The position numbers and the translations under genes are program-made. From Bdellovibrio sp. (GTDB lineage: Bacteria; Bdellovibrionota; Bdellovibrionia; Bdellovibrionales; Bdellovibrionaceae), in contig JAKFCY010000002.1 in assembly GCA_036676395.1 (NCBI GenBank), forward strand, positions 1,504,001 to 1,568,000: DNA of 64,000 nucleotides. The letters are read 5' to 3'. Each line of letters starts with the position of its first letter. The stretch's first letter is position 1. Below the pieces are notes generated by a model. The model saw nothing but the letters and a program-made list of their open reading frames with translations. It searched no databases and was not told where the DNA came from. Positions 1 to 64,000 of the stretch are shown piece after piece.

Positions 1-306
1 GATTCTGAAAATAAGATAATTAATCAAACCAGCAATTGATATTGCGTATACAGTTGCAATGGCTTGTGATTTTCCATAGTCATTTGATTTTCTGATTTGT
101 CGATTAATTAGAATACAAATTGGAATAATCAAAAGTCGAACACATAGAAACTCAACAGAATTTTCTGCATAGAGCACTATATCCGCAAACCAAAAAACTA
201 AAAAAAGAGGAACAGCCATCCAATTTGAAATCAGCCGAACAATCGACTGAACTTCAGCATTGTGAACCTGATCTCTCTTTTTGAAGTAGTTCGAGTTTGT
301 AGTCAT
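1..306 (-). CDS. N-terminal part of a multi-pass membrane protein, probably the input domain of a sensor kinase or cyclase; runs off the window edge
   Basis: Not in the ORF track. Manual translation from ATG at 306: MTTNSNYFKKRDQVHNAEVQSIVRLISNWMAVPLFLVFWFADIVLYAENSVEFLCVRLLIIPICILI...AIATVYAISIAGLINILIFRI, open to position 1 with several hydrophobic helices. Starts 3 nt after the stop of 310..1779. Confidence 0.75.
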   Translation of the reverse strand, partial: MTTNSNYFKKRDQVHNAEVQSIVRLISNWMAVPLFLVFWFADIVLYAENSVEFLCVRLLIIPICILINRQIRKSNDYGKSQAIATVYAISIAGLINYLIFRI

Positions 307-309
307 TAA

Positions 310-1779
310 TTATTTTTTCGTCATTACTGCAAAAATATTAACTCCAAGAGGCTCTTGCTCAATAACACAAGTTTTACTTTGTGCTGTAAACATATTTTTC
401 AAATCTTCTTTAGAACGATAAATTAAAACCCAATCCAATACATACTCCATAAACGGAACACACGGATTCTCTTTACTAAAATTACCGATAATAACGTGAC
501 CATCTGGCTTAATTGCATTTAGCATTTGATTAGCAGTAGCTTGCGCAACTGGTTCTGTGAAGTAATCAAATAGACCTGCTGAATAAATTAAATCATAATC
601 TTTTTCTTCTATGCCTTTTCCAATAATATTTCTAATAGCTAAATTTTCATATCTGAATTTGAAACCGGATTGAACCTGTCGATCAATAGTTAACATTTGA
701 CGTTGAGCATGCTTTAATGACTCTTCATCTTGATCAATGCAGTGAAATTCAATATTTAAGCCATGAAATTCTGGATTATTTCTTACAAATAATTGCTGTT
801 CCATCGCTGGACCACTGGCTATTGAAAGAATTTTTATTTTCTTTCCAGAACCCTTAGTTTTTACAACTTCTTTAATTTTTTGCTCTAAGTACGCACCACG
901 ATTTTTAACTGCATTGCCCGCTGGTTCATCAATAAAATATTTATGCATGCATTGATCGAATAATGTCGCGCCAACCATTTCATTGCGGTAAAGATGATTC
1001 ATCATCTCATAATCACCAGCATACCCTCTTGGCTTATTATAAGCTCTACTTGCGAATGGAGCACCATAAACGAACTGTCCTATTTCTTTTCTAATAAAAC
1101 CAGTGCAGATATCATTATCTTCTTTGCTCAAATTCTTTAAATAAACAGGAATATCTTTGTAAACTGCCGGCAAGAACTTTCCTAAATAATCAGACATAGT
1201 ATCGGCTATAGTAAGTCGATATTCTTCATTAGCCTTAGCATCATCCAGTGGTGCAGATTTTTCCAAATTGTCGATCTGTTGCTTTAAATTCAAAAACCAA
1301 TTTTTTAGATCGTAAACAGCCATGCGAAATTTTTCTGGAATTTTTAACGAAGTCATCGTTAGAGTTTCTTGATTGGCAATAATCAGAGAAGCTTCGTTGA
1401 TAGCCTGACATCTTTCTACTTTGAATGGCTCACCTAATGTTTCAAGACCCACTTCATAGCGACCCTCTGCAACTTTGTCGTTACGAATCGGCTTCAATGC
1501 AACAGTTTGAGTTTCTACATTCTTATAAACTAATTTAAATAAATTGGTTACAGAACTTTCCATATATTTACTAAGGTTTTGCGCAGATGCTTCATCTACT
1601 AATACACCACAGCCAAATGAACTTAAATTTGTGACTTCGTAAGACTGATTATTGTGAACGATAAAACATTCTTTCGGATCAACAAACCATCTGTCCTGAC
1701 GGATAATTTTTTTTCTATTGGCGATCTGTTGATCTAGGACTAAAAAGCCTTCTTGTTGTAGTTTGACATTTTGACTCAT
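310..1779 (-). CDS. Class I SAM-dependent methyltransferase, PhcB-like (3-OH fatty acid methyl ester signal synthase family), with a degenerate PilZ-like N-terminus
   Basis: Motifs KPRGYAGDYEMMNHLY, ILSIASGPAME (SAM-binding), IDQD, YDLIYSAGLFDY, GNF and LDWVLIYRS. N-terminal NLSSFG resembles the PilZ (D/N)xSxxG motif. RBS GGAGG upstream. Confidence 0.7.
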   Translation of the reverse strand: MSQNVKLQQEGFLVLDQQIANRKKIIRQDRWFVDPKECFIVHNNQSYEVTNLSSFGCGVLVDEASAQNLSKYMESSVTNLFKLVYKNVETQTVALKPIRNDKVAEGRYEVGLETLGEPFKVERCQAINEASLIIANQETLTMTSLKIPEKFRMAVYDLKNWFLNLKQQIDNLEKSAPLDDAKANEEYRLTIADTMSDYLGKFLPAVYKDIPVYLKNLSKEDNDICTGFIRKEIGQFVYGAPFASRAYNKPRGYAGDYEMMNHLYRNEMVGATLFDQCMHKYFIDEPAGNAVKNRGAYLEQKIKEVVKTKGSGKKIKILSIASGPAMEQQLFVRNNPEFHGLNIEFHCIDQDEESLKHAQRQMLTIDRQVQSGFKFRYENLAIRNIIGKGIEEKDYDLIYSAGLFDYFTEPVAQATANQMLNAIKPDGHVIIGNFSKENPCVPFMEYVLDWVLIYRSKEDLKNMFTAQSKTCVIEQEPLGVNIFAVMTKK

Positions 1780-1907
1780 GATGCCTCCGCAATCTGCTGT
1801 TCTTTATCGAGATTTAATTCATCGAATTCAATAGGGCGAAAGTCTAGAGATATGCAAAACCCATAACATGATTAGGTTTCGTGTTCCAATTAGCTGCAGA
1901 ACAAAGA

Positions 1908-1943
1908 CCGTAACATGTGCCTTTGGCAGACAGCACTTCGCGC
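1908..1943 (-). pseudogene. Short relic of a diverged radical SAM/SPASM gene copy
   Basis: 29/36 nt identical to 4251-4286. Translates REVLSAKGTCYG versus REVLSTKGTCYG. Six of seven differences are at third codon positions. Confidence 0.6.
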
Positions 1944-2173
1944 ACATCCTGCATTCTCGCTTACACTCCCAACTGATCATAAGTTTTAAATAGGAGATCT
2001 CATCCCGGACTATAGCATTGTGCGGATTTGAGACTCAACATTACAAATCGATTTGATAACAGACCTGGCCACAACAGCAGCCTGAGCACCTTAAGTTACT
2101 TTGCTAGTCTTTTGATATGATAAAAATTTAATTTCAAAACTTCTAGGTATTTCTAATAAAGCAATTAATTGTT

Positions 2174-3889
2174 TTATTTTTTTCGTCCGAACCGTATCAA
2201 AATAGTCGTGCCTTTACCCGGTTCACTATCTATCGATAGTTCTCCTACATTATTTTGTACAAAAGACTTAGCATGAAACAATCCCAAGCCCGATCCTGCT
2301 TTAAGCTTATCTGCTTTACCAAAAGTATATCCACGTCTACCTAGTTGGTTTATTATATCCGCAGATATACCTATACCATTATCCGTAATCTTTATACTAA
2401 GCCCGTTGCTTACATATTCAATTTTAATTTCAATGCTAGGGCTAGATACGCTTTCAACAGCCTCAATTGAATTGTTAATAATATTGGACAACATTCGAAC
2501 AAATTCTACTTCATCCATTTCAAGACTAAGTTTGCCATTAGTCATGTCCACAAAATGAAAATGTATTGCCCTACTTTTTGAGAACTCTATCTTTTTTTCT
2601 TCTATTAAGCGATTAAGTACCGATGAAATCAAAAATTCATGCGTACCTGAATACATACTATTTTTATCCAACAAACTATTCGCTATTCCCGTAATTCGCG
2701 CAGAGGCTTGCATTATCAATTCCGATTTTTCTCCTGATGGATCTTTTGCCAAAGTCGGCACCAGCATGGTTAATACTGACAATGGAGATTTAATATCATG
2801 GGCAATTTGTTCTAAAATATGCTTACGTTCGAGTTCTTTCATAAGCAATTCTTTTTCTTCGTAAATTGCTTTGATATTTTCGTTAACAATAGCTGCCATG
2901 TGAAAAAATACAAATACTGCAGCTAGAGGCACAAGCATGTAGCCATCTATAATGCCAAATATATTTAATAAGTCATTAAATGCAGTAAATACAAAAAATA
3001 ACCCCGAAAAAAACTCTAGATAATTCATCTTTGATGTCTGGATTTTTCGGCCTATCTTAAAAAGAAAGCGTGTAAAAATTAAAATCGCTATCGGCATTGG
3101 GAACATAGTCCCAAATTGCACGACATCTGGCGACGTACCAAAACACAAGAATAAAAAAGCGATAATTAAAAAACCAAGATATACTTGAAATAATCGATTA
3201 CTAATATATTTTCTATCTTTGAAAAAATAAAAATAAGCCGTCGCCCCGATCCAAAGGCATACATCAGCCGTTTTATGTGCATGAAGCATACTCAACTGAA
3301 TTTGGAATCGATTATTAACAACCAAAATAGAATATCCAATAAAAGCAAGACCACCCAAGATCAAAACTACCAAGTATTTCTGATGAATCTTTCCTGCAAA
3401 TAAAAATATTGCTAAACACAAAAGTATAGCAATATTTACTACAATTGCTATATTTAGGTAAACGTCGAAAAAACTATTAATGGCCGCTTGCGTGCCAGAT
3501 TTTAAATTTGGAAATGATTTGTTTTTAGCAAAAAATTGAGAGTATGAAACTACTGTCCATTTGATTGATTGAATATTTTTAAGATACTTACAATCTAAAC
3601 TAGGTCGTTCATAAAAAGCTGAAGCAACCTTAAAGGACGCATCACCAGTTTCAATTACAAGTCGATCATCGAGCCAAATACTATGAACGCCATGAATCAC
3701 TTGCGGAAAAACAATACTCAAATCATCATTACATAATTTAGAAATTGAATCAGAGGTAGCAGAGTAAACCCAGGAATTATTTTCATGTACCCATTGTTTT
3801 TGCACAGTCCATTGAGCTGAAGCCGACATATCAGTCGCTGCGAAAAAACTCGAAAGCCCAACAAGAATTGAAACTGCTAACTCAAGCAT
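2174..3889 (-). CDS. Membrane sensor histidine kinase (extracytoplasmic domain, about 7 TM helices, HisKA, HATPase_c)
   Basis: H-box AHDIKSPL, N-box NIINNSIEA, G1 DNGIG, G2 GSGLGL, GKGTT; multiple hydrophobic helices; no receiver domain. Confidence 0.9.
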   Translation of the reverse strand: MLELAVSILVGLSSFFAATDMSASAQWTVQKQWVHENNSWVYSATSDSISKLCNDDLSIVFPQVIHGVHSIWLDDRLVIETGDASFKVASAFYERPSLDCKYLKNIQSIKWTVVSYSQFFAKNKSFPNLKSGTQAAINSFFDVYLNIAIVVNIAILLCLAIFLFAGKIHQKYLVVLILGGLAFIGYSILVVNNRFQIQLSMLHAHKTADVCLWIGATAYFYFFKDRKYISNRLFQVYLGFLIIAFLFLCFGTSPDVVQFGTMFPMPIAILIFTRFLFKIGRKIQTSKMNYLEFFSGLFFVFTAFNDLLNIFGIIDGYMLVPLAAVFVFFHMAAIVNENIKAIYEEKELLMKELERKHILEQIAHDIKSPLSVLTMLVPTLAKDPSGEKSELIMQASARITGIANSLLDKNSMYSGTHEFLISSVLNRLIEEKKIEFSKSRAIHFHFVDMTNGKLSLEMDEVEFVRMLSNIINNSIEAVESVSSPSIEIKIEYVSNGLSIKITDNGIGISADIINQLGRRGYTFGKADKLKAGSGLGLFHAKSFVQNNVGELSIDSEPGKGTTILIRFGRKK

Positions 3890-4030
3890 ATCATTTTAAA
3901 TCTATTTTTAAATAAAGAGCTCTTATTGCCACAACATACACTCGATTAGTTTAGCAAAAAAAACAATTAAGATTTACCAATAAATTGTTTAGTTCACGAC
4001 CAACATCCAAGGTCAATTCATACCTTATAA

Positions 4031-4900
4031 TTACGATCCAAACCGCTCCACATACTGACATTTCTGACAAAGCTCTTCCAACAGCTCCCCACGCTCAAAA
4101 CCTGTTTTAATTTTTTGGGCGCGCTCTGTTTTCATGATGTCTTTCAAAGAAGCTCCATCAGCCACAGAACCCAACTTAAGCAATGCTTCTTTATCCAAAC
4201 AGCACGGCACCACGTCGCCATTAGCATGAATAGCTAACTGTTTTCTCATGCCGTAACAAGTACCCTTAGTAGATAGCACTTCACGCTTTAATGTAGGCCA
4301 TTCGAATTCAGTATCAAAGTGAAGATATAACTTATCTTTAACCTTCTTAGATTTCTGCACACGCACGTCAACATTTTCGTTTAAGCTCACTCCGAAACGC
4401 TTCTCGACTAAATCATAAACTTGCAGGTTTTGATCTAACTGTGCGTTTACAGAAGCTAAATTCCAAAGACGCAGATTAATATAATAAGAATTTTTCTTTT
4501 CCAAAGACTGTTCGCAAAAGTCTAAGATCGGAGATAAGTACTGCTCTAAGGTCTGGCGCGAAGTATTGGCAAAATATGAGTGCACAGAAAAATTAATTTG
4601 TTCTAAATGTTTCCAATTTAAAATCGTATCGATGTGGCGTTTGATCAAAGTGCCATTCGTTGTTAAGAAAATTTTTAATTCTAACTCATCACAGACTTTA
4701 ACAATTTCAGCGAACTGGGCGTGACCTAAGGGTTCTCCCATTAAATGCAGGCAAACTTGTTTCGCCAAAGGCTTTGCCTGGATAGCATAGTTACGAAAAT
4801 TTTCGACAGAAATCACTTTTTTTTCGCGCACGACTTCAGGGCAGAAGCTGCACTGTAAATTACAAATATTACTGATTTCTATATAGATACGCTCGAACAT
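4031..4900 (-). CDS. Radical SAM protein with SPASM/twitch domain
   Basis: CNLQCSFC (CxxxCxxC), MGEP, TTNGTL; C-terminal C...GDVVPCC...CQKC. Confidence 0.9.
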   Translation of the reverse strand: MFERIYIEISNICNLQCSFCPEVVREKKVISVENFRNYAIQAKPLAKQVCLHLMGEPLGHAQFAEIVKVCDELELKIFLTTNGTLIKRHIDTILNWKHLEQINFSVHSYFANTSRQTLEQYLSPILDFCEQSLEKKNSYYINLRLWNLASVNAQLDQNLQVYDLVEKRFGVSLNENVDVRVQKSKKVKDKLYLHFDTEFEWPTLKREVLSTKGTCYGMRKQLAIHANGDVVPCCLDKEALLKLGSVADGASLKDIMKTERAQKIKTGFERGELLEELCQKCQYVERFGS

Positions 4901-5015
4901 GAGGCCCAGAAATTAGTCTAAGTTACTGCCCATGATCAATCTATTTATCGGTGACTAACAAATAAACAGAGTCGCTCAAACCATCTCGGATATAGAGTAG
5001 CTTGCACCTGAAGAT

Positions 5016-5033
5016 TTGGCCCTGGGCCTGCAA
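5016..5033 (+). promoter_or_regulatory. Putative sigma54 (-24/-12) promoter for 5056..6210
   Basis: TTGGCCCTGGGCCTGCAA has GG-N10-GC spacing (GG 5018-5019, GC 5030-5031), about 25 nt before the ATG. Confidence 0.5.
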
Positions 5034-5055
5034 TTAAATGCGGTAGAGGTAACAA

Positions 5056-6210
5056 ATGCTTAAGCGTATCACAATGAGACAATGCCTTTTAATTTTAGTG
5101 ATCTTTCTAACTGCTGGCTTAAATGCGTTTGCGGGCGACTCTGAAGTGCAAATTTCTGAGCAACTTGATATTAATCCAAACGACTATGTTGTCGAAAGCC
5201 CGGCTGAAGTTAATTCTAAAATTAAAGCCACTGCGCACAAGGATAAAAATAACTATTCTGTAAAAGTTGATTTACCAAATTCATCATTTGTTATCGCGCA
5301 CCCAACTGCAGAACAAATGGAATTTTATCGCGATTTATCTGACGCCGATAAAGTTAAATTTCACGAAAAAAGAATGATCGGATTAAATACTTTAGCCAAA
5401 GCACTTACATCGATCAAAAAAGGTTTAGGTATTGGTTCATACGTTAAAGACAAAGTGATGTTCTGGAAACACAAGCAAGGCCAAGTCAGCATGACTGAAC
5501 GTGGTGACCATGTTGTTGAAGGCATTCTTCGTTCATTTGATGCTAAAGCTTGGGAATCAGCACCGATCTTTGCCGACTTAAAAGAAATTGGCTTTACCGG
5601 TACAGGTCAAATCGTAGCCGCTCTTGGAACTAACAAGCGTATTGATATTCACAAAGAAATCGCGCATAAAAAAATTGATGTTGTGGTTCCAGAAGTTAAA
5701 TCCGGTGGAGCTATCGGTATTGGATTTACGGTCGGGGTAAATTTCGAACAAAGATCAGTCGTATTTCAATTATTCAACGCCAACGAACAGCTTAAAGAAG
5801 TTTACTTGCCGTTATTTTATTTGGCCGGAAACGTAAAAGCCGGAATGTATCTTTCAAGCTCTACGCAAAAACTTTATAGCTCACAAAAAGGCGAGGGCTT
5901 CTACCCGTTTGCAGCCCCGGGGTATTCAGAATCTGCACCTGGCAAAAAATCATTTGGCGGAACAATGGCTTTTGGTATCCCGACTTCGCCGATCGACGCC
6001 GGTCTTACTTTTAAAACAAACATGCAAGAGCAAAGCTATTTAAAAATTCGTATCTCGCCATTTACTTGGAAGTTTATCGGAATAAGTGTAAAAAACCCGA
6101 TGGGAATTATTAAAATCGCGGTTAAAAATATACCAGCACTATTTCTTGAATTTAAAAAAATTTATCAACAGTTCTATTATGCAAGATCTTGTAAAGGTTT
6201 GTATATCTAG
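5056..6210 (+). CDS. Exported hypothetical protein
   Basis: 384-aa ORF with a signal peptide ending AFA and RBS AGAGG. Gly/aromatic-rich, beta-strand-like C-terminal half; ends ARSCKGLYI. Confidence 0.8.
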   Translation: MLKRITMRQCLLILVIFLTAGLNAFAGDSEVQISEQLDINPNDYVVESPAEVNSKIKATAHKDKNNYSVKVDLPNSSFVIAHPTAEQMEFYRDLSDADKVKFHEKRMIGLNTLAKALTSIKKGLGIGSYVKDKVMFWKHKQGQVSMTERGDHVVEGILRSFDAKAWESAPIFADLKEIGFTGTGQIVAALGTNKRIDIHKEIAHKKIDVVVPEVKSGGAIGIGFTVGVNFEQRSVVFQLFNANEQLKEVYLPLFYLAGNVKAGMYLSSSTQKLYSSQKGEGFYPFAAPGYSESAPGKKSFGGTMAFGIPTSPIDAGLTFKTNMQEQSYLKIRISPFTWKFIGISVKNPMGIIKIAVKNIPALFLEFKKIYQQFYYARSCKGLYI

Positions 6211-6986
6211 CCCTTAGTAAGCGGAAAAAACGAGACCATAAGTTCATACACATGGTCTTTGTTTTGGCTTTTCTTTTCTAACTCATCAGCGAGGGTGCGG
6301 GTAAACTGCGTGATTTTTTTCTTGGCCTCATCCACTAATGTAGAATCAATCGCTACGGTTAAGGTCATATTTGCTCTTTGTGAATTTGGAATATCATGCA
6401 TAGCCTGCATAGCTTTAGCACCAAACTGCGTAATCGATTGTCTTAAGGCCGTGATATAAGATGCATGATCATCTGAAACAATTCTTAATCCAGGTGTTCC
6501 ATTGCCAGATTTTACTAATTGACCACCTTCAGTTTTATTCAAAAAACCAAGAGTTATTAATCTTTCAACGGCTAATTTTGCTTCGTCGACACTGATTCCA
6601 AGTTTGGTGCTGATCCAAGCAGCCTCTGGCTGAAAATCCGCAAGCAAAGTTAATTCGACGATGGTGATATTGTACCAATTTTGAATTAATTTAAATTCTT
6701 CGTGATGAACTTTTACATCTTGCATGCTCTCAAAATGTTTTATGCCATCAGAGCTTTTTACATATTCGCGGTAAGAAATTAACTCAGGTTCGACAAGCCC
6801 CACAGAAGGCGCTAAGCGATCTAACATTTTTAAAGTGATCGGAACCTTTTTTCGAAGAATTTTAGATAATAGAGATGGTTCGATATTAAGATCACGGGCA
6901 AAAGCCCGTAAAGAGTAACTTGAATTTGTGGATTGTCGTCTTAATAACTCGCTATTCAGAAATGTCGAAAAATTAGCATCATGCAT
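6207..6986 (-). CDS. TIGR02147/DUF4423-family HTH protein
   Basis: N-terminal YSLRAFARDL HTH, WYxxxIxEL, WISxKLGIS, and C-terminal VYELxxSFFPLT typical of the family. Confidence 0.8.
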   Translation of the reverse strand: MHDANFSTFLNSELLRRQSTNSSYSLRAFARDLNIEPSLLSKILRKKVPITLKMLDRLAPSVGLVEPELISYREYVKSSDGIKHFESMQDVKVHHEEFKLIQNWYNITIVELTLLADFQPEAAWISTKLGISVDEAKLAVERLITLGFLNKTEGGQLVKSGNGTPGLRIVSDDHASYITALRQSITQFGAKAMQAMHDIPNSQRANMTLTVAIDSTLVDEAKKKITQFTRTLADELEKKSQNKDHVYELMVSFFPLTKG

Positions 6987-7152
6987 AAAACAACTATATT
7001 AAATTAGATTTTATTCAAACAAGCTAATTCTTGTGTCGAAATCAAAAAACACACGGTTTTAAGACCATTTAGTGTTCCAAAATCCTTTTCCTGCTTTTTG
7101 GCGTTGGAACGCTAACCGCAGTAACCCTTCGTAACCGAAAGCATCCGTTGAC

Positions 7153-8088
7153 CTAAACCTTCTTCAAATAACTCGCATTACTTTTCACTGGTCGCGACTT
7201 TAAATACTGCCCCGTCGTCGCAAGCGACGCATGCCCAAGAGTAGTTTGCACGACATGAATATCAGCTCCGTTTTCCAAAGCATGAATCGCCGAAGTGTGC
7301 CTGAACCAATGGGGTGATGGGGTTTTTCCGCCCGGCACCTTAATGCCTCCGAGTAAAGTCGCTTTTTTCACGATCTTGAAGATCGTAATTCGCGAAAGCG
7401 GAGCCCCTTCATAATTAAAGATGTAAGCATTAGGTTCTAACTGCGTTTTTTTAATGTACTTTTTAATCTCTTTCCATAAATACGTGCCCGTTAAAACCGT
7501 ACGTATCTTACTCCCCTTGCCAATCACTGTTAGATAAGCGCCTTGAGTATTACGCTTTTGCGTTGAAACCGAAAAGTCTTTAACCTTTATAGTTGATAGT
7601 TCACTTACCCGCAGGCCGGTGAAATACAAAATCTGCAGAATCAAGCGGTCGCGAGGGCTTTGAACTTTCTGAGTCATACGCTTGATCTGTTCGATGGATA
7701 GAACTTTATAATGAAAACTTTCAGTGACTTTTTCTTGTCTGACGACCTTAACTGGACTGCGCGGAATGTAGCCGACGTTTTCTAGATACTGAAATAGCGA
7801 AGATAAACAATTACGATGTAAATTACGTGTTGAAGCAGAGACCTTATCTTTCTTGCGCAGATATAACGTCACCAAAGCCGGCGTGATCTGTTTTAATCCT
7901 AAATGCCAATTGAATGTTAAAAAGTCTCTAATAATGCGCACATAGGTCTTTTTCGTGCGTTCTGAGAAATGGCCTTGATTTAACCACGCCCAAATCTGAA
8001 TTGATTCTTCAGACTGCAAATAGGTCGATAACTGCGATTTATCCGAGAAAAAATTGTTATCATTTAAAACGACTAAGCCCTGCTTCAT
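7153..8088 (-). CDS. Tyrosine recombinase, XerC/XerD-like
   Basis: Complete catalytic set: TGLRVSEL (R), GKGSK (K), PHWFRH (HxxR), LGHAS (H), TGQY (Y); 311 aa with an N-terminal core-binding domain. Confidence 0.93.
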   Translation of the reverse strand: MKQGLVVLNDNNFFSDKSQLSTYLQSEESIQIWAWLNQGHFSERTKKTYVRIIRDFLTFNWHLGLKQITPALVTLYLRKKDKVSASTRNLHRNCLSSLFQYLENVGYIPRSPVKVVRQEKVTESFHYKVLSIEQIKRMTQKVQSPRDRLILQILYFTGLRVSELSTIKVKDFSVSTQKRNTQGAYLTVIGKGSKIRTVLTGTYLWKEIKKYIKKTQLEPNAYIFNYEGAPLSRITIFKIVKKATLLGGIKVPGGKTPSPHWFRHTSAIHALENGADIHVVQTTLGHASLATTGQYLKSRPVKSNASYLKKV

Positions 8089-8375
8089 TGAAAATCCATT
8101 TCTAATGATAAGATTTGGTAATTAACTTCGGGTTTAACGCGGTTACGCCCATCTGATTTGGTCTTTTTCAAACTCACCAACCCCTTTTGCGCCAGAAAAT
8201 TGACCTCTTTTTGAATGTAAGGCTGAGACTTTTGCAGCGTGTTTGCGAGCTCATAAACCGACTCTGGCTTTAAGCTTTTTATCTGCCAAAGCAGCTCTAG
8301 GCGCTGCTTTGAAAGCCCTGCGAATAAATCGATAAAATCCTGCATTTTCTTGACCTTAATCAACATTTTTTTCAT
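8085..8375 (-). CDS. Winged-helix DNA-binding protein (HVO_A0114/MarR-like)
   Basis: RLELL..IK..KPESVYELA..L pattern; ATGA overlap with the recombinase start. Confidence 0.75.
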   Translation of the reverse strand: MKKMLIKVKKMQDFIDLFAGLSKQRLELLWQIKSLKPESVYELANTLQKSQPYIQKEVNFLAQKGLVSLKKTKSDGRNRVKPEVNYQILSLEMDFQ

Positions 8376-8382
8376 ATACTTA

Positions 8383-8410
8383 ATTTTATCATATATTACT
8401 TAAAATGCAA
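8383..8410 (-). promoter_or_regulatory. Putative sigma70 promoter of the wHTH-recombinase operon
   Basis: TTGCAT-N16-TAAAAT with a TGn extended -10; the -10 box ends 7 nt before the ATG at 8375. Confidence 0.5.
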
Positions 8411-8412
8411 TA

Positions 8413-8440
8413 CGTTAACAAAACTAAACTTATGTTAACC
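8413..8440. other. dif-like tyrosine recombinase site (11-6-11)
   Basis: CGTTAACAAAA-CTAAAC-TTATGTTAACC. The arms are 9/11 inverted repeats. The right arm matches the E. coli XerD arm TTATGTTAAAT at 9/11. About 330 bp upstream of the recombinase start. Confidence 0.7.
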
Positions 8441-8505
8441 ATTGATTTTTTGAATTTGGATTTTAAGGCTTGATTTTAAAGTGGAAGTTTTGGAAGATTA
8501 GACCC

Positions 8506-8988
8506 ATGAGAAACAACATCACTGACTTTACTTATCCGATCATCTTCAAGCACATTCATGGTTTTTTAACGGTTTCGGTTCCAGACTTGGGAATTGACGC
8601 CAAGGTTGCTGTTCCGAACGATTTTTTTCAGACAAAAAAACTAGAGGAAAATAAAGAAATTATTTGGCAGATATTTTCACAAGTTATGAAAGACTCGGTG
8701 TCACATCTTGAAACTAAGAAATGGATACCTAACGCGTCGCAAATCAAAACTCAGCTCAAAACCGCAGAGAAAGACTATAGCCTTCCTGAATTTTGCCGGG
8801 CCGTTCAAAAACATATAACAGTCAGCGAAAACACTTTGCGCCGAGAGATCTCAAAAGGAAAGATTATTTGCTATACTACTGAAGGCGGACACAGACGAAT
8901 TCCAGAATCAGAACTGCAACGCTATATTAAAAGTTCTCTAAATAATACCGCGGGCTCAAATCCCCCGGAACAGGACGGTCACTTATGA
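8506..8988 (+). CDS. DNA-binding protein with a HicB-like N-terminal fold and a C-terminal excisionase/MerR-type (HTH_17/BldC-like) domain
   Basis: N-terminal YPIIF...LTVSVPDL; C-terminal VSENTLRR...GKI.CYTTEGGHRRIPESEL. ATG 8506 preferred over TTG 8470. Confidence 0.7.
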   Translation: MRNNITDFTYPIIFKHIHGFLTVSVPDLGIDAKVAVPNDFFQTKKLEENKEIIWQIFSQVMKDSVSHLETKKWIPNASQIKTQLKTAEKDYSLPEFCRAVQKHITVSENTLRREISKGKIICYTTEGGHRRIPESELQRYIKSSLNNTAGSNPPEQDGHL

Positions 8989-9533
8989 AAAACATCTTAC
9001 TTGCATTTTTATCTCTTCAATTAATTAGCATGGCAGCTTTGGCAGAAACCGCGTACCTAGGTGGAGGCTGTTTCTGGGGTGTTCAGGATTTACTGCGTAA
9101 GCAGCCAGGGGTTACAGCAACCGAAGTAGGTTACATGGGTGGCGAAGAAGCTAAAGCTAACTATGAACTTGTTAAAACCGGAAAAACCGAATTTGCCGAA
9201 ACTGTGAAGATTGATTTTGACCCAAAGAAAACATCTTATGAAAAACTGTTATTATACTTTTTCAAGATTCACGATCCAACTACGATGAATCAACAAGGTA
9301 ATGATAAAGGCCGCCAATACCGAAGCGTGATCTTCTACACAACAGACAAACAGCGAACAACCGCTCAGGATATGATTGCGAAAATTAATAAATCCAAAGC
9401 TTGGAAAAAACCGATCGTTACCGAAGTTGTACCGAGCTCACGCTGGATTAAAGCTGAAGATTATCATCAAGATTATTTAGTGAAAAATCCGGCAGGATAT
9501 ACCTGCCATTTTGAGCGGAAAATTGAATTTTAG
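8985..9533 (+). CDS. msrA: Peptide-methionine (S)-S-oxide reductase, exported
   Basis: GGCFWG, DPT..NQQGND.GRQYRS, AEDYHQDY, GYTCH; N-terminal signal peptide ending ALA. Confidence 0.95.
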   Translation: MKNILLAFLSLQLISMAALAETAYLGGGCFWGVQDLLRKQPGVTATEVGYMGGEEAKANYELVKTGKTEFAETVKIDFDPKKTSYEKLLLYFFKIHDPTTMNQQGNDKGRQYRSVIFYTTDKQRTTAQDMIAKINKSKAWKKPIVTEVVPSSRWIKAEDYHQDYLVKNPAGYTCHFERKIEF

Positions 9534-9547
9534 ATAGTTCTATTAGT

Positions 9548-10900
9548 TTAGTAAGAATTTTTCGGAAAATAAAAAGTTCTACTTGCGGGAAAAGTGGTCG
9601 CAAAACTTTGCCATGGAATTTCGCTGTTATCCAACACAAAGTTATCTAAATCGCGAGCCTGATTACAAGAAACCCCCGATAAGCCCGGACAATCAGTTGG
9701 CGCAGATCCTGACTCATCAGCACCAACTGGAGAAGATACTCCGGTACTCATGTAAGTTTCTAGCGCAGCAACAGTATCCCATTCTTGAACTTTCATTCGA
9801 ATACGATAATTCGTCTCAAAAGCCTCATCTAAACAATCAAACAAATAGTCTGCATTCCCTGATCGAACTGGCGTACCAGAACGATCACTAATCGGCGTGA
9901 TAAAATAAGGATTCACCGAGGTTGTTCCTGAAAGTGCCGCATAACCGGCATGCGTATGTGTCCCGACTGTAAAAAAGTTAGCTACGACAAAATTTTCCTG
10001 AGCACCGTTTACAGATTTACTTACATCCTTAACGGTGTAAATTTTAGTACGTTTTTTATCTGGAGTCATTTTCTCTATTAAAGAAGAAGGATAGCCATTT
10101 TGGTCGTAAGTTTCCCAACTAGTTTTACCAGGCCCACCTATACATGAAGCCACATTACCTCCCCATGATTTACCGCGCTCGTCAGTAGGTGTTGTTCCAT
10201 CAGGAGTAACAACAGTAGTTCGCAAACGGTATTTGCCAAAACAGCAATTTTGGCCACCGTCTTCATCAGAAGTATCGTATTTACATTTAACACTAACTTC
10301 TTCTGCAAAATCGAATTCAATATCATTCCAAGAAGTCGGAGGAGTCGGAGTCGTGCAGCTTACTGGTGTACTGCCATCTACAGAACATAAAGAACTAGTC
10401 ACTGTGCCACTGGCATCTTTAACTACACTAACAACAACATCGGTTGGCCCAGTACCTACTTCATAATTGTAATACCAGTAAGGATATGTTTCGATGTATT
10501 TACATTGATTCACAGGCACATTGTATTGAAATTTTATTCCACTAAAAAACAATGATAATTCACCGATCTCAACCACGCATGTTAAATCATTTATTAATGA
10601 TGAACTTGTGAATGAACATTTCTGAGAATACGCGCCGGCAACGCTTGAAAAATTTGTATAATCAACTGTATCCGGAACTGTGACGAATATGTTTCCTTCA
10701 TCATAGCCTGCTGGAATTGTAGCGTTCTCTTCTTCTTCCTCGGTCGTAGGCTCAGATGAAGTCGGCGTTGGATCTACTGTTGTTGTGCCTGAAGTTGTCG
10801 TACTAGCCAAAGTACTTTGGTTTCCTCCGCAGGAAGTAAAAAATAATCCTGCGAAACTTAATAAGACAATTGCTTGTACAACTTTTAAAGATCCATTCAT
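9548..10900 (-). CDS. Cys-rich hypothetical lipoprotein
   Basis: RBS GGAGG before ATG 10900, lipobox FTSC, Thr/Pro/Glu-rich linker, more than 10 Cys. Confidence 0.75.
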   Translation of the reverse strand: MNGSLKVVQAIVLLSFAGLFFTSCGGNQSTLASTTTSGTTTVDPTPTSSEPTTEEEEENATIPAGYDEGNIFVTVPDTVDYTNFSSVAGAYSQKCSFTSSSLINDLTCVVEIGELSLFFSGIKFQYNVPVNQCKYIETYPYWYYNYEVGTGPTDVVVSVVKDASGTVTSSLCSVDGSTPVSCTTPTPPTSWNDIEFDFAEEVSVKCKYDTSDEDGGQNCCFGKYRLRTTVVTPDGTTPTDERGKSWGGNVASCIGGPGKTSWETYDQNGYPSSLIEKMTPDKKRTKIYTVKDVSKSVNGAQENFVVANFFTVGTHTHAGYAALSGTTSVNPYFITPISDRSGTPVRSGNADYLFDCLDEAFETNYRIRMKVQEWDTVAALETYMSTGVSSPVGADESGSAPTDCPGLSGVSCNQARDLDNFVLDNSEIPWQSFATTFPASRTFYFPKNSY

Positions 10901-11011
10901 AGATCCTCCAACCATTTTTTGATTACGGACAAGTTCATGCGGTTTATGCATACTCTATTATCGTAACAATAATGATCAGAGGCGTCCCCTAGACTTGTAT
11001 CAATCTAGACA

Positions 11012-13909
11012 TTAGTCTTTCAATGCGGGAGTGATATCAAAAGCTTCGTTTTTGCCATTACGCAAGACTAAGATCTTGGTCTTCACGTCTGGCTTAACCG
11101 ACTGTAGCGTGTAGACATAATCGTAGATGTTTTCAATCTTAGTTTGATCAAAACCGGTGATCACATCACCCGAAACCAGGCCTGCTTTTTCAGCCGGAGA
11201 GTTTTTCGCAACGCCAGTGATACGCACGCCCTTAACGCCTTCTTGCGAGTAATCAGGAATTGTTCCTAAGAAAATTCTAAAACTTCGGCCTTCTAATTGT
11301 TTGCCAGAATTACTTTCGACTTTTTCGTATTTCAAAATGTCTTTATCAGTTTTTGCAATGGCATCACCGAAATACTGAACCACAGTGATTGTATCTTTTA
11401 GCCCTGAGTAATTTAGAGTTTCTGGCTTATCCAGCGGCGTATGATATTCATTATGCGCACCTGTGAAAAATGATATTGACGGCACACCGGCTAAATAAAT
11501 CGACATAGAATCTGTTGGCAAATACGGATCAGAAGTTAAGTTTAAGGCAACACCTGTTTTAATCGATGAAGCTTCAGCTAATGCACGAAAACCTTCGGCC
11601 GAACCCACGCCTTGAATATTTAAATTATCGCGCAAGCGACCGATCATATCCATATTAAGGCCTGCGGCGAACACATCACTCATCTTTTTATATTTTTTCA
11701 CAAAGTGGTGCGAACCAAGAACACCGATTTCTTCGCCAGACCAAACCGCGAAATATAGCGGGCGCTTAAGTTCTTTTTTTTGTGTTGAATAAGAGTGGGC
11801 TAATTCTAAAACACCGGCAACACCTGATGCATTATCATCTGCGCCGTAATGGATTTTATCTTTGTGTTTACTAGTTGCTAATGAAGAGCCCGGAAGCCCT
11901 AAACCCAAATGATCACCATGAGCGCCCACTAAAATCGCTTTTGCTTTTTTAGAAGTCGCAGGATCGAGGCGAGCAATCACATTGCGGCCAGTTGATTTAT
12001 TAGTTAATAAATCAATAGTTGCCGAAAAATATTGAGAAGTTAGATTAAAGCCAACAACCGAATCATAGCTATCATATTTTGTTTTTACTTGATCATAACT
12101 AGTTAAGTCTTTGTTACCTGAAGTGTTTTTTAAAAGTTTTTCAAAGACTGCCGTCGTGATTTTTACAATCGGAAGTTGTGAATCAGATAAACTGCCGGCA
12201 AATTTTAAATCGCTGATCTTGTTTTTATCTTTTGTTTCTTCAACCAAAATTACACCAAATGCACCGGCATTTTTGGCCACCGTAATCTTATGTTGCATCC
12301 GCGAGAATGATAATAAGTATGTGTGTTTCGAGAATTCTTTCTTAGCAGGCTTTGGCGCTTCGTCTAAAATGACAACCCATTTACCTTTAACATCTAAATC
12401 TTTATACGAATCAAACCCTGAAAATTCGCTATGTGCAGGGGCTTTAATCCCAAACCCTGCAAACACAATCGGAGCCGCGTTAAACGCACCCGTCTTAGAA
12501 TATGAAATCAACTGATAGTCTTCGTTTAATTTTAAACTTTGTTCGAAACGACCTTTAAATTCAGCTCTGTTTTTTTCACCAGCTGTTACGCCTGAAATAA
12601 ACTCGAACGTCTGAATAAAATTTTTGCCATCGGCCGGAACCAAGCCCCATGATTTAAATAAATCGGCGATTTTTTGCGTGTAAACTTTTTCTTCTTCAGA
12701 GCCAGTAAAACGGCCTTTAAATTCTTCGCTCGCTAAATAAGAAACGATCGCCTTAGTGTCTTGTTCTCGAATTTCAGGCTTAAGATCAGTAAGTGTAGCC
12801 GCAGGTTTTGCTTTCGCTTCTGATAACCCTAATAGCTTTCTAGCCTTTACATCATCCCAATCAGCGATGTAAATCTGGCTTTCGCCTTTTTCATTTTTAT
12901 GTGACCACGTGATTTTTTTGGCATCCGGTGAAAAAGTCGCAAGACCATCAAAACCCTCAGCAAAAGTTACGCGCTTTGGTTCTTTTAAGCCTTCGGCATC
13001 CACAATAAATAATTCGAAATTAGAATACCCACCTACTGTCGTATTAAAAATAATGTAATCCCCGCTTGGATGAAAAAATGGAGCCCAAGACATCGAATTT
13101 AAACGTGTGATTTGTTTTTGGTTTTTGCCATCAACATCCATCGTAAAAATTTCAGCCGAGGCACCTGATTCAGAAAATCGGCGCCAAGTGATTTTTTTAC
13201 CATCAGCAGAAAAGAAAGGCCCACCGTCATAACCAGAACTTGTGGTTAAACGTTTTACATCACTGCCATCGGCTTTCATGATGTAGATTTCCATAAAGTA
13301 CGATGGATCTTGTTTAAACTTTTTATCTTCTTCTGCAGTTAATTTGTGATCATAAGCGATGCGATTCGACGCAAACGCGATGTACTGACCATCCGGAGAA
13401 TAAGAACCTTCCGCATCGTAACCTAATTCTTTAGTTAAACGCTTTTGATTTTTACCTTCAAGGTTTGATTCAAAAATATCAAAATGTTCGTCAAAGCTCC
13501 ATGAATAGCGGCCTTTAACAGGGTTTGCACGCAAGGCTAACTCTTCTTTAACTTTTGCCGGAATCTGTTTATCTAAGTGAGTTGATGACCACATCACTTT
13601 TTGCATATTCGGATGAACCCAGCCACAAGTGGTTTTACCTTGCCCCGGAGAAAGCCTTTGCACACTTCCCGATTCAAGATCCATGATAAACATCTGGTAA
13701 AAAGGGTTACCCGGTTCACGCTCTGACTGAAACACCATTTTTTTGCCATCAGCACTAAAATAGCCCTCGCCCGATTTTGGCCCAACGAAAGTAATTTGTT
13801 TGGCGTTTTGAATCAGCTTTGGATCTTCACTCAATGCATCCGCGCCTAAATAAATAACCGCAGCTAATGGTAAAATTGAAATTCTAATTAAACTTTTTAA
13901 ATTCTTCAT
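11012..13909 (-). CDS. Exported M28 family aminopeptidase with TolB-like propeller, PA and PDZ domains
   Basis: Repeated FSPDG/FSADG (PD40), GAHGDHLG, GADDNASG, GEEIG, NMDMIGR, YHTP.D; C-terminal LGTIPD...SPAEKAGL PDZ domain. Confidence 0.92.
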   Translation of the reverse strand: MKNLKSLIRISILPLAAVIYLGADALSEDPKLIQNAKQITFVGPKSGEGYFSADGKKMVFQSEREPGNPFYQMFIMDLESGSVQRLSPGQGKTTCGWVHPNMQKVMWSSTHLDKQIPAKVKEELALRANPVKGRYSWSFDEHFDIFESNLEGKNQKRLTKELGYDAEGSYSPDGQYIAFASNRIAYDHKLTAEEDKKFKQDPSYFMEIYIMKADGSDVKRLTTSSGYDGGPFFSADGKKITWRRFSESGASAEIFTMDVDGKNQKQITRLNSMSWAPFFHPSGDYIIFNTTVGGYSNFELFIVDAEGLKEPKRVTFAEGFDGLATFSPDAKKITWSHKNEKGESQIYIADWDDVKARKLLGLSEAKAKPAATLTDLKPEIREQDTKAIVSYLASEEFKGRFTGSEEEKVYTQKIADLFKSWGLVPADGKNFIQTFEFISGVTAGEKNRAEFKGRFEQSLKLNEDYQLISYSKTGAFNAAPIVFAGFGIKAPAHSEFSGFDSYKDLDVKGKWVVILDEAPKPAKKEFSKHTYLLSFSRMQHKITVAKNAGAFGVILVEETKDKNKISDLKFAGSLSDSQLPIVKITTAVFEKLLKNTSGNKDLTSYDQVKTKYDSYDSVVGFNLTSQYFSATIDLLTNKSTGRNVIARLDPATSKKAKAILVGAHGDHLGLGLPGSSLATSKHKDKIHYGADDNASGVAGVLELAHSYSTQKKELKRPLYFAVWSGEEIGVLGSHHFVKKYKKMSDVFAAGLNMDMIGRLRDNLNIQGVGSAEGFRALAEASSIKTGVALNLTSDPYLPTDSMSIYLAGVPSISFFTGAHNEYHTPLDKPETLNYSGLKDTITVVQYFGDAIAKTDKDILKYEKVESNSGKQLEGRSFRIFLGTIPDYSQEGVKGVRITGVAKNSPAEKAGLVSGDVITGFDQTKIENIYDYVYTLQSVKPDVKTKILVLRNGKNEAFDITPALKD

Positions 13910-13954
13910 ATAAACTGTAATCCTTAAGGTATATAAAAACTTAAAAGGAATTTT

Positions 13955-14500
13955 ATGAATTGGGTATTACTTTGTGTCTCTTTATTTATTTTCAGCTGCC
14001 AAAACCAACCACTGGCTGCCGACAAGAAACCTGCTTCAATTAAAAGCTATGTCTCTTTAGATCTTGCATACCCTGAATATCAACAAACTCTCAATAAGCT
14101 TGATGCATTTTTAAGCACTAAGCTTATCAACCGCGGCGAAGCCCATATTACGGTGATCACCCCACCTGAATTTACAAAAATAACAGCCAAGGTTTCACCC
14201 GAAACCATTCACCAAGAATGGGAAGAGTGGAAAACAAAAACTTTCAAAAAAGTGTGTTTAGGCGAAGGCAGTTTAAAAGAAAAAAACCAAGTTTTAAAAA
14301 CCTATTACGTGGTCGTTGAAGCACCTGAATTATTAGCGTTTCGTGAATATCTAAAAAACAAATACGCCGTCGTTGATTTTAAGGCTAACGTGTTTTACCC
14401 GCATATCACGCTTGGTTTTACCGAAAAAGATTTGCACTTTGAACAAGGCGTAATTAAAGATCTGAAATCTTGTCCTAAGAAATTACAGCACCTTTTATAA
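13955..14500 (+). CDS. 2H phosphoesterase superfamily lipoprotein
   Basis: Two HxT motifs (AHITVI, PHITLGF); lipobox IFSC. Confidence 0.8.
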   Translation: MNWVLLCVSLFIFSCQNQPLAADKKPASIKSYVSLDLAYPEYQQTLNKLDAFLSTKLINRGEAHITVITPPEFTKITAKVSPETIHQEWEEWKTKTFKKVCLGEGSLKEKNQVLKTYYVVVEAPELLAFREYLKNKYAVVDFKANVFYPHITLGFTEKDLHFEQGVIKDLKSCPKKLQHLL

Positions 14501-15612
14501 TGAAAGTCTGTGATTTAGCTTCGACATGCCCGGGCTGTTCATTATGGGGCATAGCTTATACCGAACAATTGACGCAAAAAACTAAGCGTCTGCAAGATTT
14601 ATTTCTTGGGCACCTAAGCCCGCAACAAATCAAAACTCACTCTGCAGGGGAACATTCAATGCGTGAGCGTTTTGATTTTATTATTAAAGATAAAAAAGTT
14701 GGGCTGATCGACAAAGATAGAAATTTTATCCCAATTAGCGAATGTTTACAGCTTACTCCCAAATTACAGCACGCTTTAGATTTGCTAACTAAAACTGACT
14801 TCAATATTCGCATCGGCACAATCAGGCTACGCGCCTCAAGCCGTGGACAAGTACAAAAGTTCGGACTGTGGCTTGATTTTGCCAATAACGATATTAAAAA
14901 CCTATTAGTTGAAAAAACTATTTTAAAAAAACTATCTGAAAACTTTTTTATCGAAGTCGGACAAAAAAAGAAATGTCTGGATGAATCGACATTTGATAAA
15001 GAGCAAATCAAATTAGCTGATCCCAAAATGCAGCCTTGGTTTCACACTTATAATTATAAAACTAAAACTCCCATAGATCTAAACTGCGCTGTCAGTAGTT
15101 TCACCCAACCATCGGCTGCCACGGCAAAGCTAATGACTGATATCATCGCCGACTGGATGATAGAGCCCGCCCAAAATGTTTGGGAGTTCGGCTGCGGCAT
15201 CGGTCAATATACTTTTTCATTATTAAGCTTAGAACACAAAGTGAATGTTTTTGAAAACGATGAATTCGCCTTAGAGTGCGTAAAACAAACTGCGATACAT
15301 AATCATTTACTTAAAAGTTTAACAATACACAGTGGCGACTTTCAAAGACCACAAAATCTAAAAGTCAGCGAAAAACCAGATGTGGTCTTAGTTAATCCAC
15401 CAAAATCCGGATTAAAAAGTTTTACCCAAAACGTGATCGCAGCTGAACCGAAAAAAATAATCTATGTTTCTTGTTATCCAGAATCCCTAAGAGCTGATAG
15501 TGAAATATTTTTGCAGGCAAACTATAAAATCATCAATGCACATATTGTTGATCAATTTCCGCAGACAAATCATTTTGAAGTTGTGATGTTATTTGAGAGA
15601 GTAAATATTTAA
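14500..15612 (+). CDS. RNA (uracil-5)-methyltransferase, TrmA/RlmD family
   Basis: C.....CPGC, SFTQ, EFGCGIG, VNPPKSG, YVSCYP, DQFPQTNHFE. Confidence 0.9.
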   Translation: MKVCDLASTCPGCSLWGIAYTEQLTQKTKRLQDLFLGHLSPQQIKTHSAGEHSMRERFDFIIKDKKVGLIDKDRNFIPISECLQLTPKLQHALDLLTKTDFNIRIGTIRLRASSRGQVQKFGLWLDFANNDIKNLLVEKTILKKLSENFFIEVGQKKKCLDESTFDKEQIKLADPKMQPWFHTYNYKTKTPIDLNCAVSSFTQPSAATAKLMTDIIADWMIEPAQNVWEFGCGIGQYTFSLLSLEHKVNVFENDEFALECVKQTAIHNHLLKSLTIHSGDFQRPQNLKVSEKPDVVLVNPPKSGLKSFTQNVIAAEPKKIIYVSCYPESLRADSEIFLQANYKIINAHIVDQFPQTNHFEVVMLFERVNI

Positions 15613-16179
15613 GCCAGTAATCCGGCCTGCGATATCTTTTTTTACTAATAAAGATAGGAGCGGTAAAGTAATAATTCCTGTCAATAAAGTCATGGTCGTG
15701 CGAATAACCACGCGGGCTAAATAAGATCTTTTGACGCGTTCATGAGGCTGGCCTAAACGCAAAGCACAGGTGTGCTCACCGAGAGAAGCTCCGGTTAAAG
15801 TGCGACTTGCGATAAAATACATCCACCCGCAGAAAGTAAAAAAAACTAAAAACGTCATCAACACATTTTCATGCGACAATGTAAAACCTAAAGTTTGTTT
15901 TAAACCCAGTTTAAGCAGCACTGACAAACACAACATAAAAAAACAACTCATAGCCGCAATCACTAATGTGTCGATCGTTGCGGCTAACCACATCCAAATT
16001 GATAAGCGAAAGCCTGTTCGTTTTTGCGGACCGCCTAAAAAACCAAGATCGAAATCAACCGCATTGTAATTACTACGAAAAAGTGGAGACTTTATTAAAT
16101 CTCCACTCGTACCAGAGTCTTTTTTAGGAACTCTGGTTTTTTCTATTTCGTTACGTGATCGATCTTTTTCAATAATCAT
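15589..16179 (-). CDS. RDD-family-like membrane protein
   Basis: AATIDT, two TM helices, GASLGE, R.TM pattern; TAATG-coupled to the upstream gene. Confidence 0.65.
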   Translation of the reverse strand: MIIEKDRSRNEIEKTRVPKKDSGTSGDLIKSPLFRSNYNAVDFDLGFLGGPQKRTGFRLSIWMWLAATIDTLVIAAMSCFFMLCLSVLLKLGLKQTLGFTLSHENVLMTFLVFFTFCGWMYFIASRTLTGASLGEHTCALRLGQPHERVKRSYLARVVIRTTMTLLTGIITLPLLSLLVKKDIAGRITGLNIYSLK

Positions 16180-18272
16180 TAACGAGTCGTATCCACTGGT
16201 TTAGTCGTTGTGCCTGTAGCAGGTTGTTCTGGGCAATTAATTGGATTTGCGACTTGCGATCCATCCCAACAAGTGTAATTCGCTGTTGCCGGACAATTTG
16301 CCAAATCACTAACTTGCGTCACACCATCAGCACAAATATAAAGTGTGGTTGATGTCGAAGTCGTTTCACATAAACATGAAGACGCATTTGTCATTGATTG
16401 TCCCGGAGGGCAAGCCGGACATCCACACGCACCACTTGAAAGCAACGCTTGAGGAGGAGTACAAGTCTGACCGCATGGAGGAATGGTTCCGTTAGGACAT
16501 GCATCCGCTGCAGGATTTAATTTTGGTTTTTTAACCTGGAAGAAAATTTTCCAAGCGGCATAAAGTGCCACGCCACCTAATACCCACGGAGCGATTTTTT
16601 TAACACCACCCCAAAGTTTCGAGAAGAAACCTGGTTTGTCTTTATCGTCATTACCGCCGCCTGGTCCTTTACATTCACCGACTTTTACGCCGTCATGCTC
16701 TGAGCCCGGTCCACAAACTTTACCGTCAGTACATTCAGGATCACATGTCCACTCACCCCCTGGCGTTACAGGGTCTACAACTGGAGTAGTTCCTGACACT
16801 GGAGGAGTTGGAGGCTGTGGAGTTACAGCACACGCCGAACCTGGGTTAACCGCCGGACCTGATGGACAAGCACAAGTTAATGTAGCTTCATCAACTTTAC
16901 CGCCATCTTTACAGCCTGGATTTTTTTCTAAGTAAGCGGCTACGAATAAGAAACGTTTATGTAACTGGTCACAAGCGCCCCAGAATTCGCGGTCATACTG
17001 AGTTTCAGCTGCTGCCGCCGCACAATCATTACGGGCCGCCGTGATTGTTGAATCAAATTGTGATTGGATTTCTTGAAGTTTTGCTAAAAGTTCAGCTGTG
17101 ATATTTCCTTTTTGGAAAGCATCGCGCATTTCAGGTGATCCATTTAACATACTGTCTAAGTATTTTTTTGTGTTCGCAATTGCTGCAGGATCTTGTAAAG
17201 CTTTTGCTTTATTAGATTCTAAAATTCCCTGGTAACGGCTTGCATCTTTTGCCGCTGCTGCTGCAGGTAGCGGAAGTTCTACTGAAGTTAAAGGCATTTT
17301 AGCATCACAACCTTTGTTGTAATGTGTTGCAGTTTGTAATTCTGATGAATTACTCAAGCAAAATTGTTTACCTGAACCATCAAATCCATAAATTGTCGGA
17401 TTACATGGAAAATTACAACCCGCTACTTTTGCACCAGCTGGGTATTGACAGCGTTTACCAGCCCCGTAAGAACCGATATAACCGGCCACAACACATTTCG
17501 TGTCGGCAGCCTGTGCCTCATCAAGCATGGCAAAAAAGTTGTTCCATTTGTCTAATGAGGAAGTCTTTTTACCTTTTTTAACAACTGTTTTTGCATCAAG
17601 AACGTCTTGTGCACCAGACCAAAGCATTCTCATGTTCATCATAAACTGAGCACGTTGAATCGGCGTCATTTTTTTCCAAAGATCTTTTGTGATTTTTGGC
17701 AAACCTGAAAACTTAGCCGGTGGAATAACCTTCTTCACCGCTACGGTTTTTTTCATAGTCTTAGGAGATGTTAAAGCATCGCCATAACCTTTTCTATGTG
17801 AAGCATCACCAAAATAAAGCTTGGCAAACATATCATCAAAATTGGCGATATCTTCTTCAGTTAAATTTGTATTATCAAATTTAACAAATTTTTCTGGCTC
17901 GCCTAAAAATTGAATATTACTTAATTGATCTTTACCACTGATTCGCATGGTAGCGATAGTTTCGCCTTTTGAGTTTTTACTAGAACCCACAATAAATTGC
18001 GGCATTGGTTCATCTTTGAAACGAACCAATAATTGTTCAACCATTTTTTGAACACGTGGTGGGTAATATTCTTTATTTTTTTTATAGAATTCACCAAACG
18101 TCATTGATTTGTTTAAACCAAGCTGTTGAACAATTTGTTCTAGCTGAGCTTTTGACATTTGTTCTTGGTTGGCTTGAGCTTGTTTACCCAGAGCCACTGG
18201 CGAGAACACCAGGGTGGCTAAAGAAACTGTCACCAACAAACCATTTATTTTTTTTAAAATCATGTTCATCAT
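16179..18272 (-). CDS. Exported Cys-rich protein with an internal hydrophobic helix (paralogue A)
   Basis: Signal peptide ending FSPVALG, Cys-free N-domain, Cys-rich core shared with 18291..20387, helix WVLGGVALYAAWKIFF, Cys/Pro/Thr-rich tail. Confidence 0.85.
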   Translation of the reverse strand: MMNMILKKINGLLVTVSLATLVFSPVALGKQAQANQEQMSKAQLEQIVQQLGLNKSMTFGEFYKKNKEYYPPRVQKMVEQLLVRFKDEPMPQFIVGSSKNSKGETIATMRISGKDQLSNIQFLGEPEKFVKFDNTNLTEEDIANFDDMFAKLYFGDASHRKGYGDALTSPKTMKKTVAVKKVIPPAKFSGLPKITKDLWKKMTPIQRAQFMMNMRMLWSGAQDVLDAKTVVKKGKKTSSLDKWNNFFAMLDEAQAADTKCVVAGYIGSYGAGKRCQYPAGAKVAGCNFPCNPTIYGFDGSGKQFCLSNSSELQTATHYNKGCDAKMPLTSVELPLPAAAAAKDASRYQGILESNKAKALQDPAAIANTKKYLDSMLNGSPEMRDAFQKGNITAELLAKLQEIQSQFDSTITAARNDCAAAAAETQYDREFWGACDQLHKRFLFVAAYLEKNPGCKDGGKVDEATLTCACPSGPAVNPGSACAVTPQPPTPPVSGTTPVVDPVTPGGEWTCDPECTDGKVCGPGSEHDGVKVGECKGPGGGNDDKDKPGFFSKLWGGVKKIAPWVLGGVALYAAWKIFFQVKKPKLNPAADACPNGTIPPCGQTCTPPQALLSSGACGCPACPPGQSMTNASSCLCETTSTSTTLYICADGVTQVSDLANCPATANYTCWDGSQVANPINCPEQPATGTTTKPVDTTR

Positions 18273-18290
18273 AAATTATCCTCTAATATT

Positions 18291-20387
18291 CTAGTTTGCT
18301 GTTGGCACGCCGCCGTTACAATCGCCATCTGGACAATTGTTACCAGTTCCGCCTTCAGAGACCGGAGGGCAAGTTGCTGGTGGGTAAACCGAAGTTCCAT
18401 TTTGACAAATTGTCGGTGCCGGGCAAGTTGACGGGCCTGGTGGCGTGTAGAATGGCGTTACGCCATCCGGACATACGCCTTGCTGAACAACTGTATCACA
18501 CTGACAAGTACTTAAGTTATAAACCTGTTGGCCCGGCGTACACGCATTTGCAGACGGACACGCACACACATTATTTTCAAGAACTTTTGGCGCTAGACAA
18601 ATTGGTGGCTGAACAACCGGGTCACAAGCACATGTCGTTGGATTTTGCGCCGTATTCACCGGACAAGTCGTCTGACAACCTTGCGGCGGAGGAGGCACTA
18701 CTGGTTTATCTTTTTTCTTTTTCTTAAATAAGAAATATAATAACGCAGCTCCACCGATAATACCGGCACCGATTAACCATGGTTTCCAGTTAAAGCCAGA
18801 TCCGCATTTTTTATCTTCACCTTTTGGCTCTTTACCATCTTCACAAATACATGAACCTTCTTTTTCGATGGTTTCGCCCGTACATTTCAATGGTTCAGTA
18901 GCAACTTCAGTGGTTCCGCTGCTTACTTCAGCTGGTTGTACAGGAGCAACAACAGCTACACATTGCGCACCTGGAACTGCTTCGCCGCCACCATCACAAG
19001 GACATTTAAGCGTCTCTGGATTTACAGATTTATTTTCAGGACAACCTGGTTTTTTCGTTAACACTTCAGCAACGAATAAGAAACGTTTGTGCAATTGGTC
19101 ACACGCGCCCCAGAAATTTTTATCGTATTGGTCTTTTTCAACAGCTGCCGAGGCACAATCTGCACGAGCTGCTGAGATTGTCGAGTCAAACTGTGATTGA
19201 ATCTCTTGAAGTTTTTTTAACAAATCTTCAGTGATATTTCCGCTTTCAAAAGCATTTTTCATATCAGGAGTACCTGAAAGCATACTTGCTAGATATTTTC
19301 TTGTATTTTCAATGACTGCCGGGTCTTTTAAAGCTTCAGCTTTATTTTCTTCTAAGATACCTTGGTAGCGACTAGCATCTTTTTTAGCAGAAGCTAATTT
19401 CGGCAATGACAACTCAACAGCAGTTAAAGGCATTTTAGCGTCACAGCCTTTATTGTAGTGAGTCGCTGTTTGTAATTCAGTTTCATTAGTTAAACAGAAT
19501 TGTTTACCACCATCGCCAAAGCCATAAATCGTCGGATTACACGGAAAATTACAACCCGTTGATTTTGCGCCAGTTGGGTATTTACATTTTTTATCAGCTC
19601 CGTAAGTGCCAATGTAGCCCGCAACCACACACTTAGTGCCTACAGCAAAAGCTTCGGCTTCACCATTTAACATAGCAAAAAACATATTCCATTTTTCTAA
19701 AGAGGAAGTTTTTTTGCCTTTTTGCGGAATAGCCTTCTTAGTATTTGTCTCTTTTGCATTTAACACATCTTCTGCGCCTGAATGAAGAAGTCGCAAGCCA
19801 ATCATAAATTGAGCACGTTGTGTAGACGTCATTTTTTTCCACATTTCACGCGTAATTTTTGGTGTACCCGTGAAAGTGCTCTTCGTCGCTTTAATTACGT
19901 TCTTATCGTGTTCTTTTTTGATTTTGATATCTGAAGCCATAAGACGCTTCATCGCCGGCGTAATCAACATCACATCGTTTTCAGTCAGAACCACATTGTT
20001 CAATTTGGCAAATTTTGCCTTTTCACCAAAGATCTGCAAATTATATGATTTGCCTTTTTCACTAATGGTCATAGTAGGGATTTTTTCACCCGTAGAACTA
20101 ACAGATTCTTTTAATGTGAATTCAGGCATTAACTCGTTCGGTGCTGACATTAAATAACGTTCAACATCGTTGTAAACCTGACCAGAATACAAATGTTTGG
20201 TTTTATTCCAAAACTCTTTATAAGTGATGCGCTTATTTAATTGCGTCTCAGACATGAAAGCTTCGATTTGTTTTTTTAATGTTTCTTGCGATTCAATCCC
20301 CAGAGCAACTGGTGAAAAAATCATAGTTAGAACTGAGCCTGTTGCAGCTAGCAGTCTAATAACATTTCTCATAAATCTTGAGTTCAT
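18291..20387 (-). CDS. Exported Cys-rich protein with an internal hydrophobic helix (paralogue B)
   Basis: RBS AGGAG before ATG 20387. Shares GCNFPCNPTIYGF, ELQTATHYNKGCDAKMPLT and FWGACDQLHKRFLFVA with paralogue A; helix WLIGAGIIGGAALLYFLF followed by KKKKK. Confidence 0.85.
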   Translation of the reverse strand: MNSRFMRNVIRLLAATGSVLTMIFSPVALGIESQETLKKQIEAFMSETQLNKRITYKEFWNKTKHLYSGQVYNDVERYLMSAPNELMPEFTLKESVSSTGEKIPTMTISEKGKSYNLQIFGEKAKFAKLNNVVLTENDVMLITPAMKRLMASDIKIKKEHDKNVIKATKSTFTGTPKITREMWKKMTSTQRAQFMIGLRLLHSGAEDVLNAKETNTKKAIPQKGKKTSSLEKWNMFFAMLNGEAEAFAVGTKCVVAGYIGTYGADKKCKYPTGAKSTGCNFPCNPTIYGFGDGGKQFCLTNETELQTATHYNKGCDAKMPLTAVELSLPKLASAKKDASRYQGILEENKAEALKDPAVIENTRKYLASMLSGTPDMKNAFESGNITEDLLKKLQEIQSQFDSTISAARADCASAAVEKDQYDKNFWGACDQLHKRFLFVAEVLTKKPGCPENKSVNPETLKCPCDGGGEAVPGAQCVAVVAPVQPAEVSSGTTEVATEPLKCTGETIEKEGSCICEDGKEPKGEDKKCGSGFNWKPWLIGAGIIGGAALLYFLFKKKKKDKPVVPPPPQGCQTTCPVNTAQNPTTCACDPVVQPPICLAPKVLENNVCACPSANACTPGQQVYNLSTCQCDTVVQQGVCPDGVTPFYTPPGPSTCPAPTICQNGTSVYPPATCPPVSEGGTGNNCPDGDCNGGVPTAN

Positions 20388-20459
20388 GACGTCTCCTGTT
20401 TTTAATCCTTGAAAGTATCTCAAAAAAGTCCGTTTTATATTCAATACAAATACAGTCCC

Positions 20460-20486
20460 ATATCGGTGTCTCATTTTAAAAACTTA
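20460..20486 (-). promoter_or_regulatory. Putative sigma28 (FliA)-type promoter of the paralogue operon
   Basis: TAAG-N15-ACCGATAT on the minus strand versus consensus TAAA-N15-GCCGATAA. Confidence 0.45.
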
Positions 20487-20516
20487 AATCATTATGTTAC
20501 GATCAAAATGAGACAC
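20466..20516. repeat. Perfect 12-bp inverted repeat with a 27-nt spacer (operator or terminator candidate)
   Basis: GTGTCTCATTTT (20466-20477) and AAAATGAGACAC (20505-20516). Confidence 0.75.
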
Positions 20517-20523
20517 TTTAGAG

Positions 20524-21030
20524 CTATTTTTTACGGCGTTCAGAATCGCGAACATCAGTTCGGCGATCATCACTTTGGTCTGTAGAAGTCCACTTCATGC
20601 GGCGATCGATATAAGGGAATTTGAAGTAAAATGCGATCACTAGAACGCCTAAAGTCGTTACCACCGCTAAAATCGAGAAAATCTTAAGAAAGTGGGGTTC
20701 AATTGAATTCGGATCGGCCTGAAAAAGTCTAATGGCATTGATTCCCAAAACCAGGACTAAGGTAATAATAGCCACTGTCCAAGAAAGCTTATGCTGGATA
20801 AATAATAAAACACCTGTAAACATCAAAAGCCCAAGCCAAACCCAGTCAAATGTTGAAATGGTTTTTAATAAGGCGATAAAAATAGGTGGCTCATACCAAT
20901 TTGTTAAGCCAGAACCTAAAAAGCTTATTAGGATATTTCCCAAGGGGGCCAAGATGAACATGATGGCCATGGCATAAACGCCGAGAGGTTTTTGAAGACT
21001 CGTTGCTGATTCATCCGGTGTATTATTCAT
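20524..21030 (-). CDS. Hypothetical 4-TM membrane protein
   Basis: 168 aa with four hydrophobic helices and a C-terminal PYIDRR...DRR..ERR tail. Confidence 0.75.
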   Translation of the reverse strand: MNNTPDESATSLQKPLGVYAMAIMFILAPLGNILISFLGSGLTNWYEPPIFIALLKTISTFDWVWLGLLMFTGVLLFIQHKLSWTVAIITLVLVLGINAIRLFQADPNSIEPHFLKIFSILAVVTTLGVLVIAFYFKFPYIDRRMKWTSTDQSDDRRTDVRDSERRKK

Positions 21031-21120
21031 GCCTATAGCATAAACAGTAAGTCTATTTTTGAATACCAGAATGTTATAAAAGGTCTAGTTTCTGCAGGGG
21101 TTTTAGGCTATAAAAATCCT

Positions 21121-22155
21121 ATGCCTACACTGACTTTTCCCACTTCTTTATACAACCTTTTAGATGTCGAACTTTATGTGGTTCTTGGCATCCTTTGTTT
21201 TGGTACGTTTTTATTTTACAAATCGTTTTTAAAGCGCGCCTCACAGGTTCGCCATCAAAATATCCAGAACCACCTAAAAGTGATCAACCGTCATTTTTTT
21301 GGTTTAACTTTCTTACTTGTTGTTTTTCTTTTATTACGCGATCAAATCAATGCTTCGGTCTTAGTAAAAAAATTAACTCCCTATGTGGCAACAATGACTT
21401 ACCTAGCCGGAGTAATCCTGTTTGTACGCGTTTGCCGCCTTAATGTACTGATGTATCTTTTCTTAGGCTCAATGACCGCCGGGGTTCCATTACTTTTGGT
21501 GAATATTTTTTCTTTGATCTTATTCGTCAGCATCAGCATTTGGTCGGCGTCACATTTATTTGGTGTGCAAGTGGCTCCGCTATTAGCGACATCAGCGGCC
21601 CTTTCAGTTATTCTGGGTCTTGCTTTACAAGACACTTTAGGAAATTTATTTGCCGGCATTTCTTTGCAAGTTGATAAAACTTTTGAAATCGGCGATTGGC
21701 TAGAAGTTCAAAATGGTTCATGCAAAGTCGTTGGCCAAGTTAAAGAGCTTACCTGGAGATCAACAATTTTAGTTGGCTGGTCAGACGAAATCATCACCCT
21801 GCCTAACAAAGTTATGGCCTCATCACAGGTTTCAAATTTCTCACCACCCGACGCACCGATCTTACGCCGCCAGGTTTTTCGCATTCCACATTCACAAAAT
21901 GCCTATGCCGCTAAAGATCTTTTAGAAAGAGCTGTATCGCAAATTGCTGATGTGCGCGCGATTCCTTCGCCATTAGCGTTTATCTCTGAGATCAACGAAA
22001 ACTGGACTGAAATTAAAGTGGCCTATTTCATTGATTCTTACGGCAGACAATTTCTAATCGGCGATAAAGTGTACGCCTTAGGCCAAGATACTCTTTTACA
22101 AAATGGCTTTAAATTAGCTCACCAAGTGTTTGAGGTAAAAAATGAAGCCCGTTAA
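21121..22155 (+). CDS. mscS: Small-conductance mechanosensitive channel (MscS family)
   Basis: GLALQDTLGNLFAGI, FEIGDW, G.V.E.TWRST, LPN. Confidence 0.9.
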   Translation: MPTLTFPTSLYNLLDVELYVVLGILCFGTFLFYKSFLKRASQVRHQNIQNHLKVINRHFFGLTFLLVVFLLLRDQINASVLVKKLTPYVATMTYLAGVILFVRVCRLNVLMYLFLGSMTAGVPLLLVNIFSLILFVSISIWSASHLFGVQVAPLLATSAALSVILGLALQDTLGNLFAGISLQVDKTFEIGDWLEVQNGSCKVVGQVKELTWRSTILVGWSDEIITLPNKVMASSQVSNFSPPDAPILRRQVFRIPHSQNAYAAKDLLERAVSQIADVRAIPSPLAFISEINENWTEIKVAYFIDSYGRQFLIGDKVYALGQDTLLQNGFKLAHQVFEVKNEAR

Positions 22156-22915
22156 TCGCGATCACCCGTTAGCTGTAAAAATTAGAAAACAGATCACTCA
22201 AGCCTTAAGCGATTATAAAATGATTGCTGATGGCGACAAGGTTATGGTTTGTGTATCTGGCGGTAAAGACTCATCCATTCTAACTATTTTATTAGAAGAA
22301 ATTAGAAAACGCGCTGAGATTGAATTTACATTAAGTGCAGTGCTTTTAGATCAAAAACAACCTGGCTTTGACGTTGCGGCATTTAAAACGTGGATTGAAT
22401 CTGAGGGTATCGAATTTCACATGATCGAAAAAGATACTTATTCTGTCGTTAAAGAAAAAGTAACTAATGGTGTTTATTGTTCGCTATGTTCGAAAATGCG
22501 CCGAGCGATTTTATACGATTACGCTCACGCTAATAACTATTCAAAAATGGCGCTTGGCCATCACCGCACAGATTTAATTGAAACCACGATGTTAAACATG
22601 TTCTACACAGGAAATGTTTCTACGATGCCTGCAAAACTGCGCTCTGACGATGGCAGAAATATCGTTCTTCGCCCGATGATGTATGTAGCAGAAACTGATC
22701 TAATTCAATTAGCGACTGATTGGGGATTTCCGGTGATTCCTTGTAATTTGTGCGGATCACAAGAAGGCATGAAACGCAAAAAAATGAAAAAACTAATCAC
22801 CGAATTAGAAAAAGATATTCCTAATTTAAGTGCTAGCTTTATCACGGCTTTACAAAACGTTAAGCCAAGTCATATGCTGGATAAGAATCTGTATAATTTC
22901 GAGGAGCTACCGTGA
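22142..22915 (+). CDS. ttcA: tRNA 2-thiocytidine(32) synthetase
   Basis: PP-loop SGGKDS, CSLCS..RR, ALGHH, IPCNLCGSQ. Confidence 0.95.
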   Translation: MKPVNRDHPLAVKIRKQITQALSDYKMIADGDKVMVCVSGGKDSSILTILLEEIRKRAEIEFTLSAVLLDQKQPGFDVAAFKTWIESEGIEFHMIEKDTYSVVKEKVTNGVYCSLCSKMRRAILYDYAHANNYSKMALGHHRTDLIETTMLNMFYTGNVSTMPAKLRSDDGRNIVLRPMMYVAETDLIQLATDWGFPVIPCNLCGSQEGMKRKKMKKLITELEKDIPNLSASFITALQNVKPSHMLDKNLYNFEELP

Positions 22916-24228
22916 TCGGAAAAAAGTTTTTAGATTTAAAAGAAAAAGCGTTACATAATAAATCCTTAGAAATACCTACGCGAATTGAAAATCTTAAAAA
23001 ACTTTTAACTTGGATCGAAAGAAACGAAACCGAAATTAAAAAAGCTCTTGGTTTAGATTTTCAAAAATCGGAATTTGAAACTCAGACCACAGAAATCGGC
23101 GTAGTAAAAACTGAAATCAAATATTTCATTAAAAATTTAAAAGCTTGGGCCAAACCTGAACACGTAAAAACACCAATGACTTTATTTGGTCACACAAGCA
23201 CAATTCATTACGAACCAAAAGGCGTGGTTTTGATTATAGCGCCATGGAATTACCCTTTCCAGCTAACGATCAATCCTTTAATTCCAGCGCTTGCAGCTGG
23301 CAATACCGTCGTTATCAAGCCCAGCGAACTTACGCCGCATACAAGTAAACTCATTCATCAAATGGTGAACGAAGTTTTTGCAAGCGATGAAGTGATTTGC
23401 GAACTGGGTGGTAAAGAAAAAACTGAAGAGTTACTTACTTATGATTTTGATCATGTGTTTTTCACGGGCTCTACACCAGTTGGCCGCATTATCGCACAAG
23501 CTTGTGCTAAAAAGCTAATTCCCTATACTTTAGAATTAGGCGGAAAATCTCCAACAATCATTGACGAAACCGCAGACATCAACGATGCGGCCGAAAAAGT
23601 TTACTGGGGTAAATTTTTAAACCGCGGCCAAACTTGTGTCGCTCCAGATTATATTTTGATTCATCGTACAAAAAAAGATGAGTTTATCGAAAAGTTTAAA
23701 CAACTTGAAAAAACAAATTCAGAAAAGCCTACGGGATTTGTAAATAACCAACATCAAGACCGCGTAACGAAGCTAACTGGCAATAATACTGATTTTAAAA
23801 CCACAACCTGCCAACTTATTGATTCACCAGATTTAAATTCAGATATCATGAAAAATGAAATCTTTGGCCCCATCGCCCCGATTATTGCTTTTGACACGCT
23901 AGCTGACGCTTATAAAATCATGGCGCTAAACCCCTATCCATTAGCGCTATATATTTTTTCAAATTCAAAAACAAATATTCAAGATATCTTAAATAAAACT
24001 CAATCTGGTGGCGTTGCGATTAATAACGTGATCGTGCATCTTGCAAATCACTATTTACCATTCGGCGGTATTCGCACCAGCGGCATTGGCACTTACCACG
24101 GTCATTTTGGCTTTTTAGAATTTTCACACAGACGTTCAGTGATTGAACAAAAGTTTTTATCTAAAACTATGCGTTTTGTTTTTCCGCCGTACACTGATTT
24201 TAAAAAGAAATTAATGCAAAAGCTTTAG
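22912..24228 (+). CDS. Aldehyde dehydrogenase (class 3, fatty aldehyde type)
   Basis: PWNYP, KPSE, FTGS, LELGGKSP, GQTCVAPDY, EIFGP, PFGG. Confidence 0.95.
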   Translation: MIGKKFLDLKEKALHNKSLEIPTRIENLKKLLTWIERNETEIKKALGLDFQKSEFETQTTEIGVVKTEIKYFIKNLKAWAKPEHVKTPMTLFGHTSTIHYEPKGVVLIIAPWNYPFQLTINPLIPALAAGNTVVIKPSELTPHTSKLIHQMVNEVFASDEVICELGGKEKTEELLTYDFDHVFFTGSTPVGRIIAQACAKKLIPYTLELGGKSPTIIDETADINDAAEKVYWGKFLNRGQTCVAPDYILIHRTKKDEFIEKFKQLEKTNSEKPTGFVNNQHQDRVTKLTGNNTDFKTTTCQLIDSPDLNSDIMKNEIFGPIAPIIAFDTLADAYKIMALNPYPLALYIFSNSKTNIQDILNKTQSGGVAINNVIVHLANHYLPFGGIRTSGIGTYHGHFGFLEFSHRRSVIEQKFLSKTMRFVFPPYTDFKKKLMQKL

Positions 24229-24629
24229 AACTTTTCTGTTCGCATTTTTTTGATATCAGATTTTTTAGTTTTACTATCGAGACGTCTTCGCACCGAAGAT
24301 TTAGTAGGTTTAGTTTTGACGCGTTTTTTAGGAACATAAAGCGCTTTTTCTAAAAGATGAGATAAATTTTCAATCGCTGTATCTTTATTAGATTTTTGAT
24401 CACGCTGTTCTTCACTGCGTACTGTGACGAACTGACCCTGCACTAAACGATGCGCTAAGTTTTTAAATAAAAGTGATTTTTGCGAATCCGGAATTTTTAG
24501 CAATAAAATATTAAGCTTTGCGATCACCGCAGAATTAGTTTTATTCACGTGCTGTCCACCAGCACCCGATGATCTGGTTACAGAGAATTCAACTGCATCT
24601 AGAATTGTATCTAAGCTAATTTGAGCCAT
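24225..24629 (-). CDS. arfB: Alternative ribosome rescue factor B
   Basis: RSSGAGGQHVNKTNS and a basic C-tail PKKR.KTKPTKSS.RRRL. Confidence 0.95.
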   Translation of the reverse strand: MAQISLDTILDAVEFSVTRSSGAGGQHVNKTNSAVIAKLNILLLKIPDSQKSLLFKNLAHRLVQGQFVTVRSEEQRDQKSNKDTAIENLSHLLEKALYVPKKRVKTKPTKSSVRRRLDSKTKKSDIKKMRTEKF

Positions 24630-24631
24630 AA

Positions 24632-25306
24632 CTATCCATGTGTATGCGGCATTAATACTTCGACCACATAAACCATTAAAGAAAGAATAAGCAACATAAT
24701 TCCAAAGATCAATTTTTCATTATTTTCTAACCAGTGAAGTTTAACTTTAGCTGCACCAAAATACATAATCGTCATAAAGATTGTCATGGCAAGCAGTGTC
24801 CCTACACCCAGCACGGCGGATAACACTGCAAAACCCGTCCAACCTAGTGGCCATGCCGACACGTACACGGGTAAAAAAGATTCACACGGCGAAAAAGTTA
24901 ATAACGATAATAAACTTAAAACCGCCCAGCCATCGCTGGCCGTTTTTTTGTAGTCATGGTGATGCGGGTTTGTGTCGTCGCAGTGTGAATGTTTATGCCC
25001 GCGAAAATGTTGAATAATATTATAAGCCCCGAATAAAAATACAGCTGCAGCGGCGATAAAAATAAAAATCTGTTCTGCGCTTTCGCTGATTTTTACACCG
25101 AACCAAACGACTAATGCTCCTAAAAGGGTCGTTGTTAAAACATGCCCAAGACCTGCGATCATTAAAATTGAGAAGGTTTTTTTATAGCTCCATTTTTGGG
25201 TACGTGATGCGAGCACAAAAGGCAGCCAGTGCGTAGGTAATGATGCGTGTAAAACGGCGACTGTTAATCCAGTCAGGATAGCGGGTAAATACTCGAATGA
25301 AAGCAT
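24632..25306 (-). CDS. Ni/Co transporter-like membrane protein (NicO/RcnA-related)
   Basis: HASLPTHWLPF motif, His-rich loop GHKHSHC...HHHD, SPCE, about 6 TM helices. Start moved to ATG 25306. Confidence 0.7.
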   Translation of the reverse strand: MLSFEYLPAILTGLTVAVLHASLPTHWLPFVLASRTQKWSYKKTFSILMIAGLGHVLTTTLLGALVVWFGVKISESAEQIFIFIAAAAVFLFGAYNIIQHFRGHKHSHCDDTNPHHHDYKKTASDGWAVLSLLSLLTFSPCESFLPVYVSAWPLGWTGFAVLSAVLGVGTLLAMTIFMTIMYFGAAKVKLHWLENNEKLIFGIMLLILSLMVYVVEVLMPHTHG

Positions 25307-25398
25307 AGGGTTAGGTGATACCCCATGCGTAAAGCTTAACGCAAGCTGGGACTTGACCTTATCGTTAAAAAGGTTATTATTTACACGCACCAAATAAG

Positions 25399-25474
25399 GC
25401 AGACTTAGCTCAGTTGGTAGAGTACTTGCATGACATGCAAGGTGTCACAGGTTCAAGTCCTGTAGTCTGCACCA
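25399..25474 (+). tRNA. tRNA-Val (GAC)
   Basis: Acceptor stem GCAGACT/AGTCTGC, D-arm GCTC..GAGT, anticodon arm CTTGC-ATGACAT-GCAAG, T-arm ACAGG-TTCAAGT-CCTGT, encoded CCA; 76 nt. Confidence 0.97.
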
Positions 25475-25477
25475 ATT

Positions 25478-25882
25478 TTAAATTTCCACCCGCTCTAAAG
25501 TCGAAAACTCAGGCGCTTGCTCGTCAGTGTTCTGCGCCGGAAATAATTTAAGCCATTCTTTCGATGAATCATGAAATTCAATGCGTACAGAAAAATAATT
25601 TCCTGCGATCGAATCATGCTTTTTCCACATGGCAGCTTTTTTAATTTTTTTTGCAGCCAGACGCTCTTCTTTGTCGTGAATTTCTAATAAAGCTTTGCGA
25701 GCTAACTTACCGCCTACGGTATCATAACCCCGGTTGGCGGGTTTATGTTCTAAATCGCTATCACAGATCCTTGAAAGCTCGGCAAAGGATTCTCCTTGGC
25801 CATAACTATCAGTAGCCGCGTAGAACGTTAAAGCCTCTATGGCTATTTTTAATTGAGCTTCAAGATCTTGGATCTTGTCCAT
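25478..25882 (-). CDS. Hypothetical protein, possibly phage-derived
   Basis: 134-aa ORF; LKIAIEALTFYA...G..ARKAL recalls small phage proteins; ends 3 nt from the tRNA 3' end. Confidence 0.6.
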   Translation of the reverse strand: MDKIQDLEAQLKIAIEALTFYAATDSYGQGESFAELSRICDSDLEHKPANRGYDTVGGKLARKALLEIHDKEERLAAKKIKKAAMWKKHDSIAGNYFSVRIEFHDSSKEWLKLFPAQNTDEQAPEFSTLERVEI

Positions 25883-26128
25883 TTATGGTTTATCGGCCTT
25901 AGGTTTTTTTTCCATTACGCCACGGTTTTTAATAATCAGGCCATTTAAAAAATTACGTAAAAGCTGATCACCGCATTCTTGATAATTCGGGTGATTTTCA
26001 TCGCGAAAAATAGCCGATAGTTCTGATTTTGAAATTTCGTAATCAACGTTCTTTAGACATTCGATGATGTCGGTATCACGAAAAGATAAAGCCACACGCA
26101 ATTTTTTGAAGATATCGTTATTTGTCAT
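25883..26128 (-). CDS. DUF1456 (YehS-like) family protein
   Basis: MTNNDIFKKLRVAL...SELSA.FR...H.NY.ECGDQ.LRNFL.GL. Confidence 0.9.
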   Translation of the reverse strand: MTNNDIFKKLRVALSFRDTDIIECLKNVDYEISKSELSAIFRDENHPNYQECGDQLLRNFLNGLIIKNRGVMEKKPKADKP

Positions 26129-26169
26129 AGGGGTAGTCTTAAAGCAAAATACCCCTTAAAAGCAATGCC

Positions 26170-27108
26170 TTAATTTCTTTTGATAAAATCAATAACCGCC
26201 ATATGAACCTGATCAGCGACTTGGCTTACTGATTCGGCCATAAGTTGGTGGGGCACATGGCCTGGACGATAATAAGTTCTTAGTTCTAAATCAGAAAAGT
26301 TTTTTTTCAGCACCTTGATCTGGCTATGGGGATCTGAAACCCAGTCTTCCATAGATATAATTGCGTTTACAGGAACTTCAATCTGTTTTGCCAATTTTCG
26401 ATCTCTGTTTACTTTACCTAAATCAATAACTTCAAACATTGATAAAATCGGTGCCGTTTGTAGATAAGTATCAGGCGTGTCTACAATAACTCGCGCATCC
26501 GCTACCGGAACATGCTCTAAAACCCAACCCAATTCGATTTCGCGAACTCCAGAAGTTTTGGCTGCTTGTAGAGCGATATTAAATTCAGGATGGTTCTGAA
26601 AAAAAGCTGAAATTAAAGTGACTGACGCAATTTTTTTATCTTCTGGATGAGTCGTTATATAATCATGAATGATCGTGGCACCTGTCGAAAACCCAACTAA
26701 ATGAATTTTTGAAAAACATTTTTCTGCGCGTTTGATTTCACGAACATTCCAGCGAAGCCAGTGATCTTTATTGTAAAAATTTGCAACTTTTGCGGTCGCA
26801 CCATAACCCGGAATCAATCCTGAATACACCGAATAGCCTGCACGATTCAGCATATCTGCCACTGATTTTAATTCGTTCGGGTTACCCAAAAAACCATGAA
26901 TCAGAAAAACTAATTCATTTTTTTTACCTTTAGTGGCATAGCCTTTGGCTTTGTCAGTTAGATTTGAAAATTTCAGATCTAACAATCGATACTGCAGTTC
27001 ACGTGACTCCATCAGCGATTCTGTGCGCTCTTCGAAGGTTTCCCAACAAGAATCGGCATGAGCAGTTACAGTTAAAAATACCGTGATAAATAAGATAAAG
27101 TTTTTCAT
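26170..27108 (-). CDS. Exported alpha/beta hydrolase (carboxylesterase/lipase)
   Basis: Signal peptide ending AHA; HGF, GFSTG nucleophile elbow, downstream D and H candidates. Confidence 0.88.
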   Translation of the reverse strand: MKNFILFITVFLTVTAHADSCWETFEERTESLMESRELQYRLLDLKFSNLTDKAKGYATKGKKNELVFLIHGFLGNPNELKSVADMLNRAGYSVYSGLIPGYGATAKVANFYNKDHWLRWNVREIKRAEKCFSKIHLVGFSTGATIIHDYITTHPEDKKIASVTLISAFFQNHPEFNIALQAAKTSGVREIELGWVLEHVPVADARVIVDTPDTYLQTAPILSMFEVIDLGKVNRDRKLAKQIEVPVNAIISMEDWVSDPHSQIKVLKKNFSDLELRTYYRPGHVPHQLMAESVSQVADQVHMAVIDFIKRN

Positions 27109-27186
27109 TCAAGTTTTATGTTACCCACATAATCATGTCTTTTTCAAACTCGACATTGTGTGGTCTTGGTGTTAATCTAGCTGCCT

Positions 27187-27906
27187 ATGATTAAGGCTAA
27201 AACCAATGTCCAACTACTTCAAGCCCGACCTTTTACATTATCTCTAAGTTCTGGATTTTTCGGCTTTTTTGCTCATGCCGGGTTTATTCAGGCCTTAGAA
27301 GAAAAAAGTTTAAAACCAAAACTCCTTGTTGGAAGTAGCGCCGGAGCCCTAGCAGCTGCCTGTTATGCGAGCGGCTTTACCGCAAAAGATATGGCCAAAG
27401 AATTTACTCGTATTAAAAAATCTGATTTCTGGGATGTAGGTTTTGGTTTTGGCATAGTTCGCGGCGAAAAGCTTGAAAAACTATGTGCTCAGTTTATGGC
27501 CTCTGACTTCTCTGAAGTTACAACACCGCTGCAAATATCAGCTTTTGATGTCTTTGCTTTAAAAACTAAAACGCTTATGACTGGTTCTGTAGCTAAAGCC
27601 GTACGTGCATCGTGCGCTGTGCCTGGCTTATTTCATCCCGTGTGTATTGATAAGCGCACCTATCTTGATGGTGGCGTCGCTGACAAAATGGGCTTATCTG
27701 GCGTATCTCGTGAAGACTTTGTCTTATGCCACAGCTTGGGCAGCACGAATGGCTTTGAATCTGCGCGTGTGAACCGAAAACATTATAAAAATTTAATGCA
27801 ATTCGAATTAATGAATATTCCCCGCTCTGGCCCAGATCATCTGCATGTTGGCCCAGAAATTATCGCTGAAGCTTACAAGCAAACTAAAACCTGGCTTGAG
27901 TCTTAG
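27187..27906 (+). CDS. Patatin-like phospholipase
   Basis: GFFGFFAHAG, GSSAG, ASCAVPGLF, DGG. Confidence 0.92.
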   Translation: MIKAKTNVQLLQARPFTLSLSSGFFGFFAHAGFIQALEEKSLKPKLLVGSSAGALAAACYASGFTAKDMAKEFTRIKKSDFWDVGFGFGIVRGEKLEKLCAQFMASDFSEVTTPLQISAFDVFALKTKTLMTGSVAKAVRASCAVPGLFHPVCIDKRTYLDGGVADKMGLSGVSREDFVLCHSLGSTNGFESARVNRKHYKNLMQFELMNIPRSGPDHLHVGPEIIAEAYKQTKTWLES

Positions 27907-27971
27907 GCTTAGCGTTCTTGTTAACGTAATAATAATTTGACTCCGCAATAGCGTGCGACTTCAATTGGGGC

Positions 27972-29042
27972 ATGAAAAAAATATTTTCGTGTCTTGTTTT
28001 TAGCTTATCGCTACCAGCACTTCTTAATGCTAAACCCTTAGTGTTGGGTCATCGCGGAGCTTGTGGTTACCGCCCTGAGCACACTCTGGCTTCATATCAA
28101 TTAGCCATTGATATGGGAGCTGACTACATCGAACCAGATCTCGTAAGTACAAAAGATGGAGTCTTAATTGCCCGTCATGAAAATGAAATTTCTGAGACCA
28201 CTGATGTGTCTGTGAAATTTCCAGATCGTAAAACCACAAAAACTATTGATGGTAAAGCCATCACCGGTTGGTTTACTGAAGACTTCACTTTAAAAGAAAT
28301 TAAAACATTGCGTGCAAAAGAGCGTTTGGTATTTCGCGATCATTCATTTGATGGCCAATTTGAAATTCCAACCTTTAAAGAAGTAATTGAACTTGCTAAA
28401 AGCCAAGGTAAAAAACTTAAAAAAACTATCGGTCTATACCCAGAAACAAAACACCCGACGTATTTTCAAAGTATTAAACTTTCTCTAGAAGAGCCTTTAG
28501 CTAAAGAATTAAAAGCGGCTGGATTAAATAAAAAATCATCGGCTGTATTTATTCAGTCTTTTGAATTAGGCAATCTTAAAAAACTAAAAGATTTAACGAA
28601 AAATAAGTTGGTCTTTTTAATCGACGATCCAGAAGTCGTGCCTGCGGATTTTCAAGCGAGCGGCGATAAACGCACTTATCTTCAGTTAATGACGCCAGAA
28701 GGTTTAAAAGAAATTAAAAAAACAGCTGATGGCATTGGCCCCTACAAACGTTACATTTTACCGACAAAAATAGTGACCGGTAAAAATGGTGAAAAAACTG
28801 AAGAAAAACTTTCACCAACACCCCTTATTAAAATGGCTCACGCTGTGGGGTTATTAGTGCATCCCTACACCTTCAGAAGCGAAGAAAAATATTTACTAAA
28901 AGAGTACAACAATGACCCGCAAGCAGAATATTTAGAATTTTTTGCTCTAGGTGTTGATGGCTTGTTTTCAGACTTTGCTGATCAAGCCGTACGTGCCCGC
29001 GAAACTTATTTAAAATCTTTAACAAAAAAAGAAACGAGATAA
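27972..29042 (+). CDS. glpQ: Periplasmic glycerophosphodiester phosphodiesterase
   Basis: Signal peptide; GHRGACGYRPEHT, IEPDLVSTKDG...RH, ETKHP, IQSF, GVDGLFSDF. Confidence 0.93.
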   Translation: MKKIFSCLVFSLSLPALLNAKPLVLGHRGACGYRPEHTLASYQLAIDMGADYIEPDLVSTKDGVLIARHENEISETTDVSVKFPDRKTTKTIDGKAITGWFTEDFTLKEIKTLRAKERLVFRDHSFDGQFEIPTFKEVIELAKSQGKKLKKTIGLYPETKHPTYFQSIKLSLEEPLAKELKAAGLNKKSSAVFIQSFELGNLKKLKDLTKNKLVFLIDDPEVVPADFQASGDKRTYLQLMTPEGLKEIKKTADGIGPYKRYILPTKIVTGKNGEKTEEKLSPTPLIKMAHAVGLLVHPYTFRSEEKYLLKEYNNDPQAEYLEFFALGVDGLFSDFADQAVRARETYLKSLTKKETR

Positions 29043-29044
29043 TT

Positions 29045-30037
29045 ATGAAAAGAATTATGTTACTAGCTGTAATGGCATTACTTCCTTTTTCTTGCACAAA
29101 AAAAGAAGAAAAAACAAAAGTGTGGATTTACACTTCGCTTTACAAAGACACAATTGCAGATATCCAACCAAAGTTAGCCGCAGCTTTTCCAGATGTGGAT
29201 GTGCAATTTTATCAAGCGGGTTCAGAAGAAGTAGCCGCTAAAGTTCAGGCTGAAAACTTAGCCGGAAAAATCCAGGCCGATATTTTAATTTCTTCTGATC
29301 GTTTTTGGTATGAAGATATGGCAAGTCAGCAAAAACTGGTGGCTTACAAACCAGCTCATTCAGACAAAGTTCAGGATTTTTTCAAACACCCTGAAAACTT
29401 TTATACGACTTTAAGCTTTCCGGTCATGGTCATTGCGTACAATTCTGAAGCCGTCAGTGAAAAAGAGGCTCCAAAAACTTTCAAAGAACTGGCTGATGCA
29501 AAATGGAAAGACAAAGTTTCTACAGGCAGCCCATTAGCTTCTGGCACAAACTTTACCACAGTGGCTTTCTTAGCAAAAAAATATGGCTGGGATTACTTTA
29601 CGCAATTACGTAAAAATAACGTGATTTCTGAAGGTGGAAACTCAGGTGTTGTGCGCAGATTACAAAGCAAAGAACGCCCGGTAGGAGTAGTACTTTTAGA
29701 GAACATTTTACGACTAACTACAACTGATGCCCGTATTAAATTTATCATTCCAACTGATGGCGCAGTTATTCAATCTAACGTATTAGCCTTAGTCAAAAAA
29801 GATGGCGATCAAGAAAAAGCTAAAAAAATTGCTGACTGGATGTTTGGACCTGAAGGCCAAGCGGCGATGGCAAGATCATTCATGTACCCATCGGTTGCAG
29901 GAAATGCAGCACCTGCAGGAGCTCCAGAGTTTACTAAGCTCATGGAAACAGCTCTTCCATGGACACGCGAATTTATCACTGAGACAATGAAAACTCGCGA
30001 AGAAATCAAAGATAAATTCGCAAAAATTATTTTCTAA
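29045..30037 (+). CDS. ABC transporter substrate-binding lipoprotein (FbpA/AfuA family)
   Basis: Lipobox PFSC; YTS, IAYN, P..SGT and EGQ motifs. Confidence 0.88.
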   Translation: MKRIMLLAVMALLPFSCTKKEEKTKVWIYTSLYKDTIADIQPKLAAAFPDVDVQFYQAGSEEVAAKVQAENLAGKIQADILISSDRFWYEDMASQQKLVAYKPAHSDKVQDFFKHPENFYTTLSFPVMVIAYNSEAVSEKEAPKTFKELADAKWKDKVSTGSPLASGTNFTTVAFLAKKYGWDYFTQLRKNNVISEGGNSGVVRRLQSKERPVGVVLLENILRLTTTDARIKFIIPTDGAVIQSNVLALVKKDGDQEKAKKIADWMFGPEGQAAMARSFMYPSVAGNAAPAGAPEFTKLMETALPWTREFITETMKTREEIKDKFAKIIF

Positions 30038-30039
30038 TT

Positions 30040-31668
30040 GTGCTAAAAAAATTAGTTTACGGCTTATGTTTAGTTTTGCTTGCGGCGCTTTTCTTAAGCC
30101 CGCAGGTCTACTTATATCTAATTCCTAAACTTTCTGATTTTACGGCAGTTATCGTTAATGAAAACACCATCAAAGCGATTAAAAATACGTTCATTGTTTC
30201 ATTAACCGTAGCTATCTTGTGTTTAGCGATAGGTTTACCGCTGGCGTGGTTATTAACTCGGACGAACTTACCGTTTAAAAATTTCTTTCGATCAGGATTT
30301 TGTCTACCCTATGCAATTCCGCCCTTTGTTGGCGCGATTGGCTGGATCATTTTAGCAAATCCAACCAGTGGCGTTCTAAACCAATGGCTTGGATTAAACT
30401 TAAATATTTATTCTTATGCGGGTCTTATTTGGGTTGAAACCAGTTTTCTGTTCACTTTTGTGCTCCTCACCGCTTTAACTGTTTTAGATCAGATGGATTC
30501 ATCATTAGAAGAAGCCGCAAGATTATCGGGTGCCAATGGCTTACGCGTATTTATTGATATCGCTTTACCACTGCTTCGTCCGGCGATCTTAAGTGGTTTT
30601 TTACTCTCATTTCTGGCAACGGCTGCAAGCTTTGGCGTGCCAGCGTTGATTGGCGGCCCTGCAAGAATTTATTTAATGACGACCCAGATTTATACTTACC
30701 AGCGCATGGGCACAGCGAATGGCTTACAAATGAGTATCGCTGTATCGGTCATTCTAGGTATCGCGACACTGATTTTACTTTACGGCACGCAGTTATTTTT
30801 TAGTGGCAACAAGAACTATACTGTCGGAGGTAAAACATCTAGACCTTCACTTGTTCCGCTGAATATCTGGAAGCTACCGCTAACGGTATTTTTGTCGATT
30901 TTATTTTTTATCATTTTTATTTTACCGCTATCTGGTGTTTTATTATCAGCCCTGAGTGCTGTTCAAGGCTCATGGAGTTTATCCGGCCTAACCTTAAATA
31001 ATTTTAACCGTGTGTTATTTGAAACCGAAGAAACGGCTCGCGCCATCAGGCAGTCTTTATTTTTAGGTTTCACCAGTGCTTTAATTTGCACGGCCTTTGC
31101 TTTTATTTTTAATTATTTTATCTATAGAACATCATGGTTCGGCAGAACTTTTGCGAGCGTGATCGCTAGTATGCCGTTCTCTACGCCGGGCACAGTCTTA
31201 GCTTTGGCGTTTATCCTATCATTTAGCCAAGGTTTTTTTGGTGTTGGGCCTTCATTGTACAACACGCTATTTCTAATTTTACTTGCCTATATTGTTAAAT
31301 ATATGAGTTTAAGCCTTAAAACTGTTGGCGATGGCTATCAACAAATCCACCCCTCATTAGAAGAAGCCGCGCGCATTTCTGGTGCTCATTGGTGGACCAT
31401 CATGCGCACGATCTATTTACCCCTTTTAAAAACTGCTCTTATCGCATCAATGTTTTTAGTATTTATGCCCGTTTTAAGTGAACTGACGATGACTATACTA
31501 CTAACAGGGCCGGGCTTAGAGACCATCGGTACGCTTATTTTTTCGCTGCAAGAGTATTCTGATATGGGCGGCGGTGGTGCTTCGGTCTTATCAATTATCG
31601 TTGTAGTTTTTATTTTAATATTAAATTTTAGTTTAAAGTTTCTATCAAAGGGTCGGTACGGGCTATGA
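30040..31668 (+). CDS. ABC transporter fused double permease (FbpB/AfuB family)
   Basis: Two EAA loops (LEEAARLSGA, LEEAARISGA); about 12 TM helices. Confidence 0.92.
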   Translation: MLKKLVYGLCLVLLAALFLSPQVYLYLIPKLSDFTAVIVNENTIKAIKNTFIVSLTVAILCLAIGLPLAWLLTRTNLPFKNFFRSGFCLPYAIPPFVGAIGWIILANPTSGVLNQWLGLNLNIYSYAGLIWVETSFLFTFVLLTALTVLDQMDSSLEEAARLSGANGLRVFIDIALPLLRPAILSGFLLSFLATAASFGVPALIGGPARIYLMTTQIYTYQRMGTANGLQMSIAVSVILGIATLILLYGTQLFFSGNKNYTVGGKTSRPSLVPLNIWKLPLTVFLSILFFIIFILPLSGVLLSALSAVQGSWSLSGLTLNNFNRVLFETEETARAIRQSLFLGFTSALICTAFAFIFNYFIYRTSWFGRTFASVIASMPFSTPGTVLALAFILSFSQGFFGVGPSLYNTLFLILLAYIVKYMSLSLKTVGDGYQQIHPSLEEAARISGAHWWTIMRTIYLPLLKTALIASMFLVFMPVLSELTMTILLTGPGLETIGTLIFSLQEYSDMGGGGASVLSIIVVVFILILNFSLKFLSKGRYGL

Positions 31669-32399
31669 GTAAAGTGGTTTTTGAAAATGTCGGTAAAAAG
31701 TATTTAGCTAACTGGGCTGTAAAAGATATTAATCTAACTATTGAAAATGGCGAATTTGTTAGCTTTCTTGGGCCTTCTGGCTGCGGCAAAACCACGACCT
31801 TAAGAATGATCGCCGGCTTAGAAGAAAACTCTCACGGAAAAATTTTATTTGATACCGATATTGTGTCTGATCCCGCCAACAAAAGTTTTATGTTACCCGA
31901 AAAACGTAATGTCGGAATGGTTTTTCAATCTTATGCCGTATGGCCTCATATGAATGTTTTTGAAAATGTGGCCTATCCCTTAAAACTTAAAAAATTAAGT
32001 AAAGAGCAAATTAAAGCTGATGTAGAAAAAATCATGTCTATCGTTGAATTATCAGGATTAGAATTACGCAAATCTAGCGAACTATCCGGCGGCCAACAGC
32101 AGCGCGTAGCTTTAGCGCGCGGTTTGGTGATGCGCCCACGTATTTTATTATTAGATGAACCACTTTCAAATCTAGATGCAAAACTGCGCGAAAAAATGCG
32201 CAAAGATATTCGCAAAATTCAGCAGGATTTAAAATTGACAATGGTTTATGTGACTCATGATCAGAAAGAAGCTTTTCAAATGAGTGATAAAGTCGTCGTC
32301 ATGAATCATGGCAAAATTGAACAGATCGGCGCCCCCTCAGAGATCCAGAAAAACCCGGTCTCTGAATTTGTCGCCGATTTTATTAAATCAGGCGAATAG
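31665..32399 (+). CDS. ABC transporter ATP-binding protein (FbpC/PotA-like, lacking the C-terminal regulatory domain)
   Basis: GPSGCGKTT, LSGGQQQR, LLLDEP, VTHD. Confidence 0.95.
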   Translation: MSKVVFENVGKKYLANWAVKDINLTIENGEFVSFLGPSGCGKTTTLRMIAGLEENSHGKILFDTDIVSDPANKSFMLPEKRNVGMVFQSYAVWPHMNVFENVAYPLKLKKLSKEQIKADVEKIMSIVELSGLELRKSSELSGGQQQRVALARGLVMRPRILLLDEPLSNLDAKLREKMRKDIRKIQQDLKLTMVYVTHDQKEAFQMSDKVVVMNHGKIEQIGAPSEIQKNPVSEFVADFIKSGE

Positions 32400-32400
32400 C

Positions 32401-32829
32401 TTATTCGCCGCACTTAACTTTGTCTTCGTCGCACTCAAAACCATAACGAATAACTTCACTGCACTTTTGCATCACTTCAGCTTTGGCCTGCGTCATTGAT
32501 TTTTGAGTCGAGCTAAAAAGCCCTTTGCTATTAGTCTTGATGAAACACGTCGTTTTTTTAACGTTATCATTTTCTTTTTTAAGAGCGCCGTTTTCGGCTT
32601 CAAGTTCAAAAACTTGCTCTTGCAATTGACGAACAGCTTTTTCTAAACGGTAGATACGTTTTTCAAACTCACGATTTGATGATTTTTTAGATTCAGACCC
32701 AAGATCAATATAAACAATTTTTTCGCCTTTATAGCGACCTTTTTGCACTTCAACATAATCATCAGCGTTTGTGCTATGGGCGATAAATGATGACATAACA
32801 GCAACTGAACAAACGATTTTTTTAAACAT
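32401..32829 (-). CDS. Exported hypothetical protein with a coiled coil and a three-Cys C-terminal domain
   Basis: RBS AGGAG before MFKK; signal-peptide-like N-terminus; RIYRLEKAVRQLQEQVFELE. Confidence 0.75.
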   Translation of the reverse strand: MFKKIVCSVAVMSSFIAHSTNADDYVEVQKGRYKGEKIVYIDLGSESKKSSNREFEKRIYRLEKAVRQLQEQVFELEAENGALKKENDNVKKTTCFIKTNSKGLFSSTQKSMTQAKAEVMQKCSEVIRYGFECDEDKVKCGE

Positions 32830-32858
32830 GGTTATTTCTCCTACTAAATTTAATCTAT

Positions 32859-33521
32859 TTACTGACAAGAAACTTGAGACGACTGAACGGCTGCAGCTAA
32901 ATCAAAGTGCTTTAGCCAAACTTTAAAAAATTCGCTCGGCGTATCAGACACACCATGATTTGCGACTGAATCGATTTTAGGAGCTGATACTCCGCAAGAC
33001 TGAATTTCTTTAAATAGCGAAATATCATTAACGATATTAATACTTAATCCATGTAACGTAATACCATTTTTAATTTGCAAACCACAGAACGCAATTTTTC
33101 CAAGGTCTGTATAAACGCCAGGTTGGTCACATAAATCAATCGTCGAATTGATCTTTAATTCATTCAAAGTTTTTTGTGTGGCTTCAAATAATGATTGCAC
33201 AAAACCTTTAACCGAAATTCTGTGCTGTTTCAAATCAACAATTGGATAGATCACTAACTGGCCAGGATTATGAATCGTAGCAAGACCCCCACGTGAGATT
33301 TTATGTACAGGATACATCCATGGCTTTACGCAAAAGCTATTCACATCAGCTTTGTGAGCGCGTAATCCCAAGGTCATCACCGTTGGATGTTCTAAACCAA
33401 GAATGTAAGATTTTTTATCTGTAGCTACTTTCGCATGATATTGATATTGCAACTCTAAGGCTTTATCAAAATCGACTAATCCTAAATACTGTGATTCGAC
33501 ACTATTGGAAAACTTCAACAC
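32859..33521 (-). CDS. lipB: Lipoyl(octanoyl) transferase
   Basis: LEHP.V.TLG, RGG.AT.H.PGQLV.YPI, KIA..G, HGLSIN, CG. Start uncertain (GTG 33521 or TTG 33518). Confidence 0.92.
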   Translation of the reverse strand: MLKFSNSVESQYLGLVDFDKALELQYQYHAKVATDKKSYILGLEHPTVMTLGLRAHKADVNSFCVKPWMYPVHKISRGGLATIHNPGQLVIYPIVDLKQHRISVKGFVQSLFEATQKTLNELKINSTIDLCDQPGVYTDLGKIAFCGLQIKNGITLHGLSINIVNDISLFKEIQSCGVSAPKIDSVANHGVSDTPSEFFKVWLKHFDLAAAVQSSQVSCQ

Positions 33522-34473
33522 GATCGCTTTCCTTAAAACCTGCGCCGGAGTGAATGACACCGACAGCACCATCATTACCAAAATAGCTGATAATTTCTAA
33601 AGTGCCTTTGGCGCGGCCTTGAACTTTTCCTAAATTATAGCCAGCTTCAGGGTCAAAAATTTCAGAAGAATCTTCAACCACTTTTAATAAGTCACCGACT
33701 TGTACACCAGAAATACGCCCGACATTTAAATAAATTTTATCACCGCGAATAGCCGCAATTCGGCCTTCCCAGGTTACATCATCCATGGTTTCTTGAATTT
33801 GTTGCGAAAAATCCAGAAATGCATCTTTAATTAAAATTTCTACTAATTCAGGATTTTTCAAAAAGATTTGATCTTCAGCCGCACGCTCGGCCACTCGAGT
33901 GTTTTTTTCTTCAAGGGTCACAGTTTTTACCGTGTGATAAATTTCTTCGCCAGTGCGCACGCTATGAATTCTTAAACGTACCACGACTTCATAACTTGCA
34001 TCTAAATTTCTGACTAAACCGATTTGTTCAGCTTTTTTCTTTAAACGCACATCGATGATTTGGCCTTCGATAATCGAACTGATTCCCGATTTTTGCGAAT
34101 CCTGAGCTAAACGTTTTAAATCATATTCATCATTTTTAATATAATTTTCAGGATTAACTGTAAGCTGATCTGAATCCATCACGATAAACTTTTCGCTTAA
34201 ATTTAAATCATTAATAAATGCAATGCGCGCATTTATACGGGCAACTTCTGGGCGTTTAAGAGTGTCTTTATCCAAGAACGGCAAAACCACCAGGCGTTTT
34301 TTCATCGACTTATCCTGAGAGTTCGTTCGATAGTCGACATCTTTAATTTTTCGACGAATGGCTACGGGCTCATTAATTTTTGTCTCTCCAGTGGCTGGCG
34401 CAAACGCGGCACAACCCGAAAGTATGACCGTAAAACTTAAGGCACTTAAAATAAAAAAATTTAATGTTTTCAT
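33502..34473 (-). CDS. Lipoprotein with CsgG/FlgT-like domains
   Basis: Lipobox LSGC; LVVLPF; C-terminal IYLN.G..SGV.VGD.L.V...IFDP..G..LG resembles FlgT C-terminal domain. Confidence 0.7.
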   Translation of the reverse strand: MKTLNFFILSALSFTVILSGCAAFAPATGETKINEPVAIRRKIKDVDYRTNSQDKSMKKRLVVLPFLDKDTLKRPEVARINARIAFINDLNLSEKFIVMDSDQLTVNPENYIKNDEYDLKRLAQDSQKSGISSIIEGQIIDVRLKKKAEQIGLVRNLDASYEVVVRLRIHSVRTGEEIYHTVKTVTLEEKNTRVAERAAEDQIFLKNPELVEILIKDAFLDFSQQIQETMDDVTWEGRIAAIRGDKIYLNVGRISGVQVGDLLKVVEDSSEIFDPEAGYNLGKVQGRAKGTLEIISYFGNDGAVGVIHSGAGFKESDRVEVFQ

Positions 34474-34496
34474 AGTGCTTATATCTTACCTTAAAA

Positions 34497-37400
34497 TTAG
34501 ATTTCGATAAAGTCCGTGCGACCAAAAACCTGATGAACTTCTTCAAAAAATGCATCCGAGATCTGTATGCGTTTAGGCGATTCTGTCTGCATCTCTACCG
34601 TCTTTTCATTTAGACTTAAGACTAGCCGAACATTTGTTTCGCCCTGAAAAGTATCAAGAATTGTATCTAGCTTTTCAAAATCGCTCGTCTCTAATTTATC
34701 TAATCTAAACGACACGCGTTTAGTTTTTTTCATAATTTCGTCAAATGGCGCAATATTATCGACGATAATTTTTGCCGAACCTTCATTGATTTCTAACCCT
34801 CCACCAATAAGAAGTGGTCGTTCATCTTTTAAAAAGCTTCCGCATTTTTCAAAAGTATCCGGAAAAATAACTAACTCTGCTGTTCCCGTTAAATCTTCAA
34901 GTTTTGCAAAAGCCATGCGCGTGCCTTTTTTAGTGATCATCTCGCGATTCTCAATAATCAGACCGGCAACGATAACACGTTTTTTAGAGTCTTTTTGAAA
35001 GCGGTTCCATTTGCCACTTTCTTTTTTTGCAGCCTCCGCAGCTTTTTCTTCAGGAGTCATATCATGTTTATGAAGGTCAACGATTTCGCAAGTCGTCCAA
35101 ACTTTGGCTAATTTTTCAAAACCACGAAGAGGATGATCACTTAAGTAAAATCCTAAAACTTCTTTTTCATAGGCTAAAGATTGGGTGCGCGACCACTGTT
35201 TAGTGTCTTCAAGTTTGATAGCTTGTTTTTCGCCGCCCATATCAAAAAGACTGACTTGGCCGACATCTTTATCTTTTTGTGCGCCAATCGCGTAATCTAA
35301 GAATTTAGAATAGCCCGTGAACAGCTGAGCACGATGCACGCCAAAACCTTCGAAAGCTCCGGCCTTAGTCATGCACTCAATCACTTTTTTATTCACTCTG
35401 CGTAAATCAACGTTTTCAAAAAAATCATCAAGGCTTGCAAATTTTTTATCTGGCTGACGGTCACGAGCTTCAATAATCGCTTCAACAGCGGCAGAGCCCA
35501 CACCTTTAATACCACCAAGACCGAAATAAATAACTTCGCCTTTTACCGAGAATAAATAATCAGAAAAATTCACATGCGGAGGTCTAACTTCTAATCCGCG
35601 TTTTTGCGCATCTTTTACATATTTAACAACTTTATCAGTATCACCGACTTCGGTTGATAAGAGGGCTGCGAAAAATTCTGCCGGGTAATGATGTTTTACC
35701 CAGGCAGTTTGTGCCGTAATTACAGAATAAGCTGCCGCATGCGATTTATTAAAACCGTAATCGGCAAACTTATACATTAATTCGAAAAGCTCTTCAGATT
35801 TTTGCTTATCGTGACCTTTTTCCAACGCCCCTTTCATGAAACGTTGGCGATGTTGATCCATTTCTTCTTTGATCTTTTTACCCATCGCACGACGAAGCAT
35901 ATCGGCTTCACCAAGAGAGTATCCGGCAATAATCGAAGCAATACCCATAACTTGCTCTTGGTAAACCATGATACCATAGGTTTCTTCCAAGACTTGTTTG
36001 GTTTCAGGTAATAGGTATTCTACCGGTGTTTCACCGTGTTTACGCTTGGTAAACTCTGGAATATTCGCCATCGGACCTGGGCGGTACAGTGACGTGATCG
36101 CGGTAATATCAGCAAAGCTTGTAGGCTTAATTTTTCTGGTGGCGTCGGTAATACCTTCGCCCTCGAACTGAAACACCCCGGCTGTATCACCGCGTGATAA
36201 TAATTCATAAATTTTAGGATCGTTGATCGGAATATTTTTTTCTAAAACATCCAGACAACGATTTTGTTTAACTAATTTTAAAGCATGATGAATATGAGTT
36301 AAAGTTTTAAGACCCAAGAAGTCGAATTTAATTAATCCGATTTTCTCAGCATGCTTCATATCATACTGAACAACGTTTTCATCATCTGCGCCTTTATACA
36401 TTGGCGCATGTTTTACTAAACTGCCATCGGCGATAATAACACCCGCAGCATGAATGCCGGCATGGCGAACTAAACCCTCTACACGAAGAGCAAGTTCAAC
36501 TAATGTTTGTACAGTAGGATTAGACTCCATCGCCTCACGAATACGAGGCTCTGCCGCTAATGAATCTGTTAAATTAATCCCTAACTTATCAGGAATTAAT
36601 TTTGAAACCACGTCCACTTCAGGAAAAGTCATACCCAATACGCGGCCCACATCTTTTAGAGCTGCGCGAGTTTGTAATTTTCCGTAAGTGATAATTTGTG
36701 AAACTGAAGCAGAACCATACTTTTCAGTCACATACTGAATAACTTCCTGACGGCGATCCTGACAGAAGTCGATATCGAAATCGGGCATCGAAATACGCTC
36801 TGGATTTAAAAAACGCTCAAACAGTAGAAAATTTGGAATCGGATCAAGATCAGTAATACGCAAACTGTAAGCGACTAGTGAACCAGCTCCCGATCCACGG
36901 CCTGGGCCTACGGGAATATCGCGATTTTTTGCCCAGTTAATGAAATCCATAACGATCAAAAAATAACCGTTAAATCCCATGCGATCGATAATATTTAATT
37001 CAAAAGTTAAACGGTTAAAGTAATCTGGTTTTTTTTCTTCAGGAACTTCCTGGCCCACGGCTTTAAGTTCTTCGAAGCGTACTTTTAAACCTTCGGTTGC
37101 ATGATGCAGAATCTCTTCTTTAACTGTACGACCTTCAGATGTCGGAAAGCTTGGTAAATGGTAAATCGCTTTTCCGTTTTCATCTTTAAGTTTAAATTTA
37201 ACATTACAACGATCAGCAATAACTTGCGTGTTCGTTATAGCCTCTGGCAAATCTGAAAAAAGCTTCGTCATGCTTTCAGTTGATTTAAAATAAAATTCAG
37301 AACTTCCTAGTTTGTATCTAGATTCGTCGGCTAAAGTTTTATTCGAACCGATACAGACTAATACTTCTTGCGCGATTTGATCGTCTTGCGTGATGTAATG

Positions 37401-38045
37401 CACATCATTTGATGCAACGATTGGAACATGACAAATCTTTGAAGCTTCTAAAATAAAATTATTAATCGTTTTTTGCGCATCACTGCCTTGCGGAAGTGTA
37501 CGCGACAATTCTAAATAAAAACGATCATCAAAAAGTTCTTTTAATTTTCTAACTTTGGCTAACGCCGCTTCTGGTCCTTCTTTTAAAAGTGTACCAATGA
37601 CTTCACCACGCGTTGTTCCGCTCAAACAGATTAAATCTTTCGAGTACTCTTTTAAAACGTCGTAATCAATTCTTGGCTTCCAGTAAAAACCCTCTTGGTA
37701 ACCCACCGATGAAAGCTTACAAAGATTTTGATAGCCTTCTAGGTTTTGTGCCAGAAGCACTAAACGCTGTGGTCCTAAAGTAATCTCAGAATATTTTTGA
37801 TTGGGATCTTGTTTTTTATCTAAACGTGAACCTGGAGCCACATAGGCTTCAAGACCAATCAATGGTTTTACACCTTTATCTTGGCAGGCAAAATAAAACT
37901 CAATCGCTCCGAACATGTTTCCATAATCAGTCAAAGCTACGGCAGGTTGTTGGTAATCGGCCGCTTTTTTAGCGATCGCCTTGACCCGACACGAAGCCTC
38001 TAAAAGGGAGTACTCAGAATGAACATGTAAGTGCGAAAATGACAT
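34497..38045 (-). CDS. dnaE: DNA polymerase III alpha subunit
   Basis: PHP HLHVHSEYSLL, GPGRGSGAGSLVAY, MPDFDIDF, KFDFLGL, FNKSHAAAY, C-terminal OB fold. Confidence 0.99.
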   Translation of the reverse strand: MSFSHLHVHSEYSLLEASCRVKAIAKKAADYQQPAVALTDYGNMFGAIEFYFACQDKGVKPLIGLEAYVAPGSRLDKKQDPNQKYSEITLGPQRLVLLAQNLEGYQNLCKLSSVGYQEGFYWKPRIDYDVLKEYSKDLICLSGTTRGEVIGTLLKEGPEAALAKVRKLKELFDDRFYLELSRTLPQGSDAQKTINNFILEASKICHVPIVASNDVHYITQDDQIAQEVLVCIGSNKTLADESRYKLGSSEFYFKSTESMTKLFSDLPEAITNTQVIADRCNVKFKLKDENGKAIYHLPSFPTSEGRTVKEEILHHATEGLKVRFEELKAVGQEVPEEKKPDYFNRLTFELNIIDRMGFNGYFLIVMDFINWAKNRDIPVGPGRGSGAGSLVAYSLRITDLDPIPNFLLFERFLNPERISMPDFDIDFCQDRRQEVIQYVTEKYGSASVSQIITYGKLQTRAALKDVGRVLGMTFPEVDVVSKLIPDKLGINLTDSLAAEPRIREAMESNPTVQTLVELALRVEGLVRHAGIHAAGVIIADGSLVKHAPMYKGADDENVVQYDMKHAEKIGLIKFDFLGLKTLTHIHHALKLVKQNRCLDVLEKNIPINDPKIYELLSRGDTAGVFQFEGEGITDATRKIKPTSFADITAITSLYRPGPMANIPEFTKRKHGETPVEYLLPETKQVLEETYGIMVYQEQVMGIASIIAGYSLGEADMLRRAMGKKIKEEMDQHRQRFMKGALEKGHDKQKSEELFELMYKFADYGFNKSHAAAYSVITAQTAWVKHHYPAEFFAALLSTEVGDTDKVVKYVKDAQKRGLEVRPPHVNFSDYLFSVKGEVIYFGLGGIKGVGSAAVEAIIEARDRQPDKKFASLDDFFENVDLRRVNKKVIECMTKAGAFEGFGVHRAQLFTGYSKFLDYAIGAQKDKDVGQVSLFDMGGEKQAIKLEDTKQWSRTQSLAYEKEVLGFYLSDHPLRGFEKLAKVWTTCEIVDLHKHDMTPEEKAAEAAKKESGKWNRFQKDSKKRVIVAGLIIENREMITKKGTRMAFAKLEDLTGTAELVIFPDTFEKCGSFLKDERPLLIGGGLEINEGSAKIIVDNIAPFDEIMKKTKRVSFRLDKLETSDFEKLDTILDTFQGETNVRLVLSLNEKTVEMQTESPKRIQISDAFFEEVHQVFGRTDFIEI

Positions 38046-38051
38046 TTCTTA

Positions 38052-38080
38052 ACTATACTTTTTGAAGAGTTATGTTTCAA
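38052..38080 (-). promoter_or_regulatory. sigma70 promoter of dnaE (leaderless geometry)
   Basis: TTGAAA-N17-TATAGT-N6-ATG. Confidence 0.6.
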
Positions 38081-38132
38081 AACAACTGTGAGTAGCGCAG
38101 TGTATAAACTGCGATTAAAGTTTCAGCACTAT

Positions 38133-38161
38133 TTGCAGCAAATCAGACTATGTTTTACGCT
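38133..38161 (+). promoter_or_regulatory. sigma70 promoter of cysK (leaderless geometry)
   Basis: TTGCAG-N17-TACGCT-N6-ATG(38168). Confidence 0.5.
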
Positions 38162-38167
38162 CTTAGA

Positions 38168-39178
38168 ATGAAAATATACTCAGATATCACACAAACGATT
38201 GGCGCTACTCCGTTAGTTAAACTTCAAAGACTGAACAAAGGCTTAAAAGCTGAACTTTTATTAAAGTTAGAATTTTTTAATCCCCTAGGATCTGTTAAAG
38301 ACCGTATTGGTCTGAACATGATTTCTGAAGCCGAAAAATCTGGAGATCTAAAACCAGGCATGACCGTTATCGAACCCACGAGCGGTAATACCGGGATTGC
38401 CTTAGCTTTTGTGTGTGCAGCTAAGGGTTATGCGCTGACTCTGGTTATGCCAGAAACGATGTCACAAGAACGTAGAACGTTGTTACTTTTATTAGGTGCT
38501 AATCTTATATTAACTCCAGGGCCGCTCGGGATGCGCGGGGCTATTGCTAAAGCCCTGGAAATTTCTGACACCGATAAATCAAAAAAATATTTTTTACCGC
38601 GCCAATTTGAAAATCCGGCAAATCCCGCAGCTCACGAAAAAACCACAGCCCTTGAAATCTGGAACGACACTGACGGAAAAGTCGATATCGTAGTTTCTGG
38701 TGTTGGCACAGGCGGAACAATTACCGGTGTGGGAAAAGTTCTTAAACAGAAAAATTCTAAAATTCAAATGGTCGCAGTTGAACCCACTGAAAGCCCTGTC
38801 TTAAGTGGTGGCAAACCATCGCCGCACAAAATTCAAGGCATTGGTGCTGGATTTATTCCGGTGATACTTGATAGAAAAATTATTGATCGTATCGAACAAA
38901 TTTCAAGTGAAGACTCGTTAGCCATGGCCCGTAGAGTGATTAAAGAAGAAGGCATTCCCGTTGGAATCAGCTCTGGAGCAGCGATCGCGGCAGGATTAAA
39001 ACTTGCGGCCTTAGATGAAAACCAAGGTAAGAATATCGTTGTTATCGTTCCGAGCTACTCTGAAAGATATTTATCAACACTTCTTGCAGAAACAGAACGC
39101 ACGCAAGCGCAAAGCTTAACAACATCAACTGTAAGTGAAGAGTATTTAAAAAAAGTGGCTGTTCAAGAAGGGATCTAG
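38168..39178 (+). CDS. cysK: Cysteine synthase A
   Basis: NP.GSVKDRI (PLP Lys), [26 protein letters not shown]. Confidence 0.97.
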
Positions 39179-39534
39179 CGAGGTATATAAACTTGCGCCA
39201 AAACATGGGCCACGTTAATGACCAAACAAAGACCAAAAAACAGCAGCATTTGCGGGTTGTTTAGCTTAATTTTAAACATGATGCGCATTAAAAAAGTGCG
39301 CATGATAAAATCGAATAACCCATACATCACTCCTTGCGAAAATCTGAAGCCAAAGTCATTTGTGATTGGCGGTGGCATGACCAGTTTAAAAACAAGAATA
39401 TTGGCCATTATGGCAGTCAGGGTTGTAACTAGCGCCCAAATCTTTAATGATCGCTTCCACTCAATATCTAAGATGCGCTTAAATAAAACCGCATCAATGA
39501 CAAAAAAAGCGACGAATAAAATTTGGCTTAGCAA
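39175..39534 (-). CDS. Small hypothetical membrane protein
   Basis: 119 aa with four hydrophobic segments; abuts the guaA stop. Confidence 0.6.
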
Positions 39535-41073
39535 TTATTCCCACTCAATAGTTGCAGGCGGTTTTGATGTAATATCATAAACTACGCGGTTAATACCTTT
39601 AACTTTGTTAGTGATTTCATTAGAAACTTTTTTCAAAAATCCTTGCGGAAAATCAAACCAGTCAGCGGTCATTCCATCAATTGATGTCACCGCGCGAAGC
39701 GCAAGTACTGAATCATAAGTTCTGCCATCACCCATTACACCCACTGTTTGCACTGGTAAGATCACGCAGAAGGCCTGCCAGATTTGATCATAGATACCAT
39801 CACGGCGCAGAGCCGAGATATAAACATCATCTGCTTTTTTTAAAATTTCCAATTTTTCTTTAGTCACTTCACCGATCACACGAATGCTTAAGCCCGGCCC
39901 CGGAAAAGGATGGCGGCCGATCATATCTTGCGGAAGACCTAACTCTAAGCCAAGTTTACGGACTTCATCTTTAAATAAATAACGAACCGGTTCTACAAGC
40001 TTAAGATTCATTTTATCCGGCAAACCACCCACATTATGATGCGACTTAATAGTTACGCTGCCACCAACGCTTGAAATACTTTCAATAACGTCAGGATAAA
40101 GAGTACCTTGTGCTAAAAATTTAATTTTACCTTGAGTGTGTTTTAATTCATCTTTGATAACTTCATCAAAGGCTTCGATAAATGTTCTACCGATGGCTTT
40201 ACGTTTTTTCTCAGGATCAGAAAGACCTGTTAACGCAGATAAAAATTCTTTTTCTTTATCTACGCCGTGAACATTTAAACCAAAATCTTTATACTGAGTT
40301 AAAACTTTTTCGAATTCATTTAACCGAAGCAAGCCGTTATTGATAAATACGCAGTGTACGCGCTCTGCACCTAGTACTTTGGTAAGTAATGTCGCTACAA
40401 CACTAGAATCCACACCACCCGATAAAGCACACAATACATGGTCATCAGGGCCTACAGTTTTTAAAATCATGTCCGTACATTCACTCACTAATGATTTTGC
40501 ATTCCAGTCAGCTTTAACTTTAAAATTTTCTAAAAAGGCCTGAAGAATTTCTTTACCATATTCTGAATGAGAAACTTCAGGATGGTATTGCAAAGCCCAA
40601 TAGCGATCTGAATAAAAACCTGCAATATGATCTTCTGTGGTACACAGCAATTGCGAATCTGAAGGGATTTTTGTAACCACGTCGCCATGGCTCATCCACA
40701 CGTTCACTGTATTTGGAATATTATTAAAAGTTTTTTTCCAAACTACCGGTTTATGGCCGTATTCACGATGTTTTGCCGATTCAACCGCGCCACCCATTTG
40801 ATGCGCTAACAGCTGCATGCCGTAACAAATTCCTAATACCGGAGCGACTTCTAAAACTTCTTTAACATTTTTAGTCGGAGATTCAGATTCATAAACTGAA
40901 AATGGACCGCCACTTAAAATAATCGCGTCAGGTTTGAAATCTCTAATATCTGAAATTTCTGTTTTATAACTTTTAATTTCACAGTAATAACCTAATTCAC
41001 GTAAACGACGAGCAATAAGCATGGTTACTTGTGAGCCGAAATCTAATATCAAAACTTTTGAATGCTGTAACAT
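39535..41073 (-). CDS. guaA: GMP synthase (glutamine-hydrolysing)
   Basis: LDFGSQ, GICYGMQ, HPE, SGGVDS, IKSHHNVGGLP, SKPPATIEWE. Confidence 0.99.
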   Translation of the reverse strand: MLQHSKVLILDFGSQVTMLIARRLRELGYYCEIKSYKTEISDIRDFKPDAIILSGGPFSVYESESPTKNVKEVLEVAPVLGICYGMQLLAHQMGGAVESAKHREYGHKPVVWKKTFNNIPNTVNVWMSHGDVVTKIPSDSQLLCTTEDHIAGFYSDRYWALQYHPEVSHSEYGKEILQAFLENFKVKADWNAKSLVSECTDMILKTVGPDDHVLCALSGGVDSSVVATLLTKVLGAERVHCVFINNGLLRLNEFEKVLTQYKDFGLNVHGVDKEKEFLSALTGLSDPEKKRKAIGRTFIEAFDEVIKDELKHTQGKIKFLAQGTLYPDVIESISSVGGSVTIKSHHNVGGLPDKMNLKLVEPVRYLFKDEVRKLGLELGLPQDMIGRHPFPGPGLSIRVIGEVTKEKLEILKKADDVYISALRRDGIYDQIWQAFCVILPVQTVGVMGDGRTYDSVLALRAVTSIDGMTADWFDFPQGFLKKVSNEITNKVKGINRVVYDITSKPPATIEWE

Positions 41074-41082
41074 AATGTAATT

Positions 41083-42546
41083 CTATTCCAATCTGTAATT
41101 CGGAGCTTCTTTTGTAATACTCACGTCGTGCACATGCGATTCTCTTAATCCAGAGCTTGTGATTTGCACGAACTGCGCTTTACTTTGTAATTCTTCGATA
41201 TTGCGAGCGCCGATGTAACCCATTCCTGATTTTAATCCGCCCACTAACTGATGAATGATACCGCTGGCGTTACCTTTATACGGAACTTTTCCTTCGATAC
41301 CTTCGGGTACTAATTTATCTTCGTCATTTGTGTCCATTTGACCGTAGCGATCTTTTGACCCCAGAGCCATGGCGCCAATTGAGCCCATGCCGCGATAAAC
41401 TTTATAAGTGCGGCCTTGGTATAAGACCGTTTCACCCGGAGACTCTTCAGCACCGGCTAATAAATTTCCGATCATCACTGAATTTGCGCCTAACGCTAAA
41501 GCCTTAGTCACATCACCAGAGTATTTAATCCCGCCATCAGCGATAATTGTTTTACCCATTTTTTTAGCGATCGCAGAACATTTCATGACCGCAGAAATTT
41601 GCGGCATACCCACACCAGCAACCACGCGTGTTGTACAAATACTTCCTGGGCCTACACCCACTTTTACAACATCAGCGCCGTGTTCAATCAACATTTTCGT
41701 GGCGTCTTCAGTCACCACGTTACCCGCAACAAGAACTACGTCTTTATATTTGCTGCGAACATACTTTACCATTTCGATCACATTTTTAGAATGGCCATGA
41801 GCTGTATCTACGCAAATCACATCAATATGATTTGCCACAAGGGCATCAATACGATCAGTGCTTCCAACACCAACGCCAACGGCAGCCCCTGTAATTAAGC
41901 GGCCGCGACTGTCTTTTGTTGATTGCGGGAATGCCTCTGATTTTTCGATATCTTTAATGGTAATTAAGCCTTTTAGTTGTCCTTCTTTATTAACAACAGG
42001 CAATTTTTCAATGCGATGTTTTTGTAAGATTTTTTTTGCATCATCTAAAGTTGTGCCTTCAGGCGCCGTCACTAAATTATCTTTAGTCATTATCGCACGA
42101 ATCGGTTGATTAACATTTGTTTCAAATCGCAAATCACGATTTGTCAGAATTCCCACAAGCTTACCTTGTGAAGTGATCGGAACGCCTGAGATTGAATACT
42201 TCGCCATCACTTTTAAGGCTTCATGCACGTAATGATCCGGCGATAGCGTGATTGGATCTTGAATCATACCTGATTCATACTTTTTAACTTTTTCAACTTG
42301 AAAGGCCTGGTCTTCGATCGACATGTTTTTATGGATGATTCCAAGCCCACCGTTTTGCGCCATGATTCTGGCAATGCGATGTTCGGTCACTGTATCCATA
42401 GCTGCCGAAATAACCGGAGCATTAAGAAAAATATCTTTGGCGAAAAAACTTTTTGGAACAACTTCAGTGGGAACCACTTCAGAAAATTGGGGAACTAATA
42501 AAATATCATCGAAAGTTAAAGCAAGATCGAAAGTCTTGATGGACAT
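41083..42546 (-). CDS. guaB: IMP dehydrogenase
   Basis: LTFDD, SAAMDTVT, CBS pair, GVGPGSICTTR, YRGMGS, VPEGIEG. Confidence 0.99.
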   Translation of the reverse strand: MSIKTFDLALTFDDILLVPQFSEVVPTEVVPKSFFAKDIFLNAPVISAAMDTVTEHRIARIMAQNGGLGIIHKNMSIEDQAFQVEKVKKYESGMIQDPITLSPDHYVHEALKVMAKYSISGVPITSQGKLVGILTNRDLRFETNVNQPIRAIMTKDNLVTAPEGTTLDDAKKILQKHRIEKLPVVNKEGQLKGLITIKDIEKSEAFPQSTKDSRGRLITGAAVGVGVGSTDRIDALVANHIDVICVDTAHGHSKNVIEMVKYVRSKYKDVVLVAGNVVTEDATKMLIEHGADVVKVGVGPGSICTTRVVAGVGMPQISAVMKCSAIAKKMGKTIIADGGIKYSGDVTKALALGANSVMIGNLLAGAEESPGETVLYQGRTYKVYRGMGSIGAMALGSKDRYGQMDTNDEDKLVPEGIEGKVPYKGNASGIIHQLVGGLKSGMGYIGARNIEELQSKAQFVQITSSGLRESHVHDVSITKEAPNYRLE

Positions 42547-42580
42547 AGTGAGTACCTCTTGTGTTGTACTCAAAAGTGTA

Positions 42581-43081
42581 TCAATACCACGATTTATAGA
42601 GCAAATAATTATCAGCAGACTGGTCGAGGAACTTGATTTCTTCCTCGGTGAGTCGACGTTTAAATACCGCAGGACGACCCACTATTAATGAATAGGGTTC
42701 GAACTTTTTGCCCTCAGTGACTAAACTTCCAGCACCGACCACTGAATGCTCACCGATTTCAGCTCCATCCATAACGATTGAGCCCATACCGATTAAACAT
42801 TTACGGCCAATAGTACAGCCGTGAAGAATCACATTATGGCCGATCGTAACGCGCTCAGCGACTTTGCAGGCAAACTTACCGTAAGTGCCATGCAGAACAG
42901 AACCGTCTTGAATGTTAGTCTCAGCACCAATGGTGATCGGCATCACATCACCACGAATGGTTACATTATACCAAACAGAGGCGTGATTACCTAAAACCAC
43001 ATCGCCGATGATACGCGCGTTGTCAGCGACGAATACATTTTCTCCAACGATTGGTTTTTTGCCGCGGGCTTCGATAATCAT
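42581..43081 (-). CDS. Gamma carbonic anhydrase family protein
   Basis: Hexapeptide repeats, IRGD, TNIQDGSVLH, TIGH..ILHGC. Confidence 0.93.
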   Translation of the reverse strand: MIIEARGKKPIVGENVFVADNARIIGDVVLGNHASVWYNVTIRGDVMPITIGAETNIQDGSVLHGTYGKFACKVAERVTIGHNVILHGCTIGRKCLIGMGSIVMDGAEIGEHSVVGAGSLVTEGKKFEPYSLIVGRPAVFKRRLTEEEIKFLDQSADNYLLYKSWY

Positions 43082-43629
43082 TAGTGTAACAATTCTTTCT
43101 TAACAGCAACATTACGCTGATTCATCACGATGTGAGCTGTTTCATCCATTGAAGTTGTCGACATGACTTTAGATTTTTGAATAAAACTTTTTGTCGCAAA
43201 AAACGGAACTTTTAAATGTAAACATAAGCTCATCGCTTCATCTGCACGAAGTTTGATACTTTGGTATTTTGCATGACCTGTCATAAAAATACGAACGTAC
43301 TGGTGGTTACCAGTGATCTCGATAAACACACAGCGCTCAATACGAATATCTAAGCTAGATAATAACTTTTCTAAAAACGCATGCGGTGTAGTCGTAACTT
43401 GTGTGGGGCTTGATTGTGACAAAGCTACACCCGCTTCTATTTGCGTCACCGCTACCGGAAGCGTGTGTTCGCCAAGCACATCTTTTAAGATTAAGAACGG
43501 ACGAGCGTTGTCATTATTTAAACTTAGGCCGTAAGGTTTTAACTCGACTAAATCATCATCATCAAAACCAAACTTTTCGTCTTGCTGAGAGTTAAATAAA
43601 AAATCGGCTTTAATATTTTCAACTACCAT
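43081..43629 (-). CDS. Bifunctional nuclease (DUF151) family protein
   Basis: PFLILKD...TLPV.V..EA, TPH and RADEA patterns; follows miaB. Confidence 0.8.
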   Translation of the reverse strand: MVVENIKADFLFNSQQDEKFGFDDDDLVELKPYGLSLNNDNARPFLILKDVLGEHTLPVAVTQIEAGVALSQSSPTQVTTTPHAFLEKLLSSLDIRIERCVFIEITGNHQYVRIFMTGHAKYQSIKLRADEAMSLCLHLKVPFFATKSFIQKSKVMSTTSMDETAHIVMNQRNVAVKKELLH

Positions 43630-43631
43630 AA

Positions 43632-45005
43632 TTATTGAACCAATTCACCACGAAGTACATTCGGCGTCGAAGAAATAATACGAACCGGAACTGTTTTGCC
43701 GATCAAATCACTTGAACCTAAAAAGTAAACTGATTTGTTCTGCGTGCTACGACCAAACGCTTTACCTTGTTCATTCACGCTCTCAACTAATACTTTTAAA
43801 GTTTGGCCCGTGTATTTCGCTACCAGTTCAAACGCTAATTTATCATGCACATCAAACAAATGATTTAGGCGGCGATTTTTAACTTCTTCAGGCAATTGGT
43901 CTTCAAATTTTGCAGCTTTTGTAAATGGACGTGGTGAATACATGAAAGCAAAGATTGTTTCATAACCAATTTCTTCAACCATTGTCACTGTGTCATTAAA
44001 TTCTTCTTCAGTCTCGCCAGGAAAACCGACAATGATGTCTGTTGATAAAACTAAATTAGGAATAATTTTTTTCATCTGGTTGATTTTAGCGATGTACTCT
44101 TCGCGCGTGTAATTACGGTTCATTCTATCTAAGATACGAGTGTTACCACTTTGAAAAGGCAAATGAACGTATTCGCAGATCTTATCCTGGTGATCAGCCA
44201 TAACGTGCATTAATTTTTCATTAAAGTCTTTAGGATGAGATGTCGTGTAACGAATTCGTTCGATATCAGTCTCAGTGGCTACTTTTTTTAATAAATCTGC
44301 GAAATCAAGACCGTCTTCAGATTCATAAGAATTTACGTTCTGTCCAAGTAACGTCACTTCTTTAACACCGCGTTGAATTAATGTTCTAACATCCATCATG
44401 ATATGCGAAAGAGGACGAGATTTTTCGCGGCCACGCGTGTACGGAACGATACAGAATGTGCAAAAATTATCGCAACCTTTAGTGATGTTTACGAATGTTG
44501 ATACCCCTGGATTACGAACTAGGGTTTCAACATGGTAAGGCGCACGGTGTTCAAATTTTGCATTTACGGCTTTAGTGTTCGTCTCGAACACTTGAGTGAC
44601 CAGGTTTGGTAATTGGTCGATATTATCAGTACCGAATACGAAATCGATCAACGGTTGGTTTTTAATTAAATTTTCTTTTTCTTGTTGGCCGACACAGCCA
44701 CCAACGCCAATTTTAAGATTTGGATTTTTCTTTTTTAAAACTTTAAAAGTTCCAACTTCAGAATAAACTTTATGAACGGGCTTTTCACGAACAGAGCACG
44801 CGTTGATGATAATTAACGAAGCTTCTTCGGCCGTTTTTACCGGAGTAAAATTAGCCATTTCTAAAAGAGAATGCATTCGTTCTGTGTCGTTTACGTTCAT
44901 CTGGCAGCCGTACGTAGAAATATAAACGCCGCGCCCTAAACCCACATCGCTGTTAAGGTAATTTTTAGAAATTTCAGGCATAGAATCAACATTAAGATCC
45001 GTCAT
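43632..45005 (-). CDS. miaB: tRNA-2-methylthio-N6-dimethylallyladenosine synthase
   Basis: TYGCQMN..D.E, GCDNFCTFCIVPYTRG, TDIIVGFPGET, C-terminal TRAM domain. Confidence 0.98.
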   Translation of the reverse strand: MTDLNVDSMPEISKNYLNSDVGLGRGVYISTYGCQMNVNDTERMHSLLEMANFTPVKTAEEASLIIINACSVREKPVHKVYSEVGTFKVLKKKNPNLKIGVGGCVGQQEKENLIKNQPLIDFVFGTDNIDQLPNLVTQVFETNTKAVNAKFEHRAPYHVETLVRNPGVSTFVNITKGCDNFCTFCIVPYTRGREKSRPLSHIMMDVRTLIQRGVKEVTLLGQNVNSYESEDGLDFADLLKKVATETDIERIRYTTSHPKDFNEKLMHVMADHQDKICEYVHLPFQSGNTRILDRMNRNYTREEYIAKINQMKKIIPNLVLSTDIIVGFPGETEEEFNDTVTMVEEIGYETIFAFMYSPRPFTKAAKFEDQLPEEVKNRRLNHLFDVHDKLAFELVAKYTGQTLKVLVESVNEQGKAFGRSTQNKSVYFLGSSDLIGKTVPVRIISSTPNVLRGELVQ

Positions 45006-45132
45006 TGCGTTTGCTTCCTTTGTACTTGAGAAATTTGAACCCCCGAGATATAAAAAACCCCTCTGTAACAGTCAATGAATACTCTCTAAACCGTGTATTA
45101 AAAACTCTGTTTACAAGAATGAGGATTACCTT

Positions 45133-45726
45133 ATGAAACCACGTTATAAAATTAGCCAAAAATGGACCCCGTTCCCTGTTGAGTTCAGCGAACAAATTAG
45201 ATTAGTTTTTGTGCAGAATTTCGAAAAAGACATGGGAAAAACCATGAGCTTATCGGTGGATGGCCGCATTTACCAGAAGGAAATAACGCTACGTGTTGGT
45301 CTTCATTCAAAAGGTGAACTTAAGCACTTTAACATCGAAGCCTCAGTAGATCTTCCTCCAAATCCTGCAAAAGATGAAAATAAAGTTTTTGAAACTATCT
45401 CTATCGCCGTCGATGCCCTAGCAAGTCTTGTGGCCGAATACTTTGAAAATGACCGCGAACTTGAAATTCCATTCACATGGACTGAAACAACTTTTGAAGG
45501 TAAAAAAGTTTGGATTCAACACTCTACAGAAAACCCAGACCTTGAGGCTGAAGCCAATAAACTATTGGGTCTAGTTGATGACGAAGAAGGCGTGTTAAAA
45601 GATGCTGCTGATGAAAAATCAGAAGACATCCTAGACGCTACCGAAGAAGAATTTGATGAGTTTGCCGAAAATCTTTCAAGCGAACCACAAATGTTCAAAA
45701 AAAAGAAAAAGGATGATTTACACTAG
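45133..45726 (+). CDS. Hypothetical cytoplasmic protein with an acidic tail
   Basis: 197-aa ORF, RBS GAGG, NPDLEAEANKLLG motif. Confidence 0.8.
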   Translation: MKPRYKISQKWTPFPVEFSEQIRLVFVQNFEKDMGKTMSLSVDGRIYQKEITLRVGLHSKGELKHFNIEASVDLPPNPAKDENKVFETISIAVDALASLVAEYFENDRELEIPFTWTETTFEGKKVWIQHSTENPDLEAEANKLLGLVDDEEGVLKDAADEKSEDILDATEEEFDEFAENLSSEPQMFKKKKKDDLH

Positions 45727-45751
45727 CTGAAAAATCAGCCACCATAACCGT

Positions 45752-46102
45752 ATGGCTGAAGTTAGAGATATTCCTGCAGGCACTACTCTTTTCTACGAGG
45801 GCGAAATTCCCGACAACATGTATGTCGTGAAAAAAGGCGGCTTCGATATTCTCAAAAAAATCGATGGTAATGAAGTTAAAGTCAGCGAAGCCAAAGAAGG
45901 CCAACTGATTGGTGAAATGGCGTTATTTGATTTAAAGCCACGTTCAGCAACGATCAAATCCAATCAAGACTCATCAGTCGTGGTATTACCTTATGTAAAT
46001 TTATTAGATCAGTTAGATAAATTACCAGCTTGGGTAAAAATCGTCATGCGCACGTTATCTGATAACTTACGTAAAACCACAGAACAAATGATGAAGAAGT
46101 AG
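45752..46102 (+). CDS. Stand-alone cyclic nucleotide-binding domain protein
   Basis: LFYEGE...MYVV..G and GEMALFD.KPRSAT. Confidence 0.92.
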   Translation: MAEVRDIPAGTTLFYEGEIPDNMYVVKKGGFDILKKIDGNEVKVSEAKEGQLIGEMALFDLKPRSATIKSNQDSSVVVLPYVNLLDQLDKLPAWVKIVMRTLSDNLRKTTEQMMKK

Positions 46103-46124
46103 CGATTTTTTAAAAATTGCGAAT

Positions 46125-46153
46125 AAAAAAAGGGAAGTTTAACTTCCCTTTTT
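46125..46153. terminator. Bidirectional rho-independent terminator
   Basis: AAAAAAAGGGAAGTT-T-AACTTCCCTTTTT between convergent genes. Confidence 0.85.
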
Positions 46154-46179
46154 CGTTTCTAGATTTGCAGAACAAGGAT

Positions 46180-47022
46180 CTAGTAATCCCCGTCATCATC
46201 CATACTTGGCGCATCGCCAATACCACGGATTTCGTCAGAGAATGATTGAACTTCATCGTCGTTGCCATCGTTTTCGTTTAATGCTGATTCATCGATTTCA
46301 AGTTCTTGGATAGCCATTAAGAATTCTTTTTCTGATTTAAGATCTTTTCTAATCATCTCTAAGAATTTATCTGGGTAACGAGATGTTAAATCTTCAACGT
46401 ATTTTTCTAATTTACCATCAATTAAAATAGCTTTTCTGATTTGGATTTTCTTCCAAAGTAATAAGTAGTGAAAACGGCAGTAACCTTCAACGCTCGCTAC
46501 TTGATCGCAATCACGTACGCGGCATAAACGACGGCCTTCAGAATCGGTAAGATAAATTTCTTCATCTTTTTGCTCTTCTTCGTCATCGTCAGAAATGTCT
46601 AAGTTTTCGTCTTCATCAACTTCTTCAACTTCTTTTAAATCATCTTCGTAATCAGAGATTTCTGAATCGCCAAAATTATCATCAAATAGATCATCATCTT
46701 CTTCGGCAGTTGCTTTTTTCTCAGTCTTTTTAGATTTAGATTTAAGCTTAGCGTCAGCCTTCGGAGCCTTAACGCTCTCAGCCACAACTGCTTTAGTTTC
46801 AACTTTTTTAGGAGCTTCGGCTTTCTTTAAAACAGGCTTTGCTTCTTTTTTAAGAACAACTTTTGCTTTAGGTACAGGCTTAGCAATAGGCTTAGCTGCC
46901 ACTTTTGCCTGAACTTTAGCTTTTACCACAGATTTAGCTGCTGGTTTTGCCTTAGTTGCGGGCTTCGCAGTCGCTTTTGTAACAACTTTTGCTTTAATTT
47001 TAGACGCAATCTTTTTAGCCAT
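46180..47022 (-). CDS. Hypothetical protein with a histone H1-like basic N-tail, an acidic tract and a CCCH Zn-ribbon-like domain
   Basis: RBS AGGAG before MAKK; K/A/P/V-rich first ~100 aa; D/E tract; CRVRDC..........CRFH. Confidence 0.8.
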   Translation of the reverse strand: MAKKIASKIKAKVVTKATAKPATKAKPAAKSVVKAKVQAKVAAKPIAKPVPKAKVVLKKEAKPVLKKAEAPKKVETKAVVAESVKAPKADAKLKSKSKKTEKKATAEEDDDLFDDNFGDSEISDYEDDLKEVEEVDEDENLDISDDDEEEQKDEEIYLTDSEGRRLCRVRDCDQVASVEGYCRFHYLLLWKKIQIRKAILIDGKLEKYVEDLTSRYPDKFLEMIRKDLKSEKEFLMAIQELEIDESALNENDGNDDEVQSFSDEIRGIGDAPSMDDDGDY

Positions 47023-47143
47023 GAGTACTCCTGAAGTAATATACAAAATAGCGTTGCGACATAATGCAAATACTGTCAACCGCTTTTATTGAAGTTCTTT
47101 TCGCTCTCGTGTTAAATTGATTTTTTAACAAAGGAATAAGTCT

Positions 47144-48322
47144 ATGGAAAAAATCGTAATCGTATCAGCACAACGTACTCCTGTTGGAAGTTTTCAAGGT
47201 CAATTATCTACACTTGCGGCACCGCGCTTAGGCGCAATCGCCATTAAATCTGCTTTAGAAAAAGCTAATGTTAAAACGACTGAAATTGATGAAGTGATCA
47301 TGGGCCAAGTATTAACTGCCGGTGTTGGACAAGCTCCCGCACGTCAAGCAGCGATATACGCTGGCATTGCAAACTCTGCAGTGTGCATGACGATCAATAA
47401 AGTTTGCGGATCTGGCTTAAAAGCAGTGATGCTTGCAGCCGATTCGTTACGCCTAGGTCATACAACGATCGCGGTTGCTGGCGGACAAGAAAATATGTCA
47501 CTTGCTCCTCACTTATTAGAAAATTCTCGTAATGGTTACCGCATGGGTTCAGTGCAAATGATCGATTCAATGGTTAAAGATGGCCTTTGGGATCCTTACA
47601 ATAATTTTCATATGGGAAATGCTGCTGAAATCTGTTCGCGTGAATTTTCATTCACTCGTGAAGCGCAAGATGCATTTGCTATTGATTCATATAAAAAAGC
47701 TCAAGCAGCAACAGCTGCAGGTCATTTCAAAAATGAAATCGCAGAAGTTACTATTGAAGGCAAAAAAGGTAATGTAGTTGTTAACATCGATGAAGAACCA
47801 ACTAAAGCGATGTTTGATAAAATGCCAGGTTTAAAACCTGCGTTTGAAAAAGACGGAACAATCACTGCAGCTAATGCTTCAAAAATTAACGATGGCGCAG
47901 CAGCTGTTGTATTAATGACTGAATCAGAAGCTAAAAAACGCGGCTTAAAACCATTAGCTACAATCATTTCGCAAGCTACTTTTGCTCAAGAACCTAAATA
48001 CTTTACTACAGCTCCGGTTGGCGCGATTAAAAAATCACTTCAATTTGCATCACTAAATGTAAATGACATCGATTTATTTGAAATCAATGAAGCATTTGCA
48101 AACGTGACTATGGCTGCACAAAAATCTTTAGAAATTCCAGCTGAAAAAACAAACGTACACGGTGGTGCGATTGCGATTGGTCATCCCATCGGTGGATCTG
48201 GCGCTCGTATTTTAACTACCCTTGTTCACTCACTTCACACTCGTAATGCAAAACGTGGCCTAGCTACATTATGCATCGGCGGCGGCGAAGCAGTTTCTGT
48301 AATCATTGAAAAATACAACTAG
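47144..48322 (+). CDS. atoB: Acetyl-CoA C-acetyltransferase (thiolase)
   Basis: [26 protein letters not shown]. Confidence 0.95.
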
Positions 48323-48330
48323 AGGATATT

Positions 48331-49029
48331 ATGTCTACTAAAGTTTATGCTAATGCAAAAGAAGCCCTAAAAGGTGTCGCAGATAATATGACATACTTAG
48401 TGGGTGGTTTTGGTCTTTGCGGAATTCCAGAAAACTGCATCGAAGCCCTTCGCGATTCTGGTGTTAAAAATATTACTTGCGTCAGTAACAACGCCGGCGT
48501 TGATGATTTTGGTTTAGGTTTATTACTAAAAACCCGTCAGATTAAAAAAATGATGTCTTCATACGTTGGCGAAAACGCGACGTTCGAAAAACAATTTATG
48601 TCAGGTGAATTAGAACTAGAATTTTGCCCGCAAGGAACCTTAGCAGAACGATTACGTGCTGGTGGCGCTGGCATTCCTGCATTCTACACACCGACTGGTG
48701 TAGGAACTAAAATCGCCGAAGGCAAAGAAGTTCGCCAATTTGATGGCCGTGACTTCGTTTTAGAAAAAGGTATCACCGGAGACTTTGCATTTGTTAAAGC
48801 CTGGAAAGGCGACAAATTCGGAAATCTGGTTTTTAGAAAAACAGCCCGCAATTTTAATCCGATGATTGCTACTGCCGGAAAAATCACAGTAGCTGAAGTT
48901 GAAGAATTAGTTGAAATTGGCGAATTAGAGCCTGATCAAGTTCACACTCCTGGCGTATACGTGCAAAGAATTTTCAAAGTTACTAACCAAGAAAAACGCA
49001 TCGAACAACGTACTGTGAGAAAAGGTTAA
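48331..49029 (+). CDS. scoA: Succinyl-CoA:3-oxoacid CoA-transferase subunit A
   Basis: [36 protein letters not shown]. Confidence 0.95.
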
Positions 49030-49032
49030 CTT

Positions 49033-49689
49033 ATGCCATTAAATAAAGAACAAATTGCACAAAGAATTTCTCAAGAAGTACAAGATGGCTACACAGTAAA
49101 TCTTGGAATCGGCATTCCTACTCTTGTTGTAAATTATATCCCACCAACAAAAACTGTTATGTTTCAGAGCGAAAACGGATTATTAGGCATGGGCCCTTTT
49201 CCTCTGGAAGGCACTGAAGACGCTGATCTTATCAACGCCGGAAAACAAACTGTCACAGCATTAAAAGGCGCAAGTTTTTTTTCAAGCGCAGATAGTTTTG
49301 CAATGATTCGCGGTGGCCACATTGATTTAACTGTACTGGGTGCGATGGAAGTCGACGAAAACGGAAGCATCGCTAATTGGATGGTTCCAGGTAAAATGGT
49401 TAAAGGCATGGGCGGCGCGATGGATTTAGTTGCGGGTGCAAAAAATGTAATCGTAGCCATGCAACATGTAGATAAAGAAGGTAATTCAAAACTTCGCACA
49501 AAATGCACACTGCCGTTAACAGGCGTAAAGTGTATTAAAAAAATCGTTTCTGATTACGGCGTAATTGATGTCACAGAAAATGGTTTTGTCTTACGTGAAT
49601 ATGCTCCCGATCTTACAGCTGAAGCTGTTGTTAAAGCCACTGAAGGCAAAATGACAATCGCACCAGATTGTAAACCGATGACATTTTAA
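49033..49689 (+). CDS. scoB: Succinyl-CoA:3-oxoacid CoA-transferase subunit B
   Basis: NLGIGIPT, SENG (catalytic Glu), GMGGAMDLV. Confidence 0.95.
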   Translation: MPLNKEQIAQRISQEVQDGYTVNLGIGIPTLVVNYIPPTKTVMFQSENGLLGMGPFPLEGTEDADLINAGKQTVTALKGASFFSSADSFAMIRGGHIDLTVLGAMEVDENGSIANWMVPGKMVKGMGGAMDLVAGAKNVIVAMQHVDKEGNSKLRTKCTLPLTGVKCIKKIVSDYGVIDVTENGFVLREYAPDLTAEAVVKATEGKMTIAPDCKPMTF

Positions 49690-49901
49690 TGGGAGATATT
49701 TCTCTTTCATCGCTAGCTGCGGGCTTTGTTTTTGGAGTCATTGGCTTTTGGCTCTTTAAAGAAGGTAAACGTCGCACAGAGGTGCGTTTAGTCATCATTG
49801 GCATTACAATGATGGGTTATTCGTACTTCACTGGTTCGCCTCTCGCTGATTGGGGCATAGGCCTTGGGTTATGCGGCCTGGCCTATTTTTACTGGGTGTA
49901 A
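49689..49901 (+). CDS. Small membrane protein
   Basis: 70 aa with three hydrophobic segments; TAATG overlap with scoB. Confidence 0.7.
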   Translation: MGDISLSSLAAGFVFGVIGFWLFKEGKRRTEVRLVIIGITMMGYSYFTGSPLADWGIGLGLCGLAYFYWV

Positions 49902-49997
49902 TTTAAACTGCCCGCCCTGTTTTCTAGAGTGAAAACTTGAGTATATTTTTCAAGCAAGTCACATTTTTGAGCTAGTGCCGAAGCGATACTGTGTTAA

Positions 49998-50015
49998 TTG
50001 GCCTTCACCTTGCTT
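49998..50015 (+). promoter_or_regulatory. Putative sigma54 promoter for the DUF4360 gene
   Basis: TTGGCCTTCACCTTGCTT: GG(50000-50001)-N10-GC(50012-50013). Confidence 0.55.
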
Positions 50016-50049
50016 TAGTGATCTTCCGAACACATATCGGGAGATATAA

Positions 50050-50715
50050 ATGAAAACTACACTCATCGCATTACTACTACTTTTATCAACTCAAAGCTTC
50101 GCACAAAAGCCACCATCAGCAGCTGTTACTAGCGTACAAATCGATGGCTCTGGCTGTGAAGCTGGTTCTGCGAATGCTCTTATCACCTCAGACTTAAATT
50201 ACTTAAGCGTATTATATGATCGCTTCTCTGTAGAGCTTGGCAAAGGCACTGCAAATCCAAAAGATTCAAACGACGAAAAATCTTGCTCGATCGTTGTAAA
50301 TATCAACGTTCCACATGGTTGGACTTTTGATTTTGATACTGTTGATTACCGTGGTTTTGTTGAAGTTACAAACTCAGGTGCTTTAGGTTACCAATTCATT
50401 AAGGCTGAAATTGAAGGCGGAAGATCTTTTGGTTTTGAACAAAAAGTATTTAAAGGACCAATCAACAAAAATTATGTTGTATCAGTTAAAAATCAAGCTC
50501 CAGGAATTTTTGGAAGCCTTGGTGGTATCGGTAAAATCGGCGGAGCTGTAGCTTGTTTATCCGGCGGTCAAAACATCCGTGTAAAAATCAAATCACAAAT
50601 CGGCGTTAAAAGCTTAATTAAATTCTTAAAACCAAGAGCACGTCTAGTGATCGATTCAACAGACGCGTCTATGGCGCAAAGATTAAAATTCAACTGGAAA
50701 CGTTGCGGCGGTTAA
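50050..50715 (+). CDS. Exported DUF4360 domain protein
   Basis: Signal peptide ending SFA; GSGC.AGS, K.C.I...VP.GW.F...DYRG, terminal W..C. Confidence 0.85.
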   Translation: MKTTLIALLLLLSTQSFAQKPPSAAVTSVQIDGSGCEAGSANALITSDLNYLSVLYDRFSVELGKGTANPKDSNDEKSCSIVVNINVPHGWTFDFDTVDYRGFVEVTNSGALGYQFIKAEIEGGRSFGFEQKVFKGPINKNYVVSVKNQAPGIFGSLGGIGKIGGAVACLSGGQNIRVKIKSQIGVKSLIKFLKPRARLVIDSTDASMAQRLKFNWKRCGG

Positions 50716-50716
50716 T

Positions 50717-52204
50717 CTAACCAATCTCTTTTACAGATGAAAACCGAAGAGGCAGCTTTGAATCAGCTGCCTTTTTATATTCTTCGCCACCTAGCGTGTG
50801 CACATGTAAAGAATTCGTTTTACCTTTTTCTGATAAGGGCTGACCTAGCGTGAAAATAATTTTATCACCCGTTTTGCCTAAACCATTTTCGATTAACATC
50901 TGTTCAATTTGCGTGATAATATCTTTTAAATTCGTGTAAGGCTTTAAAGCTAGAGTTTGTAAACCCCATAAAATTTCTAAACGATTTAACACTTCAATAT
51001 CTGTTGTCACAGCAACGATTTGAGCTTTCGGGCGAAAGCTAGAAATAATTTGCGCGGTTTTTCCTGAAGTTGTTAAACACACAATCGCTGAAGCATTTAA
51101 TTTTAAAGCTGAAAGCGCAGAACTTGCTGCAATCGCCGCAGGCGTTGATAACAATTCATTTTCTAAAGAAATTTTATAATAATTTTCTTCGTTCTTTTCA
51201 ACTTCAAGAATGATTTCATGCATAGTGCGAATCGCTTTAAACGGGTATTTACCGCTTGCGCTTTCTGCAGACAACATTAAGGCATCAGTGCCATCCAGCA
51301 CGGCATTGGCCACATCTGTGATCTCGGCGCGCGTTGGGCGTGGATTTTCAACCATTGAATCCAGCATTTGTGTTGCTGTGATAACGGGTTTTCCTAATTG
51401 ATTGCAAAGTTTAATAATTTTTTTCTGAGAACTTGGCAAACGGCTTTGGCCAACTTCAACGGCTAAGTCTCCGCGGGCGACCATGACGACATCTGATAGG
51501 CGCACGATCTCTTCTAAATTTTCAAGAGCCTCTAACATTTCAATTTTAGCTACGATTTTGGCCGGCGATTTATGAGCGTCAATAATTTCACGCAATTGCC
51601 TGATATCTTTACCAAAACGCACGAAACTTAAAGCGATAAAATCTACGCCATGTTTCAAACCGAAATCTAAATCTTTTAAATCTTTTTCAGTCATCGCTTC
51701 GACAGGCAAAAGAATACCTGGTAAGTTCATGCCTTTTCGGTTTTTTAAGATGCCGCCGTAAATCACTTTAGCTTCAAGAGCTTTTTCGCCGACTTTCAAG
51801 ACTTCAAGCTCAATCAAACCATCATCAATTAAAATTTTATTTCCAGGTTTTGCTGCTTTACAAAGCTCTTTGAAATCACTTGGGATCAAACCCTCTTTAC
51901 CCAACACATCTTCGATGGTCACTGTAACTATTTGATTTTGCGCTAATGTGATTGAGCCTTTTTCAAAAAGACCAACACGCACTTTAGGGCCTTGCAAATC
52001 TTGTAAGATAGTGACCGGCGCATTTAATTCAATCGATTTTGCACGTACGGCGTGAATCACTTTTAAATGATCTTCATGAGTGCCATGGCTGAAATTAAGC
52101 CTGGCTACGTTCATGCCGGCGCGAATAGCCTGAGCGATATTTTCAGGGTCTTGAGTTGCGGGTCCGATTGTGGCTACGATTTTTGCTCTACGATGTGCTA
52201 ACAT
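50717..52204 (-). CDS. pyk: Pyruvate kinase
   Basis: KIVATIGPA, RLNFSHG, DLQGPK.R, MVARGDL, ATQMLDSM..NPRPTRAE. Confidence 0.99.
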   Translation of the reverse strand: MLAHRRAKIVATIGPATQDPENIAQAIRAGMNVARLNFSHGTHEDHLKVIHAVRAKSIELNAPVTILQDLQGPKVRVGLFEKGSITLAQNQIVTVTIEDVLGKEGLIPSDFKELCKAAKPGNKILIDDGLIELEVLKVGEKALEAKVIYGGILKNRKGMNLPGILLPVEAMTEKDLKDLDFGLKHGVDFIALSFVRFGKDIRQLREIIDAHKSPAKIVAKIEMLEALENLEEIVRLSDVVMVARGDLAVEVGQSRLPSSQKKIIKLCNQLGKPVITATQMLDSMVENPRPTRAEITDVANAVLDGTDALMLSAESASGKYPFKAIRTMHEIILEVEKNEENYYKISLENELLSTPAAIAASSALSALKLNASAIVCLTTSGKTAQIISSFRPKAQIVAVTTDIEVLNRLEILWGLQTLALKPYTNLKDIITQIEQMLIENGLGKTGDKIIFTLGQPLSEKGKTNSLHVHTLGGEEYKKAADSKLPLRFSSVKEIG

Positions 52205-52221
52205 TGAACTACAATAGCGAT

Positions 52222-52890
52222 TTACTGAACGAAAGTCCTCTTAAAAAAAGTTTCTTTGTTTTTACGCTGTTGTTCACGAATACGACGAGCACGCTCGGCT
52301 TCTTGTTTTTTCTGTTCTTCAACAGAAGCAATTCGGCGGTTTAAAATCTGCTTATGCACAGCCACATCTTGCTTGAAGCTTTTATTGTAAATAGGCGAAA
52401 TGTTTTTGTATTCAGCTTTTAAGGCATCAACACTATTATAAAAACCAGCTAATTTTTTAATAAACGGTTCACGGTCTAAAAGATATCTTTCAGTCTCGCC
52501 GTCACTAAACTTAAAGACATAAAAATCCTTACCATCAATCACTTCGATCTGGCCTTTGGTAATATCGGCATAAGACGGAAATTTAGTCAGCGGAACACCT
52601 TTTACATGCACAGCGCTCTTTGTACCCAGCACAATGAACCCACCAACAACAGGTTCAAGATTAAGTTGTGTAAAGTCAGTAATTTTTACGACCGCATTTT
52701 TTAAAAAAACGAAGCTTGTTTGGTTAATGACTGATTTATGACGAGAAATTGATTTAATAGTGCAAGGCAGAGTTTGTTTTACGTAACAATCAGCTGGCTG
52801 ACTTACGATTTCATCATCTTTAACCGCCACAGCTTTTGCCATTGCATTAAATGATAAAGATAAAAGAAATACCGCCACAAGTTGTTTCAT
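52222..52890 (-). CDS. Exported hypothetical protein
   Basis: Signal peptide ending AMA; RRIAS motif; charged C-terminal helix. Confidence 0.75.
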   Translation of the reverse strand: MKQLVAVFLLSLSFNAMAKAVAVKDDEIVSQPADCYVKQTLPCTIKSISRHKSVINQTSFVFLKNAVVKITDFTQLNLEPVVGGFIVLGTKSAVHVKGVPLTKFPSYADITKGQIEVIDGKDFYVFKFSDGETERYLLDREPFIKKLAGFYNSVDALKAEYKNISPIYNKSFKQDVAVHKQILNRRIASVEEQKKQEAERARRIREQQRKNKETFFKRTFVQ

Positions 52891-52891
52891 A

Positions 52892-53500
52892 TTATTCTAC
52901 CTTTAACCCACTGAAATCGCTCTTAAGAATTCCTTCAATTTTGCGTGAATCTTCTTTGCGATTGAGTAATGCGTACGACTTTGATAACCACTGCAGGCCC
53001 TTACCTGTCCAATAAGACTCTGGATAGCGCAAGACCATATTATCCAATGTATCTATGCACACTTCAGATAATTTTAAATTTGAACACTGAAGCGCAATTG
53101 ATTCGTAATCAGCACGCGCTAAATACTCATCATTAGCTGTAGATTTTTTAATTTTTTCAACCATGACCAATGCTTCTTTGAATTTTTTCTTTTGTTTTAG
53201 CTCGGTTACGCGCATGAAATAAAATTCAGACAGATCAACATCTTTATGTTTTATTTTAGACAATGACTTTTGCACATCAGAATCAACTGAAGCGATGCCA
53301 CGCGCATTAAAATGGCTTAAACTGTTTAGCTCAGCTAATTGAATTTCCAGCTTTTTTTGCTCTAAAGCTTGCGACAAGAATTGGATACGTTTTTTGTCGA
53401 TTTCTGAGCCTTCTATATAAATGTCAAAACAAATATAAAATGACGATAGGCCAAAAAGTAGAAATAAGCTTAAAAATAGATATTGATAGCTTCTGCTCAT
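52892..53500 (-). CDS. Membrane-anchored TPR-like (CpoB/BamD-type) hypothetical protein
   Basis: N-terminal TM helix, RGIAS motif, helical repeats with YPES and terminal DF. Confidence 0.65.
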   Translation of the reverse strand: MSRSYQYLFLSLFLLFGLSSFYICFDIYIEGSEIDKKRIQFLSQALEQKKLEIQLAELNSLSHFNARGIASVDSDVQKSLSKIKHKDVDLSEFYFMRVTELKQKKKFKEALVMVEKIKKSTANDEYLARADYESIALQCSNLKLSEVCIDTLDNMVLRYPESYWTGKGLQWLSKSYALLNRKEDSRKIEGILKSDFSGLKVE

Positions 53501-53507
53501 GTATCAC

Positions 53508-53534
53508 ATTTCGGCAATTATAAGACTAAAGTTA
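53508..53534 (-). promoter_or_regulatory. Putative sigma28-type promoter
   Basis: TAAC-N15-GCCGAAAT ending 7 nt before ATG 53500. Confidence 0.45.
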
Positions 53535-53624
53535 AGAAATTCCTTAATGTTATGCAGAAAAAGATGACTGAAAAGCAGTAACTCATTAGGTTCATAGTTC
53601 GCATTTACAGTGTTTGGGGATTCG

Positions 53625-53912
53625 ATGAACAAAGCAGAGTTAGTTACCGCAGTTTCTGATAAAACTAAACTTTCAAAGTCTCAAGTTGAGACAATGATCA
53701 ATACCACCTTAGAAGTTATCCAAAAAACTGTGTCTAAAGGCGAAGAGGTTAAGATCGTAGGTTTTGGTTCATTTCAAGTGCAAGCCCGCAAAGCTAAAAC
53801 TGGTCGTAACCCAAAAACCGGCGAAACTCATAAAATTCCAGAATGCTCTATTCCCCGCTTCAAGCCAGGCAAAGAATTCAAAACCCTTGTTGGCAAAAAG
53901 AAAGCTACTTAG
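53625..53912 (+). CDS. hup: DNA-binding protein HU
   Basis: MNKAELV, GFGSF, GRNPKTGE, P.FKPGK. Confidence 0.97.
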   Translation: MNKAELVTAVSDKTKLSKSQVETMINTTLEVIQKTVSKGEEVKIVGFGSFQVQARKAKTGRNPKTGETHKIPECSIPRFKPGKEFKTLVGKKKAT

Positions 53913-53915
53913 AAC

Positions 53916-55502
53916 TTAAAATTTATCAAATTTAGATTTAAATGCTGATGGCCATGAATCGATGATTTCAACCGTCTCGTAATACGATTGTGTAAATAAC
54001 TTACCCTGCAAATCTTTTAACAAAAGTTGTTTATGTTGTGGCAGTTTTAAAATTTTCTTTTGAAACGCAGTATAGACTTTTTCGCCCATAATACCACCCA
54101 AAATATTTGCTGCAGTGACGTGGCTTTTTTTATTTCTTAGACTTGATTTTTTCTTATTTAAAAACGACAAATCCTGAAATGTCGCAAAACGCACTTCATT
54201 TAATTTCTGCTCTAGAGCCAACACTAATGCCTCTTTACCTTTATCAGAAAACTGCTCTGATCGTAAGGCCGTTCGTATATCATCAAAGGTGTCTGTTTTT
54301 TTCTTAGGATTAATAATCTTAGTTAAAAAATAGGTCAGCATTTCAAGCCAGATATTTTTTAAAAAATCTTTTTTACCGTCGATGATAGATTTTTTATAAA
54401 CACCCAATTTGTACAGAACAAAAAGAGCCGCTACTTTTGAAATCTGATTTAATGAAGGGCGCGCTACAAACCCCATTTGCTGTTCTGGGCAATAAAAAGA
54501 CTGGCCCGACAAGAGTAGTTCTTTATAATAAGCGCGTTCTAGCGCAGGAAGTTTTTGAATTTTATTAAATAAAACTTCGTCATTAACTGAATACACACTC
54601 AAATCATCCACTTTAATATGAATATTCAACATTTTATTTAAAACTTCTACCGCTTGTGAAACGTGATCAGTTAAGTCGTAATCATCAACTTTTATTTTTT
54701 TATCGTGTCCGGTTTCAAGATAGAGTAAATAATCCTGCCATTTTACCCACGGCAATACTGACATCAAGGCCCAGCGGTTGGCTGATAATTTAACAAAATC
54801 AGCGCCGGATGGATCTTTATGTTTTTTTAATAATTTAAAGTACAGATTTTCAGGGCTTTGAAGCAAAACCACTTCTGAAAGTTTACGATTAACTTTACGC
54901 ACTTCTTGCGGAAGATGTTTGCTTGCTAAATGAAAATCACCAAACTGCACTAATATTTTGCGTGTAGGATTAGCTTTAATCGCCGTATTGATTACTCCGG
55001 CAGTAAAACGGTCCTGGTCTGCAAACTTTCGTTTAGTCATCGAATTTAGGGCTATGATCGGCACTTTATTTTGACTGGCCCATTTCATTAAAGGACGCGT
55101 GAACTCCCACGGGAATCCCCAAGTCTTCTTCCATTCGATTTTTTTTAAAAATTCACGCTCGTTCAGATGACCAGACAAATAGGCATTCAAAACTTTTTGA
55201 TGTTCTAAAAAAAAACACTCTAAGCCTAAGCACACATTTTGAGCGCCTAGCTTGCGTGCGATTCTAAGAACGGCTCTGGTTGACTGGGCCTGGGCATGAA
55301 AATCGCCAATATATACAATTTGGCTTTTATCCATTTGTTTAAACAGCTCTTGCTTACGCCCGATTTCCCATTGCGAGCGATTGAGCTCTTGTTCGTACTC
55401 TTGCTGGTATTTTTGAATTGAGCGCGTTTGATTCCCGATTAAATCTTCAACCTTGCTGCGAATTCTCATGTAGTAGTCGTACTTAACTTTAACCAGAGGC
55501 AT
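53916..55502 (-). CDS. ChaN-family (Tiki/EreA superfamily) domain protein with a C-terminal extension
   Basis: VYIGDFH, LGLECF...Q..L..YLSG...E.EFL....W...WGF.W, G.FH; no signal peptide visible. Confidence 0.75.
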   Translation of the reverse strand: MPLVKVKYDYYMRIRSKVEDLIGNQTRSIQKYQQEYEQELNRSQWEIGRKQELFKQMDKSQIVYIGDFHAQAQSTRAVLRIARKLGAQNVCLGLECFFLEHQKVLNAYLSGHLNEREFLKKIEWKKTWGFPWEFTRPLMKWASQNKVPIIALNSMTKRKFADQDRFTAGVINTAIKANPTRKILVQFGDFHLASKHLPQEVRKVNRKLSEVVLLQSPENLYFKLLKKHKDPSGADFVKLSANRWALMSVLPWVKWQDYLLYLETGHDKKIKVDDYDLTDHVSQAVEVLNKMLNIHIKVDDLSVYSVNDEVLFNKIQKLPALERAYYKELLLSGQSFYCPEQQMGFVARPSLNQISKVAALFVLYKLGVYKKSIIDGKKDFLKNIWLEMLTYFLTKIINPKKKTDTFDDIRTALRSEQFSDKGKEALVLALEQKLNEVRFATFQDLSFLNKKKSSLRNKKSHVTAANILGGIMGEKVYTAFQKKILKLPQHKQLLLKDLQGKLFTQSYYETVEIIDSWPSAFKSKFDKF

Positions 55503-55583
55503 TGCACTATGTTAATAAATGATTGCTTGATTTCAACCTTTAATCGTCAAAAGATAATATTTAATTCTTAAGGAACCTGACAT

Positions 55584-56750
55584 ATGAGTAAAAAATTAAA
55601 CTTTCTGCTTTTGAGTTTCATCGCATCCGCTGGCGTTTATGCCTACCTTTCATACCATCATTACATGGTTAAACTAGGTCTTGGTGGCACAAGCCTTTGC
55701 CAGGTCAGTGACACGATCAACTGTGACGTGGCAGCCCTTAGCCAGTACGCCGAAATCCTCAACATCCCTATCGCTGTCATTGGACTGAGTTATTCAATTA
55801 TTATGTTAGGCGTTTTTCTTTTTGCCAAATTTGGTTGGTTTGAAGAAAGCGAAGGCTACCAAACTATCGTGAAGAGCTTAACTGCATTTTCAGCGTTTAT
55901 TTCTTTAGTTTTACTGGGCATTTCAATTGTGCAACTTAAAGTGTTCTGCCCGTTCTGTATTGCTGGTTATGTTCTTTCTTTTGTAATAGTTTTTCTAACT
56001 TGGTCGCTTTATTCTGATACTAAATTTAGTTTAAATTTTTCTGCATTGTCTGACGAAAAAGGAATCTTAGGAACACTATTAGCCGTGCCACTGTTGGCTT
56101 GGTTTATTTCAGGCTCAGTGCGCGACAATTACGGTTTAGATCAAATGCAAAAAATCGTTCCCGAAAAAATTTTTCAATGGCAAAAATCTCCGGTCGTCAC
56201 ATTTGATGATACTGTTGGTTTAATTAAAGGCAGCACCGAAGCCACAGCTCCAGTACTTGTTGAATTTGCTGACTTTAAATGCCCACACTGTAAATCTGCC
56301 GCTAATACGATCAAAAATTACTTATCCGGCAATAAAAATGTGAAAATGGTTTTTAAACCCTACCCGCTTGATGGCGTTTGTAATCCGCATATGCCGCAAA
56401 AAGGTGATGGCTCACGTTGTGAATTAGCAGGCTGGGCATTATGTGGCGAAAAATTATTTTCAAAAGGCTGGGATGTTCATTACTGGATTTTTGATCACCA
56501 AGAAGCCATGATGCATGATTCAGACTTATCTTCACATTTAACATCAATGGGTAAAGATCTGGGCATTGATACTGCACAACTTAAAACTTGTGCTACCTCT
56601 GCCGAGACTTACGATATCATCAAAAAAAGTGCTGCTGAGGGTGAAGCTGCTAAAATTACTGGAACACCGGCGATTTTTGTTAATGGCAAAAAACTGGAAT
56701 ACGGCCAATTTATTGACGTACTTCGTGGTGCTATTCAAACTTTGAAATAA
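55584..56750 (+). CDS. VKOR-DsbA/thioredoxin fusion (disulfide bond formation)
   Basis: VKOR C.....NCD...S.Y and CPFC with TM helices; thioredoxin EFADFKCPHC and GTP cis-Pro. Confidence 0.92.
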   Translation: MSKKLNFLLLSFIASAGVYAYLSYHHYMVKLGLGGTSLCQVSDTINCDVAALSQYAEILNIPIAVIGLSYSIIMLGVFLFAKFGWFEESEGYQTIVKSLTAFSAFISLVLLGISIVQLKVFCPFCIAGYVLSFVIVFLTWSLYSDTKFSLNFSALSDEKGILGTLLAVPLLAWFISGSVRDNYGLDQMQKIVPEKIFQWQKSPVVTFDDTVGLIKGSTEATAPVLVEFADFKCPHCKSAANTIKNYLSGNKNVKMVFKPYPLDGVCNPHMPQKGDGSRCELAGWALCGEKLFSKGWDVHYWIFDHQEAMMHDSDLSSHLTSMGKDLGIDTAQLKTCATSAETYDIIKKSAAEGEAAKITGTPAIFVNGKKLEYGQFIDVLRGAIQTLK

Positions 56751-56753
56751 TAA

Positions 56754-57296
56754 TTATTCGAGATTAAAAAATTTAAATACGACTTCTAAGGCCTGGTTCA
56801 GATAGTCATCAAATACGATGAAAAAAGTTGCGCCAAGTCCTTCGAAGATTTCAATCACTACGGCTGAAATCACAACGACTACTGTTGAAAACCAAACTGC
56901 TTTAACTAACATTGTTGTCGATTTAATATCTGATAGGCGTAATTCTTCCTGACAAGTTTCAACCTTGCGCATGACTGATTTCAGCTCTTGAAAATGATCG
57001 CGGTATCTTTCGCGCAATTCATTTTGTTTTGATTTTGTAAGTAAACTCATTCCCGGAAAATTTCTTTTCGTACGAATGGCAAAAATCAAATCGATCGCAT
57101 GATTTACATAGCGGTCAATACGCTCTTTAAAATTCGGGTAATCAGAATCGCGTTCTAAAAAGTCTTTTAAATAGTTGATGGCACGGTCATATTCTTCGTT
57201 CACTACAAACGTTAAAACGTTGTAACGAACTGTATCCGGCACGCCGAGATCACTGATATCCAGGTCATTGACGGCTCGCTTATCTTTAAATGACAT
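56754..57296 (-). CDS. Hypothetical protein with a C-terminal TM helix
   Basis: Long open frame. Start uncertain: ATG 57296 or 57305 preferred over the track start 57344, because a sigma28-like promoter lies at 57313-57339. Confidence 0.7.
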   Translation of the reverse strand: MSFKDKRAVNDLDISDLGVPDTVRYNVLTFVVNEEYDRAINYLKDFLERDSDYPNFKERIDRYVNHAIDLIFAIRTKRNFPGMSLLTKSKQNELRERYRDHFQELKSVMRKVETCQEELRLSDIKSTTMLVKAVWFSTVVVVISAVVIEIFEGLGATFFIVFDDYLNQALEVVFKFFNLE

Positions 57297-57312
57297 TGCA
57301 CCCATAAGCCTT

Positions 57313-57339
57313 ATATCGGCCTTTGACAGGCAAAACTGG
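57313..57339 (-). promoter_or_regulatory. Putative sigma28-type promoter
   Basis: CCAGTTTT-N11-GCCGATAT on the minus strand. Confidence 0.5.
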
Positions 57340-57447
57340 AGCAAAATCTCGGGATTTAAGTCTAGTTTTATGGGTTAAAGGCCTGAACCTATTTCGGGTC
57401 GAGGTCTGGCTATGTGATAATTAAGACTGTTACTTCAGGAGGAAGTT

Positions 57448-58470
57448 ATGGATTTTGAACTTAAGCATTTAGAAATGGTTCAAGGTGATACTCAATCCGC
57501 ACGTGCACAGGATGTGACTCGTTCGATTGGCTCTTCACAAGTTTTAGAAGACTTAACCGGTCAAATCGAAGAACTTCAGAGTAAAATTAAAGTCAGCTAC
57601 CGTAAATTATTACTTTACGAAACTGAAAATCAAAAATTAATTCAGGAAAAAAATTCTTTCTTTTTCGAGAATAAAGTTTTCGCTGAACATAATTCTATTT
57701 TAATAGAAAAGAATAAAGTTTTACAAAGCACGCACGATGAAATGGCCACGTCGATCGAGAAAAAAACTCTTAAAATCGAAATCGCTGAAAAACTAATTGA
57801 AGCGCAAAAAACTGACTTAGGCCGCCTTTCTAAGTTTCATGAAAAGGTTAAGAACATCATCAAGCCGTTTGTTGAAAATTTAAAACAACAGATCACGGTT
57901 TTGACAGCTGAAAATGCGCAAAAAACACGCCTTATCACTCAGTTAGAAACTTACCAGGCTGAATTACAATTAAACATCACAGTCCAAGCTCAAACTATCG
58001 AGACAAATTCGAATCGCTATGCGCACGAGAAAAAAGCTTTGATTCAAAGCTACGAAGAACAAATTCACTTTTTATCAAAAGAGATCGTTGAACAGCAACA
58101 AAGAACACTTGATGCTAATAACGAGAACTTACGACTAAAAAAACAAGTTGAAACAAAACATTTCGTAGAAAATGAACTTGTTAAGTACAAACGTGTACAA
58201 GACGAAAATATCCAAACTGTGAACGCATTACGCTTAAAAGAAAATGAATTAAGCCGTCAATTAACAGAGAGTCATGTTTCAGAATCTAATCATAAAAACC
58301 AAATGATTAGCATGACTGGCGAAATGGAACGTCAGCGCGAATTGCTTGACGCCACTAGAAAACAATTAAGTCACAAAATCACAGAAGTTGAAGATTTAAC
58401 ATTGCGACTTAAAATGTTAGAAAAGTTAAACTCTAATCTTTCTTTAAATTTAAAAGATCATCAGACTTAA
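57448..58470 (+). CDS. Long coiled-coil cytoplasmic protein
   Basis: RBS AGGAGG; E/K/Q/L-rich heptads throughout; no signal peptide or TM helix. Confidence 0.8.
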   Translation: MDFELKHLEMVQGDTQSARAQDVTRSIGSSQVLEDLTGQIEELQSKIKVSYRKLLLYETENQKLIQEKNSFFFENKVFAEHNSILIEKNKVLQSTHDEMATSIEKKTLKIEIAEKLIEAQKTDLGRLSKFHEKVKNIIKPFVENLKQQITVLTAENAQKTRLITQLETYQAELQLNITVQAQTIETNSNRYAHEKKALIQSYEEQIHFLSKEIVEQQQRTLDANNENLRLKKQVETKHFVENELVKYKRVQDENIQTVNALRLKENELSRQLTESHVSESNHKNQMISMTGEMERQRELLDATRKQLSHKITEVEDLTLRLKMLEKLNSNLSLNLKDHQT

Positions 58471-58771
58471 TAGCGTCTGATAGAGTCGAATAGGTCTTCA
58501 TATTCATGCCTTTAAGCTCTAAAAGGCGATAGAAGTCATGCTGAAGGCCTACAATTTTAGCTTCTGGAATCACATTAATTGATTCAAAAAACGTGGTAAT
58601 ATTGGCCGATGCCGTGAAGTTTAACCCATCAAGGCAAAAGACGACCTTACGGCCTTTAAGCTTTTGCTCACACACATCTCTAAATGGTTTATTTTGATCT
58701 GGCTCGATTCGGCCTTTTATTTCAACAACAGTAACAGTGCCTACTTCATAGAACTTTGCTTGCATATTCAC
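58433..58771 (-). CDS. STAS domain protein (anti-sigma factor antagonist-like)
   Basis: VVEIKGRI...VVFCLDGLNFTAS...RLLEL.G...Y.TL.DA pattern. Confidence 0.75.
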   Translation of the reverse strand: MNMQAKFYEVGTVTVVEIKGRIEPDQNKPFRDVCEQKLKGRKVVFCLDGLNFTASANITTFFESINVIPEAKIVGLQHDFYRLLELKGMNMKTYSTLSDAIKSDDLLNLKKD

Positions 58772-58865
58772 CCGCCTATTAGGCTTATCGTTTTTATTAG
58801 AAATAAGTGAATAGACCTCAGTCTTGAAGTGACAAATAATTATTCTCTTTTTAGACTTTTATTCA

Positions 58866-61277
58866 GTGAATTACACCTGGATCAGACTCCTATTATTAAT
58901 CGGATTAAGCTTTGTCACCAAAGCCTTGGCCCAGACAGGACCACCAACGTCTCAAAAAGCGGCCGTATCAGCACCTGTACAGGCCGATTCTCCTTCGCTA
59001 ATTTCATCTAAGATTTCTGGTTTTACTATTACGGCCGAAAATCTTTATCGCGATTTAGAAAAAGACATCATTCAAATTTCTGGCAGCGTACAAATCATTT
59101 ATCAAAATCAACATTTCAGCGCTGATTTTGTTGAAATCAATCTAAAGAAAAAACACGCCTACTTTCGCGGGCGCGTAAATATTCAAACTATTGAATACAA
59201 CGTCGGCGGCGACGAAGTTAGTCTTGATTATTACTCAAATCAGGCCTTGATCGTTAACGGCTATGTGCAATCTAATAACATTACCTTTAAAGGTAAACTG
59301 ATCGAACAACGTGGTCCGACGACGTTCTTTATTGCTGATGCAGATTTTACAACGTGCACCAACTGCCCTTCGACCTGGAGTTTTCAAGGCAGTCAGATTC
59401 GCGCCGAACTTGGCGGGTATGCGTTTTTAAAAAATACGTTTTTAAAAGTCAGTGATGTTCCTATTTTTTGGCTTCCGTACTTAGTGTTACCACTTAAGAA
59501 CGAACGTCAGTCAGGCTTTTTATTTCCAGAGTTTGGCTATATCCGCAATCGCGGTTTATTTTTCTCTGAAAGTTTTTTCTGGGCGATATCAAGATCGCAA
59601 GATTTAACCTTCACTTTGAAAAACTATGAACTGGGTGGATTAAAAGAACTTATTGAGTACCGCTATGCTTTGAGTGATTTTAGCGGTGGCCAGTTAAATG
59701 TGGCGCACTTCAATGACACCGTATTTTCTGCTGACTATGCAAAAACCGGACAAATTAACGAGGGCACTACTTTTCGGCGTTGGGCGATTCAAGGCTATTC
59801 ACAACAAGAAATTAACGATGTTGCTCAGGTTCGGGTAAAAATTAACCAAATCAGCGATCTTCAGTACCCTAAAGATTTTTATGAAGAATTTAAAACTTAT
59901 GCCGAAGGTGGTTTAGAAAATAGATTAAATATTTCTGCTCATAGTCATCATGCCCTAGGTCAGTTCGATTCGATCTATTATAAACATTTACTTGAAAGCG
60001 ATCCACTTCAGTCAAACTCTTCGGCGGTTCATGCGCTACCCGAATTAAAATTTGACATCACAACGACTCAAATTGCTGACTCGCCCATTTATTTTAAATT
60101 AAATGCCCAATACGATAATTTCTATCGCAAAAACAAGTGGGATGATATTTCTACTTTAGATAGCCAAAAATATGTTACCAATATTGCGAACAATCCGGCC
60201 TGCGCCCACAATGCAAGCACAGGCTGCATATCAGTTTACGATGGCACTTTTAATCAAGGCAACGACATCCTGCGCACTGGCCAGCGCGCATTCTACAAAG
60301 CTTCATTACTTACACAAAGTTTTACCCCAGTAGATTATTTAAATATTTCGCCCGAAGTTTCTTACAACGAAGCTCATTATTTTTTCTCAGAAGGCGATGA
60401 CCGGTATAATTCACGTCGTTATGCCCAAATTGATATTAATTCACGCAGCCGGATGTACCGAATTTACGAATCCGACAATCAAGACACTAAATATAAGCAT
60501 GAGTTAATTCCTGAACTTTCATACACTTATATTCCTTTTGTTGACCAAGATGCCCATCCATTTTTCGGAAACATTGAAAACGGCGAATATTCTTTTTCAT
60601 CACGCAATAACTTGGCCGACTCTGATTTAAATACGCCTTATGGTTTGCAATACGACTATTATGACCGCATTTATGATCGACACTTGGTGACACTGACCTT
60701 TTTAAACCGTGTCATAAAAAAACGTATGTCTGACAAATCTTATAAGAATATTTTAGATTTTCGTTTAGCACAGTCTTACGACCTCTACCAGATTCAAAAC
60801 AAATACAGTCAAAGCAACCAACCCTTGTCTGATTTATCAGGAACACTAAATTTAAATATTGATCAATTTACATTTGCAAACCAATTCAATTATTATCCGT
60901 ATTTGTCTGCAACCAATTCAACAACATCGCTTTCATATCTTAACGATCAACAACAGTATTTTAAAATCGGTTACAACTCAAACCGAGCGCAAGGTCCGCG
61001 CGTTGATGATGTGGTCTTAGCCTTAGGTTTTGTAACAAAATATATTAATGTCTTATCAGGCTTTATCGTCGACACAAGCGAAGATCGCAGCAGTGATTCA
61101 AGACTTAAAAAGTTTTCTTTAATTACCCAGTTAAAACCCCCGGGCGAATGTTGGGGAGTTAATTTTTACCGCGAACAACAAGTTGGTCTAGAAGCTGAGT
61201 GGCGCGTGCGTTTTGATTTTTCTTTCGACGGAAAACCACCAAAGATTATTCCGCCGGACGAGTTAAAAATTCAATAG
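58866..61277 (+). CDS. lptD: LPS-assembly outer membrane protein
   Basis: Signal peptide, OstA-like N-domain, FTTC..C...WSF, PIFWLPY, RQSGFLFP, aromatic beta-barrel, CW near the C-terminus. Confidence 0.92.
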   Translation: MNYTWIRLLLLIGLSFVTKALAQTGPPTSQKAAVSAPVQADSPSLISSKISGFTITAENLYRDLEKDIIQISGSVQIIYQNQHFSADFVEINLKKKHAYFRGRVNIQTIEYNVGGDEVSLDYYSNQALIVNGYVQSNNITFKGKLIEQRGPTTFFIADADFTTCTNCPSTWSFQGSQIRAELGGYAFLKNTFLKVSDVPIFWLPYLVLPLKNERQSGFLFPEFGYIRNRGLFFSESFFWAISRSQDLTFTLKNYELGGLKELIEYRYALSDFSGGQLNVAHFNDTVFSADYAKTGQINEGTTFRRWAIQGYSQQEINDVAQVRVKINQISDLQYPKDFYEEFKTYAEGGLENRLNISAHSHHALGQFDSIYYKHLLESDPLQSNSSAVHALPELKFDITTTQIADSPIYFKLNAQYDNFYRKNKWDDISTLDSQKYVTNIANNPACAHNASTGCISVYDGTFNQGNDILRTGQRAFYKASLLTQSFTPVDYLNISPEVSYNEAHYFFSEGDDRYNSRRYAQIDINSRSRMYRIYESDNQDTKYKHELIPELSYTYIPFVDQDAHPFFGNIENGEYSFSSRNNLADSDLNTPYGLQYDYYDRIYDRHLVTLTFLNRVIKKRMSDKSYKNILDFRLAQSYDLYQIQNKYSQSNQPLSDLSGTLNLNIDQFTFANQFNYYPYLSATNSTTSLSYLNDQQQYFKIGYNSNRAQGPRVDDVVLALGFVTKYINVLSGFIVDTSEDRSSDSRLKKFSLITQLKPPGECWGVNFYREQQVGLEAEWRVRFDFSFDGKPPKIIPPDELKIQ

Positions 61278-61284
61278 TTTCAGG

Positions 61285-62694
61285 CTACTCACTTTTAATC
61301 AAAGTGCAGCCAAGGTTTTCACCACGATACTGAGCGATCGCTTTTTGACCAAACAAGCCACTACCAAATTGGGCTGTCACTGTTCCATCTTGGTTAACTT
61401 TAAGTTCAGGTAAAACTTTAGCAATGGCTTTAAGATCTTTTTTGCAAGCTGCTTCACTGCGCCCAACAACCAAGCGGCAAGAGCAGTATTCTTTAGCGCC
61501 ATACGCCCGCATTAAATGCGGAAAACTAGTTCCCAGCTCACTGTTTGTATCATCAGCCGACTGGTCAGCCCACGTTTTTGTAATTGCTGCTTTTTCTGCG
61601 AAAGTTTTAGAGTCTCCCACTGTTTCATAGCTGTAACCTTTAGCTAAAATAAATTTTTTGGTGGCCGCGTAAAAAGCCAAGCGATCAAAATCTTTTTCAT
61701 CCATCGCTAATTTTACCATCACTAAATTTTGTGACGGACTAGACATCACGATCTGACCTTGAAACCCATACATAATCACTGAATCTAAAGGTAAATCATT
61801 ATAAGCCGATGGCTGATTTCTGCCTTCTATCGGAAGATTTGTAATCGCTTGCATAGAGTAGGCTTTATTTTCAGGGTTTCCCTCTTGAACTTTTTTCTGA
61901 ACACCGTCGGCAACTTTATTCAAAAGTTCTATGTACCTAGCTGGAATAATTTGCTTTCCGTTCCAGACACCTTTGTTCATTACAAGTTGGCCCATTTTTA
62001 AAAAATCAGGCGCTGACATATAGATGTAAGCAGAACCTACAAAAGTGCCATTCATATCTTGTTCAAAGGTGGCATTGATTCCCAACGGTTTGAACAATTT
62101 TTCAAATGGATAATTATCATAAACTTCTTTGTTACCAATGGCGCTTTGTAAAATCCCTAACAAAATATTTGTGTCACCACTTGAATAATTAAAATACTCA
62201 CCCGGCCCACCTGTAGGGGAAAGCGGATTTCTTAGCATGTAATCCACATAACCTTTGGCATGGCCATCCAGATATAACATGTTTGTTAAATCTAAATTTA
62301 AAGGAAGTCCTTCAAAGGCTTCTTTATATTTAATTCCTGAAGACATACCCAGAACATCAATAATGCGCGCATTGTTCTGAAACGTAGGAAGATATTTTTT
62401 AACGGGATCATTAATTGAAAGTAATCCTTCGCCTTCAGCGATACCAATTAGAATTCCCGACATGGTTTTTGCGGTCGACCAAGAAAGATGTTTTGTTTTT
62501 GGTGTATATTCACGTGCGTAATATTCGTAAATAAGTTTTCCGTCTTTATAAATAATCACCGCATCGGTGTTGGCTTTTTTGGTGTCGCGAAGTGCGGCAG
62601 TTAACTCTTCTTCGGGTGCTGCTGCCTTAGATATCGACGCAATAAATATGGCACATAACAATATGGATACGATCTTTGAAAACCCGTTTTTCAT
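61285..62694 (-). CDS. Exported serine hydrolase (beta-lactamase/AmpC-like family)
   Basis: SWSTAK (SxxK), LGMSSG, PGEYFNYSSG, GFQGQ; Cys-containing C-terminal domain. Confidence 0.9.
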   Translation of the reverse strand: MKNGFSKIVSILLCAIFIASISKAAAPEEELTAALRDTKKANTDAVIIYKDGKLIYEYYAREYTPKTKHLSWSTAKTMSGILIGIAEGEGLLSINDPVKKYLPTFQNNARIIDVLGMSSGIKYKEAFEGLPLNLDLTNMLYLDGHAKGYVDYMLRNPLSPTGGPGEYFNYSSGDTNILLGILQSAIGNKEVYDNYPFEKLFKPLGINATFEQDMNGTFVGSAYIYMSAPDFLKMGQLVMNKGVWNGKQIIPARYIELLNKVADGVQKKVQEGNPENKAYSMQAITNLPIEGRNQPSAYNDLPLDSVIMYGFQGQIVMSSPSQNLVMVKLAMDEKDFDRLAFYAATKKFILAKGYSYETVGDSKTFAEKAAITKTWADQSADDTNSELGTSFPHLMRAYGAKEYCSCRLVVGRSEAACKKDLKAIAKVLPELKVNQDGTVTAQFGSGLFGQKAIAQYRGENLGCTLIKSE

Positions 62695-62812
62695 AATGAA
62701 TACTCCCTGATATGAAAACGATCTCTTAATTAGAATGTTTGCACCAGTTATGTTGCATTCAGTCGACTTTATTCATAGCACTGCATAGATTTTCGGGGCA
62801 ATTCGCCAGCGA

Positions 62813-63226
62813 TTAGACAATTTCATCGAGCGAAATGAAGTGCAGCTTACCGTCACTGAGTACAAACACCACATAACCTTCAACTTTTATGTTACACACA
62901 CAGTTTCGACGTCGCTCTCCAAGTAAGACATACTTTAGCCGCTGGATTTGTTTTGTTCCTATCCGCTCAAATGCGCGCCAGTATTGATCCAGATACTTTA
63001 CTTCAAGGAGCACTCGCCGCTTTCCTTTTTCAACAACAAGATCAACTTCAACACCATCAAACTTAGTGCGTTCAGATGAAATGCTCCAGCCGTTTGATAG
63101 AAAATACTTTCGCACTACAGCTTCAGCGTCTGCTCCGCGCTGGTGAAATTTATCTGTTAGTTTAGAGGTGTTCTTTGACGCCGCCGAAGGTTTTTCGGTG
63201 GTGGATGGTTGGTTTAAAGTTTTCAA
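62813..63226 (-). CDS. yraN: YraN (UPF0102) family endonuclease-fold protein
   Basis: RG..AE.....YF...GW, EVDLV, LLEVK. Start uncertain: every candidate start lies inside rnhB. Confidence 0.8.
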   Translation of the reverse strand: MKTLNQPSTTEKPSAASKNTSKLTDKFHQRGADAEAVVRKYFLSNGWSISSERTKFDGVEVDLVVEKGKRRVLLEVKYLDQYWRAFERIGTKQIQRLKYVLLGERRRNCVCNIKVEGYVVFVLSDGKLHFISLDEIV

Positions 63227-63797
63227 TGGCTGTGCGGTGAATTTCGGTCGCGTAGCCTTTGTGTTTTTCAAATCCATATACAGGGAATTCCTTTGCAAGC
63301 TCTGCCATTAACTGATCACGCGCCACTTTGGCGATGATAGAAGCTGCAGAGATGCAACGCATGTGCTGATCCCCTTTGATAATAGGTAACTGTTTGTAGT
63401 CTTTAAGATCCGAAACACGGTCACGTCCGTCGATCAGAAGTGTTCCGTTCTTGATATTTAACTGATCTTTTAGTTTTTCTTCTAAAGAGCGAACAGCTCT
63501 TGTCATCGCCAGATAAGTGGCTTGCAGAATATTGATCTCATCAACTTCTTCAACTGAAGCCCAGCCCAGAGCCCAATGGTGATTGGCGCGAATTTCTAAA
63601 GCTAAGGCTTCACGTTTTTCTTCTGACAGGGTTTTTGAATCAAGAAAATGTTTTACAGGGAATTGATCATTTAAAATGACAACGCCGGCACACACTGGGC
63701 CGGCGAGGCATCCACGCCCTACTTCATCGATACCGATAAATGGGGTTGGAAGATCTTTTAACGTCTTACGGTTAAAAGTATTATTTTTTTGAATCAT
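63162..63797 (-). CDS. rnhB: Ribonuclease HII
   Basis: [43 protein letters not shown]. Confidence 0.98.
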
Positions 63798-64000
63798 TAG
63801 ATGAAGTAGCTACTAATTCAGACTCGATACGAGCTGCTTTACCATCTAAATCACGTAAGTAATAAAGTTTAGCGCGACGTACTTTACCGTGAGCAACTAA
63901 TTCAACTGAATCAATAGCTGGAGAGTTGAACGGGAAAGTTCTTTCAACGCCTACACCCGCAGAAATTTTACGAACTGTAAAAGATTTGTGAGCGTGACCT
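63781..64000 (-). CDS. rplS: 50S ribosomal protein L19, C-terminal part (5' end outside the window)
   Basis: Manual translation: ...[67 protein letters not shown]. Confidence 0.97.

Follow-up and report, generated by a model that had tools for sequence, protein, structure and literature searches.

At positions 7153 to 8988 of the stretch of DNA analyzed here (the window; 64,000 nucleotides of a Bdellovibrio sp. genome, contig JAKFCY010000002.1, here C2, positions 1,504,001 to 1,568,000), we found a recombination module that we read, with somewhat more confidence than doubt, as a Bdellovibrionota-specific cassette of the plasmid-type multimer-resolution kind that has become fixed beside the chromosomal dif site. 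Its anatomy, conservation, distribution and genomic contexts follow directly from the sequences compared below. A sequence-only reading had described the locus as a self-contained recombinase module equipped with an 11-6-11 site and DNA-binding partners of its own, and this description held, the site also being conserved: one and the same layout, consisting of a Xer-like tyrosine recombinase gene (REC), a palindrome with a 6-bp spacer, a tandem hexamer repeat, and a gene for an HTH_17 protein, recurred in all 26 modules that we collected (21 chromosomal and 5 on plasmids or plasmid-like contigs). This defines a four-part cassette with a clear, testable assignment of proteins to sites, and it does away with the appealing but mistaken idea that the palindrome of this module, site B, is the dif of this predator's chromosome. 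The four-part cassette did not appear in the literature searched, a search that was not aimed at such cassettes.

REC (7153..8088, minus strand) encodes a Xer-like tyrosine recombinase of 311 aa with Phage_integrase and SAM-like N-terminal domains, and it is the third Xer-like tyrosine recombinase gene of the genome. The gene is an intact recombinase of Xer size, as had been claimed: the Pfam Phage_integrase model (PF00589) matched with 106.7 bits (cut-off, 27.1), and all catalytic residues by which the tyrosine recombinase superfamily is defined (R, HxxR, H and Y) were present, the motifs GLRVSEL, HWFRH, LGHAS and GQY aligning with their counterparts in the XerD-like protein encoded by the same genome (30% identity). 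Upon placing REC among the Xer families by family scores and PDB matches, we found it below every NCBIfam Xer cut-off. XerA (NF040815) was the best-scoring named family at 162.8 bits (cut-off, 220), followed by XerD (TIGR02225; 142.2, cut-off 329.6), XerC (TIGR02224; 141.2, cut-off 335.15), the integron integrase (TIGR02249; 92.6, cut-off 265, in a match broken into two stretches) and XerS (NF003462; 54.8, cut-off 267). The closest solved structure by sequence was again a XerA (4a8e, E 2.3e-22), and the XerH structure 5jjv matched with E 2.5e-15.

The first gene of the REC operon encodes a small wHTH protein (8085..8375, minus strand; 96 aa), which matched the Pfam family HVO_A0114 with 46.4 bits against a cut-off of 27.6 (E 3.4e-12). 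The translational coupling noticed earlier can be read directly in the sequence, where the wHTH stop and the REC start share an ATGA. Among the six clade members examined, the wHTH-REC operon order was kept in all and the 4-nt overlap in three. The gene was present in 6/6 mapped members of this genome's clade and in 0/15 other chromosomal modules, and BLASTP found no similarity between its product and the 109-aa protein at the equivalent position on plasmid pBdHAGR1. The wHTH protein would represent an additional, clade-specific regulator.

The partner gene (8506..8988, plus strand), which was the divergent neighbor of REC in 21/21 chromosomal modules, most likely starts with the ATG at 8506 and encodes 160 aa, combining a predicted HicB-fold N-domain with a MerR/Xis/BldC-like HTH_17 C-domain. 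The description of this protein as HicB-like plus an excisionase/BldC-type HTH stood for its HTH part, for which HTH_17 (PF12728) matched with 31.2 bits (cut-off, 27) and was found in all 26 family members, whereas its HicB-like part was recovered by the fold model only, as neither the HicB N-domain profile PF15919 nor any other sequence profile matched the N-domain in any of the 26 family members at E ≤ 1. The excisionase model TIGR01764 ("excise") scored slightly below its cut-off (26.9 versus 28.8), and the BldC model NF033787 reached 17.8 against 77. In the predicted structure (pLDDT 79.7), the C-domain resembled SoxR (Z 7.9), the Pukovnik Xis (Z 7.1), the GIsul2 excisionase (Z 6.7) and BldC (6amk, Z 6.2; 6ama, TM 0.74 on the target, rmsd 1.9), and the N-domain was best matched by HicB proteins (6g1c, Z 5.9, rmsd 2.3 over 64 aligned; 5yrz, Z 5.1; 4p78, Z 4.8), with an Atlas lead of only 0.80. 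A HicB fold of the N-domain is hence supported by the model at the level of fold, with middling Z scores; a HicA partner gene was not found adjoining the HTH_17 partner gene.

Between the REC operon and the divergent HTH_17 gene lies site B (8413..8440), a 28-bp palindrome of the T1 type with the layout CGTTAACAAAA-CTAAAC-TTATGTTAACC, whose arms match as inverted repeats at 9 of 11 positions and which we propose as both core site and operator of REC. Its uniqueness, first noted for the window, extended to the whole 3.4-Mb assembly (G000), in which the arms occurred once and no second copy of the site was found; the other similar sequences carried 3-4 mismatches and numbered 10 in total, against 6-8 in shuffles. 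Site B exceeds chance. It was present in 10/52 genomes of the genus and formed the longest invariant block of the intergenic region in an alignment of 10 genomes, with five of its six spacer positions invariant in the 10 aligned chromosomes and the sixth varying in G007. Across the 26 modules, a T1 or T2 palindrome was found in every one as compared to 0/200 random windows, a count for which the two patterns were drawn from the same sequences, and in 24 of the 26 the palindrome stood 110-123 bp before the conserved YP codon of the partner. A generic search for 9-6-9 inverted repeats was non-discriminating, with 51% of shuffles scoring, so that only the position-specific T1 and T2 patterns are informative. 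The fourth part of the cassette, the tandem hexamer TGGAAG-TTT-TGGAAG (8482..8496, plus strand), is where we propose that the HTH_17 partner binds; in 24/25 modules, versus 17% of shuffles, a hexamer recurred with a 9-bp period 49-66 bp before the YP codon.

We assigned the two kinds of site to the two proteins by co-variation among related sequences. The palindrome arm type tracked the REC clade, with RECs of T1 and T2 modules sharing ~40% identity and the T1 RECs forming a single clade in the best tree at a weak support of 64.7. The HTH_17 domain was almost unchanged between T1 and T2 modules, and the hexamer sequence varied where the HTH_17 domain varied. Furthermore, pBdHAGR2 carries a T1 palindrome without any wHTH. 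From these patterns, we infer that the palindrome pairs with REC and the tandem hexamer with the HTH_17 protein.

Site B might instead be a transcriptional operator only, bound by REC, wHTH or the HTH_17 protein, with REC recombining elsewhere, for example at dif or at a site on an incoming plasmid. We consider this improbable. A palindrome that stands in a divergent promoter region and, in T2 modules, adjoins or overlaps the start of REC does have the look of a plain operator, the right arm of site B has TTATGTTA in common with the XerD arm of dif, and a crossover site by itself would not need a spacer as conserved as the one described above. Yet the 11-6-11 arrangement with A/T-rich inner arms is the layout of a Xer core, the T2 arms are unlike dif arms, and the same palindrome occurs on a plasmid (G007:C6) where neither REC nor a wHTH gene is present to be regulated, though it stands upstream of that plasmid's HTH_17 gene. 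Moreover, two insertions, one each in G007 and G042, lie exactly at the palindrome, with the homology between G007 and G000 ending within its left arm. A promoter scan gave 3 sites versus 5.7 expected, and we hence claim no promoter.

Site B is not the chromosomal dif. The canonical dif (site A; C2:1500527-1500554) is found where the plateau of the GC skew ends, and site B lies 11.9 kb to the right of it. The dif motifs of E. coli and B. subtilis gave chance-level matches only, with 7-9 mismatches, one of which, at C2:1500527, proved to be the real dif on cross-genome comparison: its 24-nt core was present in 43/52 genomes of the genus, some of them without REC, while a reversed control gave 1 match. 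The predicted dif of B. bacteriovorus HD100 (PMC2731167) is the same as site A over 20 contiguous bases. The maximum of the GC skew was a plateau (C2:1474000-1500000) that places site B, at C2:1512413, 12-38 kb from the switch; by the suggested skew check, the module lies close to the replication terminus. A search for KOPS-like 8-mers, which was partly circular with a preset terminus, yielded weak skews of at most 72% and a cumulative switch of the top five at 1,484,264.

A further suggested check, for canonical xerC and xerD, returned a positive answer, with a XerD-like (285.6 bits) and a XerC-like (217.2 bits) gene found elsewhere in the genome; these two other Xer genes scored 217.2-236 and 199.8-285.6 bits on the TIGR02224 and TIGR02225 models. 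XerD-model matches were found in 50/52 genomes of the genus and in all 31 high-quality ones, 30 of which had at least two, the exception being G051 with one match. The module is hence an accessory third Xer-like system and not the cell's main one. That it would be a single-recombinase system for chromosome dimer resolution, with site B as its dif, is very unlikely, even though site B is unique, has the layout of a dif and lies near the skew switch, and REC scores best with the archaeal single-recombinase XerA. The distribution data contradict it: a far better dif is located close by and is found in 43 genomes versus 10 for site B, XerC-like and XerD-like genes occur in essentially all good genomes, and the complete genome G003 has a dif at 50.3% of its chromosome together with both Xer genes, with REC absent. 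The idea of a one-recombinase chromosome-resolution system of the cell's own therefore falls, and the link that had been drawn to predators segregating many chromosomes from a filament is not needed. Binary fission is the mode of division in the type species of this genus.

Within the genus, REC was present in 34/52 genomes and in 23/31 high-quality ones, and its absence from the other eight indicates that it is dispensable. In 23 of the 34 REC-bearing genomes, REC and dif shared a contig, and in all 23 they were spaced by 18 bp to 15.2 kb; in 8 they were on separate contigs, and in 3 dif was not found. This nearness to dif may be mere synteny, since flanking backbone genes were constant as well. 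The module occurred to the left or to the right of dif, and the genes separating the two were variable. REC clades were the same as those of an unlinked XerD-like marker, as expected under vertical descent, and all three genes were under purifying selection (dN/dS 0.02-0.10), with values of 0.02-0.03 for REC across three relatives, 0.06-0.08 for wHTH, and 0.08-0.10 for the partner.

These data bear on whether the locus could be a domesticated or decaying pair of integrase and directionality factor, left by a plasmid or conjugative element that integrated at or next to dif, with site B as a leftover attP core or operator and no present role in resolution. Such an origin would fit the likeness of the partner C-domain to excisionases (by structure and by its near-threshold TIGR01764 score), the placement of the module on either side of dif amid variable genes, the relatives on conjugative plasmids, and the REC of a G020 plasmid, which falls inside the chromosomal T2 clade. 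About a quarter of predicted dif sites have mobile-element genes alongside (PMC2731167). Nevertheless, we found no second dif-like site and no second site B flanking the module, and no conjugation or replication genes near any of the 21 chromosomal loci; the strong purifying selection and the genus-wide agreement of REC clades with the unlinked marker are also unlike a decaying remnant. We regard a remnant of this kind as rather unlikely. The earlier alternative of a minimal element integrated at dif came nearer the mark than the chromosome-resolution idea, as the position beside dif and the plasmid relatives fit it, whereas the missing second dif-like site and the clade agreement do not. The earlier observation that phage, conjugation and transposase genes are missing near the module was reproduced in the interval C2:1494001-1514000.

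The plasmid copies fit a multimer-resolution cassette. The five modules on plasmids or plasmid-like contigs adjoin par, rep and toxin-antitoxin genes, and the best three PLSDB matches of REC were Bdellovibrio plasmids (a PLSDB search with the HTH_17 partner returned 1 record only). On pBdHAGR2, the cassette adjoins KfrA and two toxin-antitoxin pairs, with ParA ~8 kb away, and on G020:C150 the order is relaxase, HipA, REC, palindrome, HTH_17, iterons and ParA. The plasmid G007:C6 (25,125 bp, with a 109-bp terminal overlap) carries a relaxase, T4SS genes, ParA and Rep and gave no Phage_integrase match; its T1 palindrome has the same arms as the palindrome of the host chromosome but differs in the spacer, GTAATC, and comes with a hexamer repeat of its own, where G007 is an 82%-complete binned assembly and the host of this circular contig (GC 34%) is not certain. 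A single site was found per replicon in the G000 assembly, in the whole of pBdHAGR2 and in the whole of G007:C6. A lone site in each replicon, placed beside the recombinase gene and in a maintenance region with ParA, KfrA, Rep and toxin-antitoxin pairs as neighbors, is the arrangement expected for multimer resolution. Contigs from four DNA runs across the interval from dif to site B displayed no alternative joints, as far as contigs, which cannot reveal rare recombinants, can tell.

We infer any recombination activity of the cassette from this anatomy. REC dimers would bind both palindrome arms and exchange strands over the 6-bp spacer. The HTH_17 protein would bind the tandem hexamers head-to-tail, ~45 bp from the core site, where it could repress its own gene and, acting as an accessory or directionality factor, shape the synapse. 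On plasmids, the cassette, set among partition, replication and toxin-antitoxin genes, would be expected to resolve multimers. The Pseudobdellovibrio chromosomal copy, apparently inherited vertically and, where placed, within ~15 kb of a XerCD-type dif, could act as a back-up in the resolution or unlinking of sister chromosomes, or could supply REC in trans to plasmids that have the site and lack the recombinase. Going further, we tentatively suggest, as a possibility with the odds clearly against it, that Pseudobdellovibrio keeps a plasmid-origin pair of recombinase and site within the activity zone of dif, where the pair would offer an independent back-up in unlinking sister chromosomes, and that conjugative plasmids with a matching site and a private spacer use the enzyme in trans and occasionally dock at site B.

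Among known systems, Cre/loxP of P1, ResD/rfsF of F and TnpI/IRS of Tn4430 each place a recombinase gene beside its own single palindromic site, and in the Tn4430 IRS the inverted-repeat core is flanked on one side by tandem direct repeats. The REC cassette is similar in having its own site beside the gene, in lying in plasmid maintenance regions and, as compared to the IRS, in joining a core with one-sided tandem repeats, a likeness of arrangement. It differs from all three in that its tandem repeats are unlike the core arms and seem to belong to the separate HTH_17 protein, and in that it also has a chromosomal copy inherited vertically beside dif. Cre-loxP put within ter can replace XerCD-dif (PMC2680272). 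Should the chromosomal copy take part in resolving dimers, it would parallel this laboratory replacement in nature, and would also exemplify a host recombinase shared with plasmids that have none; if it has no such role, it would be a well-kept but ordinary plasmid-type resolution or integration module.

Streptococcal XerS/difSL and XerH/difH of Campylobacterota likewise pair one Xer-like recombinase with a site of the 11-6-11 type that lies immediately upstream of its gene, in the terminus region. Those systems replace XerCD and are the sole ones of their hosts, whereas REC coexists with XerC-like and XerD-like genes and a canonical dif; to our knowledge, they also have no counterpart of the HTH_17 partner and the tandem repeats. 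The archaeal XerA, which works alone on a near-palindromic site, is the nearest relative of REC by both family score and solved structure, but its hosts have no other chromosomal system, while REC is bacterial, accessory, plasmid-linked and under the family cut-off. Lambda-type Int/Xis pairs and dif-integrating elements (IMEX, the gonococcal genetic island) resemble the module in coupling a tyrosine recombinase with a small Xis/MerR-fold DNA binder or in residing beside dif in variable surroundings, but neither flanking direct repeats nor a second dif-like site accompany the module, and its REC clades match those of the unlinked marker. IMEX elements, as far as we know, rely on XerCD of the host and carry no recombinase gene. 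Finally, the MerR-like BldC of Streptomyces, whose structure is matched by the partner C-domain, is a 68-residue developmental regulator that has neither a HicB-fold N-domain nor a recombinase partner. BldC binds direct repeats cooperatively (PMC5859096), which fits the tandem hexamers of the REC module.

In the window (C2:1504001-1568000 of the source genome, G000), the recombinase module comprises an intact 311-aa tyrosine recombinase, REC (7153-8088, minus strand), with Phage_integrase and SAM-like domains, a 96-aa winged-helix gene ahead of it in the same operon (wHTH; 8085-8375, minus strand; Pfam HVO_A0114) whose stop overlaps the REC start as ATGA, and a partner gene (8506-8988) divergent from REC, which encodes a 160-aa HTH_17 protein whose start codon is most probably the ATG at 8506. 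Between wHTH and the partner gene lies a palindrome, site B (8413-8440; CGTTAACAAAA-CTAAAC-TTATGTTAACC). Open reading frames, domains and sequence all bear out this arrangement as described in the sequence-only reading. Its further description of the partner's N-terminal domain as HicB-like found no backing in profile searches (0 of 26 family members at E<=1), while the best structural matches to the AlphaFold model (pLDDT 79.7) were HicB N-domains at residues 8-87 (6g1c, Z 5.9, rmsd 2.3, 64 residues aligned), with MerR-type, Xis and BldC domains matching residues 88-151 at Z 6-8, the Z values for both domains being middling. Two further genes lie near REC, namely an adjoining DUF4423/TIGR02147-family gene (6207-6986, minus strand) and a 384-aa gene without Pfam match (5056-6210, plus strand); both are kept in G052, the DUF4423 gene alone in G062, and neither in the other mapped loci.

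Site B is not the dif site of the chromosome. REC scored under every curated Xer cut-off (bits/cut-off: XerA 162.8/220, XerD 142.2/329.6, XerC 141.2/335, XerS 54.8/267), and two better-scoring candidates were found elsewhere on its contig C2, a XerD-like gene (C2:1273262-1274098; XerD model, 285.6 bits) and a XerC-like gene (C2:2326764-2327648; XerC model, 217.2 bits). At E<=1e-40, the XerD model has matches in 50 of 52 genus genomes and in 31 of 31 of high quality, with two or more in almost every genome, and a review names xerC and xerD for B. bacteriovorus (PMC11318664). The cumulative GC skew of C2 peaks at 1,474,000 with a plateau up to 1,500,000, which places the module in the terminus region, while the end of the plateau holds a canonical XerCD-type dif, site A (C2:1500527-1500554, minus strand; ACTTCTGATAAGTTATATTATGTTGCAT), 3.5 kb ahead of the window start and 11.9 kb to the left of site B. 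Site A equals the dif of B. bacteriovorus HD100 predicted by Carnoy and Roten over 20 contiguous bases (PMC2731167). With up to 3 mismatches allowed, 13 of 52 genus genomes contain one copy of the full site A, and in G003, a complete genome that lacks REC, the dif core lies at 1,337,185 of 2,657,893 bases (50.3%). The 24-nt core of site A was found in 43 of 52 genomes (29 of 31 high-quality; a reversed control gave 1 match), whereas site B was found in only 10 of 52. The proposal of a distinct primary chromosome-resolution system was therefore rejected, while a self-contained module of recombinase, site and partner in the terminus region stands. Site A itself lies between a Fic-domain gene and a porin gene. 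Four assemblies, G022 (C9, C100), G064 (C10, C8), G050 and G046, hold two dif-core copies each; integrated elements at dif, plasmid mimics of dif and mixed bins are possible explanations.

REC homologues (E<=1e-30) are present in 34 of 52 genomes, including 23 of the 31 high-quality ones and absent from the other 8. REC and the dif core share a contig in 23 of the 34, and in all 23 they are separated by only 18 bp to 15.2 kb; in the remainder they lie on different contigs of fragmented assemblies (8 genomes) or no dif core was found (3 genomes). Across 22 mapped loci, a fixed backbone of ELFV dehydrogenase, TPR protein, BamB and a small protein on one flank, and of a 74-aa protein, a 230-aa protein, M28 peptidase and tRNA methyltransferase on the other, encloses a variable zone that contains dif, with REC and partner at its edge. 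The proximity of REC to dif might thus be no more than conserved synteny. The module lies on the XerC-arm side with REC directed toward dif in 15 genomes, and on the opposite side with REC pointing toward dif in 6 and away from it in 2. A scan of eight loci, allowing up to 10 of 28 mismatches, revealed no second dif-like site flanking the module.

The architecture of the module is shared well beyond G000. A palindrome with a 6-bp spacer is always present between REC (or wHTH) and the partner gene, and is of two types, T1 (TTAASAWAA-N6-TTWWSTTAA, to which site B belongs) and T2 (GCANGAWTA-N6-TAWTNNTGC). One or the other occurs in 26 of 26 modules, a descriptive count, these modules having themselves supplied the patterns, and in 24 the distance from palindrome to the conserved YP codon of the partner is 110-123 bp; the absence of both types from 200 random 420-bp windows of C2 speaks to pattern specificity only. 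In 24 of 25 modules, versus 17% of shuffles, the palindrome is accompanied by a hexamer that recurs with a 9-bp period at 49-66 bp ahead of the YP codon, reading TGGAAG-TTT-TGGAAG in G000 and TGGCAG, TGTCAG, TGATAG or TGAGCG elsewhere. In an intergenic alignment of 10 genomes, the longest invariant block was site B and the second longest the hexamer repeat.

Plasmids or plasmid-like contigs carry 5 of the 26 modules. The top three PLSDB matches of REC (36-38% identity), pBdHAGR1, pBdHM1 and pBdHAGR2, are all complete plasmids from strains of Bdellovibrio in culture, each with divergent partner gene and palindrome; on pBdHAGR2 the module adjoins KfrA and two toxin-antitoxin pairs, with ParA ~8 kb off. 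G007:C6 (L075 plus L059) is a circular conjugative plasmid of 25,125 bp (109-bp terminal overlap, 34% GC) that encodes TrwC relaxase, a coupling protein, parts of a T4SS, ParA, a Rep_O-like protein, the toxin-antitoxin pairs HEPN/MNT and Gp49/HI1420, and an IS91-family transposase. A T1 palindrome and partner gene are present on it, and its whole contig gave no Phage_integrase match that would signal a tyrosine recombinase. Contig G020:C150 encodes relaxase, HipA, a paralogue of REC, the partner protein and ParA, and also carries a T2 palindrome and ~1 kb of iterons. Its iteron stretch (L076, 9321-10354), from partner gene to ParA, holds at least 10 copies of a TTTAGGGYAATGA-like iteron and includes a segment identical to the dif XerD arm. 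A single palindrome copy per replicon was found in each of those fully checked (the G000 assembly, pBdHAGR2 and G007:C6).

This plasmid context points to multimer resolution as the function of the module. In E. coli, a heterologous recombinase/site pair located in ter can substitute for XerCD-dif (PMC2680272), so it is plausible that a chromosomal module next to dif could help to unlink sister chromosomes. Strong purifying selection acts on each of the three genes, with dN/dS of 0.02-0.03 for REC, 0.06-0.08 for wHTH and 0.08-0.10 for the partner, similar to neighbouring msrA.

The clades of the REC tree match those of the adjacent BamB and of the unlinked XerD-like gene, which points to vertical inheritance with a few switches of side. 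Simple inversion was ruled out as the cause of these switches, because the module is mirrored on either side of dif while dif keeps a constant orientation relative to the backbone. The branch to the G000-clade REC is about twentyfold longer than its counterpart in the XerD tree and coincides with wHTH gain, new neighbours and a changed palindrome type; the simplest reading is that a different, plasmid-borne version replaced the module in this clade.

We infer the pairing of proteins and sites from comparisons among modules. The palindrome type tracks REC and not the HTH_17 domain: T1 and T2 RECs share ~40% identity, and the T1 RECs group in a single, weakly supported clade (64.7) of the best tree, while the HTH_17 domain is nearly identical between T1 and T2 modules, as is the TGKMAG repeat. 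The hexamer differs where the HTH_17 domain differs (pBdHAGR, G007:C6), and BldC, the closest relative of known structure to the C-domain of the partner, binds direct repeats as multimers (PMC5859096). Since pBdHAGR2 and G007:C6 have T1 without wHTH, this gene cannot be required for the T1 palindrome. The palindrome arms of G007:C6 are identical to those next to the REC on the chromosome of this assembly, whereas the spacers differ (GTAATC vs CTGAAC) and the plasmid hexamer repeat is also its own, a pattern that would be expected if the plasmid used the host REC in trans, with the caveat that G007 is a binned assembly, 82% complete.

Insertions exactly at the palindrome, in G007 and G042, fit a recombination site, short of proof. 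The G007 insertion (2.2 kb; a 425-aa gene and a zinc-ribbon gene) is bounded by a decayed palindrome copy beside wHTH and an intact copy beside the partner gene, and homology to G000 stops within the left arm. In G042 (L064), 730 bp with a 111-aa ORF lie between REC and the partner gene, with a second palindrome, TGCAGTTAATA...TATTAACTGCA, immediately adjoining the start of REC.
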